Source: a virus
Virus record (IMG/VR): IMGVR_UViG_3300006793_000015
Coordinates: 50,470-114,469 of that record
Direction: 5' to 3' (one strand)
DNA length: 64,000 nt
The notes under the pieces are model-generated. The model saw nothing but the letters and a program-made list of their open reading frames with translations. It searched no databases and had not been told where the DNA came from. Of this stretch, positions 1 to 64,000 are shown one piece after another; position 1 is the stretch's first letter; each line of letters opens with the position of its first letter. Made by a program: the position numbers and the translations under genes.

Positions 1-2
1 AT

Positions 3-2645
3 GGAACCATCGTGTCCTTGAATAACATCAATTGATGTCTTGTATGTGTCATCTGTAAACTTACTTGGAACATACTTTGGATATAATCCCAACTTAGTAG
101 GAGTAGGCGGCACAAAGTTACCACCTGTAGTAATATACTCAACGATCTCAAGTTTTTCGTTTGAAACTAATGTTACACTGTCCGCCAATGTAACAAACGG
201 AGTTGTTGTAGAGAAAGTATAATCTCTATCTTTTACCAGCATAACACCATTGTTGTATATTAATACACCAGTTTCACTTGGAACTGTGTCGTTGTAAGTT
301 TTATTAAGTTCAAACTTCTTATTATCAATATCAAAAATTGTATATGTTAAAGTTGTTGTATCTGTTGAGAACGGAACCATATCACTATTGTGATATGCCA
401 TTGTATTATTTTTACCAGCGAACATTGTCTGTAAAATAGAATCAACAAACCTAGATGTATTTGAATCATACTCGAGGTTGTCAGCAGTAGTTAAAAATAA
501 GTTCTTAAATCTATTGTATTGTACTTCTGCGTGGTCAATTGAAGTGAAAAAGTCATATTCGTTGTTTGTTAGTATGTACCCTGCTTTTGCTAAACTAGCA
601 GAGTTTTGAACAATGTTTGTTCCTAACAGACTGATGTCGCCAATGTCTCTAGTATTATTATAACCAAAGTATGTGCCCTCAAATTCTAAACTATTATCAA
701 CGCACGTTCCGATATGGTCTCTAATTTGTCCAAGGGTGTATGTTGTTGTTACGTCCAAATTATTAAGCGGGTTATTATTTAAGTTAACAGGAATGTTATA
801 CACTTCTCCATCTACTAAGTTTTCAGTAGTGTCGTCAGTATAGGATTTTATAACAAGTACGTCACCAGTGGTAAGGGCTGTTGTGAAATTAACATACTGT
901 ACATTATCAGTTGTTAAAATATAAAAATCTTTTGTGGTGGAGGAGTTTTCTCCTTTCTCCTTCAACTTTCCGTTAACTTTTACAATTAAATTCTTTGCGT
1001 TAGTTTCTTCCTTTGGAGTTGTCGTAATTTTAAACTGTTGTAATTCAGATCCTACTGAAATTGTTTGTTGTATAAACTGTCTACTCTCAAACGGTGCTTT
1101 TGTCCAGTTATTTTCTACTGTATAATCAGAAATACTATTATAGTTGTGTAAAAAGCCTTTTGCGTTTCTTACACTACTAGTGACATTGTTTAAAACATCA
1201 GTAGTATATGTAAAACTATCTCTAATAATATTATCGTAAAAAACAATGTCGCCAATGTTATTAAAGTTTCTATATGTTAAAGCAAAACCTAACTCAGTGT
1301 CTGCCACTCCTGCTGAGTTTACTGCGTAACTGAACACTGGAGAACCAGCGAACGTGCTGTTAGTATATGTTGAAAAACTAACACCAGTCTCATCAAACAT
1401 ATCAAACAATGGGGCTTGGTTTACTCCTGCTTTAATTTGTCCTTTATTCCATTTGCTGTTTTTATAATACCACTGTGTTCCTGCATTATTGCCATATTTG
1501 GCAATAAGTGTATTATGCTCTACAGGATCTGCGATAGTAGTTGACTTTTCCAAGTGTATAGTATCTACACCAGCAATTCTAAGAATTTGTATTTCGTATA
1601 CAAAGCCATTAACAAAAGGATCTGCATCGCTTGTAAATACTATTAATTGTCCTTCTTCAACCAACTTTCCGTCTATGTAAGTACCAGCACTTGGCTGTCC
1701 TTCTAAATCAGAGAACGCATCTGTAAATAAAGTGTCAACTAAGTCGACATCTGTTAACTTAGCAGTACCAAAATCATAAAGTTTTAAGTTTTTATCAAAC
1801 TCAATAATAGGACGTTTTGCTCTAACTGCTGAATCAAATACAGGAACTGTGTTTGTATATTCTGCTGTTTTGGTAATAATATCTTCATGGAACCAACGGT
1901 TATTATTACTCCATTGGTTGCCATCAAGTGCGCCAGGCTTAATAGTTATGTAATCTTTAGTTAGAGAATAAACTGCTGACTCAGGTGTGACTAAAGTGCT
2001 CCACTCAATCAATTCAATGCTCTTTCCAACATTTGCAACCAGGTATTCTTTGTTTTGGTATGATGATGGATACGTAGATGCGTTAGTGAACTTAACTTTT
2101 AGTCCAGAGGAAAACACCACTGATTGTGTGCCACTAGTAGCAGTAAAAGTTGTTTTGCCTATTAAATCTGATTCTACATTAATTTCTTGATCAATCTCTA
2201 TAGTATCTGGACCGTCTTGTAACCAAAAGTATTTTGTATAACTGGAAATTTTATCTTGGTCAATAGGTGGTGTCCACACATAGTATTCACTAGAAAACAA
2301 TCTGTTATGATTATAACTACTACCGCCCTTTACTTTAACTGAGTTAATTGTGTCAATATATGTGGCGGCAAAGGCATAAGCAGATTGCTCTAAGTTTGCC
2401 GTTGCTAAATCTTTTTTAATTGTTATTGCAGGTTCTAACTGATAGTTTCTTCTATCAGATGTTGTTTCAACTACATAACTATCAGTTGTTTCAAAGTTGT
2501 TAACATCTCGCCTTCCAACGAAACCATTAACAACATCCAAAGTCCCTGGGGACATTAACTGATCCAATGTTGCGTTTAAAAACTTTTTATTAACATCAGT
2601 TTGAAACTGTCCAGGTAATAGGTTAACAGTCTTTCTTATTGCCAT
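3..2645 (-). CDS. Giant baseplate/tail-associated structural protein, N-terminal ~880 aa (runs off the window's left edge)
   Basis: Absent from the ORF track, consistent with no stop before the edge. ATG at 2645, just after the gp6-like stop. Reads MAIRKTVNLLPGQFQTDVNKKFLNATLDQL...EYYVWTPPIDQDK...NRWFHEDII...RAKRPIIEF. I translated roughly the first 300 codons by hand. Confidence 0.75.
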   Translation of the reverse strand, partial: MAIRKTVNLLPGQFQTDVNKKFLNATLDQLMSPGTLDVVNGFVGRRDVNNFETTDSYVVETTSDRRNYQLEPAITIKKDLATANLEQSAYAFAATYIDTINSVKVKGGSSYNHNRLFSSEYYVWTPPIDQDKISSYTKYFWLQDGPDTIEIDQEINVESDLIGKTTFTATSGTQSVVFSSGLKVKFTNASTYPSSYQNKEYLVANVGKSIELIEWSTLVTPESAVYSLTKDYITIKPGALDGNQWSNNNRWFHEDIITKTAEYTNTVPVFDSAVRAKRPIIEFDKNLKLYDFGTAKLTDVDLVDTLFTDAFSDLEGQPSAGTYIDGKLVEEGQLIVFTSDADPFVNGFVYEIQILRIAGVDTIHLEKSTTIADPVEHNTLIAKYGNNAGTQWYYKNSKWNKGQIKAGVNQAPLFDMFDETGVSFSTYTNSTFAGSPVFSYAVNSAGVADTELGFALTYRNFNNIGDIVFYDNIIRDSFTYTTDVLNNVTSSVRNAKGFLHNYNSISDYTVENNWTKAPFESRQFIQQTISVGSELQQFKITTTPKEETNAKNLIVKVNGKLKEKGENSSTTKDFYILTTDNVQYVNFTTALTTGDVLVIKSYTDDTTENLVDGEVYNIPVNLNNNPLNNLDVTTTYTLGQIRDHIGTCVDNSLEFEGTYFGYNNTRDIGDISLLGTNIVQNSASLAKAGYILTNNEYDFFTSIDHAEVQYNRFKNLFLTTADNLEYDSNTSRFVDSILQTMFAGKNNTMAYHNSDMVPFSTDTTTLTYTIFDIDNKKFELNKTYNDTVPSETGVLIYNNGVMLVKDRDYTFSTTTPFVTLADSVTLVSNEKLEIVEYITTGGNFVPPTPTKLGLYPKYVPSKFTDDTYKTSIDVIQGHDGS

Positions 2646-2653
2646 ATTATTTC

Positions 2654-5600
2654 CTATGCACTTGTTGTAATTGTGCCGCTTGCTCTAATCTTAGATGCTG
2701 TTACTGCATCAATAATCTCAACGTTTTCTACTTTAGCATCACTTATAAAAATCTCATCGCTTGTACACTCAATTTCAAACAAACTACCAAAAGTTTGCTC
2801 AGTACCCTTTGGAACAATTAATACTGTTGCAACGTGTGGTGATAATTCAGTGTGAATATACGCTGATAATTCTGTAAAGTAAAATGTATCTCCAAAGTCC
2901 CAATTTACGCTATCAAAATATTCATTAATAGCACTCACTGCCTTTGTTTTAATTTCAGTGTCAGTGATTGAAGACTGTGGATTTTTTACAATCTTAAACT
3001 CTGCTTGCAGATAGCTATCTGCTTTGCTTCCAAACAATACTTTATACTTTACTGGATGGAAAATAATCTCATCACTTAGCATTTTATAATCTAATAAATT
3101 ACTAAATTGTGACGATAACTCTGTTGTAGTACTTTCTTCTGGTTTAATAACAACACCAGTATTATCTTTTATGTAACGAATAAATTGGTTACTATATGAT
3201 TGGGTTAATATATACAAATCAATAATATTACTCAACCCAGGGTTAATTCTTCTGTCGCTTGGTGAGTTATGCTTGTAGTTAAAGTATAAGTCTTTTCTAC
3301 CAATATATGCCAAATAATCTGTGCTATCCAACAATGTACTATCTGCTGAATTGTTTACTTTAAACTTCTTATCTAGAGTTAAGTATATAACTTCTCCGTC
3401 ACTAAAAATTGACAAGTCTGTTGGCAAGTTTGTTGCTAAATCGTAATCTAAATTAACTTCTTTTGTAGTTAATCTATATTGTTCTCCACCGTCTGCCTCA
3501 GTTAACTTTTCAAAAAATACTAATTTGTTATTTGGATTAACTGTTGGATCAATTACTGTGGTAAACTGATCTGGATTATCTGGAATGCCGTCGTCATCGC
3601 TATCTAAAAATGTAACTAATACTCTACGTGTGTTTGTGCTTCCTGAAAACTCTGTGTCTAAACCGTAAATTTGCCAAATGTAATCTTGATCTAATGCGTC
3701 ATTAGAATCAGGCTTGCTATTCATTTTAAATACATTAACGTGGTCTGCTAATGTTTGTCCAGTTCGTGAGTCATAAATTTTAACTGAATCGTCAAAGTAA
3801 AATCTTGTTTCCAAATCACTTTCAAAACTGTATTTTAAACCTCTATATGTTGATGTATAAATTACGCCAGTACTACTAAAACGTATCATCCAACTTGAGT
3901 CTTTACGTAGTCCGGAAGTGTCGCCCGCAAAGCTAAAACTAAATGCATTTGTCGTATTTAAATTTTCTGCTAATACAATAATCCATTCTCTAGTAGTTGC
4001 ATCAAAGCGTAAGCCAAACTCTTCATGATTAAATATTTTGTTTAGCATTGCGGTTTCAATTGCAGAAGTCAAGTCTGTATCAAACTGCGGAATAATTTCC
4101 GCTACTTCTGCACCATCACCAATCTTTTCTGTTAGTGTTACTGGGCCGGAGCCGTCGGATAGATTGCCGGTGCCACCATTCATGCCATCACCTACTACGT
4201 TTTTAACCATTGCCCATATGGAACTAAATGTTCCTGGAGCACCAACTACACCAGTGTGTAAACTGCCATCTGACTTAAAGTATTTTCCAGACGGTGCATT
4301 AAACTTAACTAGTGAGTTTGTTGTTAACCACACTCTGTTGTCTGGTGCCCCTGAACCAATTGGAACTGGAGAGCCGATGTTGTTTTTAAAATAACCAGTG
4401 CTGATATTAGTGCTTGTAGTTGACTGTTCCCAAGTTGTGGTGGATACTGATATTCTTGGGTAATTTTTATAGTAGTATTGTTTACTACTAACGTTACGTA
4501 GAATAGGTTCAATAGTATCGCGAATAATTCGCAATATATCCATTTCATTAGAAAACTCAAAATCAAAATTGTTAGTAAATAATTCTTGGAATAATATTCC
4601 ATCCTCACAAAATACGTTTGTGGATGAATACTTTGCTGAAGGATCAATGACATCTAAATATCTAGATATACCACTTGATGTTCTATTAACTGCCTTTGCT
4701 TTAATAATTTCGTTTGTTGCTGTTACTGGAAAAATATTATAATCTTCGCCATTAACCATTCTGTTTTGTGAATAATAACTCTGCGGTGCCTTTGTTCTAA
4801 TATCTTCAATAGTTTCTCTTTCGGCTGCATTATAAACTTGCTGTTGTAGATCAAGAACCATTGTTAATGTATGTTGAACATTATATTTGCTTAGGTAACT
4901 AATGTTTAACGTTACACCTTGCATATCGTCTGAGTTAATGTCGTATGACAATCCGTTACCTTGTCTAAAGTATGATCTAAAACTACCGCGTGGCATATCA
5001 GAAAATATACCGTCGCCAAACACATATGTAATTTGATCTGCTTCACGTGATTGTACACTGTATAATGATCTTATATCTCTTGATAAACTATTGTAAATCA
5101 CGTTATTACCTGTTACCGCTGGCACTTGCGTCCATAGTCTATATAAGTCATTGTTAGAATCTAACTCATATAACCAAACATCATTTTGGCTAACGTTACT
5201 AGTATTAATTAATACTTGTCTATTAGGAATTGCTTGGTCAATAGTAAAATCAGATGCTCTTAAAGTACCTTGTTTAAAGTAAGCAAAGAAGCCAGTGTTG
5301 ACACTGCCGTTACCTTTGCCGTCACTTCTATATAAAAAACTAAATGGTGAGATAGTGCTAGGTTCTTTTTCATAAACATAGTCATAACCTTCAAAAGTAG
5401 CACTAACAATTTCAAAATCAATATTAACGCCATCAATTGATGCTTGGAATGGAAACACTGGCAGTGTTCCAGTTGCTATGTTAATTTGGTATTCTTGAGT
5501 CTCGATACCATTTAACGTTTTAGAACTATTAGGGTTACCAACTTTTTGTGTGTTCACCATTGCCGCATTTAATACTAAATTAATTTGTTCTGCGTAATCA

Positions 5601-6049
5601 TCATTATTAATGTCATTCCAATCAATTCTAGTGTTTGCTAAATTCTCTCCATTGGAATCATAAACATCTTCCGTTGTAGAGATGCTTGATAACTTTAACA
5701 TTCCGCTTGCGTTTACACTACGCTTTGCGTTATAACTTACGAGTCTCGCAAGTCTTAAAATACTTTCTCTGCGTTCAGCAGTTGCTAGGAAGTTTTCTCT
5801 AGCGTTTAAATCTACTCTGTAACTAATGTTTTGTGTTACATAAGATATGAGGTCAATTAACGCAATAAATTCTGAACTTTCAATGTAGTCATTGAAATCT
5901 TCAGGATAGTATGCTTTGATGTAATCAATCATTGACTTACGCAATGTTTGGAAATCATAACTCTCAAAGTCTGCGTTAATAAAAGATTGGTATAATACTT
6001 GCCAATCCTCTGCGTTGTATATGTTATTTTGTCGTGTTGTTAATGCCAT
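2654..6049 (-). CDS. gp6: Baseplate wedge protein, T4 gp6-like (extended)
   Basis: N-terminal DFESYDFQTLRKSMI...ESSEFIALIDLISY...ARENFLATAERRESILRLARLVSY and later SQNRMVNGEDY are gp6-type motifs; next to the gp25-like gene. Confidence 0.8.
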   Translation of the reverse strand: MALTTRQNNIYNAEDWQVLYQSFINADFESYDFQTLRKSMIDYIKAYYPEDFNDYIESSEFIALIDLISYVTQNISYRVDLNARENFLATAERRESILRLARLVSYNAKRSVNASGMLKLSSISTTEDVYDSNGENLANTRIDWNDINNDDYAEQINLVLNAAMVNTQKVGNPNSSKTLNGIETQEYQINIATGTLPVFPFQASIDGVNIDFEIVSATFEGYDYVYEKEPSTISPFSFLYRSDGKGNGSVNTGFFAYFKQGTLRASDFTIDQAIPNRQVLINTSNVSQNDVWLYELDSNNDLYRLWTQVPAVTGNNVIYNSLSRDIRSLYSVQSREADQITYVFGDGIFSDMPRGSFRSYFRQGNGLSYDINSDDMQGVTLNISYLSKYNVQHTLTMVLDLQQQVYNAAERETIEDIRTKAPQSYYSQNRMVNGEDYNIFPVTATNEIIKAKAVNRTSSGISRYLDVIDPSAKYSSTNVFCEDGILFQELFTNNFDFEFSNEMDILRIIRDTIEPILRNVSSKQYYYKNYPRISVSTTTWEQSTTSTNISTGYFKNNIGSPVPIGSGAPDNRVWLTTNSLVKFNAPSGKYFKSDGSLHTGVVGAPGTFSSIWAMVKNVVGDGMNGGTGNLSDGSGPVTLTEKIGDGAEVAEIIPQFDTDLTSAIETAMLNKIFNHEEFGLRFDATTREWIIVLAENLNTTNAFSFSFAGDTSGLRKDSSWMIRFSSTGVIYTSTYRGLKYSFESDLETRFYFDDSVKIYDSRTGQTLADHVNVFKMNSKPDSNDALDQDYIWQIYGLDTEFSGSTNTRRVLVTFLDSDDDGIPDNPDQFTTVIDPTVNPNNKLVFFEKLTEADGGEQYRLTTKEVNLDYDLATNLPTDLSIFSDGEVIYLTLDKKFKVNNSADSTLLDSTDYLAYIGRKDLYFNYKHNSPSDRRINPGLSNIIDLYILTQSYSNQFIRYIKDNTGVVIKPEESTTTELSSQFSNLLDYKMLSDEIIFHPVKYKVLFGSKADSYLQAEFKIVKNPQSSITDTEIKTKAVSAINEYFDSVNWDFGDTFYFTELSAYIHTELSPHVATVLIVPKGTEQTFGSLFEIECTSDEIFISDAKVENVEIIDAVTASKIRASGTITTSA

Positions 6050-6438
6050 TATGCTGTACTCAGTGTAGCGGTAGTTGTTTGTGTGTTAAAATCAATTAGC
6101 AAATTTTCTATTATCTGGTCTGGAATAAACTTTAAGTTTAATTCTATTAATAGACCGTGCTCATATTGTTTAACCACTATATTTTCTGCTTCTATTCTCG
6201 GATCATAAGCAATAACATCCTGTATGTCTTGTCTTATTGTTTCTATTGTGGTTTCATTCAAGGGCTCGTAAACCATATCCCATACCACAGATCCAAAATC
6301 AGGTAGTTGTAACTTTTCACCTTTTCTTATATTAAAATGGTTCATAAGATCTTGTTTTGCAATATCAAAACCAGTTAATGTGTAAGAATTAGAGAAGTTT
6401 TTGCCCAGAGTATTGAAGCCTTTATATGTAATCGCCAT
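6049..6438 (-). CDS. gp25: Baseplate wedge subunit, gp25-like
   Basis: DLMNHFNIRKGEKLQLPDFGS...YEP...YDPRI is the gp25/GPW signature; 129 aa. Confidence 0.85.
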   Translation of the reverse strand: MAITYKGFNTLGKNFSNSYTLTGFDIAKQDLMNHFNIRKGEKLQLPDFGSVVWDMVYEPLNETTIETIRQDIQDVIAYDPRIEAENIVVKQYEHGLLIELNLKFIPDQIIENLLIDFNTQTTTATLSTA

Positions 6439-6486
6439 ACTAATATTTAGTTATTTTAATTATATACTACTATTAACCTACGTAGA

Positions 6487-8022
6487 TTAATTACTACTGT
6501 CAGCAATATGTGAGGTGGTTCCTGCTTTAGGTTCCTTTTTCTTTGATTGGTTAATTCTTGGATCTGGCTCGTGCATTGGAACTCGTTGCATTGCGGTATA
6601 ATAAGAGTAGCTGCCATCAACAGCATAACGTTTACCACCGTGCGTGTTGGATGCTCCTTTGTTTACCCAGTTATTTTCATATATAGCAACTCTGCCTGCT
6701 TCTTCAGCAACGTTTCCGGCTTCAGTGTTGAGTTTAATAGGATACTTTGTTCCGCCGCCACTTTTAAGAAAAATACATGCTGTGCTTGTAAGGCTAATTG
6801 CTTCCTTGCAAGTAATATTAAACCAGTCAGTGGACTTAAAGTTCATAGTGCCTACTGATGTTGCTTTTAAATTACCATTTATATAGAAGTGAGCGTGTCC
6901 TTTGCCTTGAGCATTTGTTGGATTTGTTTCTATTTTAAAGTTATGCCCTGCTAGTAGATTAATATCCTCGCCCGCTTGTATATTAACATCAACATCTGCT
7001 AACATATTAACATTACCTTCGGCATGAACGCTAACGTCTTTAGCACTAAACACATCTACTGATCCGTCATTTCTCAACTCAGCCCAAGCACTCCCGCTTG
7101 CAGTTCCTAAATAAACTGTGCCACCGTCGTCACTTAATAAAATTTGATGCCCTGTACCTGTTCGTAATCTTATTAACTGGCTAGTACCATTATTGTCGCC
7201 GTCGTCCATAACAAAAGTATGTCCGCTTTTTCTGTTAACAGGCCACTCATATCCTTCTTTATTTTCCTCAGTAACAAGTCCTTGCGTAATTGTTCCAAAG
7301 TCATAATCTAAAGGACCAGGCGTGGAAATACCAAACACATTAGACGGACTCTCGCGTTGAACACTAGAAGTTGTAAGTCCTCTAACATAGTCTGTTTCTA
7401 ATCCTTGCATAAGCAAAGTATCAAACATTGGGTGTACAGGTTTTTCTACATTTTTCCAAGCAGTAGTTTTGTCAAATTTCTTGGTACTTAACTTATTATA
7501 TTCCGCAACAGGCACTTCAAACTTTGGTGAAGTTATACCAGCTGCTTTAGTAGAACTTGAGCCTTTAAATGCTGGCGATGCGGCGATACCCGGAACCATA
7601 TGTAACATTAATGCGTCAGGAATATATGAGATAATATAACCACTTCCTAGTTTGCCTTCTGCAAACACTACCATAACTTGGGTATCAATATCAGGTGTAG
7701 GGAAGGTCATACCATATGATTTAGTGGTCATTTCATACTGATCATTATTATCAGCTAATGCATTCGTTCTTCCGTAAAAAGGCAATGCTAATGAGCAAAG
7801 TATAGTGTTAGATTCATACTCTGTCTTATCGTAACCTGATTCTTTGGATTTACGCTGTTGTGCTAATGCAGGAATATAAACCGCAATACGATTCATACCG
7901 CTGTCATCACCATATCCTTTGACAATACCTATATAAGGACCTGGGTCTGTTTTCGCTGTATAATCTCGTCCAGCAGTGGGTAATCCTACTGTAGGCTTTT
8001 TAGGATGATTTGCTTGAGGCAT
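6487..8022 (-). CDS. Baseplate central spike, gp5/VgrG-like (OB-fold plus beta-helix, no obvious lysozyme domain)
   Basis: N-terminal GPYIGIVKG..D....RIAVYIP, PTPDIDTQVMVVF; SGHTFVMDD...IRLRTGTGHQILLSD; beta-repeat C-terminus. Confidence 0.7.
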   Translation of the reverse strand: MPQANHPKKPTVGLPTAGRDYTAKTDPGPYIGIVKGYGDDSGMNRIAVYIPALAQQRKSKESGYDKTEYESNTILCSLALPFYGRTNALADNNDQYEMTTKSYGMTFPTPDIDTQVMVVFAEGKLGSGYIISYIPDALMLHMVPGIAASPAFKGSSSTKAAGITSPKFEVPVAEYNKLSTKKFDKTTAWKNVEKPVHPMFDTLLMQGLETDYVRGLTTSSVQRESPSNVFGISTPGPLDYDFGTITQGLVTEENKEGYEWPVNRKSGHTFVMDDGDNNGTSQLIRLRTGTGHQILLSDDGGTVYLGTASGSAWAELRNDGSVDVFSAKDVSVHAEGNVNMLADVDVNIQAGEDINLLAGHNFKIETNPTNAQGKGHAHFYINGNLKATSVGTMNFKSTDWFNITCKEAISLTSTACIFLKSGGGTKYPIKLNTEAGNVAEEAGRVAIYENNWVNKGASNTHGGKRYAVDGSYSYYTAMQRVPMHEPDPRINQSKKKEPKAGTTSHIADSSN

Positions 8023-8049
8023 TATGCTTTTCCATTGTTATTTAAAGTT

Positions 8050-10941
8050 CTATTGTCCTGTTAGAGGATTTACTGGAAGTATGTCTGACAAATATCCGTG
8101 TTCTTTCCAACTATTATAACCGTTTCCATATTTACCGTGTGTAATCTTACTACTTTCACTCGCTGAGTTTCCGGCCGCCCAAGCAGTTACGGCTGCCGCT
8201 ATCGCACCTGCAGACACGGCATTAATAACATCTTTTCTCGCACTGCGTTCAGTATTGTTATTATTTGATATAGTAGTTTGGTCTTGGGACGCATAACTGC
8301 TTGTATTAATAATTGGATTTAATCCAACTACGCCAAGCGATTGTCCAGTAGGCTCGGTCAAAACAGTGCCTCCTGTACTAGTTACAAATGACGGCGATGA
8401 TCTATAACTCTCAATAGCAGGACTTGCACTAAATGTAAAAGATCCTGATGCGTCTCCTGGATTTGGACGCATAGGAGTAGTTCCACGCGAAGTATTGGAA
8501 ATTACTGCTGATGTAGTGCCTGACTGCGCCGACGTTGTGTTTAAAGAATTTAACTGAAATGATCTTGCTTCAGCCGCTCTAAACTCTTGTGCGCTTTGAG
8601 GAGAAGATTGTATTGCTTGGGTATTAAAATCTGCATGTGGATTTACACTGTTTCTATTTGACGCTGTTTCAGTTACAGGGCCACTAACTGAGTCAAACTC
8701 ACCTGCCCATTCTCTGTCAGCTGCTTCTGATGCAAGTTCGCGTTCTTTTTGTTCTTCTTGGCTGGCTAATGATTGCACTGGTGTTCCGTCAAATTCGCCA
8801 GCGGCGCTGTCAACGGCTGCTTCACTTCCAGGCGCGGTTGTTGTTGCTGATGCGGCCGCGGCTTTAGCATCTTCAAAATCATAATTTGCGGCTTCGTCAT
8901 CTGACATTAACTCTTGACCTGGTTTCTCAGGGTTGTCTATGTTTTCGCGCCATTGATTATAAATTCTTGTGGCCTCAACAGCTTGTGTAAATTCACCGCC
9001 TTGGAAAGTACTGTTTACCTCCCAAATTCTATAGTAACCTGACAATGTGCTACCGCCATCACTCTCAGCAAAGTTTGCTAATCCAGTTGCTTCATCATAA
9101 TCTCTTGGAGTTTTGAACACTAAGTAAAAATGCGAATCGTCAAGATCACTAAGAATTGCTCCGTTTGCTGGATCGTGTCCTTCGGTGCCGCCTTGGGCTC
9201 CTGTTTTATTAGGAGTAGTCATTGTTAGAATACCGTCTTGTTGTATATAACCAGGATCTCCAACAATCTCTAAACTAATAGTTATCATATCAGACCCAGG
9301 AGTTCTGTATAGATTTTCCATCAACGTGGCGCCAGTTCTTTGCTTTTGGTTTGCGTGTTCATCTGCATTAAATTTGTTATTTTTTGGTTTAATGCTTTGT
9401 GCGCCACTAACAACAGCCTCTCCATCTTGCTGATTCCCTGACTCAGGTGACACATTTGCTTCAGTTTCTTCAATAATAGGGTTTTCAGAACCTTCGTTTG
9501 ATGTTCCAATACCCGACATTGCCATTATAAAAGCATTGTTGAAGGTCAAATCTAAGTTTCTTATATCTAAGTTTTGTCCAGTGTAGATATAGCTATAACT
9601 TCTAGCAGGATTACGAAGGCCGTTTTCTCCAGGTTTAGATTTCCCGCCAGTAACTTCAGGATCAACTACTTTGTAAGGATCTATTTGTATAACTGTTTTT
9701 CTAGCATACTTGTTTCGTATTTTATCAAAATCTTTTAATGTCTTAACATACGTAATTTTCCACCAATTTAGGCCGTTTTCTGGATTTTTCAGTACTGACC
9801 TAGCATCCTTCATTTTATCAAGCGTGGTGTTTTCTTCTAGTTGATCAGTGACGTATGTACTATCACGTATTATTTTTTCAAGAAATGCTAACATGGATTG
9901 CCCAGGTGCTGTTATCTCAACCTTGTAGTCGCCTCTCTCACCTTCACCATAATACCTTATGTCTCTATTAAATTTAAATTTTTTCTCGGGAGGCACTTGA
10001 CGCCCCCTCTCGCCAGGAGCTGTAGTAACCGGGCCTACCCTCAATAAAGTTTGTTTAGCAACATTTGGTTCTATTTTTGCATTTTTTAGCTTTTCAGCAA
10101 TTGGGCCACCACCTGACCCTAATTTAAATTCAATTTCATCAGGAAATTCCTGTGTTTTCGGTGCGACGACAGTTCCGGCAGAATTTGGTTTTAGTCCTGC
10201 ACCACCTATTTTGTCTGTTGATCTTTCCACTTGCTCTCTATTAAATTCTTTCTCAAGAATTTTACAAAAGTCTTGAAGTGATTTTCCTTTAACTTGTTTT
10301 AAATTAAGTGCTTGGGTCAATGGATTGTTACTTCCTTCTAACACAGCCATTGCGATAAACTCAACTGAATAACTAGTACCGACTGACGTAATATTAAAAT
10401 CTAAACTTACTAATCTGACAGGAATCCATCGAGTAGCTGGTTTTATTCTAACCGGCTGGCCTGCATCATCGTACCCAAGAAAATCAATTTGAATTAGTAG
10501 CGGTTTCTCTGTCCAATTTGGTCCGTCTTCGGTTAGTACTTCGTGAAGTCTTTCCAACAATGTGGTGCCAGCTGGCTCTACAATGGCCATGTTCATATCC
10601 ATCACGTTGGTTGCACGACTGGTGGAATTCATACCCATCATTCCTGATATTGACATAGAATCTATGTAAAAATCCAATCCAAAGGCTGGGTGCCGGGCTG
10701 GTATAAACTCTGTGGCGCTGTCTGCAATTCCTCCGGAAGATATTAATGTGTTACATATAGAAGGAATATTTCCATGGCACCATTCCCAACTGCCGTTTTC
10801 AGCCAAATCGTTATACATCTGAAAAGATTTAAAACTTAACAAACTAATTTTATAAGTGTAGTTTGTGAACTGATGTAAAATATTATCAGGTGCTGGAATG
10901 GGCTTGTTAGGATCTATTTGTAGGTTTGGATCACCTGACAT
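8050..10941 (-). CDS. Putative baseplate hub protein with a low-complexity C-terminal extension
   Basis: 963 aa between the gp53-like and gp5-like genes; LEIVGDP and SGYYRIWEVNSTFQGGEFTQ resemble hub (gp27/gp44-type) C-terminal motifs; last ~290 aa are Ala/Ser/Thr/Glu-rich. Confidence 0.55.
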   Translation of the reverse strand: MSGDPNLQIDPNKPIPAPDNILHQFTNYTYKISLLSFKSFQMYNDLAENGSWEWCHGNIPSICNTLISSGGIADSATEFIPARHPAFGLDFYIDSMSISGMMGMNSTSRATNVMDMNMAIVEPAGTTLLERLHEVLTEDGPNWTEKPLLIQIDFLGYDDAGQPVRIKPATRWIPVRLVSLDFNITSVGTSYSVEFIAMAVLEGSNNPLTQALNLKQVKGKSLQDFCKILEKEFNREQVERSTDKIGGAGLKPNSAGTVVAPKTQEFPDEIEFKLGSGGGPIAEKLKNAKIEPNVAKQTLLRVGPVTTAPGERGRQVPPEKKFKFNRDIRYYGEGERGDYKVEITAPGQSMLAFLEKIIRDSTYVTDQLEENTTLDKMKDARSVLKNPENGLNWWKITYVKTLKDFDKIRNKYARKTVIQIDPYKVVDPEVTGGKSKPGENGLRNPARSYSYIYTGQNLDIRNLDLTFNNAFIMAMSGIGTSNEGSENPIIEETEANVSPESGNQQDGEAVVSGAQSIKPKNNKFNADEHANQKQRTGATLMENLYRTPGSDMITISLEIVGDPGYIQQDGILTMTTPNKTGAQGGTEGHDPANGAILSDLDDSHFYLVFKTPRDYDEATGLANFAESDGGSTLSGYYRIWEVNSTFQGGEFTQAVEATRIYNQWRENIDNPEKPGQELMSDDEAANYDFEDAKAAAASATTTAPGSEAAVDSAAGEFDGTPVQSLASQEEQKERELASEAADREWAGEFDSVSGPVTETASNRNSVNPHADFNTQAIQSSPQSAQEFRAAEARSFQLNSLNTTSAQSGTTSAVISNTSRGTTPMRPNPGDASGSFTFSASPAIESYRSSPSFVTSTGGTVLTEPTGQSLGVVGLNPIINTSSYASQDQTTISNNNNTERSARKDVINAVSAGAIAAAVTAWAAGNSASESSKITHGKYGNGYNSWKEHGYLSDILPVNPLTGQ

Positions 10942-10945
10942 GATA

Positions 10946-11257
10946 TTATAACTCCAATGATTTTTGAAGAGTTGTTATTTTTGGTACAAATATAGTTACG
11001 CCCGCAACAAAATCATATACTGGGTCAATTAGAGTGTCTGGGTTTCTCACCGCAAATACCCACCACAGGTTAGCATTGTTATAAATGTCATGTGCTAATA
11101 AATCAGGGCGATTATTATAACTCTCTTCAATTTGATATTCTAAATCGTCGTTTTCGAATGGAAAGGATCTCTTTCTCATTATGCCTAATCTACTATTTAC
11201 AGTGGGAGTTAAGTAATAAGGACTATCTGCAAAATAACTGTATCTTGTCTTTGCCAT
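10946..11257 (-). CDS. gp53: Baseplate wedge protein, gp53-like (LysM-like)
   Basis: RPDLLAHDIYNNANLWWVFAVRNP motif; ATG at 11257, just after the upstream stop, preferred over the track's GTG at 11284. Confidence 0.75.
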   Translation of the reverse strand: MAKTRYSYFADSPYYLTPTVNSRLGIMRKRSFPFENDDLEYQIEESYNNRPDLLAHDIYNNANLWWVFAVRNPDTLIDPVYDFVAGVTIFVPKITTLQKSLEL

Positions 11258-11258
11258 T

Positions 11259-11927
11259 TTATATAAAGCCTCCTTCACTGTCACTTCCTAATAATCCGCC
11301 AGATGCGAATTTTTTCAGTCCAAAACGTTTGGATGTTGCTTTTCTTGAATACGTTGGCTTTGCTGTTATAGTAACTGTAGTGCTTGATGGAATCATTGTT
11401 TTACCATCAGAAGTTCTAATGTAATCAACACTACTTGGAAGTTCCATCGAAAATGATTCTACTACAACAGGTACATTTGAAAATATGTAATCTCCAGATG
11501 CATTTAATCTTAGTACAGGTGGCGGCGTGCCTGCTACAGGCTCCGCATCTTGTCCAAAAAACATTTTTGTAACAGTTCTTAAAAAGTGTAACACTCCTCT
11601 TAAATAGTCCGCCTCAGCAGAACTATTTGCTGTAAACTGTCCTGTAATTTGTATTGAGCCAATTTGATGACTTTCAAACGTAGGATGATCATAGTTTGTA
11701 TGAGTAAGTCCAGCCGCGCCATAAGCCGCGTTGTGTTGAACAAACAGTGTCGGAGTGTAAGGAAAAATAATTCCTTTTCCGGCTGCCAATGGACTTAGCA
11801 CTGGTCCTCCCAAGAGGTCAGTGTTGACTGTTAATCTTGTTCTCCAATCCTCACCTACATCGCTAAACGCAACTATTGGCGCCGCAATGCTACCTAATAA
11901 TATTCCACCAAATGGTATTGTTGCCAT
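11259..11927 (-). CDS. Baseplate/tail-tube initiator, gp48/gp54-like
   Basis: IIFPYTP, THTNY, GTPPPVLRL, NVPVVVESFSMELP..VDY motifs; likely start ATG 11927 (MATIPFGG), since the longer track start overlaps the gp55 promoter. Confidence 0.6.
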   Translation of the reverse strand: MATIPFGGILLGSIAAPIVAFSDVGEDWRTRLTVNTDLLGGPVLSPLAAGKGIIFPYTPTLFVQHNAAYGAAGLTHTNYDHPTFESHQIGSIQITGQFTANSSAEADYLRGVLHFLRTVTKMFFGQDAEPVAGTPPPVLRLNASGDYIFSNVPVVVESFSMELPSSVDYIRTSDGKTMIPSSTTVTITAKPTYSRKATSKRFGLKKFASGGLLGSDSEGGFI

Positions 11928-11957
11928 AAAAAAGTTCCTGTATGCCTTGTTATTTAT

Positions 11958-11986
11958 TTGACTTTTTAATATACGTGTATTATAAT
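11958..11986 (+). promoter_or_regulatory. Sigma70-type promoter for gp55
   Basis: TTGACT-17 nt-TATAAT. Confidence 0.7.
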
Positions 11987-12007
11987 AAATACTATATTGG
12001 AGCATAA

Positions 12008-12814
12008 ATGAACAATAAAAAAACAGTTTACCTTAGAAACAAAGATATTTTAGAAGAAATACACAAATCAAAGAATACCTACAGTAGTTACACTACACCA
12101 GAAGATGCTGATTACGATATCATTGTACCAGAGATTGAAAAAATTAATATAAGATCTGTTGCACAAGCGAAGCGTAATCGAGCGGCAAAACTTTCCAAGA
12201 TAGAACACGCAAAAGCAGTAGAGGAAAATACATCTCGTAAAAAACCTCGACTTATTGACTTTCAAATTAATTGGAAAAAGATTCCTAAAGAAGATCTTGT
12301 GTTTAGAGTTATGACTTTTGACCATATTCCTTTACAACACGGAAGGGTTAAAACACCAAAGCGTGTAGCGGATCACTATGAAAAACTTCCTTTTCCGCCA
12401 TATCAACACTTTCGTTATGATGACAATAAGGAACTTTTTTGCGTAGGCAAAAGTCACTGGATTGGTGACTTAGAAACTGGATATTTTAACAAGGATCATG
12501 GTCAAATGACTGAAAACCTCGCTAAAATGTTTATGAAGTTATGTGATCGTTATGGCACAAGATCTAACTGGCGCGGATACACATATAATGATGAGATGCG
12601 CGGTACTGCGATATTACAATTAATTCAAGTAGGGTTACTATTTGATGAAAGTAAAAGCCAAAACCCATTTGCGTATTACACAGCAATTGTCACTAACTCG
12701 TTTACCAAGATTCTTAATATGGAAAAGCGTAACCAAAACATTCGTGATGATATATTAGAAATGAATGATATGGCGCCAAGTTACACAAGGCAAAATCAAA
12801 ACGCAAAAACTTGA
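12008..12814 (+). CDS. gp55: Late-transcription sigma factor, gp55-like
   Basis: NWRGYTYNDEM...FDESKSQNPFAYYTAIVTNSF matches the gp55 signature; upstream of gp47/gp46 as in T4-like phages. Confidence 0.85.
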   Translation: MNNKKTVYLRNKDILEEIHKSKNTYSSYTTPEDADYDIIVPEIEKINIRSVAQAKRNRAAKLSKIEHAKAVEENTSRKKPRLIDFQINWKKIPKEDLVFRVMTFDHIPLQHGRVKTPKRVADHYEKLPFPPYQHFRYDDNKELFCVGKSHWIGDLETGYFNKDHGQMTENLAKMFMKLCDRYGTRSNWRGYTYNDEMRGTAILQLIQVGLLFDESKSQNPFAYYTAIVTNSFTKILNMEKRNQNIRDDILEMNDMAPSYTRQNQNAKT

Positions 12815-12839
12815 CAATTTACTTTAACTTTAGTATAAT
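12811..12839 (+). promoter_or_regulatory. Perfect sigma70 consensus promoter for gp47/gp46
   Basis: TTGACA-17 nt-TATAAT. Confidence 0.8.
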
Positions 12840-12851
12840 ATTTAATTATAT

Positions 12852-13877
12852 ATGAGTAACAATAATCTATTTAAAAAAGTAGCAGTTTGTACAGATATAC
12901 ACTTCGGAAATAAAAGCAATTCAACTACACACAATCAAGATTGTGAAGACTTTATTGACTGGTTTATAGAAACGGCGCACAAAAACGATTGCGAGACTTG
13001 CATGTTTTTAGGCGACTGGCATCACCAGCGAGCAAGCATTAACGTCCATACGTTAAACTATAGTTTGCGTAGTTTGGAAAAGTTGGGTAAATCTTTTGAG
13101 AAGTTTTACTTTATTACAGGCAACCATGATCTCTACTACAGAGATCGTCGTGATCTAAACAGTGTTGAATTTGCTAGTAGATTTCCTGGAATTTCTATTG
13201 TAAATCAAACAATTAACGAGGGCAATGTTGCTATTGTTCCGTGGTTAGTTGGTGATGACTTTAAGAAAATTAAAAAAATTAAAGCAAAGTATATTTTTGG
13301 ACACTTTGAACTGCCTCACTTTTACATGAACGCTATGGTACAAATGCCGGATCACGGCGAACTTTATGCTGACGACATGGGACATGCAGACTACGTGTTT
13401 AGTGGTCATTTCCATAAAAGACAACAGCAAAAGAATGTAATATACATTGGTAATTGCTTTCCACACAACTATGCTGATGCGTGGGACGATGATCGTGGCA
13501 TGATGATGTTGGAATGGGATGGTGAGCCAGAGTATGTTGCTTGGCCTGATGCTCCATCATATAAAACACTAAAACTATCGCAACTGTTAGAGAATCCTAC
13601 GCAGTATTTAGATAGTAAAACATACGCAAGAGTAACAATGGATATTGACATTAGTTACGAAGAAGCAAACTTTATCAAAGAAACATTTACAAAAGAGCAA
13701 AGTGTTCGCGAGTTAAGTTTATTACCGAATAAAGAGAAACAAGACCTTGACATTATTGATGAGGATATTCAACTTAACTTTGATAGCATCGATTCAATTG
13801 TTAGTGACCAATTAGCCAACATTGAAAGCGAGCATTACAATCCACAAACGTTGTTAGAAATATATAGGAACATTTAA
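12852..13877 (+). CDS. gp47: Recombination endonuclease subunit, gp47/SbcD/Mre11-like
   Basis: Metallophosphoesterase motifs DIHFG, GDWHH, GNHD, GHFE, SGHFH. Confidence 0.92.
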   Translation: MSNNNLFKKVAVCTDIHFGNKSNSTTHNQDCEDFIDWFIETAHKNDCETCMFLGDWHHQRASINVHTLNYSLRSLEKLGKSFEKFYFITGNHDLYYRDRRDLNSVEFASRFPGISIVNQTINEGNVAIVPWLVGDDFKKIKKIKAKYIFGHFELPHFYMNAMVQMPDHGELYADDMGHADYVFSGHFHKRQQQKNVIYIGNCFPHNYADAWDDDRGMMMLEWDGEPEYVAWPDAPSYKTLKLSQLLENPTQYLDSKTYARVTMDIDISYEEANFIKETFTKEQSVRELSLLPNKEKQDLDIIDEDIQLNFDSIDSIVSDQLANIESEHYNPQTLLEIYRNI

Positions 13878-15637
13878 TGTTAGTCTTAAAATCTCTGACA
13901 GTAAAGAATTTTATGAGCGTGGGTAACCAAACCCAAGCAGTTAGTTTAGACAGACAGGATCTCACACTTGTTTTAGGTGAAAACTTAGACTTAGGCGGCG
14001 ATGATGCCGGCGCTCGTAATGGTACAGGCAAGACTACTATTGTTAATGCGTTGAGTTATGTGTTGTATGGACAAGCATTAACAAATATTAAAAAAGATAA
14101 TTTAATCAATAAAACAAATGCCAAAGGCATGTTAGTCACTGTTGAGTTTGAAAAAGACGGTGTACATCATCGTATAGAACGTGGCAGACGACCGGGTATT
14201 TTAAAATATTATTCAAACAATGACGAGGTTGATCAAGCGCAAGGCGAAAATAGACAAACGCAAGATCAAATAGAAGAAGCAGTTGGTATGTCGCATACAA
14301 TGTTTAAACACGTTGTGGCACTTAACACATACACTGAGCCGTTTCTTGCTATGCGTGTATCAGATCAACGTGACGTTATTGAGCAGTTACTCGGTATTAC
14401 TTTGCTGTCTGAGAAAGCAGAAAAACTTAAAGAGATTATAAGACAAACAAAGGATCTTATTACTGAAGAAGAATACGCAATCAAAGGTAAGCAACAAGCA
14501 AACGAGAATATTGAGAACACTATTAAAAGTCTCGGCATAAAACAAAAAGCGTGGGTAGAGTCTCGCAACAAAGATATTGAGAAAATAGACAATGCTGTTA
14601 AAGAACTTGAAGCTGTCGAGATTGAAGAGGAAATAGCACTACACACTAAAAAAGCAAACATAGAGCAGTTAGAGTCTAAACTGCGTGGATATAACAGAGA
14701 ACAGTCAACTTCTAAGAACTTATTATCCAAATATAACAAGGAGTTAGCGCGGTTTGAGAAGAATATATCACAAACCGAGGATAAAACATGCCATACTTGC
14801 GGACAAGCATTACACGACGAAATACACCAAAAGATGCTTGCGGATTTGGAAGAACAAATAACTGAGCATAAACAATCTATTAAAGCAGAAGAGAAAAACT
14901 TAGCAACTGTTACTAAAAAAATAGAAGAAATTGGTACTATTGATTGGTACGAAGAAACGTTTTATGATGATATTGCTAGTGCTTATAAGCATGATAGTAG
15001 TTTAGAGCATTTGCGTAATACTTTAGTAGAGAAGGCAGAGGAAGAAGATCCGTATAAGTCTCAAATTGAAGATCTACAAAATTCTGTTTTACAAGAAATT
15101 AATTACAATAAATTAAATGAATTAGTGTCTCTTAGAGAGCACCAAGAGTTTTTAGCACGATTGCTAGTTAATAAGGACTCATTTATTCGCAAAAGAATTA
15201 TTGATCAAAACTTAGCATTGTTAAATAAAAGACTAAGTTATTACTTAGACAAGATTGGATTACCACATGCTGTAATGTTCTTGAACGATTTAAGCGTTGA
15301 AATTACAGAGTATGGGCGTGATCTAGACTTTGATAATCTTAGTAGAGGCGAACGAAATAGACTTATTTTAAGTTTATCTTGGGCGTTTAGGGATGTTTGG
15401 GAACACTTATACGACAACATAAACCTGCTAGTTATTGACGAATTAGTTGATAGTGGTATGGATGCGTTAGGGTTAGAAGGTAGTATAAGTATTCTTAAGA
15501 AATTTTGTAGAGATAGAAATAAAAGTGTATTTCTTATCTCGCATAAAGATGAACTGGTCGGGCGTGTGCATAACGTTCTGACAGTTACAAAAGAAAATGG
15601 TTTCACAAATTACAGTGACGATATAGAAATCATGTAA
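13877..15637 (+). CDS. gp46: Recombination ATPase subunit, gp46/SbcC/Rad50-like
   Basis: Walker A NGTGKTT, coiled coil with CHTC zinc hook, signature LSRGE, Walker B VIDE, ISH. Confidence 0.93.
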   Translation: MLVLKSLTVKNFMSVGNQTQAVSLDRQDLTLVLGENLDLGGDDAGARNGTGKTTIVNALSYVLYGQALTNIKKDNLINKTNAKGMLVTVEFEKDGVHHRIERGRRPGILKYYSNNDEVDQAQGENRQTQDQIEEAVGMSHTMFKHVVALNTYTEPFLAMRVSDQRDVIEQLLGITLLSEKAEKLKEIIRQTKDLITEEEYAIKGKQQANENIENTIKSLGIKQKAWVESRNKDIEKIDNAVKELEAVEIEEEIALHTKKANIEQLESKLRGYNREQSTSKNLLSKYNKELARFEKNISQTEDKTCHTCGQALHDEIHQKMLADLEEQITEHKQSIKAEEKNLATVTKKIEEIGTIDWYEETFYDDIASAYKHDSSLEHLRNTLVEKAEEEDPYKSQIEDLQNSVLQEINYNKLNELVSLREHQEFLARLLVNKDSFIRKRIIDQNLALLNKRLSYYLDKIGLPHAVMFLNDLSVEITEYGRDLDFDNLSRGERNRLILSLSWAFRDVWEHLYDNINLLVIDELVDSGMDALGLEGSISILKKFCRDRNKSVFLISHKDELVGRVHNVLTVTKENGFTNYSDDIEIM

Positions 15638-15668
15638 ATAGATTTTTACACATTAAGGAGTAAACAAT

Positions 15669-15848
15669 ATGTCAACAATTCATGAGCAAATCTTAGAGCA
15701 AGTCGAAACATACGTTAGCGAATCTTCAAAGTTTGAGGATAAGGGTGTAAAAGCCGCGGCCGCTCGCGCTCGTAAAGCGTTAGGCGAAATTGGTAAATTA
15801 GCTAAAACACGCAGGGCTGAGATTCAAGACAAAAAGAACGCAATGTAA
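15669..15848 (+). CDS. Small basic histone H1-like (Hc1-family) DNA-binding protein, 59 aa
   Basis: Below the track cutoff. AAGGAG SD at 15655-15660. MSTIHEQILEQVETYVSESSKFEDKGVKAAAARARKALGEIGKLAKTRRAEIQDKKNAM; KGVKAA.xRARK resembles the Hc1 N-terminal domain. Confidence 0.7.
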   Translation: MSTIHEQILEQVETYVSESSKFEDKGVKAAAARARKALGEIGKLAKTRRAEIQDKKNAM

Positions 15849-15851
15849 TTA

Positions 15852-16355
15852 ATGCCCAGTAAGCAAAAAATTAAAGGCTCTACATGGGAACGCGACGTTG
15901 CTAAACACTTATCTGATTTATACAGTGAGACGTTTATTCGCGTACCTCATAGCGGGTCTTACATTGGTGGAGTAAACAAAGCAAGGAAGGAATTTTTACA
16001 CGAAGGACAAATACGTTCTTTTAAAGGAGATATCATTCCAGGTCAAAGTATGCCTTTACTCAATATTGAGTGTAAGGCATATAAAGACTTTCCATTTCAT
16101 CATTTGTTTGGACAAGACGTAAAACTTTTAGATGATTGGATAGCACAGTTGTTAGAGCCTGCTGACGAAGGAGACTTTAACATCTTAATAATGAAATTTA
16201 ATAGAAAAGGCAAATACATAGCAGTAGAAGATAGGCACACCACACTAAAATTCAATAGGCACATTAACTATAAAGGTTGGAACTTTTGTGAGTACGATAA
16301 TTTTTGGGCTCACAACACTGACCAAGTTAAGCTTCTCTCAAGTACACAAAACTAA
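15852..16355 (+). CDS. PD-(D/E)xK nuclease, Holliday junction resolvase-like
   Basis: KGSTWERDVA...SG...GDI...IECK pattern of Hjc-type resolvases. Confidence 0.7.
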   Translation: MPSKQKIKGSTWERDVAKHLSDLYSETFIRVPHSGSYIGGVNKARKEFLHEGQIRSFKGDIIPGQSMPLLNIECKAYKDFPFHHLFGQDVKLLDDWIAQLLEPADEGDFNILIMKFNRKGKYIAVEDRHTTLKFNRHINYKGWNFCEYDNFWAHNTDQVKLLSSTQN

Positions 16356-16359
16356 ACTA

Positions 16360-16710
16360 GGCACAGACACAAGACATCTACAATGCGGTTAAGACCCGCT
16401 CTCCTTGACGGTGTAGCATAAGCACACTGGGATTCTGGAGATGATGACAAAAATTTAGCGTATTAATTATTTCAGGGCTAAAAAGACGAGGGTAAAAACC
16501 TCGCGTCTATTATTTGTTGAAACTGTAGCACTTAATAGATACCGTTTGTTGGCGTGATAGCCAGGAGACTGTGGTAGGGAGTACAGGACAACCGCTTCCG
16601 TGTTTAACAACAATCCACAACAGTTTACAGGTCGGGACTGAAGGAAAAAGTCTAACCACACTTCACCCAGTCGGGTGGAGTGTGAACGGAACTTCGGGAA
16701 AAAGTTAATC
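16360..16710 (+). ncRNA. Candidate large structured non-coding RNA (unassigned; strand assumed)
   Basis: No credible ORF, GC-richer than the flanks, many stem-loops, e.g. 12-bp stem CACACTTCACCC/GGGTGGAGTGTG at 16657-16684 with a G-U pair on the + strand. Confidence 0.45.
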
Positions 16711-16792
16711 AAAAGAACTTTAGTTAAATAGTATTATACTCTTTTAAAAGTGATTTATATAAATTTAGTTCGAGCTGTAAGCGAAGAACTAG

Positions 16793-17524
16793 ATGAACGT
16801 AGTTCATCTCATAATGCAGAAACAAATAAAAACATCTTTCGGAAAACAAGAAAATAGAGAAATTATTATTAATGAGATATCTTTGACTGATGTTTCTGCA
16901 GAAGAAGAACATTTAGCAATAGAGCAAGGATTTCTTATTGATGTTTTAGATGATGAATATTGGTTTATGTCGCGATCCACTCGTGTTATTACTAATAGCG
17001 TTGATGCGAAGGAATACGACGGAAAATGGGAACTAGTAGAAACTCTTACTCCAGACCTTATTAAGATTCTGCGTAAAATATTAAATCAATACGTACAAAA
17101 ACATAACTTCAAAGACTTTGAACGGTCATTAAACGAAACTAAAAGAACAAAGTTTTTTATCTACTATCATAATAGTAGAATAGTTGCGTTTACCAAGATG
17201 CAATTTTATCCTGAAATTGATCAAAGCGTAGAGCATCCACATAAAAGTGTTGAAACATGTATGTTTGCGTGGGACTATAAAAATCCAGAACTACGTCTCG
17301 GAGAAGTAACACTACAGCACGAAGTATATTGGGCACAACAAGAAGGATTTAAGTATTTGTATATAGGTCCTGGGTATGAGAAAAGCAGTATCTATAAATC
17401 AAATATTTCTGGATTTGAATGGTGGACAGGTATGGAGTGGAGTAAAGATACTGTTGAGTATAAAGAGTTGTGTAAGCGTGACAGTAAAATAAGAAGTTTT
17501 AAAGCGTTAACTTCTTTAGACTAG
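16793..17524 (+). CDS. Aminoacyl-tRNA-protein transferase-like protein (ATE1/Bpt C-terminal GNAT-like domain)
   Basis: AWDYKNPELRLG...LQHEVYWA...GFKYLYIGPGYEKSSIYK resembles the ATE_C pattern (YDP...SLG...L.EI..A...G..Y.YLGY.....M.YK); real start may be ATG 16814. Confidence 0.6.
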   Translation: MNVVHLIMQKQIKTSFGKQENREIIINEISLTDVSAEEEHLAIEQGFLIDVLDDEYWFMSRSTRVITNSVDAKEYDGKWELVETLTPDLIKILRKILNQYVQKHNFKDFERSLNETKRTKFFIYYHNSRIVAFTKMQFYPEIDQSVEHPHKSVETCMFAWDYKNPELRLGEVTLQHEVYWAQQEGFKYLYIGPGYEKSSIYKSNISGFEWWTGMEWSKDTVEYKELCKRDSKIRSFKALTSLD

Positions 17525-18041
17525 CTGGAATTTCTTCAAAACGCCAAAGCGTAACCCACTCTAAATAATCTTTAGGCCAATTTTTATAATAGTCTGTGTT
17601 TTTTGCAAGTTGTTCTGATGCATGGTTTAACACACTTAGTCTTGCCATTAAACATAAAATACATTTACCAAAGTTTAACACTAATTTACCTATACGCTCT
17701 TCACGTTCCGGATGATCATCAAGTATAACAATGTCTAGTGGCATTAGTTCGTCATTTACTGCTTCTGTAATATTGGCAACTTCTTCTTCAGAATAGTTTT
17801 CAGTTGGAGTTAGTATAGCGATAACCTCTACTTTGCCCTCATTGTCCTCGTCAGTCCAGTTACGCCCTAAGTCTAACAAGTGTTCTTCTAAGTCATCATA
17901 TACAAATTTAAAACGAATTGTATTGTTATCTACAGTTGGCTTTGCATAAGGACACACAGGTAGATTACCTAACTCTGCTTGCGGTTTAGCAAGGAAAGTT
18001 TTTATCCAGTCTTTTAAATCGTTAATAAGTTCTTGTTCCAT
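17499..18041 (-). CDS. DUF1415-like protein
   Basis: W...F...LGNLPVCPYAK and DHP motifs resemble DUF1415 (LCPFA...FHP). Confidence 0.45.
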   Translation of the reverse strand: MEQELINDLKDWIKTFLAKPQAELGNLPVCPYAKPTVDNNTIRFKFVYDDLEEHLLDLGRNWTDEDNEGKVEVIAILTPTENYSEEEVANITEAVNDELMPLDIVILDDHPEREERIGKLVLNFGKCILCLMARLSVLNHASEQLAKNTDYYKNWPKDYLEWVTLWRFEEIPASLKKLTL

Positions 18042-18273
18042 TAGAAGTATGGTAGCCCCGAATCTTTTGTTATTTTTAAGTTTTCTTCTACAATCTCTGT
18101 TAGCAATTGTCTTTCTTTTAAAGAAGTATTGAACATTTCATTAATAGTAAAGCCACCTCTCATAAACCAAGCAAATTTGTAAATTTCTTTTTTAATGACT
18201 TCTACCTGTTTCTCGTAATTAGCAATTAATTCTAATACTTCTTCAAAACCTAATGATAAAAGCCTTAGGCGAA
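18041..18273 (-). CDS. -1 frame extension of the chaperone (gp51-like / lambda gpT-like segment)
   Basis: Open -1 frame RLRLLSLGFEEVLELIANYEKQVEVIKKEIYKFAWFMRGG...EENLKITKDSGLPYF fills the gap exactly, has no ATG/GTG/TTG until MRGG, and starts at a slippery site. Confidence 0.65.
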
Positions 18274-19104
18274 AAAATTTGCATAATCAAAAATTATTGG
18301 AGAGTCAAACGCATGGTTACATTTAGGACATTCTATATGCAATGGTTCTAGTGCAGTTTTATCTTTTATTTCTTGTATAGTATTTGTAATTTTCTTAAAA
18401 AGTTTTACACTAGCATTATTCACAAAACCTATAATTTCGTCTTTATCTGTAACCATAGTCCCATCTGGTAATTCAATACCTTTAATACCAGATGATATGC
18501 TATTAATATTAATTTCAGTCATAGTGTTTAATATTTCATTATATATTTCTTTTAGTTCTTCCTCTGACTTATCTTCCATAGTTCCTACTGCTTCAATGGC
18601 TCTTTGCTCTTCAAAAGTTCTTCTTTGAATTAGAGATAAATCTTTATAAGATAGAGGTTTAATATGAACTTTAACTTCACCGTATTTGAGAATATTACTT
18701 TCTACAGACATACTGGCTTGACTTAAATGATCTATGTAATGATTTAAAGTGACTGCATAATTAAATTCTTCCTCACATTCTGAACATTTAAATTCTAATT
18801 CCATGTCGTTTCCGTATGATGCTATTCTAATAGCAACTAAAATAAAATCAACATCAGTAGCAGGAATTTGCCACGGATCCAAAATAGCAGGAATACAACT
18901 TTTAATAACTTGTGCTACCGCCTCTCCTGAAATGAGGGCGTCAGGTGTTTTTAAAATAATATCGTCCTTTGCGGTCATAGCATAAACTGGCACCTCGCTG
19001 GTTGGTGATAAATCTAAACTACCTTCAGGGTAAAATTTTCCCTCATGTGGAATTGAGATATAAATCTCAGGTTGGCGATAATATTGTTCTAGTATGTTAC
19101 TCAT
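18265..19104 (-). CDS. gp26: Baseplate-hub/tail assembly chaperone, gp26-like
   Basis: MTAKDDIILK...DVDFILVAIRIASYG, two CxxC pairs (CSEC, CPKC), ends NFFA as T4-like gp26 homologues end in FF. Confidence 0.7.
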   Translation of the reverse strand: MSNILEQYYRQPEIYISIPHEGKFYPEGSLDLSPTSEVPVYAMTAKDDIILKTPDALISGEAVAQVIKSCIPAILDPWQIPATDVDFILVAIRIASYGNDMELEFKCSECEEEFNYAVTLNHYIDHLSQASMSVESNILKYGEVKVHIKPLSYKDLSLIQRRTFEEQRAIEAVGTMEDKSEEELKEIYNEILNTMTEININSISSGIKGIELPDGTMVTDKDEIIGFVNNASVKLFKKITNTIQEIKDKTALEPLHIECPKCNHAFDSPIIFDYANFFA

Positions 19105-19126
19105 TTAGAATCCTCGAAAAATAATG

Positions 19127-19149
19127 TATAAATAATGTAGCGGTATTTA
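19127..19149. promoter_or_regulatory. Face-to-face late promoters for the tape-measure-like gene (+) and the chaperone (-)
   Basis: TATAAATA at 19127-19134 (+) and TAAATA at 19149-19144 (-). Confidence 0.55.
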
Positions 19150-19177
19150 CTCTATTTTATAATATACGCATATAATT

Positions 19178-21310
19178 ATGGCAGACGACGCAATATTACA
19201 ACAAACTAAAGCAAGCATAGACGCACTATTTAATAGCGTTAGCAAATCTTCCAATAGAGCCAAAACAAGCCTTGATGGGTTAAGCAGATCTGCAAATTAT
19301 GCACAAGATAGTCTTAATAATTTAGGTGCAAGTTTTGGTGGCACAACGACAGCAACTGATCAACAGTCACGTGCATCTTACGTTGCAGCCGGCGCCTTAG
19401 GTGTTGCCGCCGGCGCTACCCAACAATACTCTGAGGTTATGAATGCACAGTCTCAAGTAATGGCAGCTGGAATAGCTCAGTCTATGGAAACAATTGAGGA
19501 AGAAGCATCAAAAGGCGGTAGTGGAATGGCAGCCTCAATGAAGGGTTTAATGGCCAAGCTTGGCCCAGTGGGCAAGATATTAACTGGCATCGGAACTGCC
19601 GGATTTGCATTAGGGAAGCAGATGGTAGATATTGGTGATCAAGCATATGCAGGTTGGCAAGAACAAGCAAAAGTGGGTGCAAGTTTTGGCGGTAGTATGG
19701 TTGAGTATACTAAAGCAGTTGGTGTTTCTAAACTAGGTTTTGAAGGATTCAACTCTGTTGTGAGAAACAACGCTGAAGCATTATCAGTTCTTGGCGGCAC
19801 AGTTAATGCTGGTGCTGAAAGATTTGCTAGAACTATGGCAGTTATGGGAGATTTTACTAGAGGCATGACCCAAGGCGTTCATGCAGGAAGATCATATATA
19901 GAAGTAACAAGAATGTTAGGTTTAAGCACATCTGATACTGCTGATTTAATGGCTGATATGAATAGCCAAACTGCGTTAGCAACTAATCTCCGGAAACTTG
20001 ACGACACCGGGCAAGCGAATGCCACCGCTAACTATATTAATCAAATGTCCCAATTAAGTATGCTTACTGGTAAAAGTATTAAAGAACAATCAGCACAAAG
20101 AAAGAAACTAGCAGCCGATGCTCAATTCCAAGCGGCAATTTATAAAATGCCTCTAGAACAACAAACAGCGATGATGGAGGCTTATGAAGAAGCAGTTTCG
20201 CTTGGCGGGCCACAAGCAGGCGAACTATTCAAAGCCGGTGTTACTGGTTCGTTTAAAGGAGTATCTGCAGAAGCCAAGCAGTTAGCGTCAACGGAAATGG
20301 GGCAGGCGTTTCTCGATATGGGACAAACTACGAAATCAGCTGGTATTAATGCAGCTAATGTTTTTGAAGAATCCTTACCGGCATTAAAGGCCGCAATAGA
20401 AAACACAAGGGATACATTTGCTGATTCAGCAGCTGCAGGTGTAGGCGCTGGATTAAATGCATTTAAGCAAAGTTTTAAAACATCTGTTAAACTCGATGCT
20501 ATTCAAGATGCGGCTAACGAGATTGCTCAAAAGACTGGCGTTGCAGGCGGCAATATTGCCAACGCTTTGGAACTTGTATATAAAGATATACACGGTGTAA
20601 GAACAAAGATGGGTCCAGATGGACAACAAGTTGTCGAAGGACAAGGTGACGAAGTTACCCTCGGGTACGCAAATATAGACGCAGTTAAAGAAGAACTTGC
20701 TAACGGAGCGTTACTTGTTGGTATAACCCAGCTAGGGACGCATCTCGAAAGTTTGGCTGGAGGCATGAATTCCCTCGGAGAAAAATTAGGTATAGGACTT
20801 ACTGCTGGTACAGCAACAGATGCAAAGGAATACGAAAATCTACCTATAGAACAGTTAAACGCAACAAACCGTTTTGTAACTAAGGAGCTCCGGACCATTG
20901 GCAATTTTTTCTCAACTCTAACTGGTGTTTTGACAGGTGAAGTAAGTAAAGAAGACTTACAGAAGTCTATGAGTGTTGGCTTTGCGAATTTAGAGACTCA
21001 ATATACAACAAGAGCTGCCAATGCAAAAGAAAAAGAAGTAGGTTCAAAAGAATTTAAGTTGCAAGAACAAGCAAAAATGGCAACTGGGTTAGCATATAAT
21101 GAACGCCCGGGACTGGCCATTGAAAAAATGACAGAACTTAATCAAACTCATGGTGATGAGGTAATATCATTGTCAAAACAACAGGTAGAACTTCTTGATC
21201 AAATTGTAACAAATACTAAGTCTGGAAACAACGCTAATCAAACAGATCCGGATGTTCGCCGACGTAAGCCGGTTGACCCAACCGGCTCCAGTTTGGAGGC
21301 CTTTCAATGA
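19178..21310 (+). CDS. Tape-measure-like protein
   Basis: 710 aa, Ala/Gly/Gln/Met-rich helical composition; adjacent to the frameshifting chaperone. Confidence 0.55.
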   Translation: MADDAILQQTKASIDALFNSVSKSSNRAKTSLDGLSRSANYAQDSLNNLGASFGGTTTATDQQSRASYVAAGALGVAAGATQQYSEVMNAQSQVMAAGIAQSMETIEEEASKGGSGMAASMKGLMAKLGPVGKILTGIGTAGFALGKQMVDIGDQAYAGWQEQAKVGASFGGSMVEYTKAVGVSKLGFEGFNSVVRNNAEALSVLGGTVNAGAERFARTMAVMGDFTRGMTQGVHAGRSYIEVTRMLGLSTSDTADLMADMNSQTALATNLRKLDDTGQANATANYINQMSQLSMLTGKSIKEQSAQRKKLAADAQFQAAIYKMPLEQQTAMMEAYEEAVSLGGPQAGELFKAGVTGSFKGVSAEAKQLASTEMGQAFLDMGQTTKSAGINAANVFEESLPALKAAIENTRDTFADSAAAGVGAGLNAFKQSFKTSVKLDAIQDAANEIAQKTGVAGGNIANALELVYKDIHGVRTKMGPDGQQVVEGQGDEVTLGYANIDAVKEELANGALLVGITQLGTHLESLAGGMNSLGEKLGIGLTAGTATDAKEYENLPIEQLNATNRFVTKELRTIGNFFSTLTGVLTGEVSKEDLQKSMSVGFANLETQYTTRAANAKEKEVGSKEFKLQEQAKMATGLAYNERPGLAIEKMTELNQTHGDEVISLSKQQVELLDQIVTNTKSGNNANQTDPDVRRRKPVDPTGSSLEAFQ

Positions 21311-21383
21311 CAGCCCTTAGTCACAATACAGTGAATATATTATAAAATAGGGTAAATAGTAGTACAGAATAAAGATTATAATT

Positions 21384-23039
21384 ATGACTTGGAAAAAACA
21401 TTTTACACAACCTAGTAACGTTGTTCCGATGAGAAACGGAACTCCTGATGTTGGCTTTAAAAACTATAGTTCAGTATTGCCTGAAGTTTATTCAGGGCAT
21501 CCTAATCGTATCGAACGTTATATTCAATATGATGCAATGGATCAAGATAGTGAAGTAAATTCAGCATTAGATATTTTGGCAGAATTTTGTACACAACAAA
21601 GTTCAGAATCTGGCATCGCGTTCCAAGTTCATTACCATGACGAAGCAACAGCAACAGAAACAGAAATTTTAAATACACAATTAAAGCATTGGTATAATTT
21701 GCAAAGTTTTGAACGTAAAATTTTTAAACTGTTCCGTAATACATTAAAGTACGGCGATCAAATGTTTATTCGTGATCCGGAAACACAAAGATGGTTTTTT
21801 GTTGATTGTGCCAAAGTTGAAAAAATTGTTGTTGATGAAAGTGCTGGTAAAAAGATTGAGCAATATGTAATTCGAGATTTGTCAATTAATTTCGAAACAA
21901 TGCAGACTGCTGAAAAAGATACAGCCGGTACTACAGTTCCTAATCTTATGAATAGAAATGGATCACAAACTGCTGAAAACGTATCAAATGCATCAAAATT
22001 TTCATACGGTAAAAAAGCCGTTGCTATTGATGCAAACCACATTGTGCATATTAGTTTAACTGAAGAAATGGACGGTTCATGGCCGTTTGGTAACAGTATT
22101 TTAGAAAATATTTTTAAAACATACAAACAGAAAGAATTATTAGAAGACGCTATTATTATCTATCGCGTCCAACGTGCTCCAGAACGCCGCGTATTTTATA
22201 TTGACGTAGGCAACATGCCATCACACATGGCTATGGGTTTTGTTGAGCGTGTTAAAAATGAAATTCACCAACGCAGAATTCCAAGTTCAACAGGTGGTGG
22301 TTCTAAGATGATGGACTCAACATACAATCCTCTTTCCATTATGGAAGATTACTTCTTTCCACAAACAGGAGAAGGGCGTGGTAGTAAAGTTGAAACATTG
22401 CCTGGCGGTGAGAACTTAGGACAAATTGATGATCTAAGATACTTTACAAACAAGTTATATAGAGCATTGCGTATTCCAGCAAGTTATTTGCCAACAGGCC
22501 CTGATGAAGGTGTTGCCGCATATAACGATGGTAGAGTAGGCACAGCACTAATACAAGAATTTAGATTTAATGAATACTGTAAACGATTACAAACAGTGGT
22601 TTCGTCAACAATCGACGATGAATTTAAACTATTTTTAAAGACACGCGGTGTTAATATTGACAACAGTATTTTTGAAATTAAGTTTAACGAGCCACAAAAC
22701 TTTGCTTCATATAGACAAGCGGAGTTAGATAATACAAAGATTTCAGCATTTTCACAATTAGAGCAATTGCCATATATGAGCAAACGCTTCTTGTTAACAC
22801 GTTACTTGGGTCTAACAGAACAAGAGTTGATTGAAAACACAGAGATGTGGGAACAAGAAACTGGCAACACCAAAGCGGCACAAGTTTATGGTTCAGACAT
22901 GCGTAACGTTGGTATTACACCTGGTGGATTGGATTCTGATATGTCAATGGCAGAAGAACCAGAACTTCCTGAAGGTGGTGAAGATATTGAAGGTGTTGAA
23001 GGCGGTGAAGCACCTGCTGAAACTCCAACAACTGTATAA
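21384..23039 (+). CDS. gp20: Portal protein, gp20-like
   Basis: LLEDAIIIYRVQRAPERRVFYIDVGNMP, EDYFFP..GEGRGSKVETLPGG are T4 gp20 motifs. Confidence 0.95.
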   Translation: MTWKKHFTQPSNVVPMRNGTPDVGFKNYSSVLPEVYSGHPNRIERYIQYDAMDQDSEVNSALDILAEFCTQQSSESGIAFQVHYHDEATATETEILNTQLKHWYNLQSFERKIFKLFRNTLKYGDQMFIRDPETQRWFFVDCAKVEKIVVDESAGKKIEQYVIRDLSINFETMQTAEKDTAGTTVPNLMNRNGSQTAENVSNASKFSYGKKAVAIDANHIVHISLTEEMDGSWPFGNSILENIFKTYKQKELLEDAIIIYRVQRAPERRVFYIDVGNMPSHMAMGFVERVKNEIHQRRIPSSTGGGSKMMDSTYNPLSIMEDYFFPQTGEGRGSKVETLPGGENLGQIDDLRYFTNKLYRALRIPASYLPTGPDEGVAAYNDGRVGTALIQEFRFNEYCKRLQTVVSSTIDDEFKLFLKTRGVNIDNSIFEIKFNEPQNFASYRQAELDNTKISAFSQLEQLPYMSKRFLLTRYLGLTEQELIENTEMWEQETGNTKAAQVYGSDMRNVGITPGGLDSDMSMAEEPELPEGGEDIEGVEGGEAPAETPTTV

Positions 23040-23050
23040 ATAGTATTATG
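23035..23050 (+). promoter_or_regulatory. Late promoter, TAAATA-N5-ATG type (representative of nine; see findings)
   Basis: TATAAATA-GTATT-ATG; T4 late consensus is TATAAATA and a gp55 homologue is in the window. Confidence 0.75.
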
Positions 23051-23287
23051 ATTTTACTAGAACTATTTGGTCAAAATGAAGAGAAAGATGATGACGGTCG
23101 TTACGATCCAGAGTCTGACCAAACTATTATTAAAAAATCAGATACACGTAAAACAAGATTAACATTAACACAAATTAATAAGCTTAGAAAAATTTCAGAG
23201 TTAAGAGCGGCTGAAAAAATACAAGACGCTGAAAAATATCAAAAGCAGTATGGTGCAACGCCAGAACCTGCTATGCCTGCTATGTAA
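23048..23287 (+). CDS. Small head-associated protein
   Basis: 79 aa after the portal; MILLELF N-terminus; DTRKTRLTLTQINKLRK; TATAAATA-N5-ATG promoter. Confidence 0.65.
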   Translation: MILLELFGQNEEKDDDGRYDPESDQTIIKKSDTRKTRLTLTQINKLRKISELRAAEKIQDAEKYQKQYGATPEPAMPAM

Positions 23288-23347
23288 TAAAAATAAACAG
23301 AAAAACCCTTTTTCTTGTCGCTTTGGCATCATTCGAGTATAATATTA

Positions 23348-24936
23348 GTCTCCTTTGTTAAATATATAAAAGGAATGATTTCGCTATGAGTAATAAATTT
23401 GAACAGTTGCTTGAATATATCATCAACGAAGAGCAAGATAAAGCTAAAGAGCTTTTCCATGAAATTATTGTGGATAAATCTCGCGAGATTTATGAAGGCT
23501 TGATTGATGAGCAAGATCTTGAAGCTATCGAAGAGGAAATTGAAGAAGTAGATGAAGAAATTTCCAAATTTTATAATCAAATATTAACTGAAGCAGATTT
23601 GCCGCCAGGCGAATTGAAAAAGCTCCATAGCGATATAGCCAAGATTCGTCGGGATACAGGTACTCAATCTGCTGAACATAATGCTTTCTTTAAAAAATTA
23701 ACGAAGGAAATTATTAATAATAATGTAGAAGGATTTAAGAATTTTATTAATAAAAAACCTGAGCCTTTAATGCCTTACCAAAAAGGATCTTATGTTGATC
23801 AACCTGAGAAGGCGCAAGATTTAGAATATGTTAAACGTAAGGCACCTGAGCAATGGGAGGCAATTATGGCTGTCCCGGCTGACAGTTCGATGCCCCCTGA
23901 ATTTAAGCCAGGAACTGCAACAGTATATATGCAATTTCATGGTTCAGTAGAAGATGATATTGCTATGTGGGTCAGTAGAGTGTTTGGTGGTGAAGACGCA
24001 GAGATTGAAGATGAAGATGAAGGTGCTCGTCCAGGGCAACATCCTTTTCGGAAATTTTGGGATTTGGTTCATGATGAAGAATTTATGAACAATGCAAACC
24101 CTGGTATTGTAAAAAAACTTACTGCTGTTAAAAAGAAATACATCAATGGCACATACAATCTTTATAATCTTGAAAAAACAACAAAAAAGCTTATGGCTGA
24201 CCTCGGTCAAAGATGGAAACATGATAAAGTAGAAAGGCAACGTTTAGAGACAGAAGCACCAATTATAATGAGATTTGATAATGGTTTTATGTGGGTGCGT
24301 TTAGATTCTATAGAAGAAATGCAACGCGAAGGCGACATGATGCAAAATTGCATTAGTGGTTATTGTCCAGTTGGCATAGAAGCCGATGATGATATAGAAA
24401 CTGGAGCAACTCCCGGTGGCCATTTAATTTATAGTTTGCGTGATAAGAATGGGGAATCTCATATATCTGCAGAATATGATCCAGATGTAGATATGAATAA
24501 TATACAGCCAACAGAAGCATTAGGCAAACAAAATAAAACAGCCATTAACAAATATAAACCATATATTAAAAAATTAAATGACTTCTTTGCAGAGAATCCT
24601 GAAACATTTGGTCCTAAAGGCAACACACAGGAAATGCAATAAGCAGATCTGCTTATTTTTATGCCATTTTGGCACTGTTTGAGCATAGAAACAGTTTCCT
24701 TTGTTAAATATAGATGATATTTTGTAACTTTTATATATAAAAGGAGTGATTTCGCTATGAGTAATAAATTTGAACAGTTGCTAGATTACATCATCAACGA
24801 AGAGCAAGATAAAGCTCGCGAACTTTTCCACGAAGTTGTTGTTGAAAAGTCACGTGAAATTTATGAAGGCTTAATTGATGAACAAGATCTTGATGCTATC
24901 GAAGAAGAGATTGAAGAAGTTGAAGAAGCAATCTCA
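23348..24936 (+). repeat. Direct duplication of upstream signals plus 60 codons (about 23348-23565 and about 24697-24936)
   Basis: Both copies share tcctttgttaaatata and tatataaaagga(a/g)tgatttcgctATGAGTAATAAATTTGAACAGTTG; later differences are mostly synonymous or conservative. Confidence 0.9.
23386..24642 (+). CDS. Chimeric protein: prohead-core N-terminal leader fused to a PcfJ-like domain
   Basis: First 60 aa are 52/60 identical to ORF 24757; C-terminal WVRL...EGDMMQNCISGY...IYSLRD...H.SAEY...GKQN resembles PcfJ-like domains. Confidence 0.7.
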   Translation: MSNKFEQLLEYIINEEQDKAKELFHEIIVDKSREIYEGLIDEQDLEAIEEEIEEVDEEISKFYNQILTEADLPPGELKKLHSDIAKIRRDTGTQSAEHNAFFKKLTKEIINNNVEGFKNFINKKPEPLMPYQKGSYVDQPEKAQDLEYVKRKAPEQWEAIMAVPADSSMPPEFKPGTATVYMQFHGSVEDDIAMWVSRVFGGEDAEIEDEDEGARPGQHPFRKFWDLVHDEEFMNNANPGIVKKLTAVKKKYINGTYNLYNLEKTTKKLMADLGQRWKHDKVERQRLETEAPIIMRFDNGFMWVRLDSIEEMQREGDMMQNCISGYCPVGIEADDDIETGATPGGHLIYSLRDKNGESHISAEYDPDVDMNNIQPTEALGKQNKTAINKYKPYIKKLNDFFAENPETFGPKGNTQEMQ

Positions 24937-25467
24937 GACGAGGAAGTAGAAGATTTTGTTAGTGATATTGAAGGCGACGAAGAAGGTATGTCTCTAGAAG
25001 ACGCAAGTGAAGAACTTGACGACGCTATGGACATGGAAGATGAAGGTGACTACGAAGGTGACGAAGAAGAAGCCGACGAAGAAACCGACGAAAGAATCAG
25101 TGATTTAGAATCTGCATTTGATGAACTTCAAGCAGAATTCGACAAGTTAATGTCAAGCGTTGAAGGCGATGATGCTGAAGAAGAAGCTGACATGGACGAC
25201 ATGGAAGACGAAATGGAAGAATCCGTTGAGTCAGACGAAGATTTAGAAGAGTCAGAAGAAGTAGTTGCTGAAGCTGCTGAACTAAAGCCAGTGCCTGCCC
25301 CAACAGGCGGCGCAAGTGAAGGTTCATCACCAGTTGCATCAGGTGGTAAGGCAAGCAATGATGCTCATGAACCAGGTGCAATGTCATCAGGCGAAGGTAA
25401 GAGTGCCCCTGCTCCAAAGGCAGACGATATGGACATGACTACAGAACCAGACATGAAGAAGGTTTAA
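24757..25467 (+). CDS. Highly acidic prohead core protein (gp67/gp68 position)
   Basis: Very Asp/Glu-rich 236 aa between portal and protease; SD AAGGAG. Confidence 0.65.
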   Translation: MSNKFEQLLDYIINEEQDKARELFHEVVVEKSREIYEGLIDEQDLDAIEEEIEEVEEAISDEEVEDFVSDIEGDEEGMSLEDASEELDDAMDMEDEGDYEGDEEEADEETDERISDLESAFDELQAEFDKLMSSVEGDDAEEEADMDDMEDEMEESVESDEDLEESEEVVAEAAELKPVPAPTGGASEGSSPVASGGKASNDAHEPGAMSSGEGKSAPAPKADDMDMTTEPDMKKV

Positions 25468-25479
25468 CAGGTAAACGAA

Positions 25480-26103
25480 ATGACTTATCTAAGAGAACAC
25501 TTGACATTTGACCAAGCTCGTATTGTAACTGAGACCGATTCAGAAGGCAAGAATTTATACATGAAGGGTATTTGCATCCAAGGTGGTGTAAAGAACGCTA
25601 ATAAACGTGTATATCCTGTTGATGAAATCCAAACGGCGGTATCAAGTTTGAATGAGCAAATCAATCAAGGTAACTCTGTTCTAGGCGAAGTTGACCATCC
25701 AGACGATCTTAAGATTAACTTAGATCGTGTTTCCCACATGGTTTCAGAAATGTGGATGGATGGCCCAAACGGTTATGGTAAACTTAAAGTCCTGCCAACA
25801 CCAATGGGTAACTTAGTTAAAACGATGCTAGAGTCAGGTGTTAAATTAGGAGTTTCATCCAGAGGAAGCGGCAATGTTCGTGAAACCTCTGGAGACGTTT
25901 CAGATTTTGAAATCGTTACTATTGATATAGTAGCACAACCCAGTGCTCCAGACGCATATCCAACAGCAATTTATGAAGGTCTCTTAAACATGAGAGGCGG
26001 GCATAGAGTGCTTGAGGCAGCTGCTGAAGTACGTGAGAATCAAAAGGCGCAAAAATACCTAAAAGAAAGTATTTTACGCCTCATAAAGGACATAAAAATT
26101 TAG
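25480..26103 (+). CDS. gp21: Prohead protease, gp21-like
   Basis: NANKRVYP, LGEVDHP, VSH, GVSSRGSG, DIVAQPSAPDA. Confidence 0.93.
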   Translation: MTYLREHLTFDQARIVTETDSEGKNLYMKGICIQGGVKNANKRVYPVDEIQTAVSSLNEQINQGNSVLGEVDHPDDLKINLDRVSHMVSEMWMDGPNGYGKLKVLPTPMGNLVKTMLESGVKLGVSSRGSGNVRETSGDVSDFEIVTIDIVAQPSAPDAYPTAIYEGLLNMRGGHRVLEAAAEVRENQKAQKYLKESILRLIKDIKI

Positions 26104-26112
26104 GAGAACATT

Positions 26113-27222
26113 ATGTTAGACGTATTTAAACCACTTATCGAAAATAACATTATCTCTGAAGAAGTTCAAGCAGAACTAACAGAAGCTTGGGATGCAAAGT
26201 TGGCAGAAGCCACTGAGCAAAACAAGGCTGAGTTGCGCGAAGAATTTGCACAAAGATATGAACACGATAAAGAGGCGATTGTCGAAGCCCTAGATACAAT
26301 GGTTACAGATTCTCTAAAACAAGAAATCAACGAATTTGTAGAAGATAAGCAAGCATTACTAGCTGAGCGAGTAGCATACAAGACAGCAGTAACAGAGCAT
26401 GCCGATATTCTAAGCAAGTTCGTAACAGAGAATCTAGCATCTGAAATGGGCGAGTTCCGTGCTGATAGAGGCACACAGGCTCAAACAATTCAGAAACTAG
26501 AAGATTTCGTAATCAAAGCATTAAGCGAAGAGATTGTTGAATTCAACGAAGACAAAAAAGACGTAGTTGAAACAAAAGTAAGACTAGTAGCAGAAGCAAA
26601 AGCAAAACTAGCCGAACTTAAGAAAACATTCATTGAGCGTAGTGCTAAGATGGTTGAAGAGACTGTCACTAAAACTATTAAGGGTGAGATGTCACAACTT
26701 AAAGAAGATATCCAGATTGCTCGTGAGAACAATTTTGGACGTCAATTATTTGAAGCATATGCCGCGGAGTATGCCCATTCATATTTGAATGAGAATACAG
26801 AAGTAGCTAAGCTAAGCAAAGAACTTTCAGAGATGGAAGAGGTGTTGGCTGAAGCCAATAAAACAATTGAAGAAAAGGATGCACTCGTAGAGGCAAAAAT
26901 GAGTGAAATCAATATTATGAACGACCAAGCAAGCAGAAAAGACGTTCTTTCACAACTACTTTCACCATTGGCGAAAGAGAAGAAAGACGTAATGGAAAGT
27001 TTACTTGAATCAGTTCAAACTGAGAAACTTAAAGCATCTTTTGACAAATACCTACCAGCGGTTATTAATGGCGATGGTAATGGTATTAAACGCAAACTTA
27101 CAGAAGGTACAGCAAAGAAAGAAGTAACTGGTGACCGCGAAGTTGTTACGGAAGAACGTGCAACAGAGCAACAAGCATCTACATCTAACATTGTTGACTT
27201 GAAGAAGTTAGCAGGATTATAA
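26113..27222 (+). CDS. gp22: Prohead scaffold protein, gp22-like
   Basis: Acidic coiled coil between protease and capsid genes; ends LKKLAGL. Confidence 0.8.
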   Translation: MLDVFKPLIENNIISEEVQAELTEAWDAKLAEATEQNKAELREEFAQRYEHDKEAIVEALDTMVTDSLKQEINEFVEDKQALLAERVAYKTAVTEHADILSKFVTENLASEMGEFRADRGTQAQTIQKLEDFVIKALSEEIVEFNEDKKDVVETKVRLVAEAKAKLAELKKTFIERSAKMVEETVTKTIKGEMSQLKEDIQIARENNFGRQLFEAYAAEYAHSYLNENTEVAKLSKELSEMEEVLAEANKTIEEKDALVEAKMSEINIMNDQASRKDVLSQLLSPLAKEKKDVMESLLESVQTEKLKASFDKYLPAVINGDGNGIKRKLTEGTAKKEVTGDREVVTEERATEQQASTSNIVDLKKLAGL

Positions 27223-27252
27223 ATTTATAATTAAGGAGTTTAGGAGACTAAA

Positions 27253-28425
27253 ATGTCAGAACTATTAAATGAAAACTGGAGCGAAACCAAAGACGCACTT
27301 TTAGAGGGTCTTTCAGGTTCAGCTCGTAGTACAATGGCAGTAACTCTAGAAAATACAAAAAGTTATCTAGCAGAAGCTGCAACAGCCGGCGCATCAACAT
27401 CAGGTAATGTTGCAACACTTAACAGAGTAATTTTACCAGTAATCCGCCGTGTAATGCCATCAGTAATTGCTAACGAAATCGTTGGCGTTCAACCAATGGC
27501 AGGTCCAGTGGGCCAAATCCACACATTGAGAGTACGTTACGCAGACGCATTCACAGGCAGTGCAGGTGGTAACACAACAGCAGGCGAAGAGGCATTAAGC
27601 CCATTCAAAGTTGCTGAAGGTTACTCAGGCAACGTTGCTTCAGCTGATACAGCAGGCGCAACAGCAGCTAATGAAGGCTCAGCAGGTAACAGACTAAGCA
27701 TTCAAATCTTGAAGCAACCAGTAGAAGCAAAGACACGTAAGCTATCAGCACGTTGGACTTTCGAAGCTGCTCAAGATGCTAACTCAATGCACGGTATTGA
27801 CATGGAAGCAGAAATCATGTCAGCACTAGCACAAGAGATTACAGCTGAAATTGATCAAGAGATTCTACGTTCACTACGTGGTATCGCATCAACAGACTTC
27901 ACATTCGACCAAACAGGCGTTTCAGGTACAGCAACATACGTTGGTGACGAACACGCCGCATTGGCAGTAACAATGAACCGCGCAGCCAACGCTATCGCAC
28001 AACGCACACGTCGTGGTGCCGGTAACTGGGCAGTTGTAGGTACAGACGCACTAACAGCAATTCAATCTGCTTCAACAAGTGCATTTGCTCGTACAACAGA
28101 AGGTTCATTTGAAGCACCAGTTAACCAAAAGATGGTTGGCACACTAAACGGTGCAATGAAAGTTTACGTTGATACATACCAAGGTACAAACGATTCAGTA
28201 CTAGTAGGTTATAAGGGTTCAAGCGAAGCAGACGCAGCCGCTTTCTATTGCCCATACATTCCTCTAATGTCATCAGGTACAGTATTAGATCCTGATACAT
28301 TCGAGCCAGTCGTAGGCTTCATGACACGTTATGGTTATGTTGCACTAACAAACACAGCATCATCACTAGGTAATGCTGGCGACTACCTACAAAAAATCAA
28401 CATCTCAAACCTATCATTTGTATAA
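27253..28425 (+). CDS. gp23: Major capsid protein, gp23-like
   Basis: IRRVMP..IANEIVGVQPMAGPVGQI, EAKTRKLSARWTFEAAQD, EITAEIDQEI, FYCPYIPL, GFMTRYG; strongly biased codons. Confidence 0.96.
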   Translation: MSELLNENWSETKDALLEGLSGSARSTMAVTLENTKSYLAEAATAGASTSGNVATLNRVILPVIRRVMPSVIANEIVGVQPMAGPVGQIHTLRVRYADAFTGSAGGNTTAGEEALSPFKVAEGYSGNVASADTAGATAANEGSAGNRLSIQILKQPVEAKTRKLSARWTFEAAQDANSMHGIDMEAEIMSALAQEITAEIDQEILRSLRGIASTDFTFDQTGVSGTATYVGDEHAALAVTMNRAANAIAQRTRRGAGNWAVVGTDALTAIQSASTSAFARTTEGSFEAPVNQKMVGTLNGAMKVYVDTYQGTNDSVLVGYKGSSEADAAAFYCPYIPLMSSGTVLDPDTFEPVVGFMTRYGYVALTNTASSLGNAGDYLQKINISNLSFV

Positions 28426-28448
28426 GGTTTAGAACTTTTTGTAAAGAT

Positions 28449-28476
28449 AACCCCCCGTTATTTGGGGGGTTTTTCT
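28449..28476 (+). terminator. Intrinsic terminator after the capsid gene
   Basis: AACCCCCC-GTTATTT-GGGGGGTT followed by a T-tract. Confidence 0.85.
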
Positions 28477-28577
28477 TGACTAAATAATACTGCTTACTAA
28501 TGGGTAGTAAGTTTATGGGGACTAACCCTCCTCGTAGCGGATAGAACCCGCAACGGACTTCTAAAAGGAGAAATAAA

Positions 28578-29231
28578 ATGGGTAGACCATTAAACAAAAA
28601 ATATTTTGGTAATACAAATGATTCAGGACTAGGCGGCGAAGGCGTTGCTTCAGTAACAGTCACAGGCGCTGGTACAGGCTATACAGACGGTGATGCAGTA
28701 GTTTTCAGCGCACCTCAACTTCCAGGCGGTGTTACTGCAACTGGTGTTGTTGTTGATGATGGTGCCGACGGCACAGTTAATTCAATATCAATTACTAATG
28801 CAGGTTCAGGCTATACATCAGCACCAACTATTGACTTAACAGGAGAAGGTAACGGAGACGCCACAGCAACAGCCACATTAACCACATCTGGTGTTAACGC
28901 AATCGCATTTTCATCATATGTTGATGGCGGTAGCAATCAAACAGACGGCGATATTGTTAAACAAGTAGCCGCAAGACGCTTCAAAGTTACAAACTCAGAC
29001 GGCACAGGCACATGTAAACTAGTTGCAGCTACACCAAGCGCAGCTGGAGAAATGATGATGAGTGCTACGGACTCATCTGGTAAGACATACTATGTAACAA
29101 AGATTTCTGCTCGCAAAGCAACTTTAACACAGTATGGTGCAGGTGGTCATGAATTTACTGACGGCACATCACAAAAGTGGTCATTTGATTCAGCAGTATT
29201 AAATGATTCAGTACAATTAGATAATAACTAA
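28578..29231 (+). CDS. Virion structural protein (possible head decoration)
   Basis: Follows the capsid gene with its own TAAATA, strong SD and terminator; Gly/Thr-rich with repeated ITxxGxGYT beta motifs. Confidence 0.55.
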   Translation: MGRPLNKKYFGNTNDSGLGGEGVASVTVTGAGTGYTDGDAVVFSAPQLPGGVTATGVVVDDGADGTVNSISITNAGSGYTSAPTIDLTGEGNGDATATATLTTSGVNAIAFSSYVDGGSNQTDGDIVKQVAARRFKVTNSDGTGTCKLVAATPSAAGEMMMSATDSSGKTYYVTKISARKATLTQYGAGGHEFTDGTSQKWSFDSAVLNDSVQLDNN

Positions 29232-29254
29232 GATAGTTATTTTATATTTTATGG

Positions 29255-29281
29255 AAAAGGGTCAGACGTCTGACCCTTTTT
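29255..29281. terminator. Likely bidirectional intrinsic terminator (perfect 26-bp palindrome)
   Basis: AAAAGGGTCAGACGTCTGACCCTTTT. Confidence 0.8.
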
Positions 29282-29340
29282 CTATTGTAAAAATGTATAA
29301 ATAATAGTAACATTAGAAGTAACAATGGAAAACACAAAAT

Positions 29341-30222
29341 ATGGCACAGAATCTAATTGTCAACAGCGATTATAATATTGACGTTGGCGCGAACGAAGTA
29401 AACATTACAGCATCAGAAGTTAACGTTATAGGTAACTTTGTTGTAACAGGTACAACTACAACAGTTGACTCTGCTAATATGTCTGTCACAGATAATAATA
29501 TTGTTCTTAACCAAGGCGAAGCCGGTGCAGGTGTAACATTAGGATCTGCAGGTATTACTGTAGATCGTGGTAGTGTAGATGACGCTACACTTATTTGGGA
29601 CGAAACAACAGATAAGTGGAACTTTAAAGTAGGCGCAAGCACAGCAGACCTAGTAGCAAACGTTTCAATGGACGCGTTAGAATTAGACGGTGTTACTGTT
29701 ACGGATATTATTACAGAAGCAGAAACAATTGCCGCTAACGACAATGACACATCTCTTCCAACATCAGCCGCAGTAAAAGCTTATGCAGACGCAATTGCGA
29801 CATCATCAGCGGCAGGTGGCGCACAATACGATGTACAATACAACACAGGTGCAGGATTAGGTGGTAATAGTAACTTTACTGTAAACTATACTACAAACGT
29901 TGTAAGTATTTTAGGCGAACTTAATGTTGATAACATTAACATTAACGGCAATGATATTATTTCATCTAATGTAGATGGCAACATTACATTAACACCAAAT
30001 GGTGTTGGTAATATTATTTTAGCAAAAGAAACAGGAGTTTCAGTACAGTTAGACTTTACAGATCAAGGCAGTGATCCAAGTGCAACAGCGACAGTGAATA
30101 AGATTTATTCTAAAACACCAAGTGGTGGCGGCACAGGTTTATATTTTGTTAATAATACAACAACTGGTGAGTTTATTAGTAAAAGCAAATCAATTGCTTA
30201 CTCATTAGTATTCGGCGGATAA
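29341..30222 (+). CDS. Virion fibre/structural protein
   Basis: GNFVVTGTTTTVDSAN..VTDN module shared with the long fibre; TATAAATA at 29296-29303. Confidence 0.6.
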   Translation: MAQNLIVNSDYNIDVGANEVNITASEVNVIGNFVVTGTTTTVDSANMSVTDNNIVLNQGEAGAGVTLGSAGITVDRGSVDDATLIWDETTDKWNFKVGASTADLVANVSMDALELDGVTVTDIITEAETIAANDNDTSLPTSAAVKAYADAIATSSAAGGAQYDVQYNTGAGLGGNSNFTVNYTTNVVSILGELNVDNININGNDIISSNVDGNITLTPNGVGNIILAKETGVSVQLDFTDQGSDPSATATVNKIYSKTPSGGGTGLYFVNNTTTGEFISKSKSIAYSLVFGG

Positions 30223-30230
30223 ATATAATT

Positions 30231-30632
30231 ATGGCAATAGCAATCGCAAATTTAGCAAATACAACAGCAACGGCAGTTATTACAGCGGCAAGTGACATCG
30301 CTGTTACTGATATTATTATCTTTAATACAGACTCACATACTGGATCACTTTTTGAATGGAGTTTAAATTTAATTCCAAGTGGTGATTCAAACTCCATTGA
30401 TAACTTACTATATTCTTCAAGTTTAGTGACAACAGGTTATGCAAACTCATTGTATCCTGGGTCAAACATTCATGTTAATACAATAACAGGGTTTATTGGT
30501 AATAAATGGTTGCTATCAACTGGTGATTCATTTGAAGTTACATTGTTTGACGCAAGTAATACATCACCAACATGGTCTGGTACACCAGCATTAGTTCCAG
30601 TAAACGTATTTGTTAACTACATAGGATTGTAA
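30231..30632 (+). CDS. Putative structural protein
   Basis: 133 aa, beta-rich, in the fibre cluster; TAAATA-N5-ATG. Confidence 0.5.
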   Translation: MAIAIANLANTTATAVITAASDIAVTDIIIFNTDSHTGSLFEWSLNLIPSGDSNSIDNLLYSSSLVTTGYANSLYPGSNIHVNTITGFIGNKWLLSTGDSFEVTLFDASNTSPTWSGTPALVPVNVFVNYIGL

Positions 30633-30633
30633 A

Positions 30634-31062
30634 ATGCCTTTTGACGCTTCACAACCACAATACTTTACTCATAATAAAGTTAACTTCGGTAGACAAGACG
30701 CTGTCGGTCTTCCTGCAGGTACTACCCTTGAACGTCCTGGTACACCAAATCCAGGTGATATAAGATTTAATACACTACTTAATTCATTAGAAACATATGA
30801 TGTTGTTAATTTTTGGCAACCTATTAGAATTCCAGGAACTGCTACTATTACTAAAGATACAGACACAGGTGATGGTTCAACAACTGCTTTCAATATGTTA
30901 TCATCAACTCCAGATTCAGAAGAAAATGTTCTTATTTTTATTAATAATATTTTTCAAGAAGCAACAACTGCATATACAGTATCAGGAACAACAGTTACAT
31001 TTACATCTGCCCCACCTAACGCACATGTTATTGTAGCATTAAGCGGATTTGACACTGTTTAA
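30634..31062 (+). CDS. Small modular virion protein
   Basis: Made of LPAGTTLERP...GDIRFN and GDGSTTAF...AYTVSGTTVTFTSAP modules also found in ORFs 34564 and 37316. Confidence 0.6.
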   Translation: MPFDASQPQYFTHNKVNFGRQDAVGLPAGTTLERPGTPNPGDIRFNTLLNSLETYDVVNFWQPIRIPGTATITKDTDTGDGSTTAFNMLSSTPDSEENVLIFINNIFQEATTAYTVSGTTVTFTSAPPNAHVIVALSGFDTV

Positions 31063-31117
31063 TATTTTAAACTCTTATATAAATACTAGTATAAAGTAAT
31101 TTTAAACGGAGAATAGT

Positions 31118-34100
31118 ATGGGTATAGGTCGCGTCTCGGGACCAATGTTACAACCAAATTTGGTCAGGCAAGGTACTGACTTAGCATTTGAAACGGATTT
31201 ATTATATCTCGATGTAACAAATTCACGCATTGGTATTAATCAAAACACGCCGGGTTATTCGTTAGACATTTCAGGCGACCTGCAAGTTGGTAATATCGAA
31301 CTTGATACCAACACTATTACTACAACAAATACAGATGGTAATTTAATATTAAATGCCAATGGCGCCGGTCAAATACAAGTATCAAGTAAGAACATTCAAA
31401 ATGTTCTTGATCCTGTATTAGCACAAGACGCCGCAACAAAAGCATATGTTGATGCACAAATTGGCGGATCCAGCGGTGGTAGTATTACGTTAGGAACTCC
31501 CACTGATGGTAGTTTAACAACATGTAGTGCGTATTTAGGTTGGACCGGATCCACCTTTGTAACAGATGCTATAGATGATTTAAATGAAGTAGTTGAAAAT
31601 ATTCGCAATAATACGTTTGTTAAAGAAGTAGACTTTACTGCTGACCAAACAGTAGGCGGTGCTGGGCTTGTTGTAACGCTAACTATTACCGCAACAGGTA
31701 ATGCTAACAGATATGATATTACTTGGGGTGACGGTAATACAACAACTGGAACAAGTGATAGCACACCAACGCATACATATAACTCTAATGTTGGCTCGCC
31801 ATTTGATGTAGAGGTTAGAGCATATAACAACAGTGGTTGTGGAACAGGTAGCGAAGCAACAAAAGTAAGAGCAAGTTATATTATTATTTACACTGCTAAC
31901 CCAGTAGTAACATTTGCCGCATATACTGCCGCTAGCGGTGGTAGTCCAATTACATATTGGGACGACGGCGATACAGTATACTTTGAAAACGACACAACAA
32001 ACATCGGTGGCGCCACAATACAATACACTTGGGATTGGGGTGACGGAAGTAGTGATGATGTTATCAATACAGACAGTGATGCAGGAGGCAGTGCCGGCGC
32101 AAGACTAGCACACACGTTCACTACCAGTACCGAACAAGAACAAACAAGAACAGTTAGTTTGACACTTGACTCGCATAATACAGCAGACCCAAGTGTTATT
32201 CCAACAGATGATGACACTGCTTATAAAATTTACGATGACCATACTCCAACTGTTACATTAAGTGGAACAACTGGTATTAACGAAGAAGGCACAAGCGGAT
32301 TACCAATTACTTTTACTAACACTACTGAAAGTACAATTGGCAGTTACGCAACATATGGTATACAATACCAATATCAGTGGGGTGACGGCACTTCAAATAC
32401 AACAGTAAATGTCGGCACAGGCGGAAGTGGTGACACAGGTAACACCATTGCTCACACATTTGCACTAAGTTCTGGAAATCAAGCATCTGGAACACCAGTA
32501 GATTATACTGGTAACTTAAGAGTTATTAGTAACCACTCAAGTAGCCCATTTATTAGTTCCAACTTTACAGTTCATGTTGAACCCGATGTTAGAGCAAACA
32601 TTGCGGCTACAGCAGTAACAGTAAGCGATAGATCCGGTGATAATCAATATGACATTTACGATTACACAGACTATAGTGGAAATAACAGAGCATTAGTAAG
32701 AGCAACAAACACTTCGCAAAACGCAGACGATTATGTTTATACGTGGGCAGACGGAGATTCAGATTCTCCAACAGAGGATGGTGTGAGCGCAGGTTCAATT
32801 GGAGCAACATTGGATCACGACTATACAGGCGAATCAACAGGCAGCTATAACTTGTCATTCACTGCGAATGGTACTCCGGACATTACAGCACAAACAGATG
32901 TTGATACAAGCATTACATTTACAATGAATGCAACACCATCTGCTCCTGCTGATTTAAGCACAAAGTCTATTACACTAAGTGACTCGTATCAAGGAACAAG
33001 CCCAAAACTTTGCGCTGGGTTTACAGACAATAGTGCTACAAGTCCATTGGTTGCTGGCGCGTCATTAACAACAACGACAGCAAGACGTTATACAAGTGGC
33101 ACAATTGATACAAGCACAGTTGCTAATGCGTATAATGGATTAAGCGGAACATTAACAGCAAGTATTAACGGTGTTGATAGTGGTAACAAAACATTTACCT
33201 CAGCACTAAACGAAAACGGAACATTTACTTCACTTGTTGTAAGTGACCAACGCGACGCGAATGACACAATTAGTTCAGCAACATACCCAACAGGTTTTTA
33301 CCAAACATTTGATGCTAAGATTACACAATCACTTGGCAGTTACTCTGTTGGTGTAAACGACGAAAGATTAGAACATAGCGCAACAGGTAACACAAATTAT
33401 GTTTCTGTTGTATACGATGATGTCACAGCATCACCGACTATTTCCAGTGTAGGCACATTATCAGAAGGAACTGCTGGCACAAAACGATATATCTCAGGTA
33501 TTCCATACTACAACACAGGAAGCCCAACACTTAACCTAACTGGTGTACAGATCAGTAATTTAACAGGGCAGGCTTATAGAGACACAGGCTCTATTGTTGA
33601 AGTAGATAACGGAACAAACCAAGAAGGTACATCAAGTGCAGGCACAAGTAATACAAACTTTACATACGCACAGATTGATGGTGCTAGTTCAATGCTAACA
33701 GGCGGCATTCCAAACACTGACACAGGTGTTGCCTCACCTTACACAATAGGAACATTATCCGTACCTATAACATCAAGTAGTGTAAGAACTGTAGACAGAG
33801 TAAAAGTTAGAGCATCTAACTGTAACGGAAAAAGTAGTTACTCTGAAGTTACAGCAACAGATATTAACGTCCATACTGCCTCACAATCAGGCATTAATGA
33901 ACTTGTTATTGCTGTAGCAGACAGTTTAGGTAATGGAACATATACAGACGATGGTATTCGAAGCACAGCATTTTTAGCAGAGACTACCGACACGCCAACG
34001 TTTAATGGCGCAACAAACTTTTACACTAGCAGCCTTTATACTGAGTCAAGTGACCCGGGTGTTAGTGGAACAAAAGAAGCAACAATTAGACTTGGTGTTT

Positions 34101-34564
34101 TAGAGTATGACGTAACAGATTACAGTACAGGCTTCCTACCAGTCGGACCTGATCGCAGTAGCGACACTGGAACACAATATTTTACATTTGCTTTCCGTAG
34201 ACAAGTTGTTGCTAACTTTGATATTAACATTACATCAAGTTCAGGAATAAGTGGCTTATGGATTGCCGCACCAGGCACTGCTATTGATAGTGCTAGTGGA
34301 CTCAACGGTTGGATAGATTCAAGCACAACATATGGTGGTAGTGGTGTTCCAGGTAGTGATGTAGGCAACGGCGGTAACGGTAGTGATGGTTGCGCGTTTA
34401 CATCAGGTGATAGAATTGCAACAGGTGTTTCACTAAGTGGTGGTTATACAATGACACTTGGTGCAGAGAACATGTCAAACGCTACAGGTAATGTAGTGTT
34501 GGTAAGAATAGCGTTAGCAAGTGGCGAATCAGTAACCGCACTTAGCGTAGGGGAGGCGGCATAA
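31118..34564 (+). CDS. Large virion protein with tandem PKD/Ig-like domains
   Basis: Four W(G/A)DG...H(T/D)(Y/F) PKD-type motifs; Thr/Ser/Gly-rich; fibre-type N-terminus (QDAATKAYVD). Confidence 0.65.
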   Translation: MGIGRVSGPMLQPNLVRQGTDLAFETDLLYLDVTNSRIGINQNTPGYSLDISGDLQVGNIELDTNTITTTNTDGNLILNANGAGQIQVSSKNIQNVLDPVLAQDAATKAYVDAQIGGSSGGSITLGTPTDGSLTTCSAYLGWTGSTFVTDAIDDLNEVVENIRNNTFVKEVDFTADQTVGGAGLVVTLTITATGNANRYDITWGDGNTTTGTSDSTPTHTYNSNVGSPFDVEVRAYNNSGCGTGSEATKVRASYIIIYTANPVVTFAAYTAASGGSPITYWDDGDTVYFENDTTNIGGATIQYTWDWGDGSSDDVINTDSDAGGSAGARLAHTFTTSTEQEQTRTVSLTLDSHNTADPSVIPTDDDTAYKIYDDHTPTVTLSGTTGINEEGTSGLPITFTNTTESTIGSYATYGIQYQYQWGDGTSNTTVNVGTGGSGDTGNTIAHTFALSSGNQASGTPVDYTGNLRVISNHSSSPFISSNFTVHVEPDVRANIAATAVTVSDRSGDNQYDIYDYTDYSGNNRALVRATNTSQNADDYVYTWADGDSDSPTEDGVSAGSIGATLDHDYTGESTGSYNLSFTANGTPDITAQTDVDTSITFTMNATPSAPADLSTKSITLSDSYQGTSPKLCAGFTDNSATSPLVAGASLTTTTARRYTSGTIDTSTVANAYNGLSGTLTASINGVDSGNKTFTSALNENGTFTSLVVSDQRDANDTISSATYPTGFYQTFDAKITQSLGSYSVGVNDERLEHSATGNTNYVSVVYDDVTASPTISSVGTLSEGTAGTKRYISGIPYYNTGSPTLNLTGVQISNLTGQAYRDTGSIVEVDNGTNQEGTSSAGTSNTNFTYAQIDGASSMLTGGIPNTDTGVASPYTIGTLSVPITSSSVRTVDRVKVRASNCNGKSSYSEVTATDINVHTASQSGINELVIAVADSLGNGTYTDDGIRSTAFLAETTDTPTFNGATNFYTSSLYTESSDPGVSGTKEATIRLGVLEYDVTDYSTGFLPVGPDRSSDTGTQYFTFAFRRQVVANFDINITSSSGISGLWIAAPGTAIDSASGLNGWIDSSTTYGGSGVPGSDVGNGGNGSDGCAFTSGDRIATGVSLSGGYTMTLGAENMSNATGNVVLVRIALASGESVTALSVGEAA

Positions 34565-35841
34565 TGGCAGTTTCAGATAACCAGAAAGTCGACTACCTTT
34601 GGAAAAAGTTAGGATACGGCGCCACCAAAACAGATACAAACGCACTTAAAAAGGCTCCTAACGAAGCCATAGCAAGTCCGCTATTGCTACGCGGTGACAA
34701 AGTTTGGAAGAACGCATCAAGCATTCCTTCCTCAATACCAGGCTCAAGTGCTGGTGTTGTTACTGTTTATACAACAGCCGCACCGCAGGAGTGTACGCAA
34801 GATATCACATCAACAGCGAACAGAACTTGGAAAACAACATTAACAGATTGGATATCACCTGAGATTGGCTCAACATATCAAGTAAAAGTTTATATACATA
34901 CTGCATCTGATGCAGGGAACGCCGCCGCAAGTGGCACACAAGTATTTGCTACAGGTTCCGGTAATGATGACGAATGGTTCTTTGATTACCAAAGTGGCGT
35001 ATTACACTTTGTTGGAGATAACTTACCTAATGGTGTAAGTTTTACAGGCAAGAGTGTTTACATTAGTGGCGCAAGATATACAGGCGACTTCGGCGTAGGT
35101 GGTGATACAGGAGACTTTATATTCTCAACAAATGTAATGTCAACAGGTACTACAAATGGTGACATACAAATTGATCCGGATGGCACAGGGCAGTTAGTAG
35201 TAGTAGGAACTAACTCAATGCTACCCCCTAGTGGTACTACATTAGAACGTCCTGGTTCACCATCAGCAGGTGACTTCCGCTATAACAGCACAGAAAATAA
35301 ACTAGAATACTATAACGGTAGTGATTGGGTATTTTTAGAAAGTTCTAACTATGCGTTAGTAACAAGTGATACATTTACAGGTGATGGATCAACTACTACG
35401 TTTACTTTAAGTACTTCAGCAACAACCAATAATACTATTGTTAGCATTAACGGTGCGTTACAACAGCCAACAACAGCATACAGTGTAAGTGGCACAACAC
35501 TTACTATGGTTGAAGAAATTCATTTAAATGATGTTGTTGAGGCAAGAATTTTTAGCACAGCACTTGCAAGTGTACAAACATTAATTAGAGATGCAGACAA
35601 TGATACTCAAGTAAGAGTTGAAGCAACTACTGACGAAGATACTATTCGATTTGCAACAGCCGGCACAGAAGTTGCTACAATGACTTCTAGTGCTACAGTT
35701 TTTGCTAATGCAGTACAAGTAGCAAGTATGACAACAACAGAACGAAATGCATTAACTGCCGCCAATGGAATGAATATTTACAATACTACAGATAATAAAT
35801 TTCAAGGATACGAGAACGGATCTTGGGCAAACTTTATATAA
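34564..35841 (+). CDS. Modular virion/fibre-associated protein
   Basis: Translationally coupled to the PKD protein; shares GTTLERP, GDGSTTTF and DADNDT.VRVE...DEDTIRF modules with the fibre. Confidence 0.6.
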   Translation: MAVSDNQKVDYLWKKLGYGATKTDTNALKKAPNEAIASPLLLRGDKVWKNASSIPSSIPGSSAGVVTVYTTAAPQECTQDITSTANRTWKTTLTDWISPEIGSTYQVKVYIHTASDAGNAAASGTQVFATGSGNDDEWFFDYQSGVLHFVGDNLPNGVSFTGKSVYISGARYTGDFGVGGDTGDFIFSTNVMSTGTTNGDIQIDPDGTGQLVVVGTNSMLPPSGTTLERPGSPSAGDFRYNSTENKLEYYNGSDWVFLESSNYALVTSDTFTGDGSTTTFTLSTSATTNNTIVSINGALQQPTTAYSVSGTTLTMVEEIHLNDVVEARIFSTALASVQTLIRDADNDTQVRVEATTDEDTIRFATAGTEVATMTSSATVFANAVQVASMTTTERNALTAANGMNIYNTTDNKFQGYENGSWANFI

Positions 35842-35900
35842 GTTAATGTAAATAGCACAACAAACAGTTAACCTAGGTATTATTCAAAATTAAGTGTGCC

Positions 35901-37040
35901 GTGAAAATCAAATTAATATTACTTAAAAATACAGATAAGAATTGCGAGCAGATTGCTGATAGATTGTTTGACTTTACAGAATTTTGTGTTCAGCAAAGAT
36001 ATCCTATACACTCACAAGACGACACAGATCCTATTACTATTGCAGACGAAGATTATATTTTTGTTATAAAAGCGGGGCATGTGTTTTGGGACAGATCAAT
36101 TTTTGATCAGTGTATAGAAGAATCTACCGAAGCAGTAATGGGAAACGAAAACTGGTTTCTAATTAATTGTAAATTACTTGAAGTAGATCCGGTAGAAGCA
36201 CAGTTACGTTTCGAAGCAAACTTCTACGGTGATTGGTATAGCAAATCTATACTAGATTCATATGTAAGCAATAGACCAACAAAAACATTTTCTAACAAGA
36301 TAGAAACACTAAAAGCATTTTGTTATCCTGAAACTTACTATAGCGAAGTAGAACAATTAATGGAAAACTTGGATTATCCTGTTCCTAAAAAGATAGAACC
36401 GTTTGCGTTTGAACTGCGTGAAGCCGCAAGAAATTTAAAAGATGGTTACTATATTATAAACACAGAAGAAGTTAATACATCACATAAGATTGAAAATAAG
36501 TTTGACAACTATATGGGAGTCTGTGGCGGATTAAAAACTTATATTTTATTAGGACAAGATTATTTTACAGATGATACAACTGTACTAATGTTTGATATTA
36601 GTCCTGCGGCAATAAAATGGCAACAATATTTAAGAAACAACTGGGACGGCGAAGTAGAATCTTTTAAACAAGTAACAAATAAGTTTATAGACGCAAATCC
36701 AAACTTAGTAGGAATACAAGATGGAGATCGCACAATTGAAAAATATATTAGTGAAAATAATATTACACAAGAAGATTTAAAACAGTATTGGAATAAGTTT
36801 TTAAGTTTAAATGTAGAGTATAAACAATTAGATCTCTTTAATAACAAGCATATTGAACAACTATTAAAGCATACAGAAGGCAAACATAATACATATTTTT
36901 GGCTCAGCAATTGCTTTCAAATGGAACGCTTAGTATTTCAATATGGATCACACATTAATTTACAAGATAAGTTTATAAAACGCTTCAGAGAAGGGTCTAG
37001 TTCAACGTGCGTTTTTGATATATCCGCGGATTTATTTTAA
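35901..37040 (+). CDS. Hypothetical protein, possibly enzymatic
   Basis: 379-aa ORF with GTG start, AT-richer than its flanks; GVCGGLK...FDISPAAI motif; no family recognised. Confidence 0.6.
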   Translation: MKIKLILLKNTDKNCEQIADRLFDFTEFCVQQRYPIHSQDDTDPITIADEDYIFVIKAGHVFWDRSIFDQCIEESTEAVMGNENWFLINCKLLEVDPVEAQLRFEANFYGDWYSKSILDSYVSNRPTKTFSNKIETLKAFCYPETYYSEVEQLMENLDYPVPKKIEPFAFELREAARNLKDGYYIINTEEVNTSHKIENKFDNYMGVCGGLKTYILLGQDYFTDDTTVLMFDISPAAIKWQQYLRNNWDGEVESFKQVTNKFIDANPNLVGIQDGDRTIEKYISENNITQEDLKQYWNKFLSLNVEYKQLDLFNNKHIEQLLKHTEGKHNTYFWLSNCFQMERLVFQYGSHINLQDKFIKRFREGSSSTCVFDISADLF

Positions 37041-37140
37041 AAATAATATGCTACTATAACTATTTTTATTAGGCAAAATAGTTATTCTAGGCACTTTAAG
37101 TAGCGATTATGTGCTAACACTAAATCATCAAAAATACATT

Positions 37141-37315
37141 TAAATACTCGCATACTATATATGCTCGAGCATATAGATGACCTTTATATATTTTTTCGAG
37201 ATGAAATATGAAGGAATTGTCTGTCATTGGCAGACGAGATCATTCCACAATATGTATATATGGTATATGATAGTCTTCTGAAGGAAGACTTTAAACAGGA
37301 ATGGAGAAATAATAA
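37141..37315 (+). promoter_or_regulatory. Late promoter plus multi-hairpin 5' leader of the long fibre gene
   Basis: TAAATA at 37141; 18-bp palindrome at 37158-37175; GTCTGTCA/TGGCAGAC and AGTCTTC/GAAGACT stems; GGAG SD. Confidence 0.5.
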
Positions 37316-40300
37316 ATGGCTTTAACTAGAATAGATACCGATCAGTTATCAGATGGTGCCGTAACCAACGTTAAGATCGCAGCCGATGCCGCAATTGTCG
37401 GTAGTAAATTGGCAGACGACTTAACATACGGATCCAACTTAACTGTATCAGGTAACCTAACAGTTAACGGTACAACAACAACAGTTGATACCACAAACAT
37501 GTCTATTGAAGATCCTCTATTAGTATTCAGTGCAAACGCAACTGGGTCCGCTACAGCAGACGCTGGTTTCGTTGTAGAGCGTGGTGACGACGCAAACGTA
37601 GGTTTCATCTGGGATGAATCTGCAGATGAGTTTGTCGCTATTACAACAACAGAAACTGGTGGCACAGCAGGTAACGTCACAGTATCAGCATATGCTGACA
37701 TTCAAGTTGCTGATATTACAGCAGTAAATATCGCAGGTACATTGTCAACTGCAACGCAAAACAGCGTTACAACAATGACTGGTTTAACAACAACTGGCAC
37801 CATTGGTACAGGTACTTGGGAAGCAACAGACGTTGGCGTATCACACGGTGGTACAGGTAGTTCAACCGCTTCAGGCGCACGAACAAACCTAGGCGTTGCT
37901 ATTGGCTCAGACGTACAAGCATGGGACGCTCAATTAGATGATATCGCAGCTCTAGCCGTAACAGACGGTAACATTATCGTAGGTGATGGTTCTAACTGGG
38001 TTGCTGAATCAGGTGCAACAGCAAGAACATCACTTGGTGTAGCAATTGGCTCAAACGTACAAGCATGGGATGCTCAATTAGACGACATTGCAGCTCTAAC
38101 CCCAACAGATAGCAACATCATCGTTGGTGATGGCACTAACTGGGTAGCAGAGACAGGTGCAACAGCAAGAACATCACTTGGTGTAGCAATTGGTACAGAC
38201 GTACAAGCATATGATGCAGAACTAGCAGCTATTGCTGGTTTAACATCAGCTGCCGACAAAGGTATTCAATTTACAGGCTCAGGTACAGCCGCAACTTACG
38301 ACTTAACAGCCGCAGGTAAAGCACTACTTGATGATGCAAACGCAGCCGCTCAATTAGTAACACTAGGCTTAACAGCAACAGCCGCTGAACTTAATACTTT
38401 AGATGATATCGCTTCAACAACAGCAGAGTTGAATATCGTAGACGGCGACACAGCCGCAACATCAACAACACTTGCTGATGCAGATCGTGTTGTAGTAAAC
38501 GATGGCGGTACAATGGTACAAGTGGCTCTAACAGACTTCGAAGTTTACTTTGAATCTGCACTAGATACACTAAACAATGTAACATCAGCAAGTTCACTAG
38601 CAACAGTAGGTACAATCACTTCAGGTACATGGAACGGTACATCAATTGCTGATGCATACGTTGACAATGACCTAACAATTAGTGGTGGTACAGTAAACAG
38701 TTCAGTAATTGGTGGAGTAACACCAGCAGCTGGTACATTTACAACATTAACAGCCAACGATCAGTTGGTAGTAGCCGCCGGCGCAACAATTACCGGTGAT
38801 ACAACAGATGAGATTACACTAGCAGTTAAAGGTGTAGGCTCACAAACAGCAAACTTAATAACTGTCGAAATTAGCGATGGTACAGATAAGTTTACAATCG
38901 CAGCCGACGGTTCAGTCGTAATTGCACAAGACTTAACACTTGCTTCAGGTGCAACAGTCACAGCAATCCTAGACGAAGACAATATGGCAAGCGATAGTGC
39001 AACATCATTAGCAACACAACAATCTATCAAAGCATACGTTGACGACCAGGTCGGTGCATCCGCACTGGACATTGCTGGTGACTCTGGCACAGACACAGTA
39101 ACAGTTGGCACAGATACACTAACATTTGATGGTGGTGCAAACATTACATCAGTGGCTACAGATAATCAAATATCTTATGCACTTGATGCAGACGTTACTG
39201 GCTTGACATCATTGGTAGTTGATGATTTAACATTAGATGGTTCAAGCATTACAAACGGTAGTGGTAATATTACACTTAGTGCCAACGGTGGCGCAGGTGA
39301 CGTTATTATTACTGGTGACTTAACAGTTAACGGTACAACAACAACAGTTAACTCTACAGTTACAACACTCGACGATCCAATTATGACATTGGGTGGTGAT
39401 ACAGCTGGTTTAGATGATGACAAAGACCGCGGTGTTGAATTTAAATGGCACAACGGTGTAACAGCAAAAGTTGGTTTCTTCGGTTACGATGATTCCGCAA
39501 GCAAGTTTACATTTATTCCAGATGCAACAATCACTAGTGAAGTAGCAGCTGGTACAGCAGGTGACGTAATCTTTGGTAGCATCGAAGGTACTATTGCAAC
39601 TGCAACACAAAACAGCATCACAACAATGACTGGCTTAACAACAACTGGTACAATTGGAACTGGTGTTTGGGAAGCAACAGATGTTGGCGTAGCACATGGT
39701 GGTACAGGCGCATCAAATGCATCTGACGCCCGTGATAACTTAGGCCTAACAATTGGTACAAACGTACAGGCATGGGATGCACAGTTAGATGACATCGCAG
39801 CTCTAGCAGTAACAGATGGTAACATCATCGTTGGTGATGGCACTAAATGGGTAGCAGAGTCAGGTGCAACAGCAAGAGCATCACTTGGTGTAACAATCGG
39901 TACAAATGTACAAGCATGGGATGCACAGTTGGATGATATCGCAGCTCTAGCAGTAACTGACGGCAACATTATTGTTGGTGACGGTACTAACTGGGTAGCA
40001 GAGTCAGGCGCAACAGCAAGAACATCACTTGGTGTAGCAATTGGTTCAGATGTACAGGCATATGATGCAGAGTTAGCCGCAATCGCAGGCCTAACATCAG
40101 CTGCTGATAAAGGTATCCAGTTTACTGGTTCCGGCACAGCCGCAACATATGACTTAACATCCGCAGGTAAAGCGTTGTTAGACGACGCTAACGCCGCCGC
40201 CCAACGTACAACAATGGGTGTAGCAATTGGTTCAGATGTACAGGCATGGGATGCCCAACTAGACGATATCGCAGCTCTAACTCCAACAGATAGCAACATC

Positions 40301-42010
40301 ATCGTAGGTGATGGTTCTAACTGGGTAGCAGAAACAGGAGCAACAGCACGAACATCACTAGGTTTAACCATTGGTACAGATGTACAAGCATATGACGCAG
40401 AACTAGCCGCTATCGCAGGTCTAACTTCAGCAGCCGATAAAGGTATCCAGTTTACTGGTTCCGGAACAGCCGCAGTATATGACCTAACAGCAGCCGGTAA
40501 AGCACTTCTAGATGACGCTAATGCCGCCGCTCAGTTGGTAACATTAGGTTTGACAGCAACTGCCGCCGAAATTAACGTACTAGATGATATCACATCAACA
40601 ACAGCAGAACTAAACATTGTTGACGGTGATACAGCTGCAACATCAACAACATTAGCAGACGCAGATCGTGTAGTTGTTAACGACAACGGTACAATGGTTC
40701 AAGTAGCATTAACAGATTTCGAGACATACTTCGAAACAGCACTTGATACATTGAACAACGTTACATCAGCAAGTTCACTAGCAACTGTAGGTACAATTAC
40801 TTCAGGTACATGGAATGCTGACGTTATTGGCGTACAGTACGGTGGTACAGGTGCCGCAACTTTAACATCCAACAGCCTACTAACAGGTAATGGTACATCA
40901 GCAGTACAAGCAGAAGCAAACATCACATATGATGGCACAACATTCGGTGTTGATGACGCCGCAGTCTTTAACGAGAGTGCAGGTGACAACGACTTCCGTA
41001 TTGAATCTGTAAACAGTGCTAATATGTTTTATGTTGATGCAAGTGTAGACTCAGTTGGTTTATTAACCGCAACACCTAACGCAGGTACAGTACTTGACAT
41101 GAGTGCTTCAACAGAATCATTCTTGTTACCAAAAGGTACAACAGTACAGCGTCCAGGTTCACCAGTAGCAGGTATGATGCGTTATCACTCAGATGACAAC
41201 GTATTTGAATTCTACAATGGTACAGAGTGGAAACAAACAACAACAGAGTTCACAATTGTACAAAGTGAAACATACACAGGTGATGGTAGCACAACTGCAT
41301 TCACAGGCTTAAACGCTGATCTAACAACTAATAGTTGTTTAGTAACTGTAAACGGTGTTGTACAATTACCAACAGCCGCTTACGCTATTTCAGGAACAAC
41401 AATTACATTTACAGAGGCACCAGCCACTGGCGATGCAATTGAAATTCGTGAATTTACTACAACACAAACTATTACACGTTTAGAAGATGCTGACGGTGAC
41501 ACCAAGATCCAAGTAGAAGAGTCTTCAGACGAGGACGTAATCCGCTTTGACGTAGCAGGAAGCCAAATTGCTTATATGGATGGAACTGGTTTGGTTCTTT
41601 CATCAGGCACTTTCCAAGGTACAGCAACATCAGCACAATATGCTGACTTGGCAGAACGTTACACAAGTGACACAATCTATGAGCCAGGTACTGTTGTTTC
41701 CTTCGGCGGCGACGCAGAAGTAACAATGTCTACTGAGTCCATGGATTCACGTATTGCAGGTGTAGTATCCACAAACCCAGGTTTCTTAATGAACGACGGT
41801 CTAGAGGGTACAAACGTAGCAGTAGCACTAACAGGTCGTGTACCTGTTAAGGTAACAGGCACAATCCGTAAAGGTGACATGCTAGTTTCCGCAGGCGAAG
41901 GTTACGCAAAAGCAGAAGCAAATCCACGTTTAGGATCAGTAATTGGTAAAGCACTTGAAGACTTTAACGGTGTTTCAGGTATTATCGAGGTAGTTGTAGG
42001 TAGACTATAA
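37316..42010 (+). CDS. Long tail fibre-like protein with internal repeats and a C-terminal intramolecular chaperone/autocleavage domain
   Basis: 1564 aa; VQAWDAQLDDIAAL repeats; C-terminal QYADLAERY...GTVV...AGVVST.PG..MN...VALTGRVPVKV.G...KGD.LV...GKAL resembles peptidase-G2/IMC chaperone domains. Confidence 0.8.
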   Translation: MALTRIDTDQLSDGAVTNVKIAADAAIVGSKLADDLTYGSNLTVSGNLTVNGTTTTVDTTNMSIEDPLLVFSANATGSATADAGFVVERGDDANVGFIWDESADEFVAITTTETGGTAGNVTVSAYADIQVADITAVNIAGTLSTATQNSVTTMTGLTTTGTIGTGTWEATDVGVSHGGTGSSTASGARTNLGVAIGSDVQAWDAQLDDIAALAVTDGNIIVGDGSNWVAESGATARTSLGVAIGSNVQAWDAQLDDIAALTPTDSNIIVGDGTNWVAETGATARTSLGVAIGTDVQAYDAELAAIAGLTSAADKGIQFTGSGTAATYDLTAAGKALLDDANAAAQLVTLGLTATAAELNTLDDIASTTAELNIVDGDTAATSTTLADADRVVVNDGGTMVQVALTDFEVYFESALDTLNNVTSASSLATVGTITSGTWNGTSIADAYVDNDLTISGGTVNSSVIGGVTPAAGTFTTLTANDQLVVAAGATITGDTTDEITLAVKGVGSQTANLITVEISDGTDKFTIAADGSVVIAQDLTLASGATVTAILDEDNMASDSATSLATQQSIKAYVDDQVGASALDIAGDSGTDTVTVGTDTLTFDGGANITSVATDNQISYALDADVTGLTSLVVDDLTLDGSSITNGSGNITLSANGGAGDVIITGDLTVNGTTTTVNSTVTTLDDPIMTLGGDTAGLDDDKDRGVEFKWHNGVTAKVGFFGYDDSASKFTFIPDATITSEVAAGTAGDVIFGSIEGTIATATQNSITTMTGLTTTGTIGTGVWEATDVGVAHGGTGASNASDARDNLGLTIGTNVQAWDAQLDDIAALAVTDGNIIVGDGTKWVAESGATARASLGVTIGTNVQAWDAQLDDIAALAVTDGNIIVGDGTNWVAESGATARTSLGVAIGSDVQAYDAELAAIAGLTSAADKGIQFTGSGTAATYDLTSAGKALLDDANAAAQRTTMGVAIGSDVQAWDAQLDDIAALTPTDSNIIVGDGSNWVAETGATARTSLGLTIGTDVQAYDAELAAIAGLTSAADKGIQFTGSGTAAVYDLTAAGKALLDDANAAAQLVTLGLTATAAEINVLDDITSTTAELNIVDGDTAATSTTLADADRVVVNDNGTMVQVALTDFETYFETALDTLNNVTSASSLATVGTITSGTWNADVIGVQYGGTGAATLTSNSLLTGNGTSAVQAEANITYDGTTFGVDDAAVFNESAGDNDFRIESVNSANMFYVDASVDSVGLLTATPNAGTVLDMSASTESFLLPKGTTVQRPGSPVAGMMRYHSDDNVFEFYNGTEWKQTTTEFTIVQSETYTGDGSTTAFTGLNADLTTNSCLVTVNGVVQLPTAAYAISGTTITFTEAPATGDAIEIREFTTTQTITRLEDADGDTKIQVEESSDEDVIRFDVAGSQIAYMDGTGLVLSSGTFQGTATSAQYADLAERYTSDTIYEPGTVVSFGGDAEVTMSTESMDSRIAGVVSTNPGFLMNDGLEGTNVAVALTGRVPVKVTGTIRKGDMLVSAGEGYAKAEANPRLGSVIGKALEDFNGVSGIIEVVVGRL
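37740..40820 (+). repeat. Nested coding repeats in the fibre: 48-aa unit A x5 and 62-aa unit B x3, in two blocks (AAB; AABAB)
   Basis: Read directly from the translation; the flanking TATQNS... and LNNVTSASSLATVGTITSGTWN segments are also duplicated; boundaries approximate. Confidence 0.9.
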
Positions 42011-42052
42011 GTTGTTATATTAATAAGTTTAACTTACATTATTAAGTTGTAC

Positions 42053-42085
42053 AGTGAGGGGGACGAAAGTCCCCCTTACTTTTCT
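42053..42085 (+). terminator. Intrinsic terminator after the fibre gene
   Basis: AGTGAGGGGGAC-GAAA-GTCCCCCTTACT then TTTC. Confidence 0.85.
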
Positions 42086-42123
42086 TATTAAAATAAATAC
42101 AGTATACACAGGAGGCTTATGCT

Positions 42124-42879
42124 TTGGCAAAGATAGAAATCGCACGTTATTTAGAAGATTATGATGGTGAATATGTTGTGTCTGGTATTGTTGTAAAAAA
42201 TGGTAGACGACACCAAGATAGATATTGGATTCCAAATATGATATCGAACAGTGATCATAAAAAACATGCGTTTGTTGTCGGCAATGGTGTTTCCCGCACG
42301 TCAATGAGTACGTTTAGATTAAGTTTTCTTACCAATTCCGGCGGCGGCCATTTAGGAAAACACAAAGCACAATGTTATGGATGTAATGCTGTATATAGAG
42401 ATTGGAACCCTGATTTTTTAGTATGTACAAATGATAAAATGGTCGACGATATTGTTGAAGAAGGTTACGCAGAAAATAATGTAGTTTTTGGAAGAGCAAC
42501 CTCTTTATTAAAGTATCCAGAATATGTATCTCTTATTCCGCATGATCCGAGAATGAACTGCGGCGCAACAGCAACATATCTCGCTTGTTTTCACGGACAT
42601 ACAACAATTTATCTATTAGGGTTTGATAATCAACCAAACTCAAAATCCACAAATAATAACGTATACGCAGGATCAAAACATTATGCTCCAGTTACTGAAA
42701 ATTCTGGAGATGAAGTTTGGCGCAATAACATGTCAAAAGTGTTTAACACTTATAAAGATGTAGAGTTTATTAGAGTAACTACAGAAGGCATGGAAGGTGA
42801 AATGCCAGACGAGTGGAAATGGCACAGAAATTTAAGACAAATTAGTTTAAAAAAGTTTTTTATCGAAGCAGATATTTAA
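42124..42879 (+). CDS. DUF115/Maf/sialyltransferase-fold-like protein
   Basis: VVGNGVSR, YGCNAVY, NCGATATYLA, IYLLGFD motifs; TTG start after AGGAGG. Confidence 0.5.
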   Translation: MAKIEIARYLEDYDGEYVVSGIVVKNGRRHQDRYWIPNMISNSDHKKHAFVVGNGVSRTSMSTFRLSFLTNSGGGHLGKHKAQCYGCNAVYRDWNPDFLVCTNDKMVDDIVEEGYAENNVVFGRATSLLKYPEYVSLIPHDPRMNCGATATYLACFHGHTTIYLLGFDNQPNSKSTNNNVYAGSKHYAPVTENSGDEVWRNNMSKVFNTYKDVEFIRVTTEGMEGEMPDEWKWHRNLRQISLKKFFIEADI

Positions 42880-43298
42880 ATTGTATCTACTATTACTTTA
42901 ATTTTATCTTTTATAGAATCTAATTTTAGTGTTGAAAAAACACCAGGGTGTAATGGAGCAGGCCATCCTTCCATCGATACCCAAGCATACCCACAATGTT
43001 CGCTATTAAGATTTGGCATAAATTCTTTTTCGATGATTAATATAAACGTATGATAACAAAAATTACCGTCGTCAGAAGTAAATAATTCTATAGGAATAGT
43101 TTTTTCTATGTCTATTTGTATTCCTAATTCTTCGTTTATTTCTCTTTCCAAACCGCCAATAATAGTTTCGTTTGATTCTATTTTACCGCCAGGAAATCCC
43201 CATTTGTTTTTATACTTTGTATCATCTCTTAGTAAAAATAGGAAACGCTTTGTACTGCGGCAATAGAAAATACCACCAGCACCAATAACTTTTTTCAT
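42876..43298 (-). CDS. NUDIX hydrolase
   Basis: Nudix box GGKIESNETIIGGLEREINEELG. Confidence 0.9.
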   Translation of the reverse strand: MKKVIGAGGIFYCRSTKRFLFLLRDDTKYKNKWGFPGGKIESNETIIGGLEREINEELGIQIDIEKTIPIELFTSDDGNFCYHTFILIIEKEFMPNLNSEHCGYAWVSMEGWPAPLHPGVFSTLKLDSIKDKIKVIVDTI

Positions 43299-43320
43299 AG
43301 TAATACTTATTGGATAGAAG

Positions 43321-44781
43321 TTATGGTAATAATAAAATGGACCATAAGCCAGCAGTGTACTCGCCTTCGTATGATTTAATCCACTCTCCAGTATTCGTTG
43401 GCATGTCTTCGTTTATAGCGCCAGTCCACTTATATTGAATTCCTGTTTTTGTATTAGATACATAATGAATTCCATTATTAGCACTAGCATCAAAGTCAAC
43501 AGACCAATCAGTTCCGTCATATTGAATAATATCAAACTTATTTGCTACTAAACCAACACCTGCAGGTCCTTTCCAACCATCAGCGCCGTCTGTGTTATCC
43601 GCATCACCGATATCTTCTAATATTAGATAACGCTGGCCAGTAGTTGCAGCTGGTAATCCAGCACCTGGTACATTTTTAAGAGGGTTAATAATTGCGTTAA
43701 TAGCCGTTTGCGTGTTTGCTGGTATAGTATCCGCATCTACAGTAAAGTTTAATACATAATCATCATCCGGATCGTATTCTACTGTACCAACAATCTCTGA
43801 GAAGTCATCAACACCGCCTGTTGTGTTTTGGAAGTTAGTTAATAGTTTTACCTGGCTAATGCCTTCTTTAAGATCACCAAATTGTGCAATAACTTTTTTC
43901 CATGGAATATCCACACCATATTTTACAGGAACATGATCAAACGTAACATCCTCTTTTGTATCACCACTAATAGGTTCACCAACACTTAATGCTTTTAGTT
44001 CGCCGTTTAGTAACAATACACCATAATTTAGCGGCGTAAAGTATTGTCTACTACCCATTAGTTTTGTTTCATCAAGGACACTATCTGCTAAGTTACCACT
44101 GCCATCGAATATACCCATAACAACTTTGGAAATAACACCAAGTCGTTTAATAATAGCAGGTGGATTAACCCAAACAGGAATCTCAAAAGTTAGTGTAGCA
44201 ATATCAATTTGATCTTCAGTTCCTACTGGAACTGTTCTATTACTAAATGAGATGTCAGTTAACTCTACGTATGAAATAGAAGTCCAATCAACATAGTTGT
44301 CTGTTGTTTGAATTTCTAAACTTGGATTAAACATGTAAAATAATTGCTCAGTAAGTTGTAACTTTTGTTCCATATTACTGGTCCATATATCGGCATTTAC
44401 TGTTAGTTTATACGGACTTGGCATACTTCTCTCAATAGTATAACTATCTCCAGGACCGGCTGTATACGTTCCTGTGTCTTTATCGTAAAAGCGTTCTTTA
44501 ATATGAACTTTGTCTACATGAGATGGAGACATAACTCGGTCACGGTCATATTGTACGCCTGTAATATAGCATGATACTCGTGGAACTGTATTAAGAGCGT
44601 TCTCACTATTTTTACGAACAATACTTGCTACCTGACGGGAAATATCACCGTAAGTTACTGGAACTCTTATTAACGCAGAGTTACCATCTGAATCTTTTCC
44701 AGTTTCAACATAAAAGTGAGATAAGAGACGAATAAATTGAGCCATATATCGTCTTATCTGACCGTCGTAATAGAAATCCAT
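43321..44781 (-). CDS. gp15: Tail terminator/sheath stabiliser, gp15-like (extended)
   Basis: MDFYYDGQIRRY..QF, RVPVTYG, MPSPYKL....DIWT....QKLQL.EQ....FNP; follows the gp14-like gene. Confidence 0.75.
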   Translation of the reverse strand: MDFYYDGQIRRYMAQFIRLLSHFYVETGKDSDGNSALIRVPVTYGDISRQVASIVRKNSENALNTVPRVSCYITGVQYDRDRVMSPSHVDKVHIKERFYDKDTGTYTAGPGDSYTIERSMPSPYKLTVNADIWTSNMEQKLQLTEQLFYMFNPSLEIQTTDNYVDWTSISYVELTDISFSNRTVPVGTEDQIDIATLTFEIPVWVNPPAIIKRLGVISKVVMGIFDGSGNLADSVLDETKLMGSRQYFTPLNYGVLLLNGELKALSVGEPISGDTKEDVTFDHVPVKYGVDIPWKKVIAQFGDLKEGISQVKLLTNFQNTTGGVDDFSEIVGTVEYDPDDDYVLNFTVDADTIPANTQTAINAIINPLKNVPGAGLPAATTGQRYLILEDIGDADNTDGADGWKGPAGVGLVANKFDIIQYDGTDWSVDFDASANNGIHYVSNTKTGIQYKWTGAINEDMPTNTGEWIKSYEGEYTAGLWSILLLP

Positions 44782-45983
44782 TATTCTTCATCCTCTCTTG
44801 CACGTAGTACATTAGATAAACTTTGTTTTGAATCAAGTTTTGTTCCATCAGCTAATGTAATAGAAGTTTTGTCATTGAAGTTTTTAGTTTTATAAGTGTA
44901 GCGGTCTGTATAATTAGTAATCTGCATACGCACATTATCTTCAACATATACCCACTTCTTGCCGTTAAAAATATACAGTCTATTGGGCATGTAATCCACT
45001 CGCAATACGTATTCTCCCTTTACAGGAGTAGCAGGGAAACTTGTTAGTGTTAATACCGGCGCACCGTTTGGAGGTATACCATCGCCAGACAAATAGTGAT
45101 CAATTTTCTCAACAGGCATTCCGTAAAATACATCAGCACTTTCTTTTCCGGCATCAGTTGTTACTTCGCCCTCGTCTGCGGTTACTAGTAAAATGGATCC
45201 GTCTTCTTCAGCAGGAGCAATCCAAAAACGTGTTGTGTCATAACCACTTCTTCCATCAACTACATCTTGTACGTAAGGTGCCATTGCTTCTGCTTGCTGT
45301 ACTATGGCATCGTTAATTTCTAAATTCTTACTGTAATCACTAAGCAGGCTTTTTAGTGTATCATCTGTTCCGTCTACTCCCGCTGTAATGTCACCAATAA
45401 TATCTCTATATTCTTGTGCATCAACTAGTGGTGTACATTTTACACGCCATAAGTGCGGATACCATGTTTGACTGAAGCCTTCAGACGCTCTACTACCGTC
45501 TTGGATTACGTAATATCTTTTTAAACTTTCATAAACTTTATCTGTTTCGCCGTCCTCTAAAGCATAGTCATCCTTTAAGTGTGGCAACTCAATAACATCA
45601 CCACTGATTAACTTTCTGCCCAAAATATCAACCATATCATTTAAATGGAAAGTAATGAATATAGTATCGTTTTGTAGGAACAAACCAAACTGTGACAAAT
45701 CAAAATCAATATCTTGTACGTTGTAAATGCCTTTCATAAAACTAACATCTTTTTCGTACTTACGATCTCTGTTTTCCATGAATAACAGATCTTGTATGTT
45801 AGATACAGATTGGTTTTCATATAATGGCTGATCAGCCTTTTTTGTATCGCCTTGATTTACGGGACCTAAATATTTGTGAATATTAATCCCAGTTCCACCT
45901 ATAACGAACATTTCACGAACTCTGTTGTCCATAAACTTAAAATCGTTACCTTTAGTTGGCTTCCACAGTGATAATCTTGGCAT
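44781..45983 (-). CDS. gp14: Neck/head-closure protein, gp14-like
   Basis: DLLFMENRDRKY, LSQFGLFLQND.IFITFH, GDVIELPH; synteny with gp15/gp13. Confidence 0.7.
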   Translation of the reverse strand: MPRLSLWKPTKGNDFKFMDNRVREMFVIGGTGINIHKYLGPVNQGDTKKADQPLYENQSVSNIQDLLFMENRDRKYEKDVSFMKGIYNVQDIDFDLSQFGLFLQNDTIFITFHLNDMVDILGRKLISGDVIELPHLKDDYALEDGETDKVYESLKRYYVIQDGSRASEGFSQTWYPHLWRVKCTPLVDAQEYRDIIGDITAGVDGTDDTLKSLLSDYSKNLEINDAIVQQAEAMAPYVQDVVDGRSGYDTTRFWIAPAEEDGSILLVTADEGEVTTDAGKESADVFYGMPVEKIDHYLSGDGIPPNGAPVLTLTSFPATPVKGEYVLRVDYMPNRLYIFNGKKWVYVEDNVRMQITNYTDRYTYKTKNFNDKTSITLADGTKLDSKQSLSNVLRAREDEE

Positions 45984-46028
45984 TTTTTAAAAACTCTTAT
46001 TAATCAAACACTTATGTAGTGTATTTTA

Positions 46029-46057
46029 TTGACTTTTTTCGGATTTGTCTATATAAT
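46029..46057 (+). promoter_or_regulatory. Sigma70-type promoter
   Basis: TTGACT-17 nt-TATAAT upstream of ORF 46097. Confidence 0.7.
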
Positions 46058-46096
46058 ACTATTTAGTGGTATAAATTCATAATATGGAGTAAAACA

Positions 46097-47320
46097 TTGG
46101 CCACCAAAAAGAAAGCTAAACGAGTATCGAAAAAGAATGATGGCGCATTTGGCGAACCATCATGGGAAGAGTATATTGATCGCTATACTGACGAAGAGTT
46201 AATGGACTTGGATGGTGATGAAAAAATACAAATAAATCTTAAAATCACGCAAGCATTAAACTTCTACAATTATCATTACACCTCTAAGGACAGTAAGCAA
46301 CCCCTTATTGAGTGGATGAAGAAGCAAAAGATTGTAGACACAGATGCGATTAGTGCTATTAAGAATGCCAGTGATTGGCAAATTGGTATTACAGCAGGCT
46401 CAGTATCGCGTATGCTACTCAAAGGTGCGCCTCCAATGGATAATTTGGTTCACAGTCTTAAAAAGCGAATTAAAGACATTGTAGAATCTGTGCCTACAGA
46501 GTGGGGTAAAGAGGATAAACCAAAGGAAAAGCCAAAAGCGGCTCAAGTTATCTCTATTCAAGATCGTATGGTAGAAAAAGCAAATAACTTTGCTGGCGAA
46601 TATATTGAGGGTGCGATTGACGATATGATTGCTAACGGCTTTAAGACTGATTTTAGTCTTGCTAAATTATTAAACGCACATAGCATATCCGGAAAAGCGG
46701 CCGGTCTTATTTCGAGAATGTATGATAGCGACATAGAGGATTTAACAAAAGTTATTAACGGTGTTGATAAAGACGATGAGGATGAAGCACAATTACTGGA
46801 AGGCTATCCTTATAAGAAATCAGAGTTAAAGAAGTTACTTGCTTTTTACTCTGCTGTTGTTGCAGACGCCGAGCATCATGCTAATATACAAAAAGCAACT
46901 CGTAAGGTGCGTAAGAAGAAAGCACCAAGCAAAGAGAAGTTAATTAGTAAGATCAAATACAAACTACAGGATGAGAAACTAAAACTAGTTTCCATAGATC
47001 CAAAAGACATTCTCGGTGCTAACGAACTATGGATTTACAATACAAAGAATCGCAAAATTGGCAAGTATTTTGCCTCTAATATTGATCCTAAGGGAATGGG
47101 TAGAGATGGTACAGGACTAAGCATTAAAGGTACTACCATCACGGGCTTTGATGAAAAGTTGAGCATACAAAAGACATTGCGTAAGCCAGAGGACTCACTT
47201 AAAGCATTTAAGAGCGCCGGTAAGGTTGCCTTACGTAAATTCTTAGATGAATTAACTACTACTGACACTAAACTTACTGGGAGGCTAAACTCTGATACTA
47301 TATTACTTAAGGTAATCTAA
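46097..47320 (+). CDS. Lys-rich hypothetical protein, probably early-expressed
   Basis: 407 aa, TTG start with GGAG SD; C-terminal LWIYNTKNRK...GLSIKGTT...KTLRKP...GRLN domain; function not recognised. Confidence 0.7.
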   Translation: MATKKKAKRVSKKNDGAFGEPSWEEYIDRYTDEELMDLDGDEKIQINLKITQALNFYNYHYTSKDSKQPLIEWMKKQKIVDTDAISAIKNASDWQIGITAGSVSRMLLKGAPPMDNLVHSLKKRIKDIVESVPTEWGKEDKPKEKPKAAQVISIQDRMVEKANNFAGEYIEGAIDDMIANGFKTDFSLAKLLNAHSISGKAAGLISRMYDSDIEDLTKVINGVDKDDEDEAQLLEGYPYKKSELKKLLAFYSAVVADAEHHANIQKATRKVRKKKAPSKEKLISKIKYKLQDEKLKLVSIDPKDILGANELWIYNTKNRKIGKYFASNIDPKGMGRDGTGLSIKGTTITGFDEKLSIQKTLRKPEDSLKAFKSAGKVALRKFLDELTTTDTKLTGRLNSDTILLKVI

Positions 47321-47331
47321 TAAATATATGT

Positions 47332-48093
47332 ATGGCAACAAAAGAATTAACCAAGTTAAAAAATGCATTATTTACAAATGTTAAATTACGTTTAGGTGAA
47401 AGAATCGTCGATGTTGAATTAGATAACGAGCATTTAGAAGTAGCATTAGATAATGCTGTAAATAGATATAGACAAATGAGTGCTAACAGTGTTGAGGAGT
47501 CATATGGCTTTTTAACGTTAGAAAAAAATAAGCAAGATTATTATTTAGACGCTAATATTTTAGAAGTTAGACAAATATTTAGAAGAACAATTGGTAGCAC
47601 GAGTGGCGAAGGAGCATCAAACTTTGAACCGTTTGAAGCAGGGTATATGAATATGTATATGCTACAAGCAGGCAGAGTAGGTGGTTTAGCAACATATGAA
47701 CTATTTTCTGGTTATCAAGAAATGGCGGCAAGAATGTTTGGTGGTTTTATAAACTATACTTGGGATTCAGTTACTAAAAAACTTACAATTATTCGCAAGA
47801 TTGATGGTGAAAGCGAAAGTGTATTACTATGGTTATATAACCAAAAACCAATTGAAAATTTAATCCAGCACCACATGACAAAAAAATGGGTAGAGGATTA
47901 CACACTTGCTATGTGTAAACAAATACTTGGTGAAGCACGTTCCAAGTTTGCTACACTTGCGGGCCCACAGGGCGGTACTACCATGAACGGTAGTGAGTTA
48001 AAAGCAGAAGGACAGCAAGAAATGGCTGACCTAACAACACAATTACAAAACTTTGAAGATGGCGGCACACCGCTATCATTTGTTATTGGTTAA
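47332..48093 (+). CDS. gp13: Neck protein, gp13-like
   Basis: LRLGERIVDVEL, WVEDYTLAMCKQILGEARSKF..L.GP.GG.TMNG. Confidence 0.85.
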   Translation: MATKELTKLKNALFTNVKLRLGERIVDVELDNEHLEVALDNAVNRYRQMSANSVEESYGFLTLEKNKQDYYLDANILEVRQIFRRTIGSTSGEGASNFEPFEAGYMNMYMLQAGRVGGLATYELFSGYQEMAARMFGGFINYTWDSVTKKLTIIRKIDGESESVLLWLYNQKPIENLIQHHMTKKWVEDYTLAMCKQILGEARSKFATLAGPQGGTTMNGSELKAEGQQEMADLTTQLQNFEDGGTPLSFVIG

Positions 48094-48116
48094 TATTACA
48101 CACAGGAGAGACACAG

Positions 48117-48191
48117 ATGGACACTGTGATATTTGTCACGGTAATGGCCGTTATTTATGCGGCTATAGTTTACATACATTTTCATAACTAA
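48117..48191 (+). CDS. 24-aa hydrophobic (single transmembrane) peptide
   Basis: AGGAG SD; MDTVIFVTVMAVIYAAIVYIHFHN; fills the gap between gp13 and the kinase. Confidence 0.45.
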   Translation: MDTVIFVTVMAVIYAAIVYIHFHN

Positions 48192-48202
48192 AAGTTAAAA
48201 AT

Positions 48203-48847
48203 ATGATCATTGGTTTAGTTGGGTTCAAAGGCTGTGGCAAGGACACAGTCGCAAATTATCTTATTCAAAATAGTAGTCAAAATTGGACTAGGGAAAGTTT
48301 TGCTAGTTCACTAAAAGACTCACTTGCATCTGTATTTCAATGGAATCGCGCATTGCTAGAAGGCGATACAGAGGAAAGCAGAGAATGGCGTGAAACAGTA
48401 GATGAATGGTGGGCAAATAAATTAGACATGCCCGACTTTACTCCACGCATTGCTTTACAAAGATGTGGCACAGACTTATGGCGAAGGCAGTTTCATGACG
48501 ATATATGGTTGTTAAGTTTAGAAAAGAAACTAACCACTGCTAAACACAACGTTATTATTACAGATACACGCTTTCCTAATGAGATTAAATTAATTAGAGA
48601 GTTAAACGGCAAAATAGTATGTGTAAAACGCGGACAACAACCAGAATGGTGGAATACAGCAGTTGCGGACAATGCGGAACGCGAAGATCCGATGCACGAA
48701 CTAATGATGCCAACAGTTTATCCAAATGTTCATGCTTCGGAATATTCATGGGTAGGTTGTGACGTAGACTATACTATTGAAAACTACAGTGATATCAGTA
48801 CGCTGGAAAAATCAGTTATATCATTGCTGTTAAAAATCGGGAATTAA
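48203..48847 (+). CDS. gp1: Deoxynucleoside monophosphate kinase, gp1-like
   Basis: P-loop GFKGCGKDT, SFA.SLKD, TPR..LQ..GT, DTRFPNE, H.SE. Confidence 0.88.
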   Translation: MIIGLVGFKGCGKDTVANYLIQNSSQNWTRESFASSLKDSLASVFQWNRALLEGDTEESREWRETVDEWWANKLDMPDFTPRIALQRCGTDLWRRQFHDDIWLLSLEKKLTTAKHNVIITDTRFPNEIKLIRELNGKIVCVKRGQQPEWWNTAVADNAEREDPMHELMMPTVYPNVHASEYSWVGCDVDYTIENYSDISTLEKSVISLLLKIGN

Positions 48848-49186
48848 ATCGCCCTGTTTCCATCCTTTTCCAGTAGCGTATAGTAATCTGTGACAATTGG
48901 CGCAGACTGTTTTTAAATTCTTCCAATTATTATTCTTTCTATTACTATCCAAGTGGTAAACATCAAGTTGAATACTGTGGTCCGCTACAAAGCCACATTT
49001 CTCGCATGACTTTTTCTTAGTGTAGCCACTTTGCTTCCAGTTTGTTTTGGGTGTGGTTCGAAGCTTCTTTGCTTTACGATTACATTTATCACATTGTGAT
49101 CTATAATGTGGCCTACCTTCTTTATAATAATTTATTGCAACTGGTCGCATACCACAACGACACAGCGGTCGTTCGCTATGTTTCAT
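48830..49186 (-). CDS. HNH endonuclease with zinc-finger motifs
   Basis: CEKCGF...LDVYHLDSNRKNN...NL..VCANCHR; N-terminal CRC/CDKC. Confidence 0.75.
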   Translation of the reverse strand: MKHSERPLCRCGMRPVAINYYKEGRPHYRSQCDKCNRKAKKLRTTPKTNWKQSGYTKKKSCEKCGFVADHSIQLDVYHLDSNRKNNNWKNLKTVCANCHRLLYATGKGWKQGDLIPDF

Positions 49187-49336
49187 ACCAGTATTTATTT
49201 TTACAAACCCTTTTCATTGCCCTTTGGGTGTTACTGTATAGCACTAATTTTACAAGATCTAAATAAATACTAGCATCAATACATCTTATAAAAAGATGTA
49301 GAATTTTAATTAAAATTTTATACGAGGAAAAAGATT

Positions 49337-52300
49337 ATGGCTTTAGTATCTCCAGGTGTAGAGGTAACAGTAACCAATGAATCCGCGTATGTAACTTCAG
49401 ATCCAGGTACAGTTCCGCTAATTTTAGTAGCAACTGCACAAGATAAGCTACAAGCTTCTGGTTCAGGTACAGCGTCAGGAACAACAGCGGCAAACGCTGG
49501 TAAGGTTCAGTTACTTACTTCACAACTAGAATTAGCAACAACATTTGGTACTCCTAACTTTTATAGTAGTACTTCCGGAACAATGTTGCATGGCTATGAA
49601 TTAAACGAATACGGTTTACAAGCCGCATATTCATATCTAGGTATTGCCAATCAGGCGTATGTATTACGAGCAGATGTAGATTTAAGTAAATTAACAGGCT
49701 CAGCAACAGCACCTACAGGCACACCAGTCAATGGCACACATTGGTTAGACCTAACAAACACTGTTTGGGGTTTACACGTTTGGAACGCCACAACACAAAC
49801 ATTTACATATACAATACCTACAATTTGTGCTACAGAGCACTCAGGTAACCCATCATATCTTCCAAATGCTTCATTTGGTTCAATTGGTGATTACACAGTT
49901 GTTACAGCAACAACAAACAACGCAATTTATTACAAAACTACTAGTAACACATGGGTAGCAGTTGGTTCCGGTGCAATTACATCATCCGCACACGCCCTTG
50001 CAACAAGAAATGCATCATGGGCATCAAGTTTTCCAGCAATCTCAGTAACTCCAAGTGCTGTTACAATCGGTCATGAATTTAGTATTAATGGCAGTACTGT
50101 AACATTTACAGGCACAGGTGTTGACGATATTGTTAGCGACATTAATGGCGTATTTACAGGTGGTAGCGCGGCAATATCCGGTGTACAAGCATACAATAAC
50201 GGTGGTGTATTAGAAATTTTCATCATTGGTTTGTCAGCATCAGATGGTGCAACAGCATCTGCATCAGCTACATTGGCTAATGTGACAGGTACTGCTTTAG
50301 CAGACATGGGCATTACAGCAGGCACTTTTAATGCTCCAAGACTACAAGAGAGTGGTTACACTACAGTTCCTACATGGCAAACAGGTGCGGCAACTCCAGC
50401 ACCTTCAGGCAGTATGTGGGTTAAACTTGATGGATATCTGGGTGGCTCTAACGGCAATAATATTGTTGTTAAAGTGTACTCATCAACATCAGGCCTATGG
50501 GAATCAAAGACAGTATATGCTTATGATTCCATTACAGACGCTACATCAGGAAGAGGTGGCACAGATCCAAGAACAATCGCAGTAGGTACGCTAATAGTTG
50601 ACCACGACGTTGCTTCTGCAGATGAAGTCACATTTAAACCATACAGACGTAAGAGTTCAGGCGAACTTGCTGTAACTGGTTCAAATACTTCACCAACATT
50701 TGTTGCCGCAGAAACCTTTACAATTAACGGTACATCTGTAGTACTAGGTGGCACAGCCGCAAGTGATTTCTTAACAGCAGTTAGCGCCGCCGCAATTACA
50801 GATGTTTCCGCAAGAGTAGAAACTTCAGGTGCGGTTACATTAGTACACGCCAAAGGTGACGATTTAGTACTTCGTGAAACATCAGGCACACCACTAGCAG
50901 ACGCAGGCATTTCTGCTTCACTAGCAACTGTATTCACACTTCCAAACGGTGACTTAATTGGCACAAACTGGGAAGAATTAACATATGAAGCATCCGCAAC
51001 AGTGCCTACATCAGATCCAGCCGCAGGCGATTTATGGTATGATACAACACTTGTTGCTGACATTATGGTTCATGATGGCACAACATGGAAAGGTTATCAA
51101 AATGTATCCACAGATTATCGTGGTTATGATTTAAGTCAAACAGATCCAGCAGGTCCAATTTTTGCAGCCGCAGAGCCTTTGACACAGTCAGATGCTACAG
51201 CACTTGTAAACGGTGACCTTTGGGTTGATACTTCAGATCTTGAAAACTATCCAAAGTTATATCGTTATCAGTCAAGTGTATGGGTATTAATTGATGGAAC
51301 AGATCAAACATCATCAAACGGTATTTTGTTTGCTGATGCAAGATGGCAAACAGCAGCCGCCGCTAAAGTAAGTGGCACAGGTGCTGGAACCGCATCAAGC
51401 ATTGCAGACCTATTAAGTGATGACTTCTTAGATCCAGATGCTCCAGATCCAGCATCCTATCCACGTGGTATGATGTTATGGAACACAAGACGTAGTGGTT
51501 ATACAGTAAAAGAATATAGAGCAGACGAAGTAACAGTAGCAAAATATTCTTCAGGTAACCCACGTATGTCAAGTGAATCTGTTGCTACTTATTATCCAGA
51601 TCGTTGGGCAAATAAGTCAGGCACAAACTCAAATGGTTCATTAAGCGCAGGCCGTAAGTCACAACGTGCAGTTATTGTCGCCGCAATGAAATCAGCAGTT
51701 GATGCCAATACAGATATTCGCGAAGAGCAACGTCAGTTTAACTTAATTGCAGCTCCAGGTTATCCAGAACTGCTATCTAATATGACTACACTAAACGTTG
51801 ATAGAAAGGAAACAGCACACGTTATTGGCGATGCGCCGTTCCGTTTATCAGACAATGCCGCAAATATCCAAGCATGGAGTAAAAACTCAGCCGCCGCAGA
51901 AGACAACGGCGAAGATGGACTAGTAACTAACAATGAGTATATGTCAGTTTATTACCCATCAGGTTTTGCTAATGACTTGGCTGGTAACAGTGTTGTTGTT
52001 CCAGCATCCCATATGATTCTACGCACATTTGCTTATAATGATAGTGTAGGTTATCCATGGTTTGCAGCCGCTGGCACAAACAGAGGCAAGGTTTCAAATG
52101 CAACAGCAATTGGTTACATTGACAGCGTTGGTGAGTTTAACAGCATCGCAGTAAGAGAAGGACTACGTGACGTATTATATGCTGATAACATTAACCCAAT
52201 TACATTTATTAATGGTAGTGGTTTAATGAACTTCGGTAACAAGACCCGCTCTTCCACTTCATCAGCAATTGATAGAGTTAACGTTTCAAGACTTGTGTCT

Positions 52301-52588
52301 TACATGAGACGTCAACTAGATCTTATCGCAAAACCATTTATTTTCGAACCAAATGATGAATTAACCCGTAATGAAATTAAGGGCGTAATTGATTCATTCT
52401 GTAACGAACTATTGGCTAAGCGAGCAATTGGTGATTACTTGGTAGTATGTGATGAGTCTAACAACACACCGGCTAGAATTGACCGTAACGAATTATACGT
52501 TGACGTAGCAATTGAGCCAATTAAGGCGTTAGAGTTCATCTATATCCCAGTAAGATTGAAGAATACAGGAGAAATAGCGGCTCTTTAG
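49337..52588 (+). CDS. gp18: Tail sheath protein, gp18-like (with a large insertion)
   Basis: MALVSPGVEV; C-terminal PWFAAAG..RG, INPI, GNKT, DRVNVSRL, FEPND, VCDESNNTPARIDRNEL. Confidence 0.93.
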   Translation: MALVSPGVEVTVTNESAYVTSDPGTVPLILVATAQDKLQASGSGTASGTTAANAGKVQLLTSQLELATTFGTPNFYSSTSGTMLHGYELNEYGLQAAYSYLGIANQAYVLRADVDLSKLTGSATAPTGTPVNGTHWLDLTNTVWGLHVWNATTQTFTYTIPTICATEHSGNPSYLPNASFGSIGDYTVVTATTNNAIYYKTTSNTWVAVGSGAITSSAHALATRNASWASSFPAISVTPSAVTIGHEFSINGSTVTFTGTGVDDIVSDINGVFTGGSAAISGVQAYNNGGVLEIFIIGLSASDGATASASATLANVTGTALADMGITAGTFNAPRLQESGYTTVPTWQTGAATPAPSGSMWVKLDGYLGGSNGNNIVVKVYSSTSGLWESKTVYAYDSITDATSGRGGTDPRTIAVGTLIVDHDVASADEVTFKPYRRKSSGELAVTGSNTSPTFVAAETFTINGTSVVLGGTAASDFLTAVSAAAITDVSARVETSGAVTLVHAKGDDLVLRETSGTPLADAGISASLATVFTLPNGDLIGTNWEELTYEASATVPTSDPAAGDLWYDTTLVADIMVHDGTTWKGYQNVSTDYRGYDLSQTDPAGPIFAAAEPLTQSDATALVNGDLWVDTSDLENYPKLYRYQSSVWVLIDGTDQTSSNGILFADARWQTAAAAKVSGTGAGTASSIADLLSDDFLDPDAPDPASYPRGMMLWNTRRSGYTVKEYRADEVTVAKYSSGNPRMSSESVATYYPDRWANKSGTNSNGSLSAGRKSQRAVIVAAMKSAVDANTDIREEQRQFNLIAAPGYPELLSNMTTLNVDRKETAHVIGDAPFRLSDNAANIQAWSKNSAAAEDNGEDGLVTNNEYMSVYYPSGFANDLAGNSVVVPASHMILRTFAYNDSVGYPWFAAAGTNRGKVSNATAIGYIDSVGEFNSIAVREGLRDVLYADNINPITFINGSGLMNFGNKTRSSTSSAIDRVNVSRLVSYMRRQLDLIAKPFIFEPNDELTRNEIKGVIDSFCNELLAKRAIGDYLVVCDESNNTPARIDRNELYVDVAIEPIKALEFIYIPVRLKNTGEIAAL

Positions 52589-52602
52589 GGCTTAAACATT
52601 GA

Positions 52603-52628
52603 TTAGGGGTGGTGAAAGCCACCCCTAA
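52603..52628 (+). terminator. Strong hairpin after the sheath gene (terminator or RNA-stabilising/processing site)
   Basis: TTAGGGGTGG-TGAAAG-CCACCCCTAA with no clear U-tract; TAAATA at 52637 follows. Confidence 0.55.
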
Positions 52629-52665
52629 CATGTAGATAAATATAATAAGAAATTAGGAGAATAAT

Positions 52666-53274
52666 ATGTCCGTAGCGTCATTAACAAAATTTACAGTTCC
52701 AATTAGTGGAGCTGGATCTCAGGGTACTTTGATGCCGAAAATGAAGTATCGCTTTAGAGCGATTATGGAAAACTTTGGCGTTACCACTCCAAGATCAGAG
52801 ATTACAAAAAATGTAATGGATATCACTCGCCCAACAGCATCATTCGAAAGTCAAGTATTAGATGTTTACAACTCAAAGATTAATATCATTGGTAAACATA
52901 CATGGGACCCCCTTACAATTAACTTGCGTGATGATATTAATGGTGAGATGACTCGCCGTGTAGGCGAGCAAATGCAGAAGCAGTTTGACTTTTTCGAGCA
53001 AATGAGTTCTGTATCTGGTGTTGATTACAAATTTACATTAAAGTATGAAGTACTTGATGGTGGCAATGGTTCAACAGCACCTGGTGTTTTAGAAACTTGG
53101 GAACTTTATGGTTGCTATATTGAAAACGTAAACTATAACGATTTCAGTTACCAGTCAAGTGAACCAGCAACAATTACAATGTCAATTAAATACGATAACG
53201 CATTAAACACCCCAATTGGTGGTGGTATTGGTGCACCTGTAACAAGAGGAGCTGGTTCCGTAGCTACAGGCTAA
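52666..53274 (+). CDS. gp19: Tail tube protein, gp19-like
   Basis: Follows the sheath; PKMKYRFR, GKHTWDP.TI..RDD, ETWELYGC, I.YDNA. Confidence 0.8.
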   Translation: MSVASLTKFTVPISGAGSQGTLMPKMKYRFRAIMENFGVTTPRSEITKNVMDITRPTASFESQVLDVYNSKINIIGKHTWDPLTINLRDDINGEMTRRVGEQMQKQFDFFEQMSSVSGVDYKFTLKYEVLDGGNGSTAPGVLETWELYGCYIENVNYNDFSYQSSEPATITMSIKYDNALNTPIGGGIGAPVTRGAGSVATG

Positions 53275-53278
53275 GTAA

Positions 53279-54286
53279 ATGGCATCGTATCTTAACAATT
53301 ATTTGCGTGGTATTGGAGCCGGCGGTTTTATGAAGGACTACCGCCACGCAAGTAACCTTTATTCTGCAAGCAGTTATAGATTAGCACCTAAATTTAGGTT
53401 TCTCTATCATTGCGTTTTCATTTTAGACAACTCAGTTAGATTTCAAAACTATCAAGATGACGAAGTTGGATTTATGGTAAAGTCTGTTGATCTTCCTGGC
53501 ATTAGTTTTGATATAGAGGAAATTAAACAGTATAACAGAAAATCATATAACTATACTGGTGTTGCATACAATCCTATTAGTGTTATTTTTCATGATGATA
53601 ATGCAAATAACGTTAGAAACTTTCTAGCAAATGTTTATAATCATTATACATCAGATGGTACAAAAACTGACGGTGAGTATGCAGTTAGAACAGGTGGAAT
53701 GAAAGATACATATTTAGAAGCAAGTTCAAGCGCAACATTAAGTTGGGGTTTGGATTCAGGGTTTTCTAAGCAAGGTAAAGGATTAATTAAAGAGATACAG
53801 ATTATTTCTTTAAGTAAAGGTGTTGGTAGTCGTTATACATTAAAGAATCCTATTATAACACAATTTTCTCATGGATCTCATGACCAAAGTGATGGAGCAG
53901 GAGTTAAAGATAGTACAATTTCTGTAAGTTATGATGCGTATACATACGCAGATGTTAATATAGCACAAATTCCTAACTTTGGAATAGCATATGATCGACA
54001 AGTAGGATCAACATCATCAGGCCTAGGTCTTGATGCAAATGGAATTGTACAAAATTTGAGATCAGTATTAGATTCAGTTCCAGATAAAAACCCATATGAT
54101 ATTTTAAATACAGCAGTGCAAACAGCCGCACAAATAGAATCTTTTGATAATAGAAATTTAATTCAAAATGTTTTTGGCACTTCATTACCAAGCACGATAG
54201 ACCAAGTAGCGAAGAACGTCAATAATGTATTTCCTACTGCTACTATTAAAAAAGCACAAGAAATAATCAAAGGAATTAAAGGATAA
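53279..54286 (+). CDS. Tail-tube-fold baseplate protein (gp54/gp19 paralogue)
   Basis: VKSVDLP, QYNRK, YNPISV.FHDD, Y.LKNPII..F tube-fold motifs. Confidence 0.6.
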   Translation: MASYLNNYLRGIGAGGFMKDYRHASNLYSASSYRLAPKFRFLYHCVFILDNSVRFQNYQDDEVGFMVKSVDLPGISFDIEEIKQYNRKSYNYTGVAYNPISVIFHDDNANNVRNFLANVYNHYTSDGTKTDGEYAVRTGGMKDTYLEASSSATLSWGLDSGFSKQGKGLIKEIQIISLSKGVGSRYTLKNPIITQFSHGSHDQSDGAGVKDSTISVSYDAYTYADVNIAQIPNFGIAYDRQVGSTSSGLGLDANGIVQNLRSVLDSVPDKNPYDILNTAVQTAAQIESFDNRNLIQNVFGTSLPSTIDQVAKNVNNVFPTATIKKAQEIIKGIKG

Positions 54287-54290
54287 TCCA

Positions 54291-54698
54291 ATGCCAACAT
54301 ACACTAATTATTATAAAAATACCGCAGTGCCAGTTAATACCACATCGAATGGAAAACCAAGCATTGATGAAAAAAGGCAACGATATTTTGACAACTACTA
54401 TACTAAAGTTCAGTCGGTAGACCCGGCTCAGTTTGATATTGTTAATGGATTTTTAGAAGGAAGAAATTATTCCGAGTCTGTTAAGAGAAACTTGTCAATT
54501 TCTTTATTAGAGATTGCAAAAGAACAAGGACTATCCGTAACGGATTTAATTAATCAACTTAGTACAATAGAAGATACATTAAAACTAAACACACTTCTCT
54601 GTATTTTATTTAACACCACAAGAAACAGAACTAGCGTAATAGGCTTTAGCCAAAGCAATAAAGTAATTAGTACAGTACAAAGAACAATACTGGCTTAG
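54291..54698 (+). CDS. Hypothetical protein
   Basis: 135-aa ORF tightly packed in the tail operon. Confidence 0.65.
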   Translation: MPTYTNYYKNTAVPVNTTSNGKPSIDEKRQRYFDNYYTKVQSVDPAQFDIVNGFLEGRNYSESVKRNLSISLLEIAKEQGLSVTDLINQLSTIEDTLKLNTLLCILFNTTRNRTSVIGFSQSNKVISTVQRTILA

Positions 54699-54701
54699 AT
54701 C

Positions 54702-55142
54702 ATGGCAAAGTATGCCCAAGGGAAGTTCATTCCAAAAAACTACAAAAAATATGTAGGAAAAGGATCACCAACTTATAGAAGCGGATGGGAATTTGCCTTT
54801 ATGAAGTTTTGTGATAATCACCCATCTGTTACAGAGTGGGCAAGTGAGCCGATGAGAATACCTTATCGTAATCCACTCACAGGAAAGCAAACAACATATG
54901 TGCCTGATTTTTTAATTGTTTACCAAGGGAGTGCTGGTAAACGACAAGCAGAATTAATAGAAGTAAAACCAAAAAGCCAAACTCTAATGGAACGAGCAGG
55001 AAAAAGTAAGTATAATCAAGCGCACGTAGCAGTTAACCACGCTAAATGGGAAGCGGCTTATAAATGGTGTAAGCAACAAGGTATACGGTTTCGCATTGTT
55101 ACCGAGGACGATATTTTTCACCAAGGTGGCAAAAAGAAATAA
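54702..55142 (+). CDS. gp4: Head completion nuclease, gp4-like (TnsA-fold)
   Basis: KYVG....YRSGWE..FM.FCD......WASE...IPY......Y.PDF, IEVKP, N.AKWEAA, F.IVTE. Confidence 0.88.
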   Translation: MAKYAQGKFIPKNYKKYVGKGSPTYRSGWEFAFMKFCDNHPSVTEWASEPMRIPYRNPLTGKQTTYVPDFLIVYQGSAGKRQAELIEVKPKSQTLMERAGKSKYNQAHVAVNHAKWEAAYKWCKQQGIRFRIVTEDDIFHQGGKKK

Positions 55143-55168
55143 GTATATACACTACTTAAAAAACTAAA

Positions 55169-55897
55169 GTGTTACTTAAAAATCTAAACTATATTTTTGT
55201 CTGTTATCCACACGGTGGAGGCGGCGAATTCCTATCATACATTATAAGCAAAGCACCAGAGTGTAATACACTAGTGCGACGTAAGGTTGGCAATCGCACA
55301 AAAGTACACGATATTTTTAACCAGCATATGCTTAGAATGGATTTTAGTATTGATCGGTGTTTTAGTGATTACGGCGACAACGGTGATTTGTCAATGATAG
55401 ATCCAAACAAGCACGTTATAGTTCCAACACACTACAGAGAAAGCACGATAGGCAAGTATTTTAATAATTACAAGTTTGTTAATATTTTATATCCACATAC
55501 TCAAGAAGGGCATAAAAGAATTTTGCGTAATGTTAAAGATAAAGTGTGGTTGCAACCACAGCCTACACAGTTGGAATTTTTTGGTATGTTACAGCAGTTG
55601 GAAAAGACTGTTGGCAACAGAGATTGGTTTGTTAATACACACTTTTCGATGAATACAATTGATATTTTATTGTTGTCGAAGGGTAAAAAAATAACTGATG
55701 AGAATAGAGAACAGTTAGAGCGTGATTGGGATAATGGCGAACAACGAGTACATAAACAACAAGATGATAATTTATCAATTGAATATGAAAATATTGGAAA
55801 CGCATTACAACAAATTGGCGAATACTTAGACATTACAGTTACAGATGAAATGCTAACAGAATTTAAGAATAAAGTAAGCAATGATGAAAAAATATAA
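55169..55897 (+). CDS. Hypothetical protein, possible sulfotransferase/P-loop-like fold
   Basis: N-terminal YPHGGGGEFL loop and C-terminal IEYE...L..I..YL; first gene of the radical-SAM island. Confidence 0.45.
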   Translation: MLLKNLNYIFVCYPHGGGGEFLSYIISKAPECNTLVRRKVGNRTKVHDIFNQHMLRMDFSIDRCFSDYGDNGDLSMIDPNKHVIVPTHYRESTIGKYFNNYKFVNILYPHTQEGHKRILRNVKDKVWLQPQPTQLEFFGMLQQLEKTVGNRDWFVNTHFSMNTIDILLLSKGKKITDENREQLERDWDNGEQRVHKQQDDNLSIEYENIGNALQQIGEYLDITVTDEMLTEFKNKVSNDEKI

Positions 55898-56768
55898 CTT
55901 AAATTATATAGACGTAATGGTACAATACGCTTGTAGTTTATCCTGTAAGGGCTGTATTGTAATGTCTAACTATGATCGTAAAGGACATGTTTCTTGGAAG
56001 GAGGGCGAGCAGTGGCTTAAAGAATGGAGCACACGAATTAACCCAACCGAAGTCAATCTAATGGGAGGTGAACCACTACTTAACAAAGATTTCGAACAAT
56101 GGTTATATGGTGTGCGTGAGATATTCCCTAACTCACGTATAAAATTTATTACTAACGGGTTTCATTATAAAGTCCGTCCTAACTTATACCAGTGGTGTAA
56201 GGAAGTGGGTAATATATTGGTACAAACGAGTTTACACTATCGCCCTCCACCCATGGAATTTGTTGACAATATTATGTTTTTTCTTAAACAAACAGATTGG
56301 AAAATAGATAACACACCATTCACACAGGCAGAAAAACTTATGATGCTAACAGATAAAAACGCAAGTGTTAAATGGCATATGAATCTGTTTGGAGAGTTTA
56401 GGCGTCCGTTTATGGGAGAGGGAGCAGATATGTATCCTGCTAATAATGATGATTATGAAGGAGCGCACAGAGTTTGTGGATCGCCAAGTTCGCCTATTAT
56501 ATATAGAAATAAACTATATAAGTGCCCTGCTATTGCTAACCTAGAAGATACATTAAAAGTGTTTGGCAAGGAAAACGAAGAACAGTGGGCACCGTATCTA
56601 AACTCTGGATTAAACTACGACAGTGATTTGGTTGGATTTATAGACAATTATAATAAGCCAAATAGCATAGTATGTAAAGCATGTAGTAGTAATACAGCAG
56701 AGATAGAATACGACCATTATGAACAAGGAAATGTTATAACTAGAAAAGAATATAACAAAATAAAATGA
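55881..56768 (+). CDS. Radical SAM protein
   Basis: CSLSCKGC (CxxxCxxC), MGGEPLL, TNG; C-terminal C...LYKC...CKAC auxiliary Cys. Confidence 0.88.
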   Translation: MMKKYNLNYIDVMVQYACSLSCKGCIVMSNYDRKGHVSWKEGEQWLKEWSTRINPTEVNLMGGEPLLNKDFEQWLYGVREIFPNSRIKFITNGFHYKVRPNLYQWCKEVGNILVQTSLHYRPPPMEFVDNIMFFLKQTDWKIDNTPFTQAEKLMMLTDKNASVKWHMNLFGEFRRPFMGEGADMYPANNDDYEGAHRVCGSPSSPIIYRNKLYKCPAIANLEDTLKVFGKENEEQWAPYLNSGLNYDSDLVGFIDNYNKPNSIVCKACSSNTAEIEYDHYEQGNVITRKEYNKIK

Positions 56769-57553
56769 GTAAATTAATTACTAGCGGGTGTGGAATTAGT
56801 CAAAGAGATTTTAAACATTATCCAATTTGGGTTCATTTTCCTACCATTAGCCATAAACTAAAACATATTTCTATCGGTGGCCCGGCAGTGGGAAACGAAT
56901 ACATAGGGCGAACATGTAAAAAACATATATTAGAAAATTTAGATGTTGAGGCAGTCATTATACAATGGACTAGTATTGGAAAACTTGATCTATTCGTAGA
57001 AAACGAAAACACTTTAGACGAAATCAAAGACTTTAATTTACGAAACTTTGTTGTTGATATGAATTCATCAGTAGTAAATCACAAAGGGTTTTGGCCTAGC
57101 AGTAACAGTAGTGATAATTTTTTAAAAGAACTGTATAATAATAATTTTAAGTCCAAGATTTACGATCATATAAAAGATCTAGAATATATATTAGACATTC
57201 AAACATTATGTGAATTACACGGTATACCTTATTACTTCTTTTTTGGATACGAGTTTGATTTTGAATTTATAAGAAACACTTCCGAATTGGAACACTTGTA
57301 TAAGAGTATAAACTGGAATAAATTTATGACTCGAACACCCATGTATGCTCTTTATCAAAATAGCGATGAATACAAGTTAGATATATTTGATAAAGATCCG
57401 AGATATATGTCACCAAACAGTGCATTCCAAATTAGTTTTTATATAAAATATATCGTTCCAATACTAAACGAACGGTTTACTCCTACTAAGTTTGATATAA
57501 CCCGCTTAGAAAATCATTGCATCAAATTGGCTAAAGAAATGAAGAACACATGA
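56765..57553 (+). CDS. Hypothetical protein, SGNH-hydrolase-like fold
   Basis: LITSGCGIS, GGPAVGNEYI, VIIQWT resemble SGNH blocks, but the catalytic Ser/His are not clearly kept. Confidence 0.4.
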   Translation: MSKLITSGCGISQRDFKHYPIWVHFPTISHKLKHISIGGPAVGNEYIGRTCKKHILENLDVEAVIIQWTSIGKLDLFVENENTLDEIKDFNLRNFVVDMNSSVVNHKGFWPSSNSSDNFLKELYNNNFKSKIYDHIKDLEYILDIQTLCELHGIPYYFFFGYEFDFEFIRNTSELEHLYKSINWNKFMTRTPMYALYQNSDEYKLDIFDKDPRYMSPNSAFQISFYIKYIVPILNERFTPTKFDITRLENHCIKLAKEMKNT

Positions 57554-58515
57554 GTATTGTATTGCCTTTGAAGCGTGTGGCAGATAATATGCACGGCTTG
57601 CATGTAGAACTCACAACTAAATGTAATGCTTGGTGTCCGGGTTGTCCTAGAAGCAATAATGGGTTTGGTCTAAAAGAAGGTCATAAGTTGATCGATTTAG
57701 ATCCAGATCATTTACTAGACTTTGTTAGCAGAATGCCCAAACTAAGAGATATTTTGCTTTGTGGAAATAGAGGCGATCCCATTGCGTATAATAAAATAAA
57801 CTATCTATTAGAAAATTTATACCAACAAGAAAGAATGATTAATGTTGATATACACACAAATGGAGGTTTGCGCTCTACTAACTGGTGGCGTGATTTAGCA
57901 AGACAATGCAGAAACTACGATAAGTTTATGCAAGTATTTTTTTCTATTGATGGATTACAAGACACTAATCACATTTATAGACAAGGAACAGATTTTAATA
58001 AAATAATAAACAATGCAAAGTCTTTTATAGATGCTGGTGGAATTGCTAATTGGAGATTTTTAATATTCAAACACAACGCACATCAAATTGAAGAAGCAAG
58101 AACACTATCAAAGGAAATAGGGTTTAGTGATTTTATTACAGAAACGCCGTATATACCTATTGAGGCACGAAATTGGCAAACCGGCGAACATTATATTTTA
58201 TCAGCCGATAATGATCAAGAAGATGGTCCAGACATAACAAAGCAATCAATTGTCAATGCTAATATTTTTGATATAGAACATGAAAATAACTGGGTTGATG
58301 TTAAAGAATGCCAACACGTAACACTTCAACGTGTAGGAAACTATCGTAATTTTATAAGTGCAGAGGGAATAATTTACCCTTGTTGCTATTGGGAAGATGA
58401 AAGAAAAGAAACATATAATATAGAAACATTAGATATAATAACAGAATTTTCAAACAGAATGTATCGTAATACGTGTTTGGAAGTTTGTGGTACCACCAAA
58501 ATACAGAATAAATAA
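57550..58515 (+). CDS. Radical SAM protein with SPASM/twitch-like C-terminus
   Basis: CNAWCPGC, GNRGDP, HTNG, FSIDG, F.HN.HQ, G.IYPCC, C...C. Confidence 0.88.
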   Translation: MSIVLPLKRVADNMHGLHVELTTKCNAWCPGCPRSNNGFGLKEGHKLIDLDPDHLLDFVSRMPKLRDILLCGNRGDPIAYNKINYLLENLYQQERMINVDIHTNGGLRSTNWWRDLARQCRNYDKFMQVFFSIDGLQDTNHIYRQGTDFNKIINNAKSFIDAGGIANWRFLIFKHNAHQIEEARTLSKEIGFSDFITETPYIPIEARNWQTGEHYILSADNDQEDGPDITKQSIVNANIFDIEHENNWVDVKECQHVTLQRVGNYRNFISAEGIIYPCCYWEDERKETYNIETLDIITEFSNRMYRNTCLEVCGTTKIQNK

Positions 58516-58519
58516 CACT

Positions 58520-59011
58520 ATGACAAAGAAACTAGAGGAACTTTTTGATTTAGCACAACCAGAACCAGAAGAGCCGCCATCGGACTTTAAACCGGCTGAC
58601 GCTAATAAATTAAAAACAGTATTGAATGATGTAGACAAAATAGACAGTGCTTTACCACTTGTTAGAGATTTAGAATCAAATGACACGGAAATGGATACCA
58701 TCGCTGAAAAGTCTATGTCAACATTCAATGATCTTATGGATTTAGGTATGAATGTAGAAGCACGATACGCAGGTAAGATATTTGAAGTAGCAGGAACAAT
58801 GATGAAAAACGCTATCGACGCTAGATCAGCAAAGGTAGACAAGAAATTACGTATGGTTGAACTACAGATTAAAAAACAACGAGTAGATCAACAAGAGCAA
58901 AGCGCCGGCGGCCCACTAGAAATAGAGGCAGAGGCAACTATCGTAGCGGATCGCAACGAATTAATTAGGCAAATTTTAGACAAAGGCAAAGACAACGCGG
59001 ATAAAAAATAG
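58520..59011 (+). CDS. Putative terminase small subunit
   Basis: Helical 163 aa upstream of the terminase cluster; start moved to ATG 58520 because of the TAAATA-N5-ATG pattern. Confidence 0.45.
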   Translation: MTKKLEELFDLAQPEPEEPPSDFKPADANKLKTVLNDVDKIDSALPLVRDLESNDTEMDTIAEKSMSTFNDLMDLGMNVEARYAGKIFEVAGTMMKNAIDARSAKVDKKLRMVELQIKKQRVDQQEQSAGGPLEIEAEATIVADRNELIRQILDKGKDNADKK

Positions 59012-59054
59012 CATAATTAAATAAATAAGTAATATAACTTAAAAGAGTACCCTT

Positions 59055-59657
59055 ATGAAAAGTTTAAAACAATACATTACAGAAGCAAAAACAGATTATC
59101 CTTTTAGATTAAAGTTTGCTGTAGAGATTACAGATGAGCATTTAGATCGTTTAGAAGGCGCATTGGATAGATACAACGTTAAGAGTGTATCTAAATCAAG
59201 CAAAACAATAATGCAAAAGCATCCAATGGATTTTGGTAATTTACCAGCAAGTGAAGTATACATTGTAGATCTAGTGCTAGAGTATCCAACTACTCCAGAT
59301 ATTTTACAAAATTATATTTCAGGAATGCTAGGCATACCAGAAAGCCACATTGTTGTACGTAGTCCTAACCATCCCGAAGAAGTTCAAAACGACAAGGACC
59401 AAAAGGAACTAGACGACGCAGACCCAGATGCAAAACCAGAATCACTTTTAGATGGCGATTATCCAGAGAGTGAAGATGATTTACCTGCTGGGCAAGAATA
59501 CACAGATAAGATGCTTGCTGACGAAGATGAAAAACGCAAAGGTAGATTATTTGATATGGTCAACTTTGCTAAAGATCCAAGTAGTGAAATTGAACACGAA
59601 CCAGATGAGTTTTTAAAAGCACCACAGGGAACAACCTCACCAGTAGGAACAAATTAA
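59055..59657 (+). CDS. Putative head-associated protein
   Basis: N-terminus MKSLKQYITEA resembles the T4 internal-protein capsid-targeting sequence (MKTYQEFIAE); acidic C-terminus. Confidence 0.55.
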   Translation: MKSLKQYITEAKTDYPFRLKFAVEITDEHLDRLEGALDRYNVKSVSKSSKTIMQKHPMDFGNLPASEVYIVDLVLEYPTTPDILQNYISGMLGIPESHIVVRSPNHPEEVQNDKDQKELDDADPDAKPESLLDGDYPESEDDLPAGQEYTDKMLADEDEKRKGRLFDMVNFAKDPSSEIEHEPDEFLKAPQGTTSPVGTN

Positions 59658-59658
59658 A

Positions 59659-60726
59659 ATGGACACAAAATATAATTTAAATATTACAACATCTGGAGAA
59701 GGCGGCGATAATGCCACAACATCAATCACTACTACAGATGCTAATAAACTAGCAGATTTATTAAAACTAGCAGGTATGTCACAAGCACATCCTGTAGCAC
59801 TAAACGTAAGCCCAGACGAAGAGCACGACATGCCCTGCTCAACTTGTGGAGAATCTCCATGTGGTTGCGGTATGAGTGAAGGCGAAAGTTGGGACAATGA
59901 GCCAGAAACATTTATTCACTCACCAGAAGAAGTTTTTAAAGTAGGTGATGACTTACATAAGGTAAAGAAAAGCCATGCACCAGTTGCTGGCGGCGATAAT
60001 CCAATGGCATTGGAATCTGTAGAAGATAAACTACGTGGTATGTACTCAGAATATATTGCTGAGCATCATGAAAAAGATGAAGATGGTAACGTCATTGAAC
60101 ACCCAATTAAAAAAGAAGATGACCAGGTAGATGAGGCAATTAGGTTCGTACCTCGCAGTAAAGCTGAAAAATTTGATTTGATGATGAAAAGACGTTCCTC
60201 TGAAAAAGAAGAAAGAGCAATTAATACAGAAAAGTCCAAAAGAGATACTGCAAAATCTGCAGGATATGATGCAGTCGTTGCTGGTAAAGACATCGGCGGC
60301 ATTGCAAAAGAAGAAACGGAAACAAATACGGATATAAACGATATTAGAAAACTTGCTGGTCTTAAAGAACAACCAGAACTACCAAGAATGACCAATGATC
60401 AATATAAAGAGCTTGCTGGTCATATTGATCAAATTGACCCGACTTATGCTGATTATGAAACAAGTTTTACTTTGGGCAATTTATATTCTGCATTAAATGA
60501 TGGTTATTACGGCGAAATCACCGATAAAGAGGATGGAGAGTTTAACGCCTTAGTTAATGAATATAATGATTTAATTGTAAAGGCAGCAAAACAGCAAGGC
60601 GTAAAAGTACCAACTAATTTCGATTACGATGGTGTTAATATTCCAAATGATATCCAACGTGAGATGGAAACTGTTATAGCTAAAATGAAGGCAGTATTTA
60701 TTGACAAGCGGTCGTGGACAGTTTAG
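59659..60726 (+). CDS. Putative head/core protein with two KLAG(L/M) motifs and a C-terminal appended domain
   Basis: LLKLAGM and IRKLAGL; acidic; GGDNPMALE. Confidence 0.55.
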   Translation: MDTKYNLNITTSGEGGDNATTSITTTDANKLADLLKLAGMSQAHPVALNVSPDEEHDMPCSTCGESPCGCGMSEGESWDNEPETFIHSPEEVFKVGDDLHKVKKSHAPVAGGDNPMALESVEDKLRGMYSEYIAEHHEKDEDGNVIEHPIKKEDDQVDEAIRFVPRSKAEKFDLMMKRRSSEKEERAINTEKSKRDTAKSAGYDAVVAGKDIGGIAKEETETNTDINDIRKLAGLKEQPELPRMTNDQYKELAGHIDQIDPTYADYETSFTLGNLYSALNDGYYGEITDKEDGEFNALVNEYNDLIVKAAKQQGVKVPTNFDYDGVNIPNDIQREMETVIAKMKAVFIDKRSWTV

Positions 60727-60747
60727 AAAGTAATAAGAAACATAATA

Positions 60748-60900
60748 ATGCTTATTTCCGAAATACTTCTCGAAAAAGCACCTCCGGGTAGAGAGAAGCA
60801 AGTTAAGAAGTTAAAAGATAAAATGTGTGGCGGGAAGGACGACTGTCCCGCCGCATACGCTATTTCTTGGTCACAGCATAACAAAAAGAAAAAGAAATAG
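60748..60900 (+). CDS. Small basic protein (50 aa), internal-protein-like
   Basis: Below the track cutoff: MLISEILLEKAPPGREKQVKKLKDKMCGGKDDCPAAYAISWSQHNKKKKK. Confidence 0.6.
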   Translation: MLISEILLEKAPPGREKQVKKLKDKMCGGKDDCPAAYAISWSQHNKKKKK

Positions 60901-60926
60901 CCCTCCATAAACCGTTAAATACAGTT

Positions 60927-62504
60927 ATGTCCTCACTTGACGGAAACTTAGTAAAAAAAGCACACACCAAAGAATCATACACAGATGAGCAACTCTTAGA
61001 ACTTGCTAAATGTGCTGATCCTGACACTGGTCCTGCTTATTTTTTAGAAAACTATTTTTGGATTCAACACCCACGCAGAGGTAGAATACAATACCATGCG
61101 TATGAATATCAAAAACGTTTACTGGAAAGTTACCACACTCACAGATTTAGCGTTAACTTGATGCCACGGCAAACAGGTAAAACTACTACTGCGGCAGGAT
61201 ACTTGTTATGGTATACTATGTTTGTTCCAGACAGTACAATACTTGTTGCGGCGCACAAGTATGCCGGTTCACAAGAAATTATGCAACGTATACGATATTC
61301 ATACGAAGATGTACCTGATTTTATTCGGCCTGGCGTTTACTCATACAATAAAGGTAGCATAGACTTTGATAATGGTAGTAGAATTGTCAGCACAACTACT
61401 ACAGAAAATACAGGGCGTGGTTTGTCCATCTCACTATTATACTTAGACGAGTTTGCGTTTGTAAAGCCTAACATTGCGAAAGAATTTTGGACATCCATAT
61501 CTCCAACACTAGCAACTGGTGGTGGCGCTATTATTACCTCAACACCAAACAGTGATGAGGATCAGTTTGCTATGATATGGAGAGAAGCAAATAAAACAAT
61601 AGACGAACATGGCAACCAAACAGATTTAGGTCGTAATGGATTTTTTGCGTTTAGAGCATATTGGAATGAACATCCAGATCGTGATGAAAAATGGAGACAA
61701 GAAGAACTTGGACGTATTGGCGCAGAACGCTTTGCCCGCGAGCATGAATGTGAGTTTGTTATTAATGACGAGACACTTATTGATTCAAGAGTTTTAGCAT
61801 CACTACGCCCAAAAGACGTTTTACAAAACCAAGGACAAGTTAGATGGTATAGCAAACCACAAAAAGGACACAATTATTTAATAGCATTAGATCCAAGTTT
61901 AGGAACAGGTGGTGATAACGCCGCCATACAAGTGTTTGAAATACCCACGATGAAACAAGTAGCAGAGTGGATGCATAATAAAACGCCAGTCCAAGGGCAA
62001 ATAAAAATATTAAGAGATATCACACATTACATTTCAGAAGAAATAGGTGCAAAGAATTTAGATGTTCCGCAAATATGGTTTAGTATTGAGAACAATACAC
62101 TGGGTGAAGCCGCACTTGTGGTTATAGACGACTTAGGCGAGGAACAATTTAATGGCGTGTTTCTGTCTGAAACTAAAAAGCACGGAAATGCTAGAAGGTT
62201 TAGAAAAGGATTTAATACCACACATAAGTCAAAATTGCTATCTTGTAGTAGATTAAAGAATCTAATCGAAACAGACAAGATAGAGATTCGCAGTAAAAAT
62301 TTAATATCAGAACTAAAAACATATATAGCGAGAGGGCAAAGTTATGCCGCAAAAGATGGCGAAACAGACGATTTAGTAGCCGCAACACTATTAATAATAC
62401 GAATGAGTTATGAAGTAAGGCAATGGGATACTGGATTATTTGACAGACTAAAAGACGATATAGATTCTGAACAAGATATGCCAATGCCATTTATCATGCT
62501 TTAA
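60927..62504 (+). CDS. gp17: Terminase large subunit, gp17-like
   Basis: YQ motif, Walker A PRQTGKTT, Walker B LLYLDEFAF, ITSTPN, RNase-H domain LDPSLGTGGD, DDLV. Confidence 0.95.
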   Translation: MSSLDGNLVKKAHTKESYTDEQLLELAKCADPDTGPAYFLENYFWIQHPRRGRIQYHAYEYQKRLLESYHTHRFSVNLMPRQTGKTTTAAGYLLWYTMFVPDSTILVAAHKYAGSQEIMQRIRYSYEDVPDFIRPGVYSYNKGSIDFDNGSRIVSTTTTENTGRGLSISLLYLDEFAFVKPNIAKEFWTSISPTLATGGGAIITSTPNSDEDQFAMIWREANKTIDEHGNQTDLGRNGFFAFRAYWNEHPDRDEKWRQEELGRIGAERFAREHECEFVINDETLIDSRVLASLRPKDVLQNQGQVRWYSKPQKGHNYLIALDPSLGTGGDNAAIQVFEIPTMKQVAEWMHNKTPVQGQIKILRDITHYISEEIGAKNLDVPQIWFSIENNTLGEAALVVIDDLGEEQFNGVFLSETKKHGNARRFRKGFNTTHKSKLLSCSRLKNLIETDKIEIRSKNLISELKTYIARGQSYAAKDGETDDLVAATLLIIRMSYEVRQWDTGLFDRLKDDIDSEQDMPMPFIML

Positions 62505-62518
62505 GTATAAATACTACA

Positions 62519-63889
62519 ATGGAAAATATAGAACAAGTTTCAGAAGAACTATTTGATAAACTACGATCAGTGTATTCGACATTGTCGATTGGTGACGCAA
62601 GTGCTACGAAAACACTTGAGCCTAAGGACGCACGTTTCTTTGATTTTGTATATGAAGACAAGGACGGAAACGAGGCAGGCACAGTTACTATTAGTTTAGT
62701 AGATGATAAGTTCAAAGTTTACTATAGTAATGATTTAGTAAACAACTTGGGAGAAAACAAGACAGGTTGGTACAATTTTTTACGTGAAATGAGACAGTTC
62801 TCAAAACGTAGAATGATGACATTTGATGTAAGAGATATTAATAAATCCAACTTAGAAAGAAAAGATTTTGAATTTTTACGTAACCAGCAAAAAGAGTTTA
62901 AGGATAGTGATATGAACGAGTCAAAAATGTACGGTAGCATTAAAAGTAGTTACCAAGATCTAGGCGAAACAGCAAAGATTATTGTAAGACACAAACGCCC
63001 AGTAGATGAAGAAGTAAGGGGATCACGTAGCAGAAACATCAGCAAAATATTTGTTGAAACTTCAAGCGGTGAAAGAACATTACTACCATTTAAAAACTTA
63101 CTAGGTGCAAGAGCAATTGCTAGACACATTAGTGAAGGTGGCAACTTATATGACGATATTGGTCAACACATTGTTGAAAATGTAAACCATTTAGGCCAGT
63201 TAAAAAACTTTGTAGCATACAGTAGACGTAATAACTTAGTAAATGAAAACACATCAGACATTGTAGAAAGTGTGCGTGATGCTTATAACAGTATTAGAAA
63301 TAACTTAACACGCATGTCAACAGTACGTGGATACGGATCATTTGCTGAAAGTTTTGAAGCAACATCAGAAACATTATCTGAAGATGATTTAGACGAAATG
63401 AGAGACTTCTTCACAGTTAAGAAGCAAGACGACGGTGTATTTGAATCACTTCCACTTATTAATAGCATTTACAAAACTGCCATGGAAAACAAAACAAACA
63501 AACTAAACCAAGTTAGAGAGTTTATTGAAAGCGGTGAACTAGTACTGGAGAGTTCAGTTGATACAGACCAATTTGCTCGCTCAGTACAACACAGTGATAC
63601 GAGAGGTTTGGTAAGTGCCGCTCTAGAAGATATTAGCAATCGCATTGTTGATAACGATATTGTTAGAGAGTTTGCACATAAGTTTGCTGGCGCAGAACTT
63701 TCCGAATCAGAGGAAAGTACATTAGCAGTACAACTAGCAAAAAAATATGTAAGCGACTTAGGCCGTATTAACGAAGATGAAGAATACGCCCAACGTGTAA
63801 GACATACTCGTGCAGTAGAAGGCAAGTCATTCAAAGACGAAACAGATCTTGTGGAAGAGTGGGCAGACGAGATTACACAAGGCTACTAA
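62519..63889 (+). CDS. Hypothetical late protein downstream of the terminase
   Basis: 456 aa; TATAAATA-N5-ATG; several (L/V/M)xE-(S/N) sites resembling gp21 cleavage sites. Confidence 0.7.
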   Translation: MENIEQVSEELFDKLRSVYSTLSIGDASATKTLEPKDARFFDFVYEDKDGNEAGTVTISLVDDKFKVYYSNDLVNNLGENKTGWYNFLREMRQFSKRRMMTFDVRDINKSNLERKDFEFLRNQQKEFKDSDMNESKMYGSIKSSYQDLGETAKIIVRHKRPVDEEVRGSRSRNISKIFVETSSGERTLLPFKNLLGARAIARHISEGGNLYDDIGQHIVENVNHLGQLKNFVAYSRRNNLVNENTSDIVESVRDAYNSIRNNLTRMSTVRGYGSFAESFEATSETLSEDDLDEMRDFFTVKKQDDGVFESLPLINSIYKTAMENKTNKLNQVREFIESGELVLESSVDTDQFARSVQHSDTRGLVSAALEDISNRIVDNDIVREFAHKFAGAELSESEESTLAVQLAKKYVSDLGRINEDEEYAQRVRHTRAVEGKSFKDETDLVEEWADEITQGY

Positions 63890-63890
63890 A

Positions 63891-64000
63891 ATGCTTTTAG
63901 AAGAACTTTTTCAAGAAGGCTTTAGCAAACTTAATCTTTTTAAAGGTGATATGAAAAAGAGGAGGTTTAAAGAGCCTATATCTAATAAAGACCAGGTCAA
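63891..64000 (+). CDS. Partial ORF running off the window (MLLEELFQEG...)
   Basis: ATG right after the previous stop; N-terminus resembles those of ORFs 23048 and 60748. Confidence 0.55.
   Translation, partial: MLLEELFQEGFSKLNLFKGDMKKRRFKEPISNKDQV

What the first reader, a model, noticed from the sequence alone, without database searches (positions are those of the whole stretch)
16356..16710. About 350 nt of hairpin-dense non-coding sequence: candidate novel large ncRNA
Seen: the longest gap without a credible gene in a tightly packed window, GC-richer than normal intergenic DNA. It has successive or nested stems: CTACA...TGTAG enclosing GCGG/CCGC; TTTAGC/GCTAAA; CGAGG/CCTCG; TCTATTA/TAATAGA; TGGC-GTGATA-GCCA; ACTGT-GG...CC-ACA-ACAGT; a 12-bp stem at 16657-16684; and two similar small hairpins flanking it (GACT-GAAGGAAAA-AGTC, AACTT-CGGGAAA-AAGTT). 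G-U pairs favour a + strand RNA. I could not match it to tRNA, tmRNA, RNase P or intron cores. Inference: an undescribed structured RNA, placed between the Hc1-like/resolvase genes and the tRNA-dependent transferase.
Basis: partly seen in the sequence, partly recalled or inferred. Interest (0 to 1): 0.7.

Follow-up and report, generated by a model that had tools for sequence, protein, structure and literature searches.

The report
Twin-box structured RNA of giant phages
The gene-free gap holds a real, intricately folded non-coding RNA of about 440 bases from a large, almost undescribed family in giant T4-like phages; its two short sequence boxes always mutate together to stay identical, which no known RNA mechanism readily explains.

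Summary
Window 16372-16809 (+) encodes a conserved, pseudoknotted RNA.

- **Fold:** only the + strand folds unusually well (z -3.7 against -1.2).
- **Distribution:** homologues occur in at least 156 IMG/VR phage loci, always after the gp47-gp46(-Hc1)(-resolvase) operon.
- **Covariation:** over 79 distinct sequences, 98% of cells pair, 16 of 22 pairs show compensatory changes, and 0 of 500 shuffles do as well. A loop-to-upstream pseudoknot also covaries.
- **Rfam:** no family matches the window. In four relatives the 5' domain is Polynucleobacter-1 (RF01718), so only a fragment of one sub-branch is catalogued.
- **Cultured relatives:** distant members lie in E. coli phage 121Q, GAP32, Serratia BF and Salmonella 7t3, at 4-5 copies per genome, which makes the family testable.
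- **Twin boxes:** two single-stranded boxes flank hairpin P_D (window GGAAAAAG at 16643 and 16697). They change together about 20 independent times and stay identical, and I found no complementary partner in cis.

Function is unknown. My best guess, at modest confidence, is a stand-alone scaffold RNA whose matched boxes are the working sites.

This scan had already met the same family on other DNA (e1-5405969, e1-5405978).

The parts
15852..16355 (+). Upstream gene: PDDEXK_15 / RusA-like resolvase, last gene of the gp47-gp46-Hc1 operon. It is context only, not part of the RNA.
   Evidence: Pfam PF24608 E 2e-24 and PHROG 244. One metatranscriptome contig (16321-16468) bridges its stop codon into the RNA.
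16372..16540 (+). 5' domain, specific to the window's clade. It contains hairpin GCGG/CCGC (16385-16399), hairpin CGAGG/CCTCG (16487-16503) and the long hairpin 16505-16540.
   Evidence: Alignment A2 with L001, L002, L007, L009 and L011 gives 19 of 66 predicted pairs with compensatory changes. RF01718 does not match here.
16545..16710 (+). Conserved 3' core of the family: pseudoknot, three-way junction P_A/P_B/P_C, then box 1, P_D and box 2.
   Evidence: Covariance model R1 scores 99.3 bits, E 1e-20, over model positions 1-164. On A5, 98% of cells pair, 16 of 22 pairs are compensatory, and 0 of 500 shuffles do as well.
16548..16551 (+). Pseudoknot 5' strand (GUUG).
   Evidence: Pairs with CAAC 16589-16592 in the P_B loop. 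Across the family the strands covary (GUUGA/UCAAC, GUCAG/CUGAC, GUCAU/AUGAC, GUCGC/GCGAC, GUUGC/GCAAC and others). Observed pairing is 4.50 of 5, against 3.69 +/- 0.13 with shuffled partners.
16589..16592 (+). Pseudoknot 3' strand (CAAC), inside the conserved loop GUACAGGACAACCGC.
16568..16624 (+). P_A (16568-16574 with 16615-16624), enclosing P_B (GGGAG 16577-81 with CUUCC 16595-99) and the small hairpin P_C (16600-16611).
   Evidence: All four P_A pairs, two of five P_B pairs and all three P_C pairs show changes on both sides.
16637..16652 (+). Box 1 (ACUGAAGGAAAAAGUC; shared core GGAAAAAG at 16643-16650).
   Evidence: Direct repeat of box 2. Identity covariation across the family.
16657..16684 (+). 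P_D, a 12-bp hairpin between the boxes.
   Evidence: 7 of 8 modelled pairs show compensatory changes.
16690..16706 (+). Box 2 (AACUUCGGGAAAAAGUU; shared core GGAAAAAG at 16697-16704).
16707..16765 (+). AT-rich linker. Its sequence and length are not conserved (5-83 nt in relatives, median 40).
16766..16791 (+). hp1: a variable outer stem (UAGUUC/GAACUA) closing the conserved loop GAGC-UGUA-AGCGAA. The loop reads as tandem G-A, a 2-bp inner helix and a small loop.
   Evidence: The hp1-hp2 tail is present in 59 of 68 loci that have enough downstream sequence. All 6 modelled pairs show compensatory changes. The loop motif is unique in the 114-kb contig apart from one - strand match, probably chance, outside the window.
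16791..16809 (+). hp2: a perfect hairpin AGAUGAAC-GUA-GUUCAUCU. In most relatives it abuts the stop codon of the convergent gene.
   Evidence: The stem sequence differs freely between relatives but always pairs. L007 has AGUUGAAC-GUA-GUUCAACU.
16814..17524 (+). Downstream ATE_C-like gene. It is context only. The start is probably 16814, because the ATG at 16793 lies inside hp2.
   Evidence: This gene follows the RNA in only 8 of 156 loci.

Best explanation
**Shown:**
- Window 16372-16809 (+) is a member of a large family of roughly 350-560-nt structured non-coding RNAs of giant T4-like phages.
- The RNA begins at, or overlapping, the stop codon of the last gene of the gp47-gp46 recombination-nuclease operon, so it is probably made as the 3' end of that transcript or processed from it.
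- A pseudoknotted three-way-junction core (P_A/P_B/P_C plus the loop GUAC.GG..AACCGC) is followed by hairpin P_D. P_D is flanked by two single-stranded, purine-rich boxes whose variable heptamers are kept identical within each RNA.
- An AT-rich linker and two hairpins (hp1, hp2) end the locus.

**Inferred:**
- It acts as a stand-alone folded RNA (a scaffold or ribonucleoprotein component), not as a leader for a neighbouring gene.
- The core serves to display the two matched boxes as the working sites.
- The boxes are read as a pair by one two-fold partner that belongs to each RNA copy: a dimeric binder, two copies of a short complementary nucleic acid, or the boxes contacting each other directly.

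The biochemical job is unknown.
For: - **Real RNA:** the fold is strand-specific. 98% of cells pair, 16 of 22 pairs are compensatory, and 0 of 500 shuffles do as well. Invariant G-U pairs in P_B would be C-A on the other strand. The pseudoknot covaries.
- **Spread:** at least 119 contigs match a strict 26-nt pattern, and 156 loci match by nhmmer.
- **Independent of its neighbours:** the upstream gene varies (gp46, Hc1 or PDDEXK). In the commonest arrangements, among loci with readable flanks, the downstream gene is convergent.
- **Boxes are the key sites:** identity of box 1 with box 2 is 0.96 against 0.46 expected at d98/d154, 0.96 against 0.47 at d100/d156, and 0.85 against 0.47 at d94/d150.
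- **Boxes change together between close relatives:** among sequence pairs 85-90% identical outside the boxes, both boxes changed in 48 pairs and only one box in 0.
- **Changes fall on the same branches:** on a tree built without the box columns, d98 changes about 20 times in each box, yet the joint label changes only 22 times.
- **Same rule in cultured phages:** paralogues within Salmonella phage 7t3 carry CGUCAAG/CGUCAAG or CGUCAG/CGUCAG.
- **No complementary partner in cis:**
Against: - No transcript ends, abundance or partner are known. The only RNA-library evidence is one low-depth contig across the 5' junction.
- A single phage-encoded binder would predict the same box in all paralogues of a genome, but 7t3 paralogues differ.
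- A short or G-U-rich cis partner in the unalignable 5' region or the linker cannot be excluded. The region -200 to -140 paired slightly better with its own box 1 than with boxes from other sequences (p 0.02, uncorrected).
- A 4-bp pairing of box 1 (AGAU) with the AUCU just before box 2 is possible in the main clade, but it is not general.
Confidence: 0.4

Rival explanations
1. Conformational switch. Boxes 1 and 2 compete for one complementary segment of the same RNA, as in attenuators or the seqA/seqB/seqC arrangement of phage P4 immunity RNA. This would toggle the fold, for example to control termination at hp1-hp2 or read-through.
For: Two identical segments that each pair with a third is the classical cause of direct-repeat covariation. 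Some members carry good complements about 170 or 120 nt upstream of the core: L173 UAUCCAGA, L169 CUUCAUC, L062 UUGAUUGGGA. There is a weak preference for a sequence's own box in the region -200 to -140 (p 0.02).
Against: No aligned column covaries in a complementary way with d94, d98 or d100. Pairing energies with a sequence's own boxes and with boxes from other sequences are otherwise the same from -260 to +150. No exact complement of the core lies within the locus. In most loci there is no downstream co-oriented gene to regulate.
Confidence: 0.2
2. RNA-primed replication origin. The folded transcript would be a pre-primer, like ColE1 RNA II or the T4 origin transcripts. The AT-rich linker would be the DNA-unwinding element, and the boxes would be short iterons.
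For: An AT-rich tract always follows the G+C-rich fold. The locus lies beside recombination and replication genes. Cultured relatives have 4-5 same-strand copies 63-84 kb apart; GAP32 has them at 35, 99, 178, 262 and 341 kb. From my own knowledge: T4 has several origins that use R-loop primers, and oriE is said to combine an RNA with iterons.
Against: Complete aquatic genomes of 338-372 kb have a single copy. Boxes differ between paralogues of one genome, which does not fit one initiator protein. The boxes are only 7-10 nt and there are only two of them. Linker length is very variable, 5-83 nt.
Confidence: 0.15
3. A cis-acting 3'-end element of the gp47-gp46 operon mRNA. It would be a protective or terminating structure that blocks exonucleases or stops convergent transcription.
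For: It always lies at the end of the operon, starts at the stop codon, and ends with a perfect hairpin (hp2) that abuts the convergent gene. One RNA-library contig runs from the gene into the RNA.
Against: A roughly 440-nt fold with a pseudoknot, invariant loops and matched boxes is far more than such a job needs. hp2 has no U-tract. In cultured phages the copies sit in other contexts.
Confidence: 0.1
4. A ribozyme or self-processing RNA. Identical boxes would mark the two ends of a segment (P_D plus one box) that is cut out or rejoined. The product would then be the same wherever the cut falls within the box.
For: The fold is large, highly conserved and pseudoknotted, with invariant unpaired nucleotides. 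The identical boundary sequences flank a discrete hairpin.
Against: No Rfam ribozyme or intron model matches. No family member with a single box and no P_D was seen. There is no experimental hint.
Confidence: 0.07
5. Not a functional RNA: a decayed gene, or chance hairpins.
For: Spurious 45-81-codon ORFs exist in the gap.
Against: The ORFs have no Pfam match. Relatives differ by indels and by paired compensatory changes, not by codon-like patterns.
Confidence: 0.01

Closest known systems
Polynucleobacter-1 RNA motif (Rfam RF01718; Weinberg et al. 2010, PMC2864571)
   Same: In relatives L036, L040, L059 and L069, RF01718 matches at 87-104 bits about 40-100 nt upstream of the start of the shared 3' core. 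The catalogued 141-nt motif is therefore the 5' domain of one branch of this larger RNA. Its habitat is similar (fresh water/estuary) and its function is also unknown.
   Different: The window's 5' domain does not match RF01718 even at E<=10. RF01718 does not cover the pseudoknot core, the twin boxes or the hp1-hp2 tail. The paper lists it as a probable cis-regulatory candidate, which the synteny here does not support.
GOLLD, ROOL and OLE: large ornate bacterial and phage RNAs
   Same: They are large (over 350 nt), multi-domain, pseudoknotted, phage-borne and strongly conserved, and their biochemical function is unknown (my own knowledge).
   Different: There is no sequence or structure match to their Rfam models. 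The identity-covarying twin boxes have no counterpart that I know of.
Phage P4 immunity RNA (CI/seqB with seqA and seqC) and attenuator-type alternative pairings
   Same: Two direct repeats in one transcript whose sequences must match (my own knowledge).
   Different: In those systems the repeats match because both pair with a third, complementary segment. No such segment was found here.
ColE1 RNA II and T4 origin transcripts (R-loop primers)
   Same: A long folded transcript is followed by an AT-rich DNA stretch, beside replication and recombination genes. Some phages carry several copies per genome.
   Different: No evidence of priming. Complete aquatic genomes carry one copy. The boxes differ between paralogues.
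PA5oct ncRNA001-004 (Lood et al. 2020, PMC7318152)
   Same: They are RNA-seq-defined non-coding RNAs of 236-619 nt, two of them highly expressed, in a related jumbo phage whose gp46 is 47% identical.
   Different: Model R1 finds nothing in ncRNA002 or ncRNA004 or in the whole PA5oct genome. They are not detectably homologous.

Membership tests
Twin-box pseudoknotted RNA of giant T4-like phages (unnamed; defined here by model R1) | Match to the 164-position covariance model of the 3' core | tested here: met
   Window 16545-16710 scores 99.3 bits, E 1e-20, over the full model.
Twin-box pseudoknotted RNA of giant T4-like phages (unnamed; defined here by model R1) | Pseudoknot between GUYNN, just after CCG, and the P_B loop NNRAC | tested here: met
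   GUUG 16548-51 pairs with CAAC 16589-92. The family covaries at 4.50 of 5 against 3.69.
Twin-box pseudoknotted RNA of giant T4-like phages (unnamed; defined here by model R1) | Hairpin P_D flanked by two boxes with the same variable core | tested here: met
   GGAAAAAG at 16643 and 16697 flanks 16657-16684.
Twin-box pseudoknotted RNA of giant T4-like phages (unnamed; defined here by model R1) | AT-rich linker followed by hp1 (GA-NN-loop-NN-GA(A) loop) and the perfect hairpin hp2 | tested here: met
   16766-16809; the tail is present in 59 of 68 relatives.
Twin-box pseudoknotted RNA of giant T4-like phages (unnamed; defined here by model R1) | Position after the gp47-gp46 operon, on the same strand (aquatic clade) | tested here: met
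Rfam RF01718 Polynucleobacter-1 | Covariance-model score of at least 37 bits | tested here: not met
   No hit in the window at the gathering score or at E<=10, nor in the whole contig. The threshold is met in relatives L036, L040, L059 and L069.
Other Rfam families (GOLLD, ROOL, OLE, HEARO, RNase P, tmRNA, group I/II introns, riboswitches, small ribozymes) | Covariance-model match | tested here: not met
   Only chance-level hits with E >= 0.4. ARAGORN finds no tRNA or tmRNA.
Cis-regulatory leader or riboswitch | A consistent co-oriented downstream gene | tested here: not met
   The commonest downstream genes are convergent (hub or DUF6875). The ATE_C-like gene follows in 8 of 156 loci.
RNA-primed replication origin | DNA synthesis starts at the locus; a persistent R-loop forms | not testable with these tools
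   Only circumstantial: the AT-rich linker, and multiple spaced copies in cultured phages.

The most novel reading that the evidence does not exclude
The twin boxes obey a rule of sequence identity rather than complementarity, and they obey it within each RNA molecule. This would point to a mechanism not yet described for structured RNAs. One possibility is a parallel-stranded homo-base-paired contact between the boxes. Another is a strand-transfer or template-switch step between repeated sequences, as with retroviral R repeats, during RNA-primed DNA synthesis in giant phages.
Probability: 0.15. Interest if true: 0.9.

Novelty: new variant of a known kind. Interest (0 to 1): 0.68.

Why it matters
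Large, highly conserved RNAs of unknown function are rare, and they have repeatedly led to new biochemistry. This family stands out in four ways:
- It is widespread in giant T4-like phages of seas and lakes, and a Haliscomenobacter metagenome-assembled genome (MAG) also carries it.
- It reaches cultured phages of E. coli K-12, Salmonella, Serratia and Cronobacter, where the loci are unannotated or called as tiny hypothetical genes.
- It shows that the Rfam motif Polynucleobacter-1 is only a fragment of a much larger RNA.
- It carries a clear, testable puzzle: two boxes that co-evolve to stay identical.

Solving that puzzle could reveal a new mode of RNA recognition or a replication or regulatory device specific to jumbo phages.

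Tried and rejected
- **Known RNA families:** Rfam at gathering and at E<=10 in the window gave nothing relevant, and ARAGORN found nothing.
- **Sequence searches of GenBank phages:** blastn with the window RNA and with L016 and L069 found no match.
- **Closest cultured phages by gp46:** model R1 and RF01718 found no credible hit in the whole genomes of PA5oct, Phosso and Atu_ph07. The PA5oct RNA-seq ncRNA002 and ncRNA004 are not homologous.
- **Partner of the boxes in cis:**
  - exact complements: none;
  - G-U-tolerant scan: peaks that did not hold up;
  - mutual information: none;
  - duplex energies with a sequence's own boxes against boxes from other sequences: only one weak signal.
- **Partner of the boxes in trans:**
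  - neighbouring DNA: 65 sense and 37 antisense copies, against 56 and 30 expected;
  - the own 114-kb contig: nothing;
  - the 121Q genome: the box motif is no commoner than its control.
- **Readings of the boxes that I rejected:** hammerhead or C/D-box cores, CsrA sites, anticodon-loop mimics, stop-codon mimics and gene-60-style bypass sites. The defining nucleotides vary across the family, or no reading frame exists.
- **4-bp helix AGAU/AUCU:** possible in the main clade, absent elsewhere.
- **Metatranscriptomes:** four marine RNA runs hold only scattered low-depth contigs. No part of 16469-16810 was covered, which proves nothing.
- **Catalogue of over 10,000 viral structured-RNA candidates (PMC10690425):** it could not be checked, because no supplement text is held.

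Full report
**Setting.** The window comes from a 114-kb fragment of an uncultured giant T4-like phage. The neighbourhood reads as follows:
- gp47/SbcD-like gene, 12852-13877;
- gp46/SbcC-like gene, 13877-15637;
- Hc1-like gene, 15669-15848;
- PDDEXK/RusA-like resolvase, 15852-16355;
- the gap under study;
- an ATE_C-like gene;
- convergent DUF6875 and baseplate-hub genes.

By gp46, the closest cultured phages are the jumbo phages Phosso, PA5oct and Atu_ph07, at 43-48% amino-acid identity.

**Checking the observation.**
- The gap has raised G+C, 0.43-0.475 against about 0.33.
- Its + strand folds far better than shuffled sequence (z -3.73), and the - strand does not (z -1.22).
- Rfam finds nothing there, at gathering scores or at E<=10.
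- There is no tRNA or tmRNA.
- The small ORFs inside have no Pfam match.

**Homologues.**
- Searching IMG/VR with the resolvase protein gave 80 loci.
- The RNA was 97% identical in L001 and 82% in L002-L006, and it was recognisable in others.
- Iterated nhmmer found it in 37 of these loci.
- In all, 156 loci carry the RNA, always on the strand of the upstream operon.
- It follows gp46, Hc1 or the resolvase, and the genes most often found downstream are convergent hub or DUF6875 genes. The ATE_C-like gene follows in only 8 loci.

**Structure.** Six close relatives already gave 19 of 66 predicted pairs with compensatory changes. A covariance model of the 3' core (R1, 164 positions) aligned 80 matches. 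On 79 distinct sequences:
- 98.0% of cells form standard pairs, against 81.1% in shuffles;
- 16 of 22 pairs have changes on both sides;
- the covariation score is 0.455 against 0.146;
- 0 of 500 shuffles reach the observed values;
- sliding the partner columns drops pairing to 47-57%.

The helices in window coordinates are:

| Helix | Window coordinates |
|---|---|
| P_A | 16568-74 with 16615-24 |
| P_B | 16577-81 with 16595-99 |
| P_C | 16600-11 |
| P_D | 16657-68 with 16673-84 |

The invariant G-U and U-G pairs in P_B fix the strand.

The P_B loop (GUAC.GG..AACCGC) pairs with GUYNN just after a conserved CCG, 30-45 nt upstream. At least eight compensatory variants occur. Mean pairing is 4.50 of 5, against 3.69 +/- 0.13 with shuffled partners (maximum 4.18 in 1000). 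This is a true pseudoknot. In the window it is GUUG 16548-51 with CAAC 16589-92.

After box 2 comes an AT-rich, unconserved linker. Two hairpins follow.
- hp1 has a freely covarying outer stem around the loop G-A-[NN]-(3-4 nt)-[N'N']-G-A-(A).
- hp2 is a perfect 7-9-bp hairpin, usually with a GUA or GAA loop.

A structure-based detector finds this tail in 59 of 68 loci with enough sequence. All six modelled hp1 pairs show compensatory changes. In most relatives hp2 touches the stop codon of the convergent gene.

In the window the tail is 16766-16809. The annotated ATG at 16793 lies inside hp2, so the downstream gene probably starts at 16814, as in L007.

The RNA locus is therefore about 16372-16809, roughly 440 nt.

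**The twin boxes.** P_D is flanked by two direct repeats...A-CUC-N7 before it and ...A-UCU-N7 after it. The variable heptamers are the same within each RNA and differ between phages. There are 25 box-1 cores and 23 box-2 cores among 73 sequences, for example AGAUGAU, GGAUAAU, AGAUCAA, AGCUGAA, GUCGGAA and ACCGAA. The window has GGAAAAAG.

Mutual information between same-register columns, 56 positions apart, is as high as for base pairs: d98/d154 1.0 and d100/d156 0.93. Identity against expectation is:

| Column pair | Observed identity | Expected |
|---|---|---|
| d98/d154 | 0.96 | 0.46 |
| d100/d156 | 0.96 | 0.47 |
| d94/d150 | 0.85 | 0.47 |
| d89/d145 | 0.64 | 0.23 |

Further support for concerted change:
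- Among sequence pairs 85-90% identical elsewhere, both boxes changed in 48 pairs and one box alone in none. At 75-85% identity the counts are 200 and 2.
- On a tree built without the box columns, d98 changes about 20 times in each box, yet the joint label changes only 22 times. 70 of 73 tips are matched.
- Two contigs of one Haliscomenobacter MAG carry RNAs over 90% identical that differ by A to G in both boxes.

I found no complementary partner:
- no exact complement in the locus;
- no complementary covariation with any aligned column;
- no preference for a sequence's own boxes in duplex energy from -260 to +150, except one weak signal (p 0.02);
- no enrichment in neighbouring DNA.

The boxes remain unexplained, and they are the most interesting feature.

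**Relation to known families.** I tested both claims.

RF01718 matches L036, L040, L059 and L069 at 87-104 bits, about 40-100 nt upstream of the start of the R1 core. It matches neither the window nor 16 other members scanned. The 5'-most domain is thus modular and differs between clades, and the Rfam motif covers one version of it. The 2010 paper lists it only as a candidate from Burkholderiales and fresh water/estuary.

Model R1 hits E. coli phage 121Q at 193154-193318 (32.8 bits). The hit has a compensated pseudoknot (GUUGC/GCAAC) and twin boxes. The surrounding 561-nt unannotated gap matches 62 cultured jumbo-phage records, from phages of Escherichia, Salmonella, Klebsiella, Erwinia, Serratia, Yersinia, Cronobacter, Pectobacterium and Xanthomonas. 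Each record holds 4-5 copies. All copies are on one strand, 63-84 kb apart.

The boxes in these phages are:

| Phage | Box core |
|---|---|
| 121Q | CGUCAA(+A/U or +G/G) |
| GAP32 | UCGUCAG |
| Serratia BF | UCGUCAG |
| Salmonella 7t3, one paralogue | CGUCAAG in both boxes |
| Salmonella 7t3, another paralogue | CGUCAG in both boxes |

So the identity rule holds within each molecule, not per genome. Complete aquatic genomes of 338-372 kb have one copy.

**Expression.** Six marine metatranscriptomes share a few words with the stretch. Laying four of them showed scattered low-depth contigs. One of them (16321-16468, depth 2.5) bridges the resolvase stop codon into the RNA. This is weak support for co-transcription and says nothing about abundance.

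**Interpretation.** That this is a functional structured RNA of a large family is, in my judgement, secure (about 0.95). Its job is not known.

I favour a stand-alone scaffold RNA whose core presents the two matched boxes (0.4). The rivals, in order, are:
- a conformational switch with an undetected cis partner (0.2);
- an RNA-primed origin (0.15);
- a 3'-end mRNA element (0.1);
- a self-processing RNA (0.07).

The within-molecule identity rule argues against a single phage-encoded box-binding protein. It keeps more unusual mechanisms open.

**Host hint.** The only bacterial assembly with the pattern is a Haliscomenobacter (Bacteroidota) MAG. The Hc1-like gene is also present. The apparent lack of Shine-Dalgarno sequences is my reading of the sequence. 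Together these suggest, but do not show, Bacteroidota hosts for the aquatic clade.

Noticed in passing
window 28493-28580 (+): A full-length match to the Rfam motif freshwater-2 (RF02980): 70.4 bits against a gathering score of 49.9. It is a second catalogued RNA of unknown function in the same phage.
   Followed up: no
window 16793-16814: The ATG at 16793 listed for the ATE_C-like gene lies inside the conserved hairpin hp2. Relatives start at the equivalent of ATG 16814, which has no Shine-Dalgarno sequence.
   Followed up: partly
L211:644-806 and L212:4076-4235 (Haliscomenobacter sp. MAG, NZ_JBBAKG01): Two contigs (148 and 183 kb) of one Bacteroidota MAG each carry a high-scoring copy of the RNA (161 and 154 bits). 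The copies differ by A/G in both boxes. The contigs are probably giant-phage contigs binned with their host.
   Followed up: partly
L225 (Salmonella phage 7t3, 103306-103906); L201:6555-7367 (PA5oct): In phage 7t3 the RNA locus is annotated as three tiny - strand 'hypothetical proteins' (7t3_0243-0245), which are probably false gene calls. PA5oct has a similar run of 117-153-nt ORFs in a 1.5-kb gap between its resolvase and baseplate hub, but model R1 finds no homologue there.
   Followed up: partly
GAP32 35.2/98.8/177.5/261.5/340.7 kb; Serratia BF 30.3/93.1/174.5/258.8/335.4 kb; 7t3 30.8/103.2/162.9/243.8/325.8 kb; 121Q 90.3/192.8/247.5/326.7 kb: The paralogous RNA loci of cultured jumbo phages all lie on the + strand of the deposited record, at fairly regular intervals of 63-84 kb (55-103 kb in 121Q).
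   Followed up: partly
L218-L221 (phage 121Q), alignment A8 columns about 255-285: Three of the four 121Q paralogues carry a box-like third element, GUUGCGUCCAAA (the box with one extra C), in the 5' domain. The fourth paralogue lacks that segment.
   Followed up: no
L227, L236, L232, L235, L231, L240 (cultured jumbo phages): In most cultured-phage copies a terminator-like hairpin followed by a U6 run lies between box 1 and P_D, so it sits inside the RNA (for example CAGUAC...GUACUUUUUU).
   Followed up: no

Follow-up and report, generated by a model that had tools for sequence, protein, structure and literature searches.

Loading of proteins into phage heads by a removable N-terminal peptide has its precedent in T4 and has been employed in engineering. 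The T4 capsid-targeting tag (CTS), 10-20 residues long, is present on IPI-III and Alt and is removed by gp21 (Mullaney and Black 1996, as cited in PMC5694885 and PMC3012670). Cleavage occurs after Glu, as at ITE-6 and LTE-619 of Alt; for giant phages, long propeptides with a targeting role have been described (PMC5694885, PMC3012670). Among these, gp47 and gp53/gp54 of the phiKZ-like phage SPN3US carry propeptides of 79 to >100 aa that are thought to be prohead-targeting and are removed after Glu (PMC5694885).

Here we describe ORF418, a gene located in the head module of a phage represented by a 64,000-nt stretch of DNA (hereafter, the window). ORF418 resembles T4 CTS-bearing proteins in that its N-terminal peptide (the leader) is common to a head-core component, an (I/L)-x-E motif lies behind this peptide, a gp21-family protease is encoded nearby, and the rest of the protein (the cargo) is unrelated to the core. 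Unlike the T4 tag, the leader comprises 60 residues in three predicted helices, corresponds to the putative assembly domain of a bona fide acidic core protein, precedes a second, native tag-like motif, and is found on one cargo only. With the phiKZ-like giant phages, the locus shares long propeptides and conserved N-termini combined with diverged bodies; however, these phages belong to a different lineage, use an S80 protease and had their processing shown by mass spectrometry. In their case, it is paralogues that have the conserved N-termini in common, whereas the ORF418 N-terminus is grafted onto an unrelated family.

The head module

The phage is an uncultured marine jumbo phage of the Rak2/PA5oct/GAP32 kind. 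The head genes follow a T4-like order, from the portal through the small protein, ORF418, the acidic protein (ORF236), the S77 protease and the scaffold to the major capsid protein (MCP) (Table 1). This order recurs without ORF418 in the sister phage L012 and in PA5oct and GAP32; in the latter two, which are cultured, no gene lies between those for the small and acidic proteins. ORF236 is homologous to PA5oct gp332 (YP_010678882; BLASTP E 4e-16), which occupies the same gene position and, like the PA5oct positional homologue of the small head-module protein, is annotated as a structural protein by ESI-MS/MS. GAP32_247, at the position equal to that of ORF236, is annotated as a virion structural protein; the leader profile had no significant match to it in hhalign. 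A tblastn search of cultured phages returned nothing for ORF236 and one weak PcfJ match for ORF418. Neither protein matched anything in PHROGs or NCBIfam, and a profile search against solved structures yielded chance-level matches only. N-terminal comparison placed L39-A40-E41↓A42 of the window's MCP at 27367-27378 (here and below, the arrow marks a candidate cleavage point), which we take to be the place where the gp23 prepeptide is cut.

Table 1. Coordinates of features in the head module of the window
Feature	Positions	Strand	Description
Portal protein gene (T4 gp20 type)	21384-23039	+	Head module start; PF07230, E 6e-109
Small head-module protein	23048-23287	+	79 aa, begins MILLELF; phrog_13986, E 1e-13
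Inserted cassette (inferred)	23270-24632	+	1363 nt; gives the small gene a new 3' end, followed by intergenic copy A, leader A and cargo
Upstream signals, copy A	23352-23385	+	CCTTTGTTAAATATA overlapping TATATAAAAGGAATGATTTCGCT (Shine-Dalgarno region)
ORF418	23386-24642	+	Open reading frame, 418 aa
Leader A (codons 1-60 of ORF418)	23386-23565	+	Three predicted helices: 2-13, 17-36, 42-66 (AF2 model)
Left fusion junction, codon 61 AAA	23566-23568	+	Codon comparison of window, L012 and L024
ILTE↓A, residues 66-70	23581-23595	+	Candidate prohead-protease site and native cargo N-terminal motif
Predicted mature cargo Ala70-Gln418 and stop codon	23593-24642	+	349 aa, 39.9 kDa, pI 5.2; family alignments
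PcfJ-like alpha/beta domain, residues 279-407	24220-24606	+	Invariant Cys322, Cys327, Arg352, Asp353, His359, Lys-Gln-Asn 381-383
Right junction (ATG C microhomology), stop codon, terminator-like hairpin	24633-24660	+	AAGCAGATCTGCTT then T5
Upstream signals, copy B	24698-24756	+	~25 extra bases separating two shared elements
ORF236, acidic prohead-core protein gene	24757-25467	+	Open, 236 aa; leader B = 24757-24936
Prohead protease (T4 gp21 family, Peptidase_S77)	25480-26103	+	PF03420, E 7e-26
Scaffold protein	26113-27222	+	C-terminus DLKKLAGL; phrog_10922, E 8e-87
Major capsid protein (gp23 type)	27253-28425	+	PF07068, E 6e-99

In-frame fusion of a core-protein leader

ORF236 is strongly acidic (39% Asp+Glu, pI 4.05), and ORF418 shares with this protein, a member of the acidic head family of PA5oct gp332 and GAP32_247, the first 60 residues without the acidic body. 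The two leaders are identical at 52/60 amino acid and 154/180 nucleotide positions; E/D, K/R or I/V exchanges account for seven of the eight replacements, and a further 16 codons carry synonymous differences only. The similarity extends upstream of the genes: CCTTTGTTAAATATA precedes both copies (23352-23366 and 24698-24712), and TATATAAAAGGA[A/G]TGATTTCGCT is located immediately 5' of the ATG in each. A reading of the locus from the letters alone (the sequence-only reading) had proposed that the upstream signals and the first 60 codons of the core gene were duplicated in front of an unrelated region of ~350 aa, with mostly conservative replacements and frequent synonymous changes, and both observations were borne out. 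The word TTAAATATA occurs twice in the whole window, both times at these sites; with 3.2 occurrences expected by chance, it was rejected as a general promoter word, and a consensus promoter scan remained at background level.

Behind the leader, the remainder of ORF418 contains 17% Asp+Glu, compared with 21-42% in 120 members of the core family. ORF236 fits the full pattern of the acidic core family, in which a conserved N-terminal domain precedes a long acidic body and the gene sits between those for the small head protein and the protease, whereas ORF418 has the N-terminal domain only. ORF418 is a genuine in-frame fusion of a core-protein N-terminus with another protein within a T4-type head module.

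Origin of the leader and the two junctions

Leader A is far closer to the core leader of the sister phages L010-L012 (177/180 nt, 98.3%; 59/60 aa to L012) than to the window's own copy B, although outside the leader, the head module shares just 76-80% nucleotide identity with these phages. Judging from these identities, copy A did not arise by an old duplication of copy B within this genome but is derived from the core gene of a sister lineage. This origin changes the meaning of the divergence between the two leaders in the window. The dN/dS ratio is low (0.076, with dS ~0.88, Nei-Gojobori), but because leader A is a sister-lineage core leader, this value reflects divergence between orthologous core genes and not selection on the fusion. 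The comparison was therefore rejected as a selection test, and the earlier argument that the conservative and synonymous pattern marks a selected leader peptide does not hold.

At the left junction, the core gene contributes 'AA', after which cargo sequence picks up at the third base of cargo codon 5, with 2 nt of microhomology; the microhomology at each of the two junctions is only 2-4 nt. The stop codon and hairpin at the right junction apparently once formed the end of the small head gene; the hairpin is too weak to register in a consensus terminator scan. Conversely, the last 18 nt of the present small head gene appear to have been brought in with the cassette. This assignment comes from a 150-nt contig of the marine run X7, in which 23269 is joined to 24633 with 'AT' between them, resembling an empty site; one side of this contig spans only 30 nt, which makes it weak evidence. 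The natural acquisition of a loading signal by a new cargo is rarely visible; here, metagenome sequences reveal the donor of the leader, the cargo in its free-standing ancestral form, both points of recombination and what looks like an empty site.

The cargo family and its native form

The sequence-only reading took the cargo to be foreign, which proved wrong: free-standing orthologues, 73-78% identical, are encoded in sister jumbo phages. In one of these, G001, the native cargo gene lies ~76 kb from the head genes at a conserved locus. A second cargo copy is absent from the window's own 114-kb contig, in which, by synteny with G001, the native locus would fall beyond the contig end.

The orthologues begin MLLAEFYNQILTE↓AD (P0006, P0007 and P0008 begin MLLAEFYNQILTEAD); therefore, ILTE-A is the cargo family's own N-terminus, of which the fusion replaced only 'MLLAE'. 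The native N-terminus of the family, 8-13 residues long (e.g., MLVEDIILE↓A), resembles the T4 CTS in both length and pattern. At the other end, LAG[ILVM] forms the C-terminus in 29/48 family matches, and the scaffold proteins of the window and of PA5oct (ELRRLAGIK) end alike. In ORF418, this scaffold-like tail, ..K(K/H)LAG(I/L), was cut off by the fusion. Taken by its sequence features, the cargo family looks like an already head-internal protein.

T4-CTS-like starts, by a pattern defined after seeing the data, were present in 21/393 ORFs of G001 compared with 19/2194 internal Met positions, and 8 of these 21 ORFs cluster around the native cargo gene, again under the post hoc pattern. The distribution is suggestive of several cargos in G001 sharing a short native N-terminus.

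The PcfJ-like domain

PcfJ-like proteins are common in phages and conjugative elements. The earlier assignment of the C-terminal part of the cargo to this group is supported by several sub-threshold and structural signals. The PF14284 profile matched ORF418 with E 4.5e-4 and 20.5 bits, under the Pfam gathering cut-off of 25 bits, and 32/43 family members at E <= 0.01 (best 3e-4, likewise below cut-off). The best BFVD fold matches were PcfJ-like (E 2e-6), as were the language-model neighbours (Atlas score 0.93). The likeness is confined to the C-terminal alpha/beta domain; the N-terminal helical half, the tag-like N-terminus and the scaffold-like tail of the ORF418 family are not PcfJ features. 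Similarity to the GNAT (acyl-CoA N-acyltransferase) fold was weak: HAT1 (1bob_A) aligned with the full model at Z 7.3 (rmsd 3.9, 101 aa) and with the domain model at Z 6.8 (rmsd 3.9, 106 aa), and Foldseek reached E-values of 0.19 and 0.035 at best. Each of these scores falls short of the trust level of its tool.

The candidate cleavage site

The sequence-only reading noted that ILTE-A follows directly on the copied leader. This (I/L)-x-E↓A site is present and conserved, with Glu69 invariant and Ala70 found in at least 90% of the 43 aligned family members, but it belongs to the native N-terminus of the cargo and not to the leader. Residues 62-67, which link the leader to the cargo, are predicted to be disordered (pLDDT below 50 in the AF2 model). 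By sequence, the motif at the end of the putative propeptide, ILTE69↓A70, is of the (I/L)-x-E type, and the same phage encodes a gp21-family protease. Several [IL]xE sites also occur within the leader (INE15, IYE37, IDE42, IEE50 and IEE54); therefore, processing could be more complex.

Use of the leader on other cargos

The leader family comprises 1044 cluster representatives at E <= 1e-3, in which conservation is restricted to residues ~4-42. We inspected ~260 matches, namely 117 from a word search and the best 150 of the 1044 profile matches, and ORF418 was the one full-length non-acidic fusion among them; with ~260 inspected of >1000 leader-bearing clusters, no other full-length cargo was seen. 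A degenerate junction pattern likewise recovered no other fusion in IMG/VR. Three proteins of 105-139 aa with leader-like starts, P0265 (DnaN-like tail), P0283 (MYND-like) and P0303 (TatD-like), were considered as alternative cargos and rejected, as they look like chimeric short contigs. Because the leader was on one cargo only among the matches inspected, the proposal that it functions as a general, portable address tag is not supported. In T4, by comparison, the tag occurs on several unrelated cargos. Sharing of the N-terminal peptide with prohead-core proteins is a feature that ORF418 does have (52/60 with its own core protein, 59/60 with that of L012). On the basis of these searches, the fusion in ORF418 is a singular case, and the leader is not a tag in wide reuse.

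Proposed working and alternatives

The sequences show the fusion, its origin and junctions, its persistence and the conserved site; incorporation, cleavage, ejection and a biochemical activity of the cargo are inferred. Two illegitimate junctions at the level of microhomology brought a cargo gene of a widespread phage family into the head module. The left one places it behind the ribosome-binding region and first 60 codons of a sister-lineage acidic core gene; at the right one, it runs into what was the 3' terminus of the small head gene and apparently now uses the stop codon and hairpin found there. The three-helix leader, the sole strongly conserved part of the acidic core family, would co-assemble the 48-kDa precursor into the prohead scaffolding core. 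The S77 protease would then cut after Glu69 at ILTE↓A, taking off the leader, and the 40-kDa PcfJ-like protein left in the head would be ejected with the DNA. Because the fusion cut off the scaffold-like tail, the core leader most likely replaces or reinforces the existing address signal of the cargo; it would also tie expression to the signals of the core gene. We assign a probability of about 0.55 to ORF418 being a natural fusion that works through these packaging steps. Since a tag-like N-terminus is native to the cargo, loading may not require the leader.

In an explanation that we consider unlikely, the fusion captured expression only. The upstream signals, Shine-Dalgarno sequence and efficient start region would have been selected for strong late expression, the 60 residues would be a tolerated passenger, and the cargo would load by its native signal or act in the cytoplasm. 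Such an origin would fit the extent of the copied segment, which takes in the upstream elements and the ribosome-binding site, the retention of nearly all of the native N-terminal motif of the cargo, and the confinement of the leader to this cargo among the matches inspected. A passenger, however, should decay or be lost by deletion, yet in the P0005 variant, the leader is identical at 60/60 residues, and leader plus junction at 69/69, against 17% replacements in the cargo (290/349 identical, 83%). The X7 variant likewise has 1 difference in the 180-nt leader and the other 45 in the ~1100 nt beyond. Furthermore, the cargo no longer has its native start codon, and the closest alternative start in frame, TTG (Leu72), lies past the conserved site, so that every molecule carries the leader. 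The two variants suggest, at the sequence level, selection on the fused leader, although its near-invariance in nucleotides could alternatively stem from gene conversion with core genes.

Less probable still is a recent, near-neutral recombination scar between co-infecting related phages that seems conserved through its youth or through gene conversion. The mere 3-nt distance of leader A from the sister-lineage core leader, the minimal microhomology at both junctions and the coexistence of the apparent empty-site variant in run X7 would all be expected of such a scar. Set against this, three diverged versions of the fusion, in the window, X7 (96% nt) and P0005 (85% aa), keep the frame open over 418-421 codons, and the gene was found in many independent marine samples from 2014 to 2025.

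The earlier doubt that the duplication is an assembly chimera, with reads of two phages merged at an exact repeat of 36 nt common to both copies (23376-23411 and 24747-24782), can be set aside: de Bruijn contigs do break exactly and only at this repeat, and short chimeric contigs with the leader exist in public data, but Logan contigs from three independent marine studies, X2 (667 nt, 1 mismatch), X5 (328 nt) and X7 (1284 nt, a 96% variant), bridge the leader-to-cargo junction, 154 nt past the repeat, those of X2 and X5 also continue past the 3' end of the cargo and cover the first 26 nt of copy B, with equal depth in contigs spanning that end, and the identical or near-identical protein is encoded on four contigs (JGI, ENA) and the 85% variant on two more, including long contigs (114, 119, 68 and 18 kb) from different assemblies.

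The 60-residue N-terminal domain of the core protein is a candidate transplantable loading signal for PA5oct/Rak2-type jumbo phages, and the locus marks a large PcfJ-like family as probable head-internal, possibly injected, proteins. A broader scheme, which we regard as speculative, is that marine T4-like and jumbo phages use two interchangeable prohead address modules, one being a short tag at the N-terminus that closes with x-E↓A and the other a replica of the scaffold tail, ..K(K/H)LAG(I/L), at the C-terminus, and that this locus is a live module swap in which the core N-terminal domain serves as a third transplantable signal on an injected enzyme comparable to T4 Alt. Under this scheme, the scaffold-mimic tail would have been lost at the right junction and an acidic core assembly domain gained at the left, and the cargo would be a PcfJ-like injected enzyme, possibly of the acyltransferase fold. 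Finally, in six RNA runs, only a small share of the stretch, ~0.11 of the sampled words, was present.

Leader duplication in the head module

The window carries a T4-type head module in the order 710-aa protein, gp20 portal, 79-aa protein, ORF418, ORF236, Peptidase_S77 (gp21-type) protease, scaffold, and gp23-type capsid protein. ORF418 consists of leader A (codons 1–60) and a PcfJ-like cargo, whereas ORF236 is the acidic prohead-core gene with leader B. The two proteins share 52 of their first 60 residues (154/180 nt) and are unrelated beyond residue 60; of the eight replacements, seven are conservative, and a further 16 codons carry synonymous differences alone. The elements CCTTTGTTAAATATA and TATATAAAAGGA[A/G]TGATTTCGCT stand upstream of each gene, with the spacing between these elements longer by ~25 bases in copy B, confirming the duplicated upstream signals and 60-codon leader described in the sequence-only reading. 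The possibility, raised with that description, that the duplication is an assembly chimera was rejected because the leader-to-cargo junction is crossed by contigs of three independent runs and the ORF418 protein is also recorded on long contigs of separate assemblies. Further contigs span the region from the cargo end to copy B, contig breaks occur only at a 36-nt exact repeat around both start codons, and the stretch is present in marine metagenomes of many studies. The fusion is natural and well documented.

The source contig (114 kb, IMG/VR) is estimated to represent 32% of the genome. Among cultured phages, the closest relatives (66–70% nucleotide identity) are PA5oct/GAP32/Rak2-like jumbo phages. 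PA5oct and GAP32 match the gene order of the head module but lack ORF418. PA5oct gp332 is a homologue of ORF236 (E 4e-16), and in the PA5oct record, gp332 and the adjoining small protein are both marked structural, by ESI-MS/MS. Sister phages from IMG/VR (L010–L020) show the ordinary order, in which the small gene is followed by the acidic core gene and then by the protease.

Locations of the fusion, the core gene, and features discussed in the text
Feature	Location	Strand	Remark
ORF418	window 23386-24642	+	open reading frame
ORF236, acidic	window 24757-25467	+	open reading frame
Eight ORFs with T4-targeting-like N-termini, around native cargo gene	G001 (L037-L038) 10156-33971		e.g., MKITEILVE-AS, MKLVELFLAITE-G, MYLEELFE-AK
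LAG peptide loci	window 27199-27222 and ~60346; L032; L033; L006; L009; G001 62706-63365
200-aa ORF	window 59055-59657		starts MKSLKQYITE-AK
Surroundings of a free-standing cargo gene	L024 4658-8453

Origin of the leader and selection on the fusion

Copy A derives from a core gene that belonged to a different lineage, because leader A is identical to the core-gene leader of the sister phages L010–L012 at 177/180 nt and to the window’s own core leader at just 154/180. Elsewhere, the window and L012 are 76–80% identical; the window’s own core leader matches that of L012 at 157/180, consistent with this general distance, the core leader being always ~8–10 points better conserved than its flanks. 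With copy A taken from another lineage, the dN/dS of 0.076 between leaders A and B reflects purifying selection on the core genes and is uninformative on the fusion, so that the argument for selection originally drawn from this pair of leaders does not hold.

The fusion frame is open in three diverged versions. A second fusion variant, P0005 (421 aa, ENA), is identical throughout the leader and junction (69/69) and at 290/349 positions in the cargo, and the variant from the marine metagenome run X7 shows one difference in the 180-nt leader vs 45 in the other ~1100 nt. This surplus conservation of the leader is consistent with selection; it could also be due to gene conversion against core genes.

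At the left junction, the core part stops after the first two bases (AA) of codon 61 and the cargo restarts at the third base of codon 5 of its own frame, with a microhomology of 2 nt. At the right junction, the cargo, reading ..CAG GAx ATG C, joins ATG CAA TAA, behind which lies a hairpin; this junction cost the cargo its C-terminal tail (..PFHPDYDDD.., plus ..KHLAGI in many members). Run X7, a seawater metagenome, contains both a 96%-identical fusion variant and a 150-nt contig, with just 30 nt on one side, that links 23269 straight to 24633, skipping the 1363-nt cassette. This contig hints at an empty site, where the small gene would end ..PEP-IMQ-stop via the same ATG CAA TAA. Together with the fusion variant, it suggests a single population with both filled and empty alleles.

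The cargo family

A search of 5.8 billion proteins yielded 286 cargo relatives. The nearest free-standing ones (P0006, P0007, and P0008; N-terminus MLLAEFYNQILTEADLPPGEL) are orthologues from sister phages and are 73–78% identical, which contradicts the proposal that the cargo is foreign; relative to this form, only MLLAE has been exchanged, for the 60-residue leader plus Lys. Remoter members begin with MLVEDIILE-AN, MIINDILIE-AN, or MKIQTLLE-AN, and in a 43-sequence alignment of the family, the Ala that follows the Glu of this motif is kept in 90% or more of the sequences. The ILTE-A motif is present behind the leader as originally noted; it is the native N-terminus of the cargo family, given that the free-standing relatives begin with it and that its Glu is invariant in the 43 sequences. 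In length and pattern, this N-terminus is similar to the propeptides carried by T4 internal proteins, gp24, and Alt. T4 propeptides comprise 10–20 residues and are cut after Glu, the Alt site being ITE-6 (PMC5694885).

A C-terminus of the form ..R(I/V)K(H/Q)LAG(I/V) occurs in 29/48 cargo-family hits, and similar C-termini are found on the scaffolds of the window (DLKKLAGL) and PA5oct (ELRRLAGIK). In the 322-kb sister jumbo phage genome G001, the cargo orthologue lies ~76 kb away from the head module. A tag-like pattern, defined post hoc, is found at the starts of 21 of the 393 G001 ORFs vs 19 of 2194 internal Met positions, and eight of these 21 ORFs, identified with the same post hoc pattern, are no more than 24 kb away from the cargo gene. 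The T4-like N-terminus, the scaffold-like tail, and the tag-like cluster in G001 suggest that the cargo family is natively a head-internal protein.

The AlphaFold model of full-length ORF418 (mean pLDDT 68.5) consists of a three-helix leader, a disordered linker (62–67), a helical middle, and a C-terminal alpha/beta domain. The assignment of this last domain as PcfJ-like stands in part: the neighbours by fold among viral proteins are PcfJ-like (E 2e-6) and Atlas neighbours concur, but the Pfam PcfJ matches, found in 32/43 cargo-family members, are all under the cut-off. Solved structures gave only weak GNAT/HAT1/MYST-type matches (VIA-align Z 6.8–7.3, 101–106 aligned residues, rmsd 3.9; Foldseek E >=0.035), which serve as no more than a lead. 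The invariant cargo residues (Cys322, Cys327, Arg352, Asp353, His359, and Lys-Gln-Asn 381–383) suggest a putative active or binding site.

In some cargo-family members (P0036 and P0051), an Fe/Mn superoxide dismutase (PF00081/PF02777) is present at the C-terminus along with another domain, and a member encoded on L005 reaches 1097 aa; thus, the family serves as an N-terminal building block in larger proteins with several domains. The neighbours of one free-standing cargo gene (L024) are an ORF of 226 aa that is PD-(D/E)XK-like, a gene for a radical-SAM protein, and one for a protein of 609 aa that combines Mtd_N and pectate-lyase-like domains and is probably a fibre or depolymerase.

A probable loading domain, borrowed once

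The leader family comprises 1044 cluster representatives (E <= 1e-3). No other full-length cargo was found behind the leader among the 117 hits of a word search and the top 150 of the 1044 profile hits. Because all full-length proteins inspected, except for the ORF418 type, have acidic bodies, the leader is, within these hits, an assembly domain conserved in a single protein family and borrowed on one occasion, and not the recurrently reused, portable address tag envisaged in the sequence-only reading. Three candidate alternative cargos (P0265, P0283, and P0303) were rejected: they come from short public contigs that join the leader to bacterial or eukaryote-like fragments (the C-terminus of DnaN, a zinc finger of MYND-like type, and a TatD-like piece), look chimeric, and probably were assembled via GAA-rich repeats, a caution for automated fusion searches.

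Most likely, the N-terminal domain of the core protein would bring into the prohead a protein that was already head-internal before the fusion, and the S77 protease would release it at Glu69. The principle of such loading and release is already known in T4 and phiKZ-like phages; this locus is valuable because it allows the evolutionary event to be reconstructed and offers a candidate 60-residue loading domain for direct testing.

Further tag-like termini

The LAG peptide, ..(D/E)(L/I)(K/R)(K/H/Q)LAG(I/L/V), which may act at the C-terminus as a signal for capsid or scaffold binding, forms the C-terminus of the window and PA5oct scaffolds and of 29/48 cargo-family proteins. It is also C-terminal on a 219-aa protein of G001 and on the protein of 684–830 aa that T4-like contigs encode behind terminase, is internal in the window ORF 59659-60726, and lies close to the start of a 90-aa protein (L032/L033). 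Just upstream of the terminase region of the window is a 200-aa ORF with no family match in NCBIfam, the sole library searched. Its N-terminus is very near MKTYQEFIAE, the targeting sequence of T4 internal proteins.
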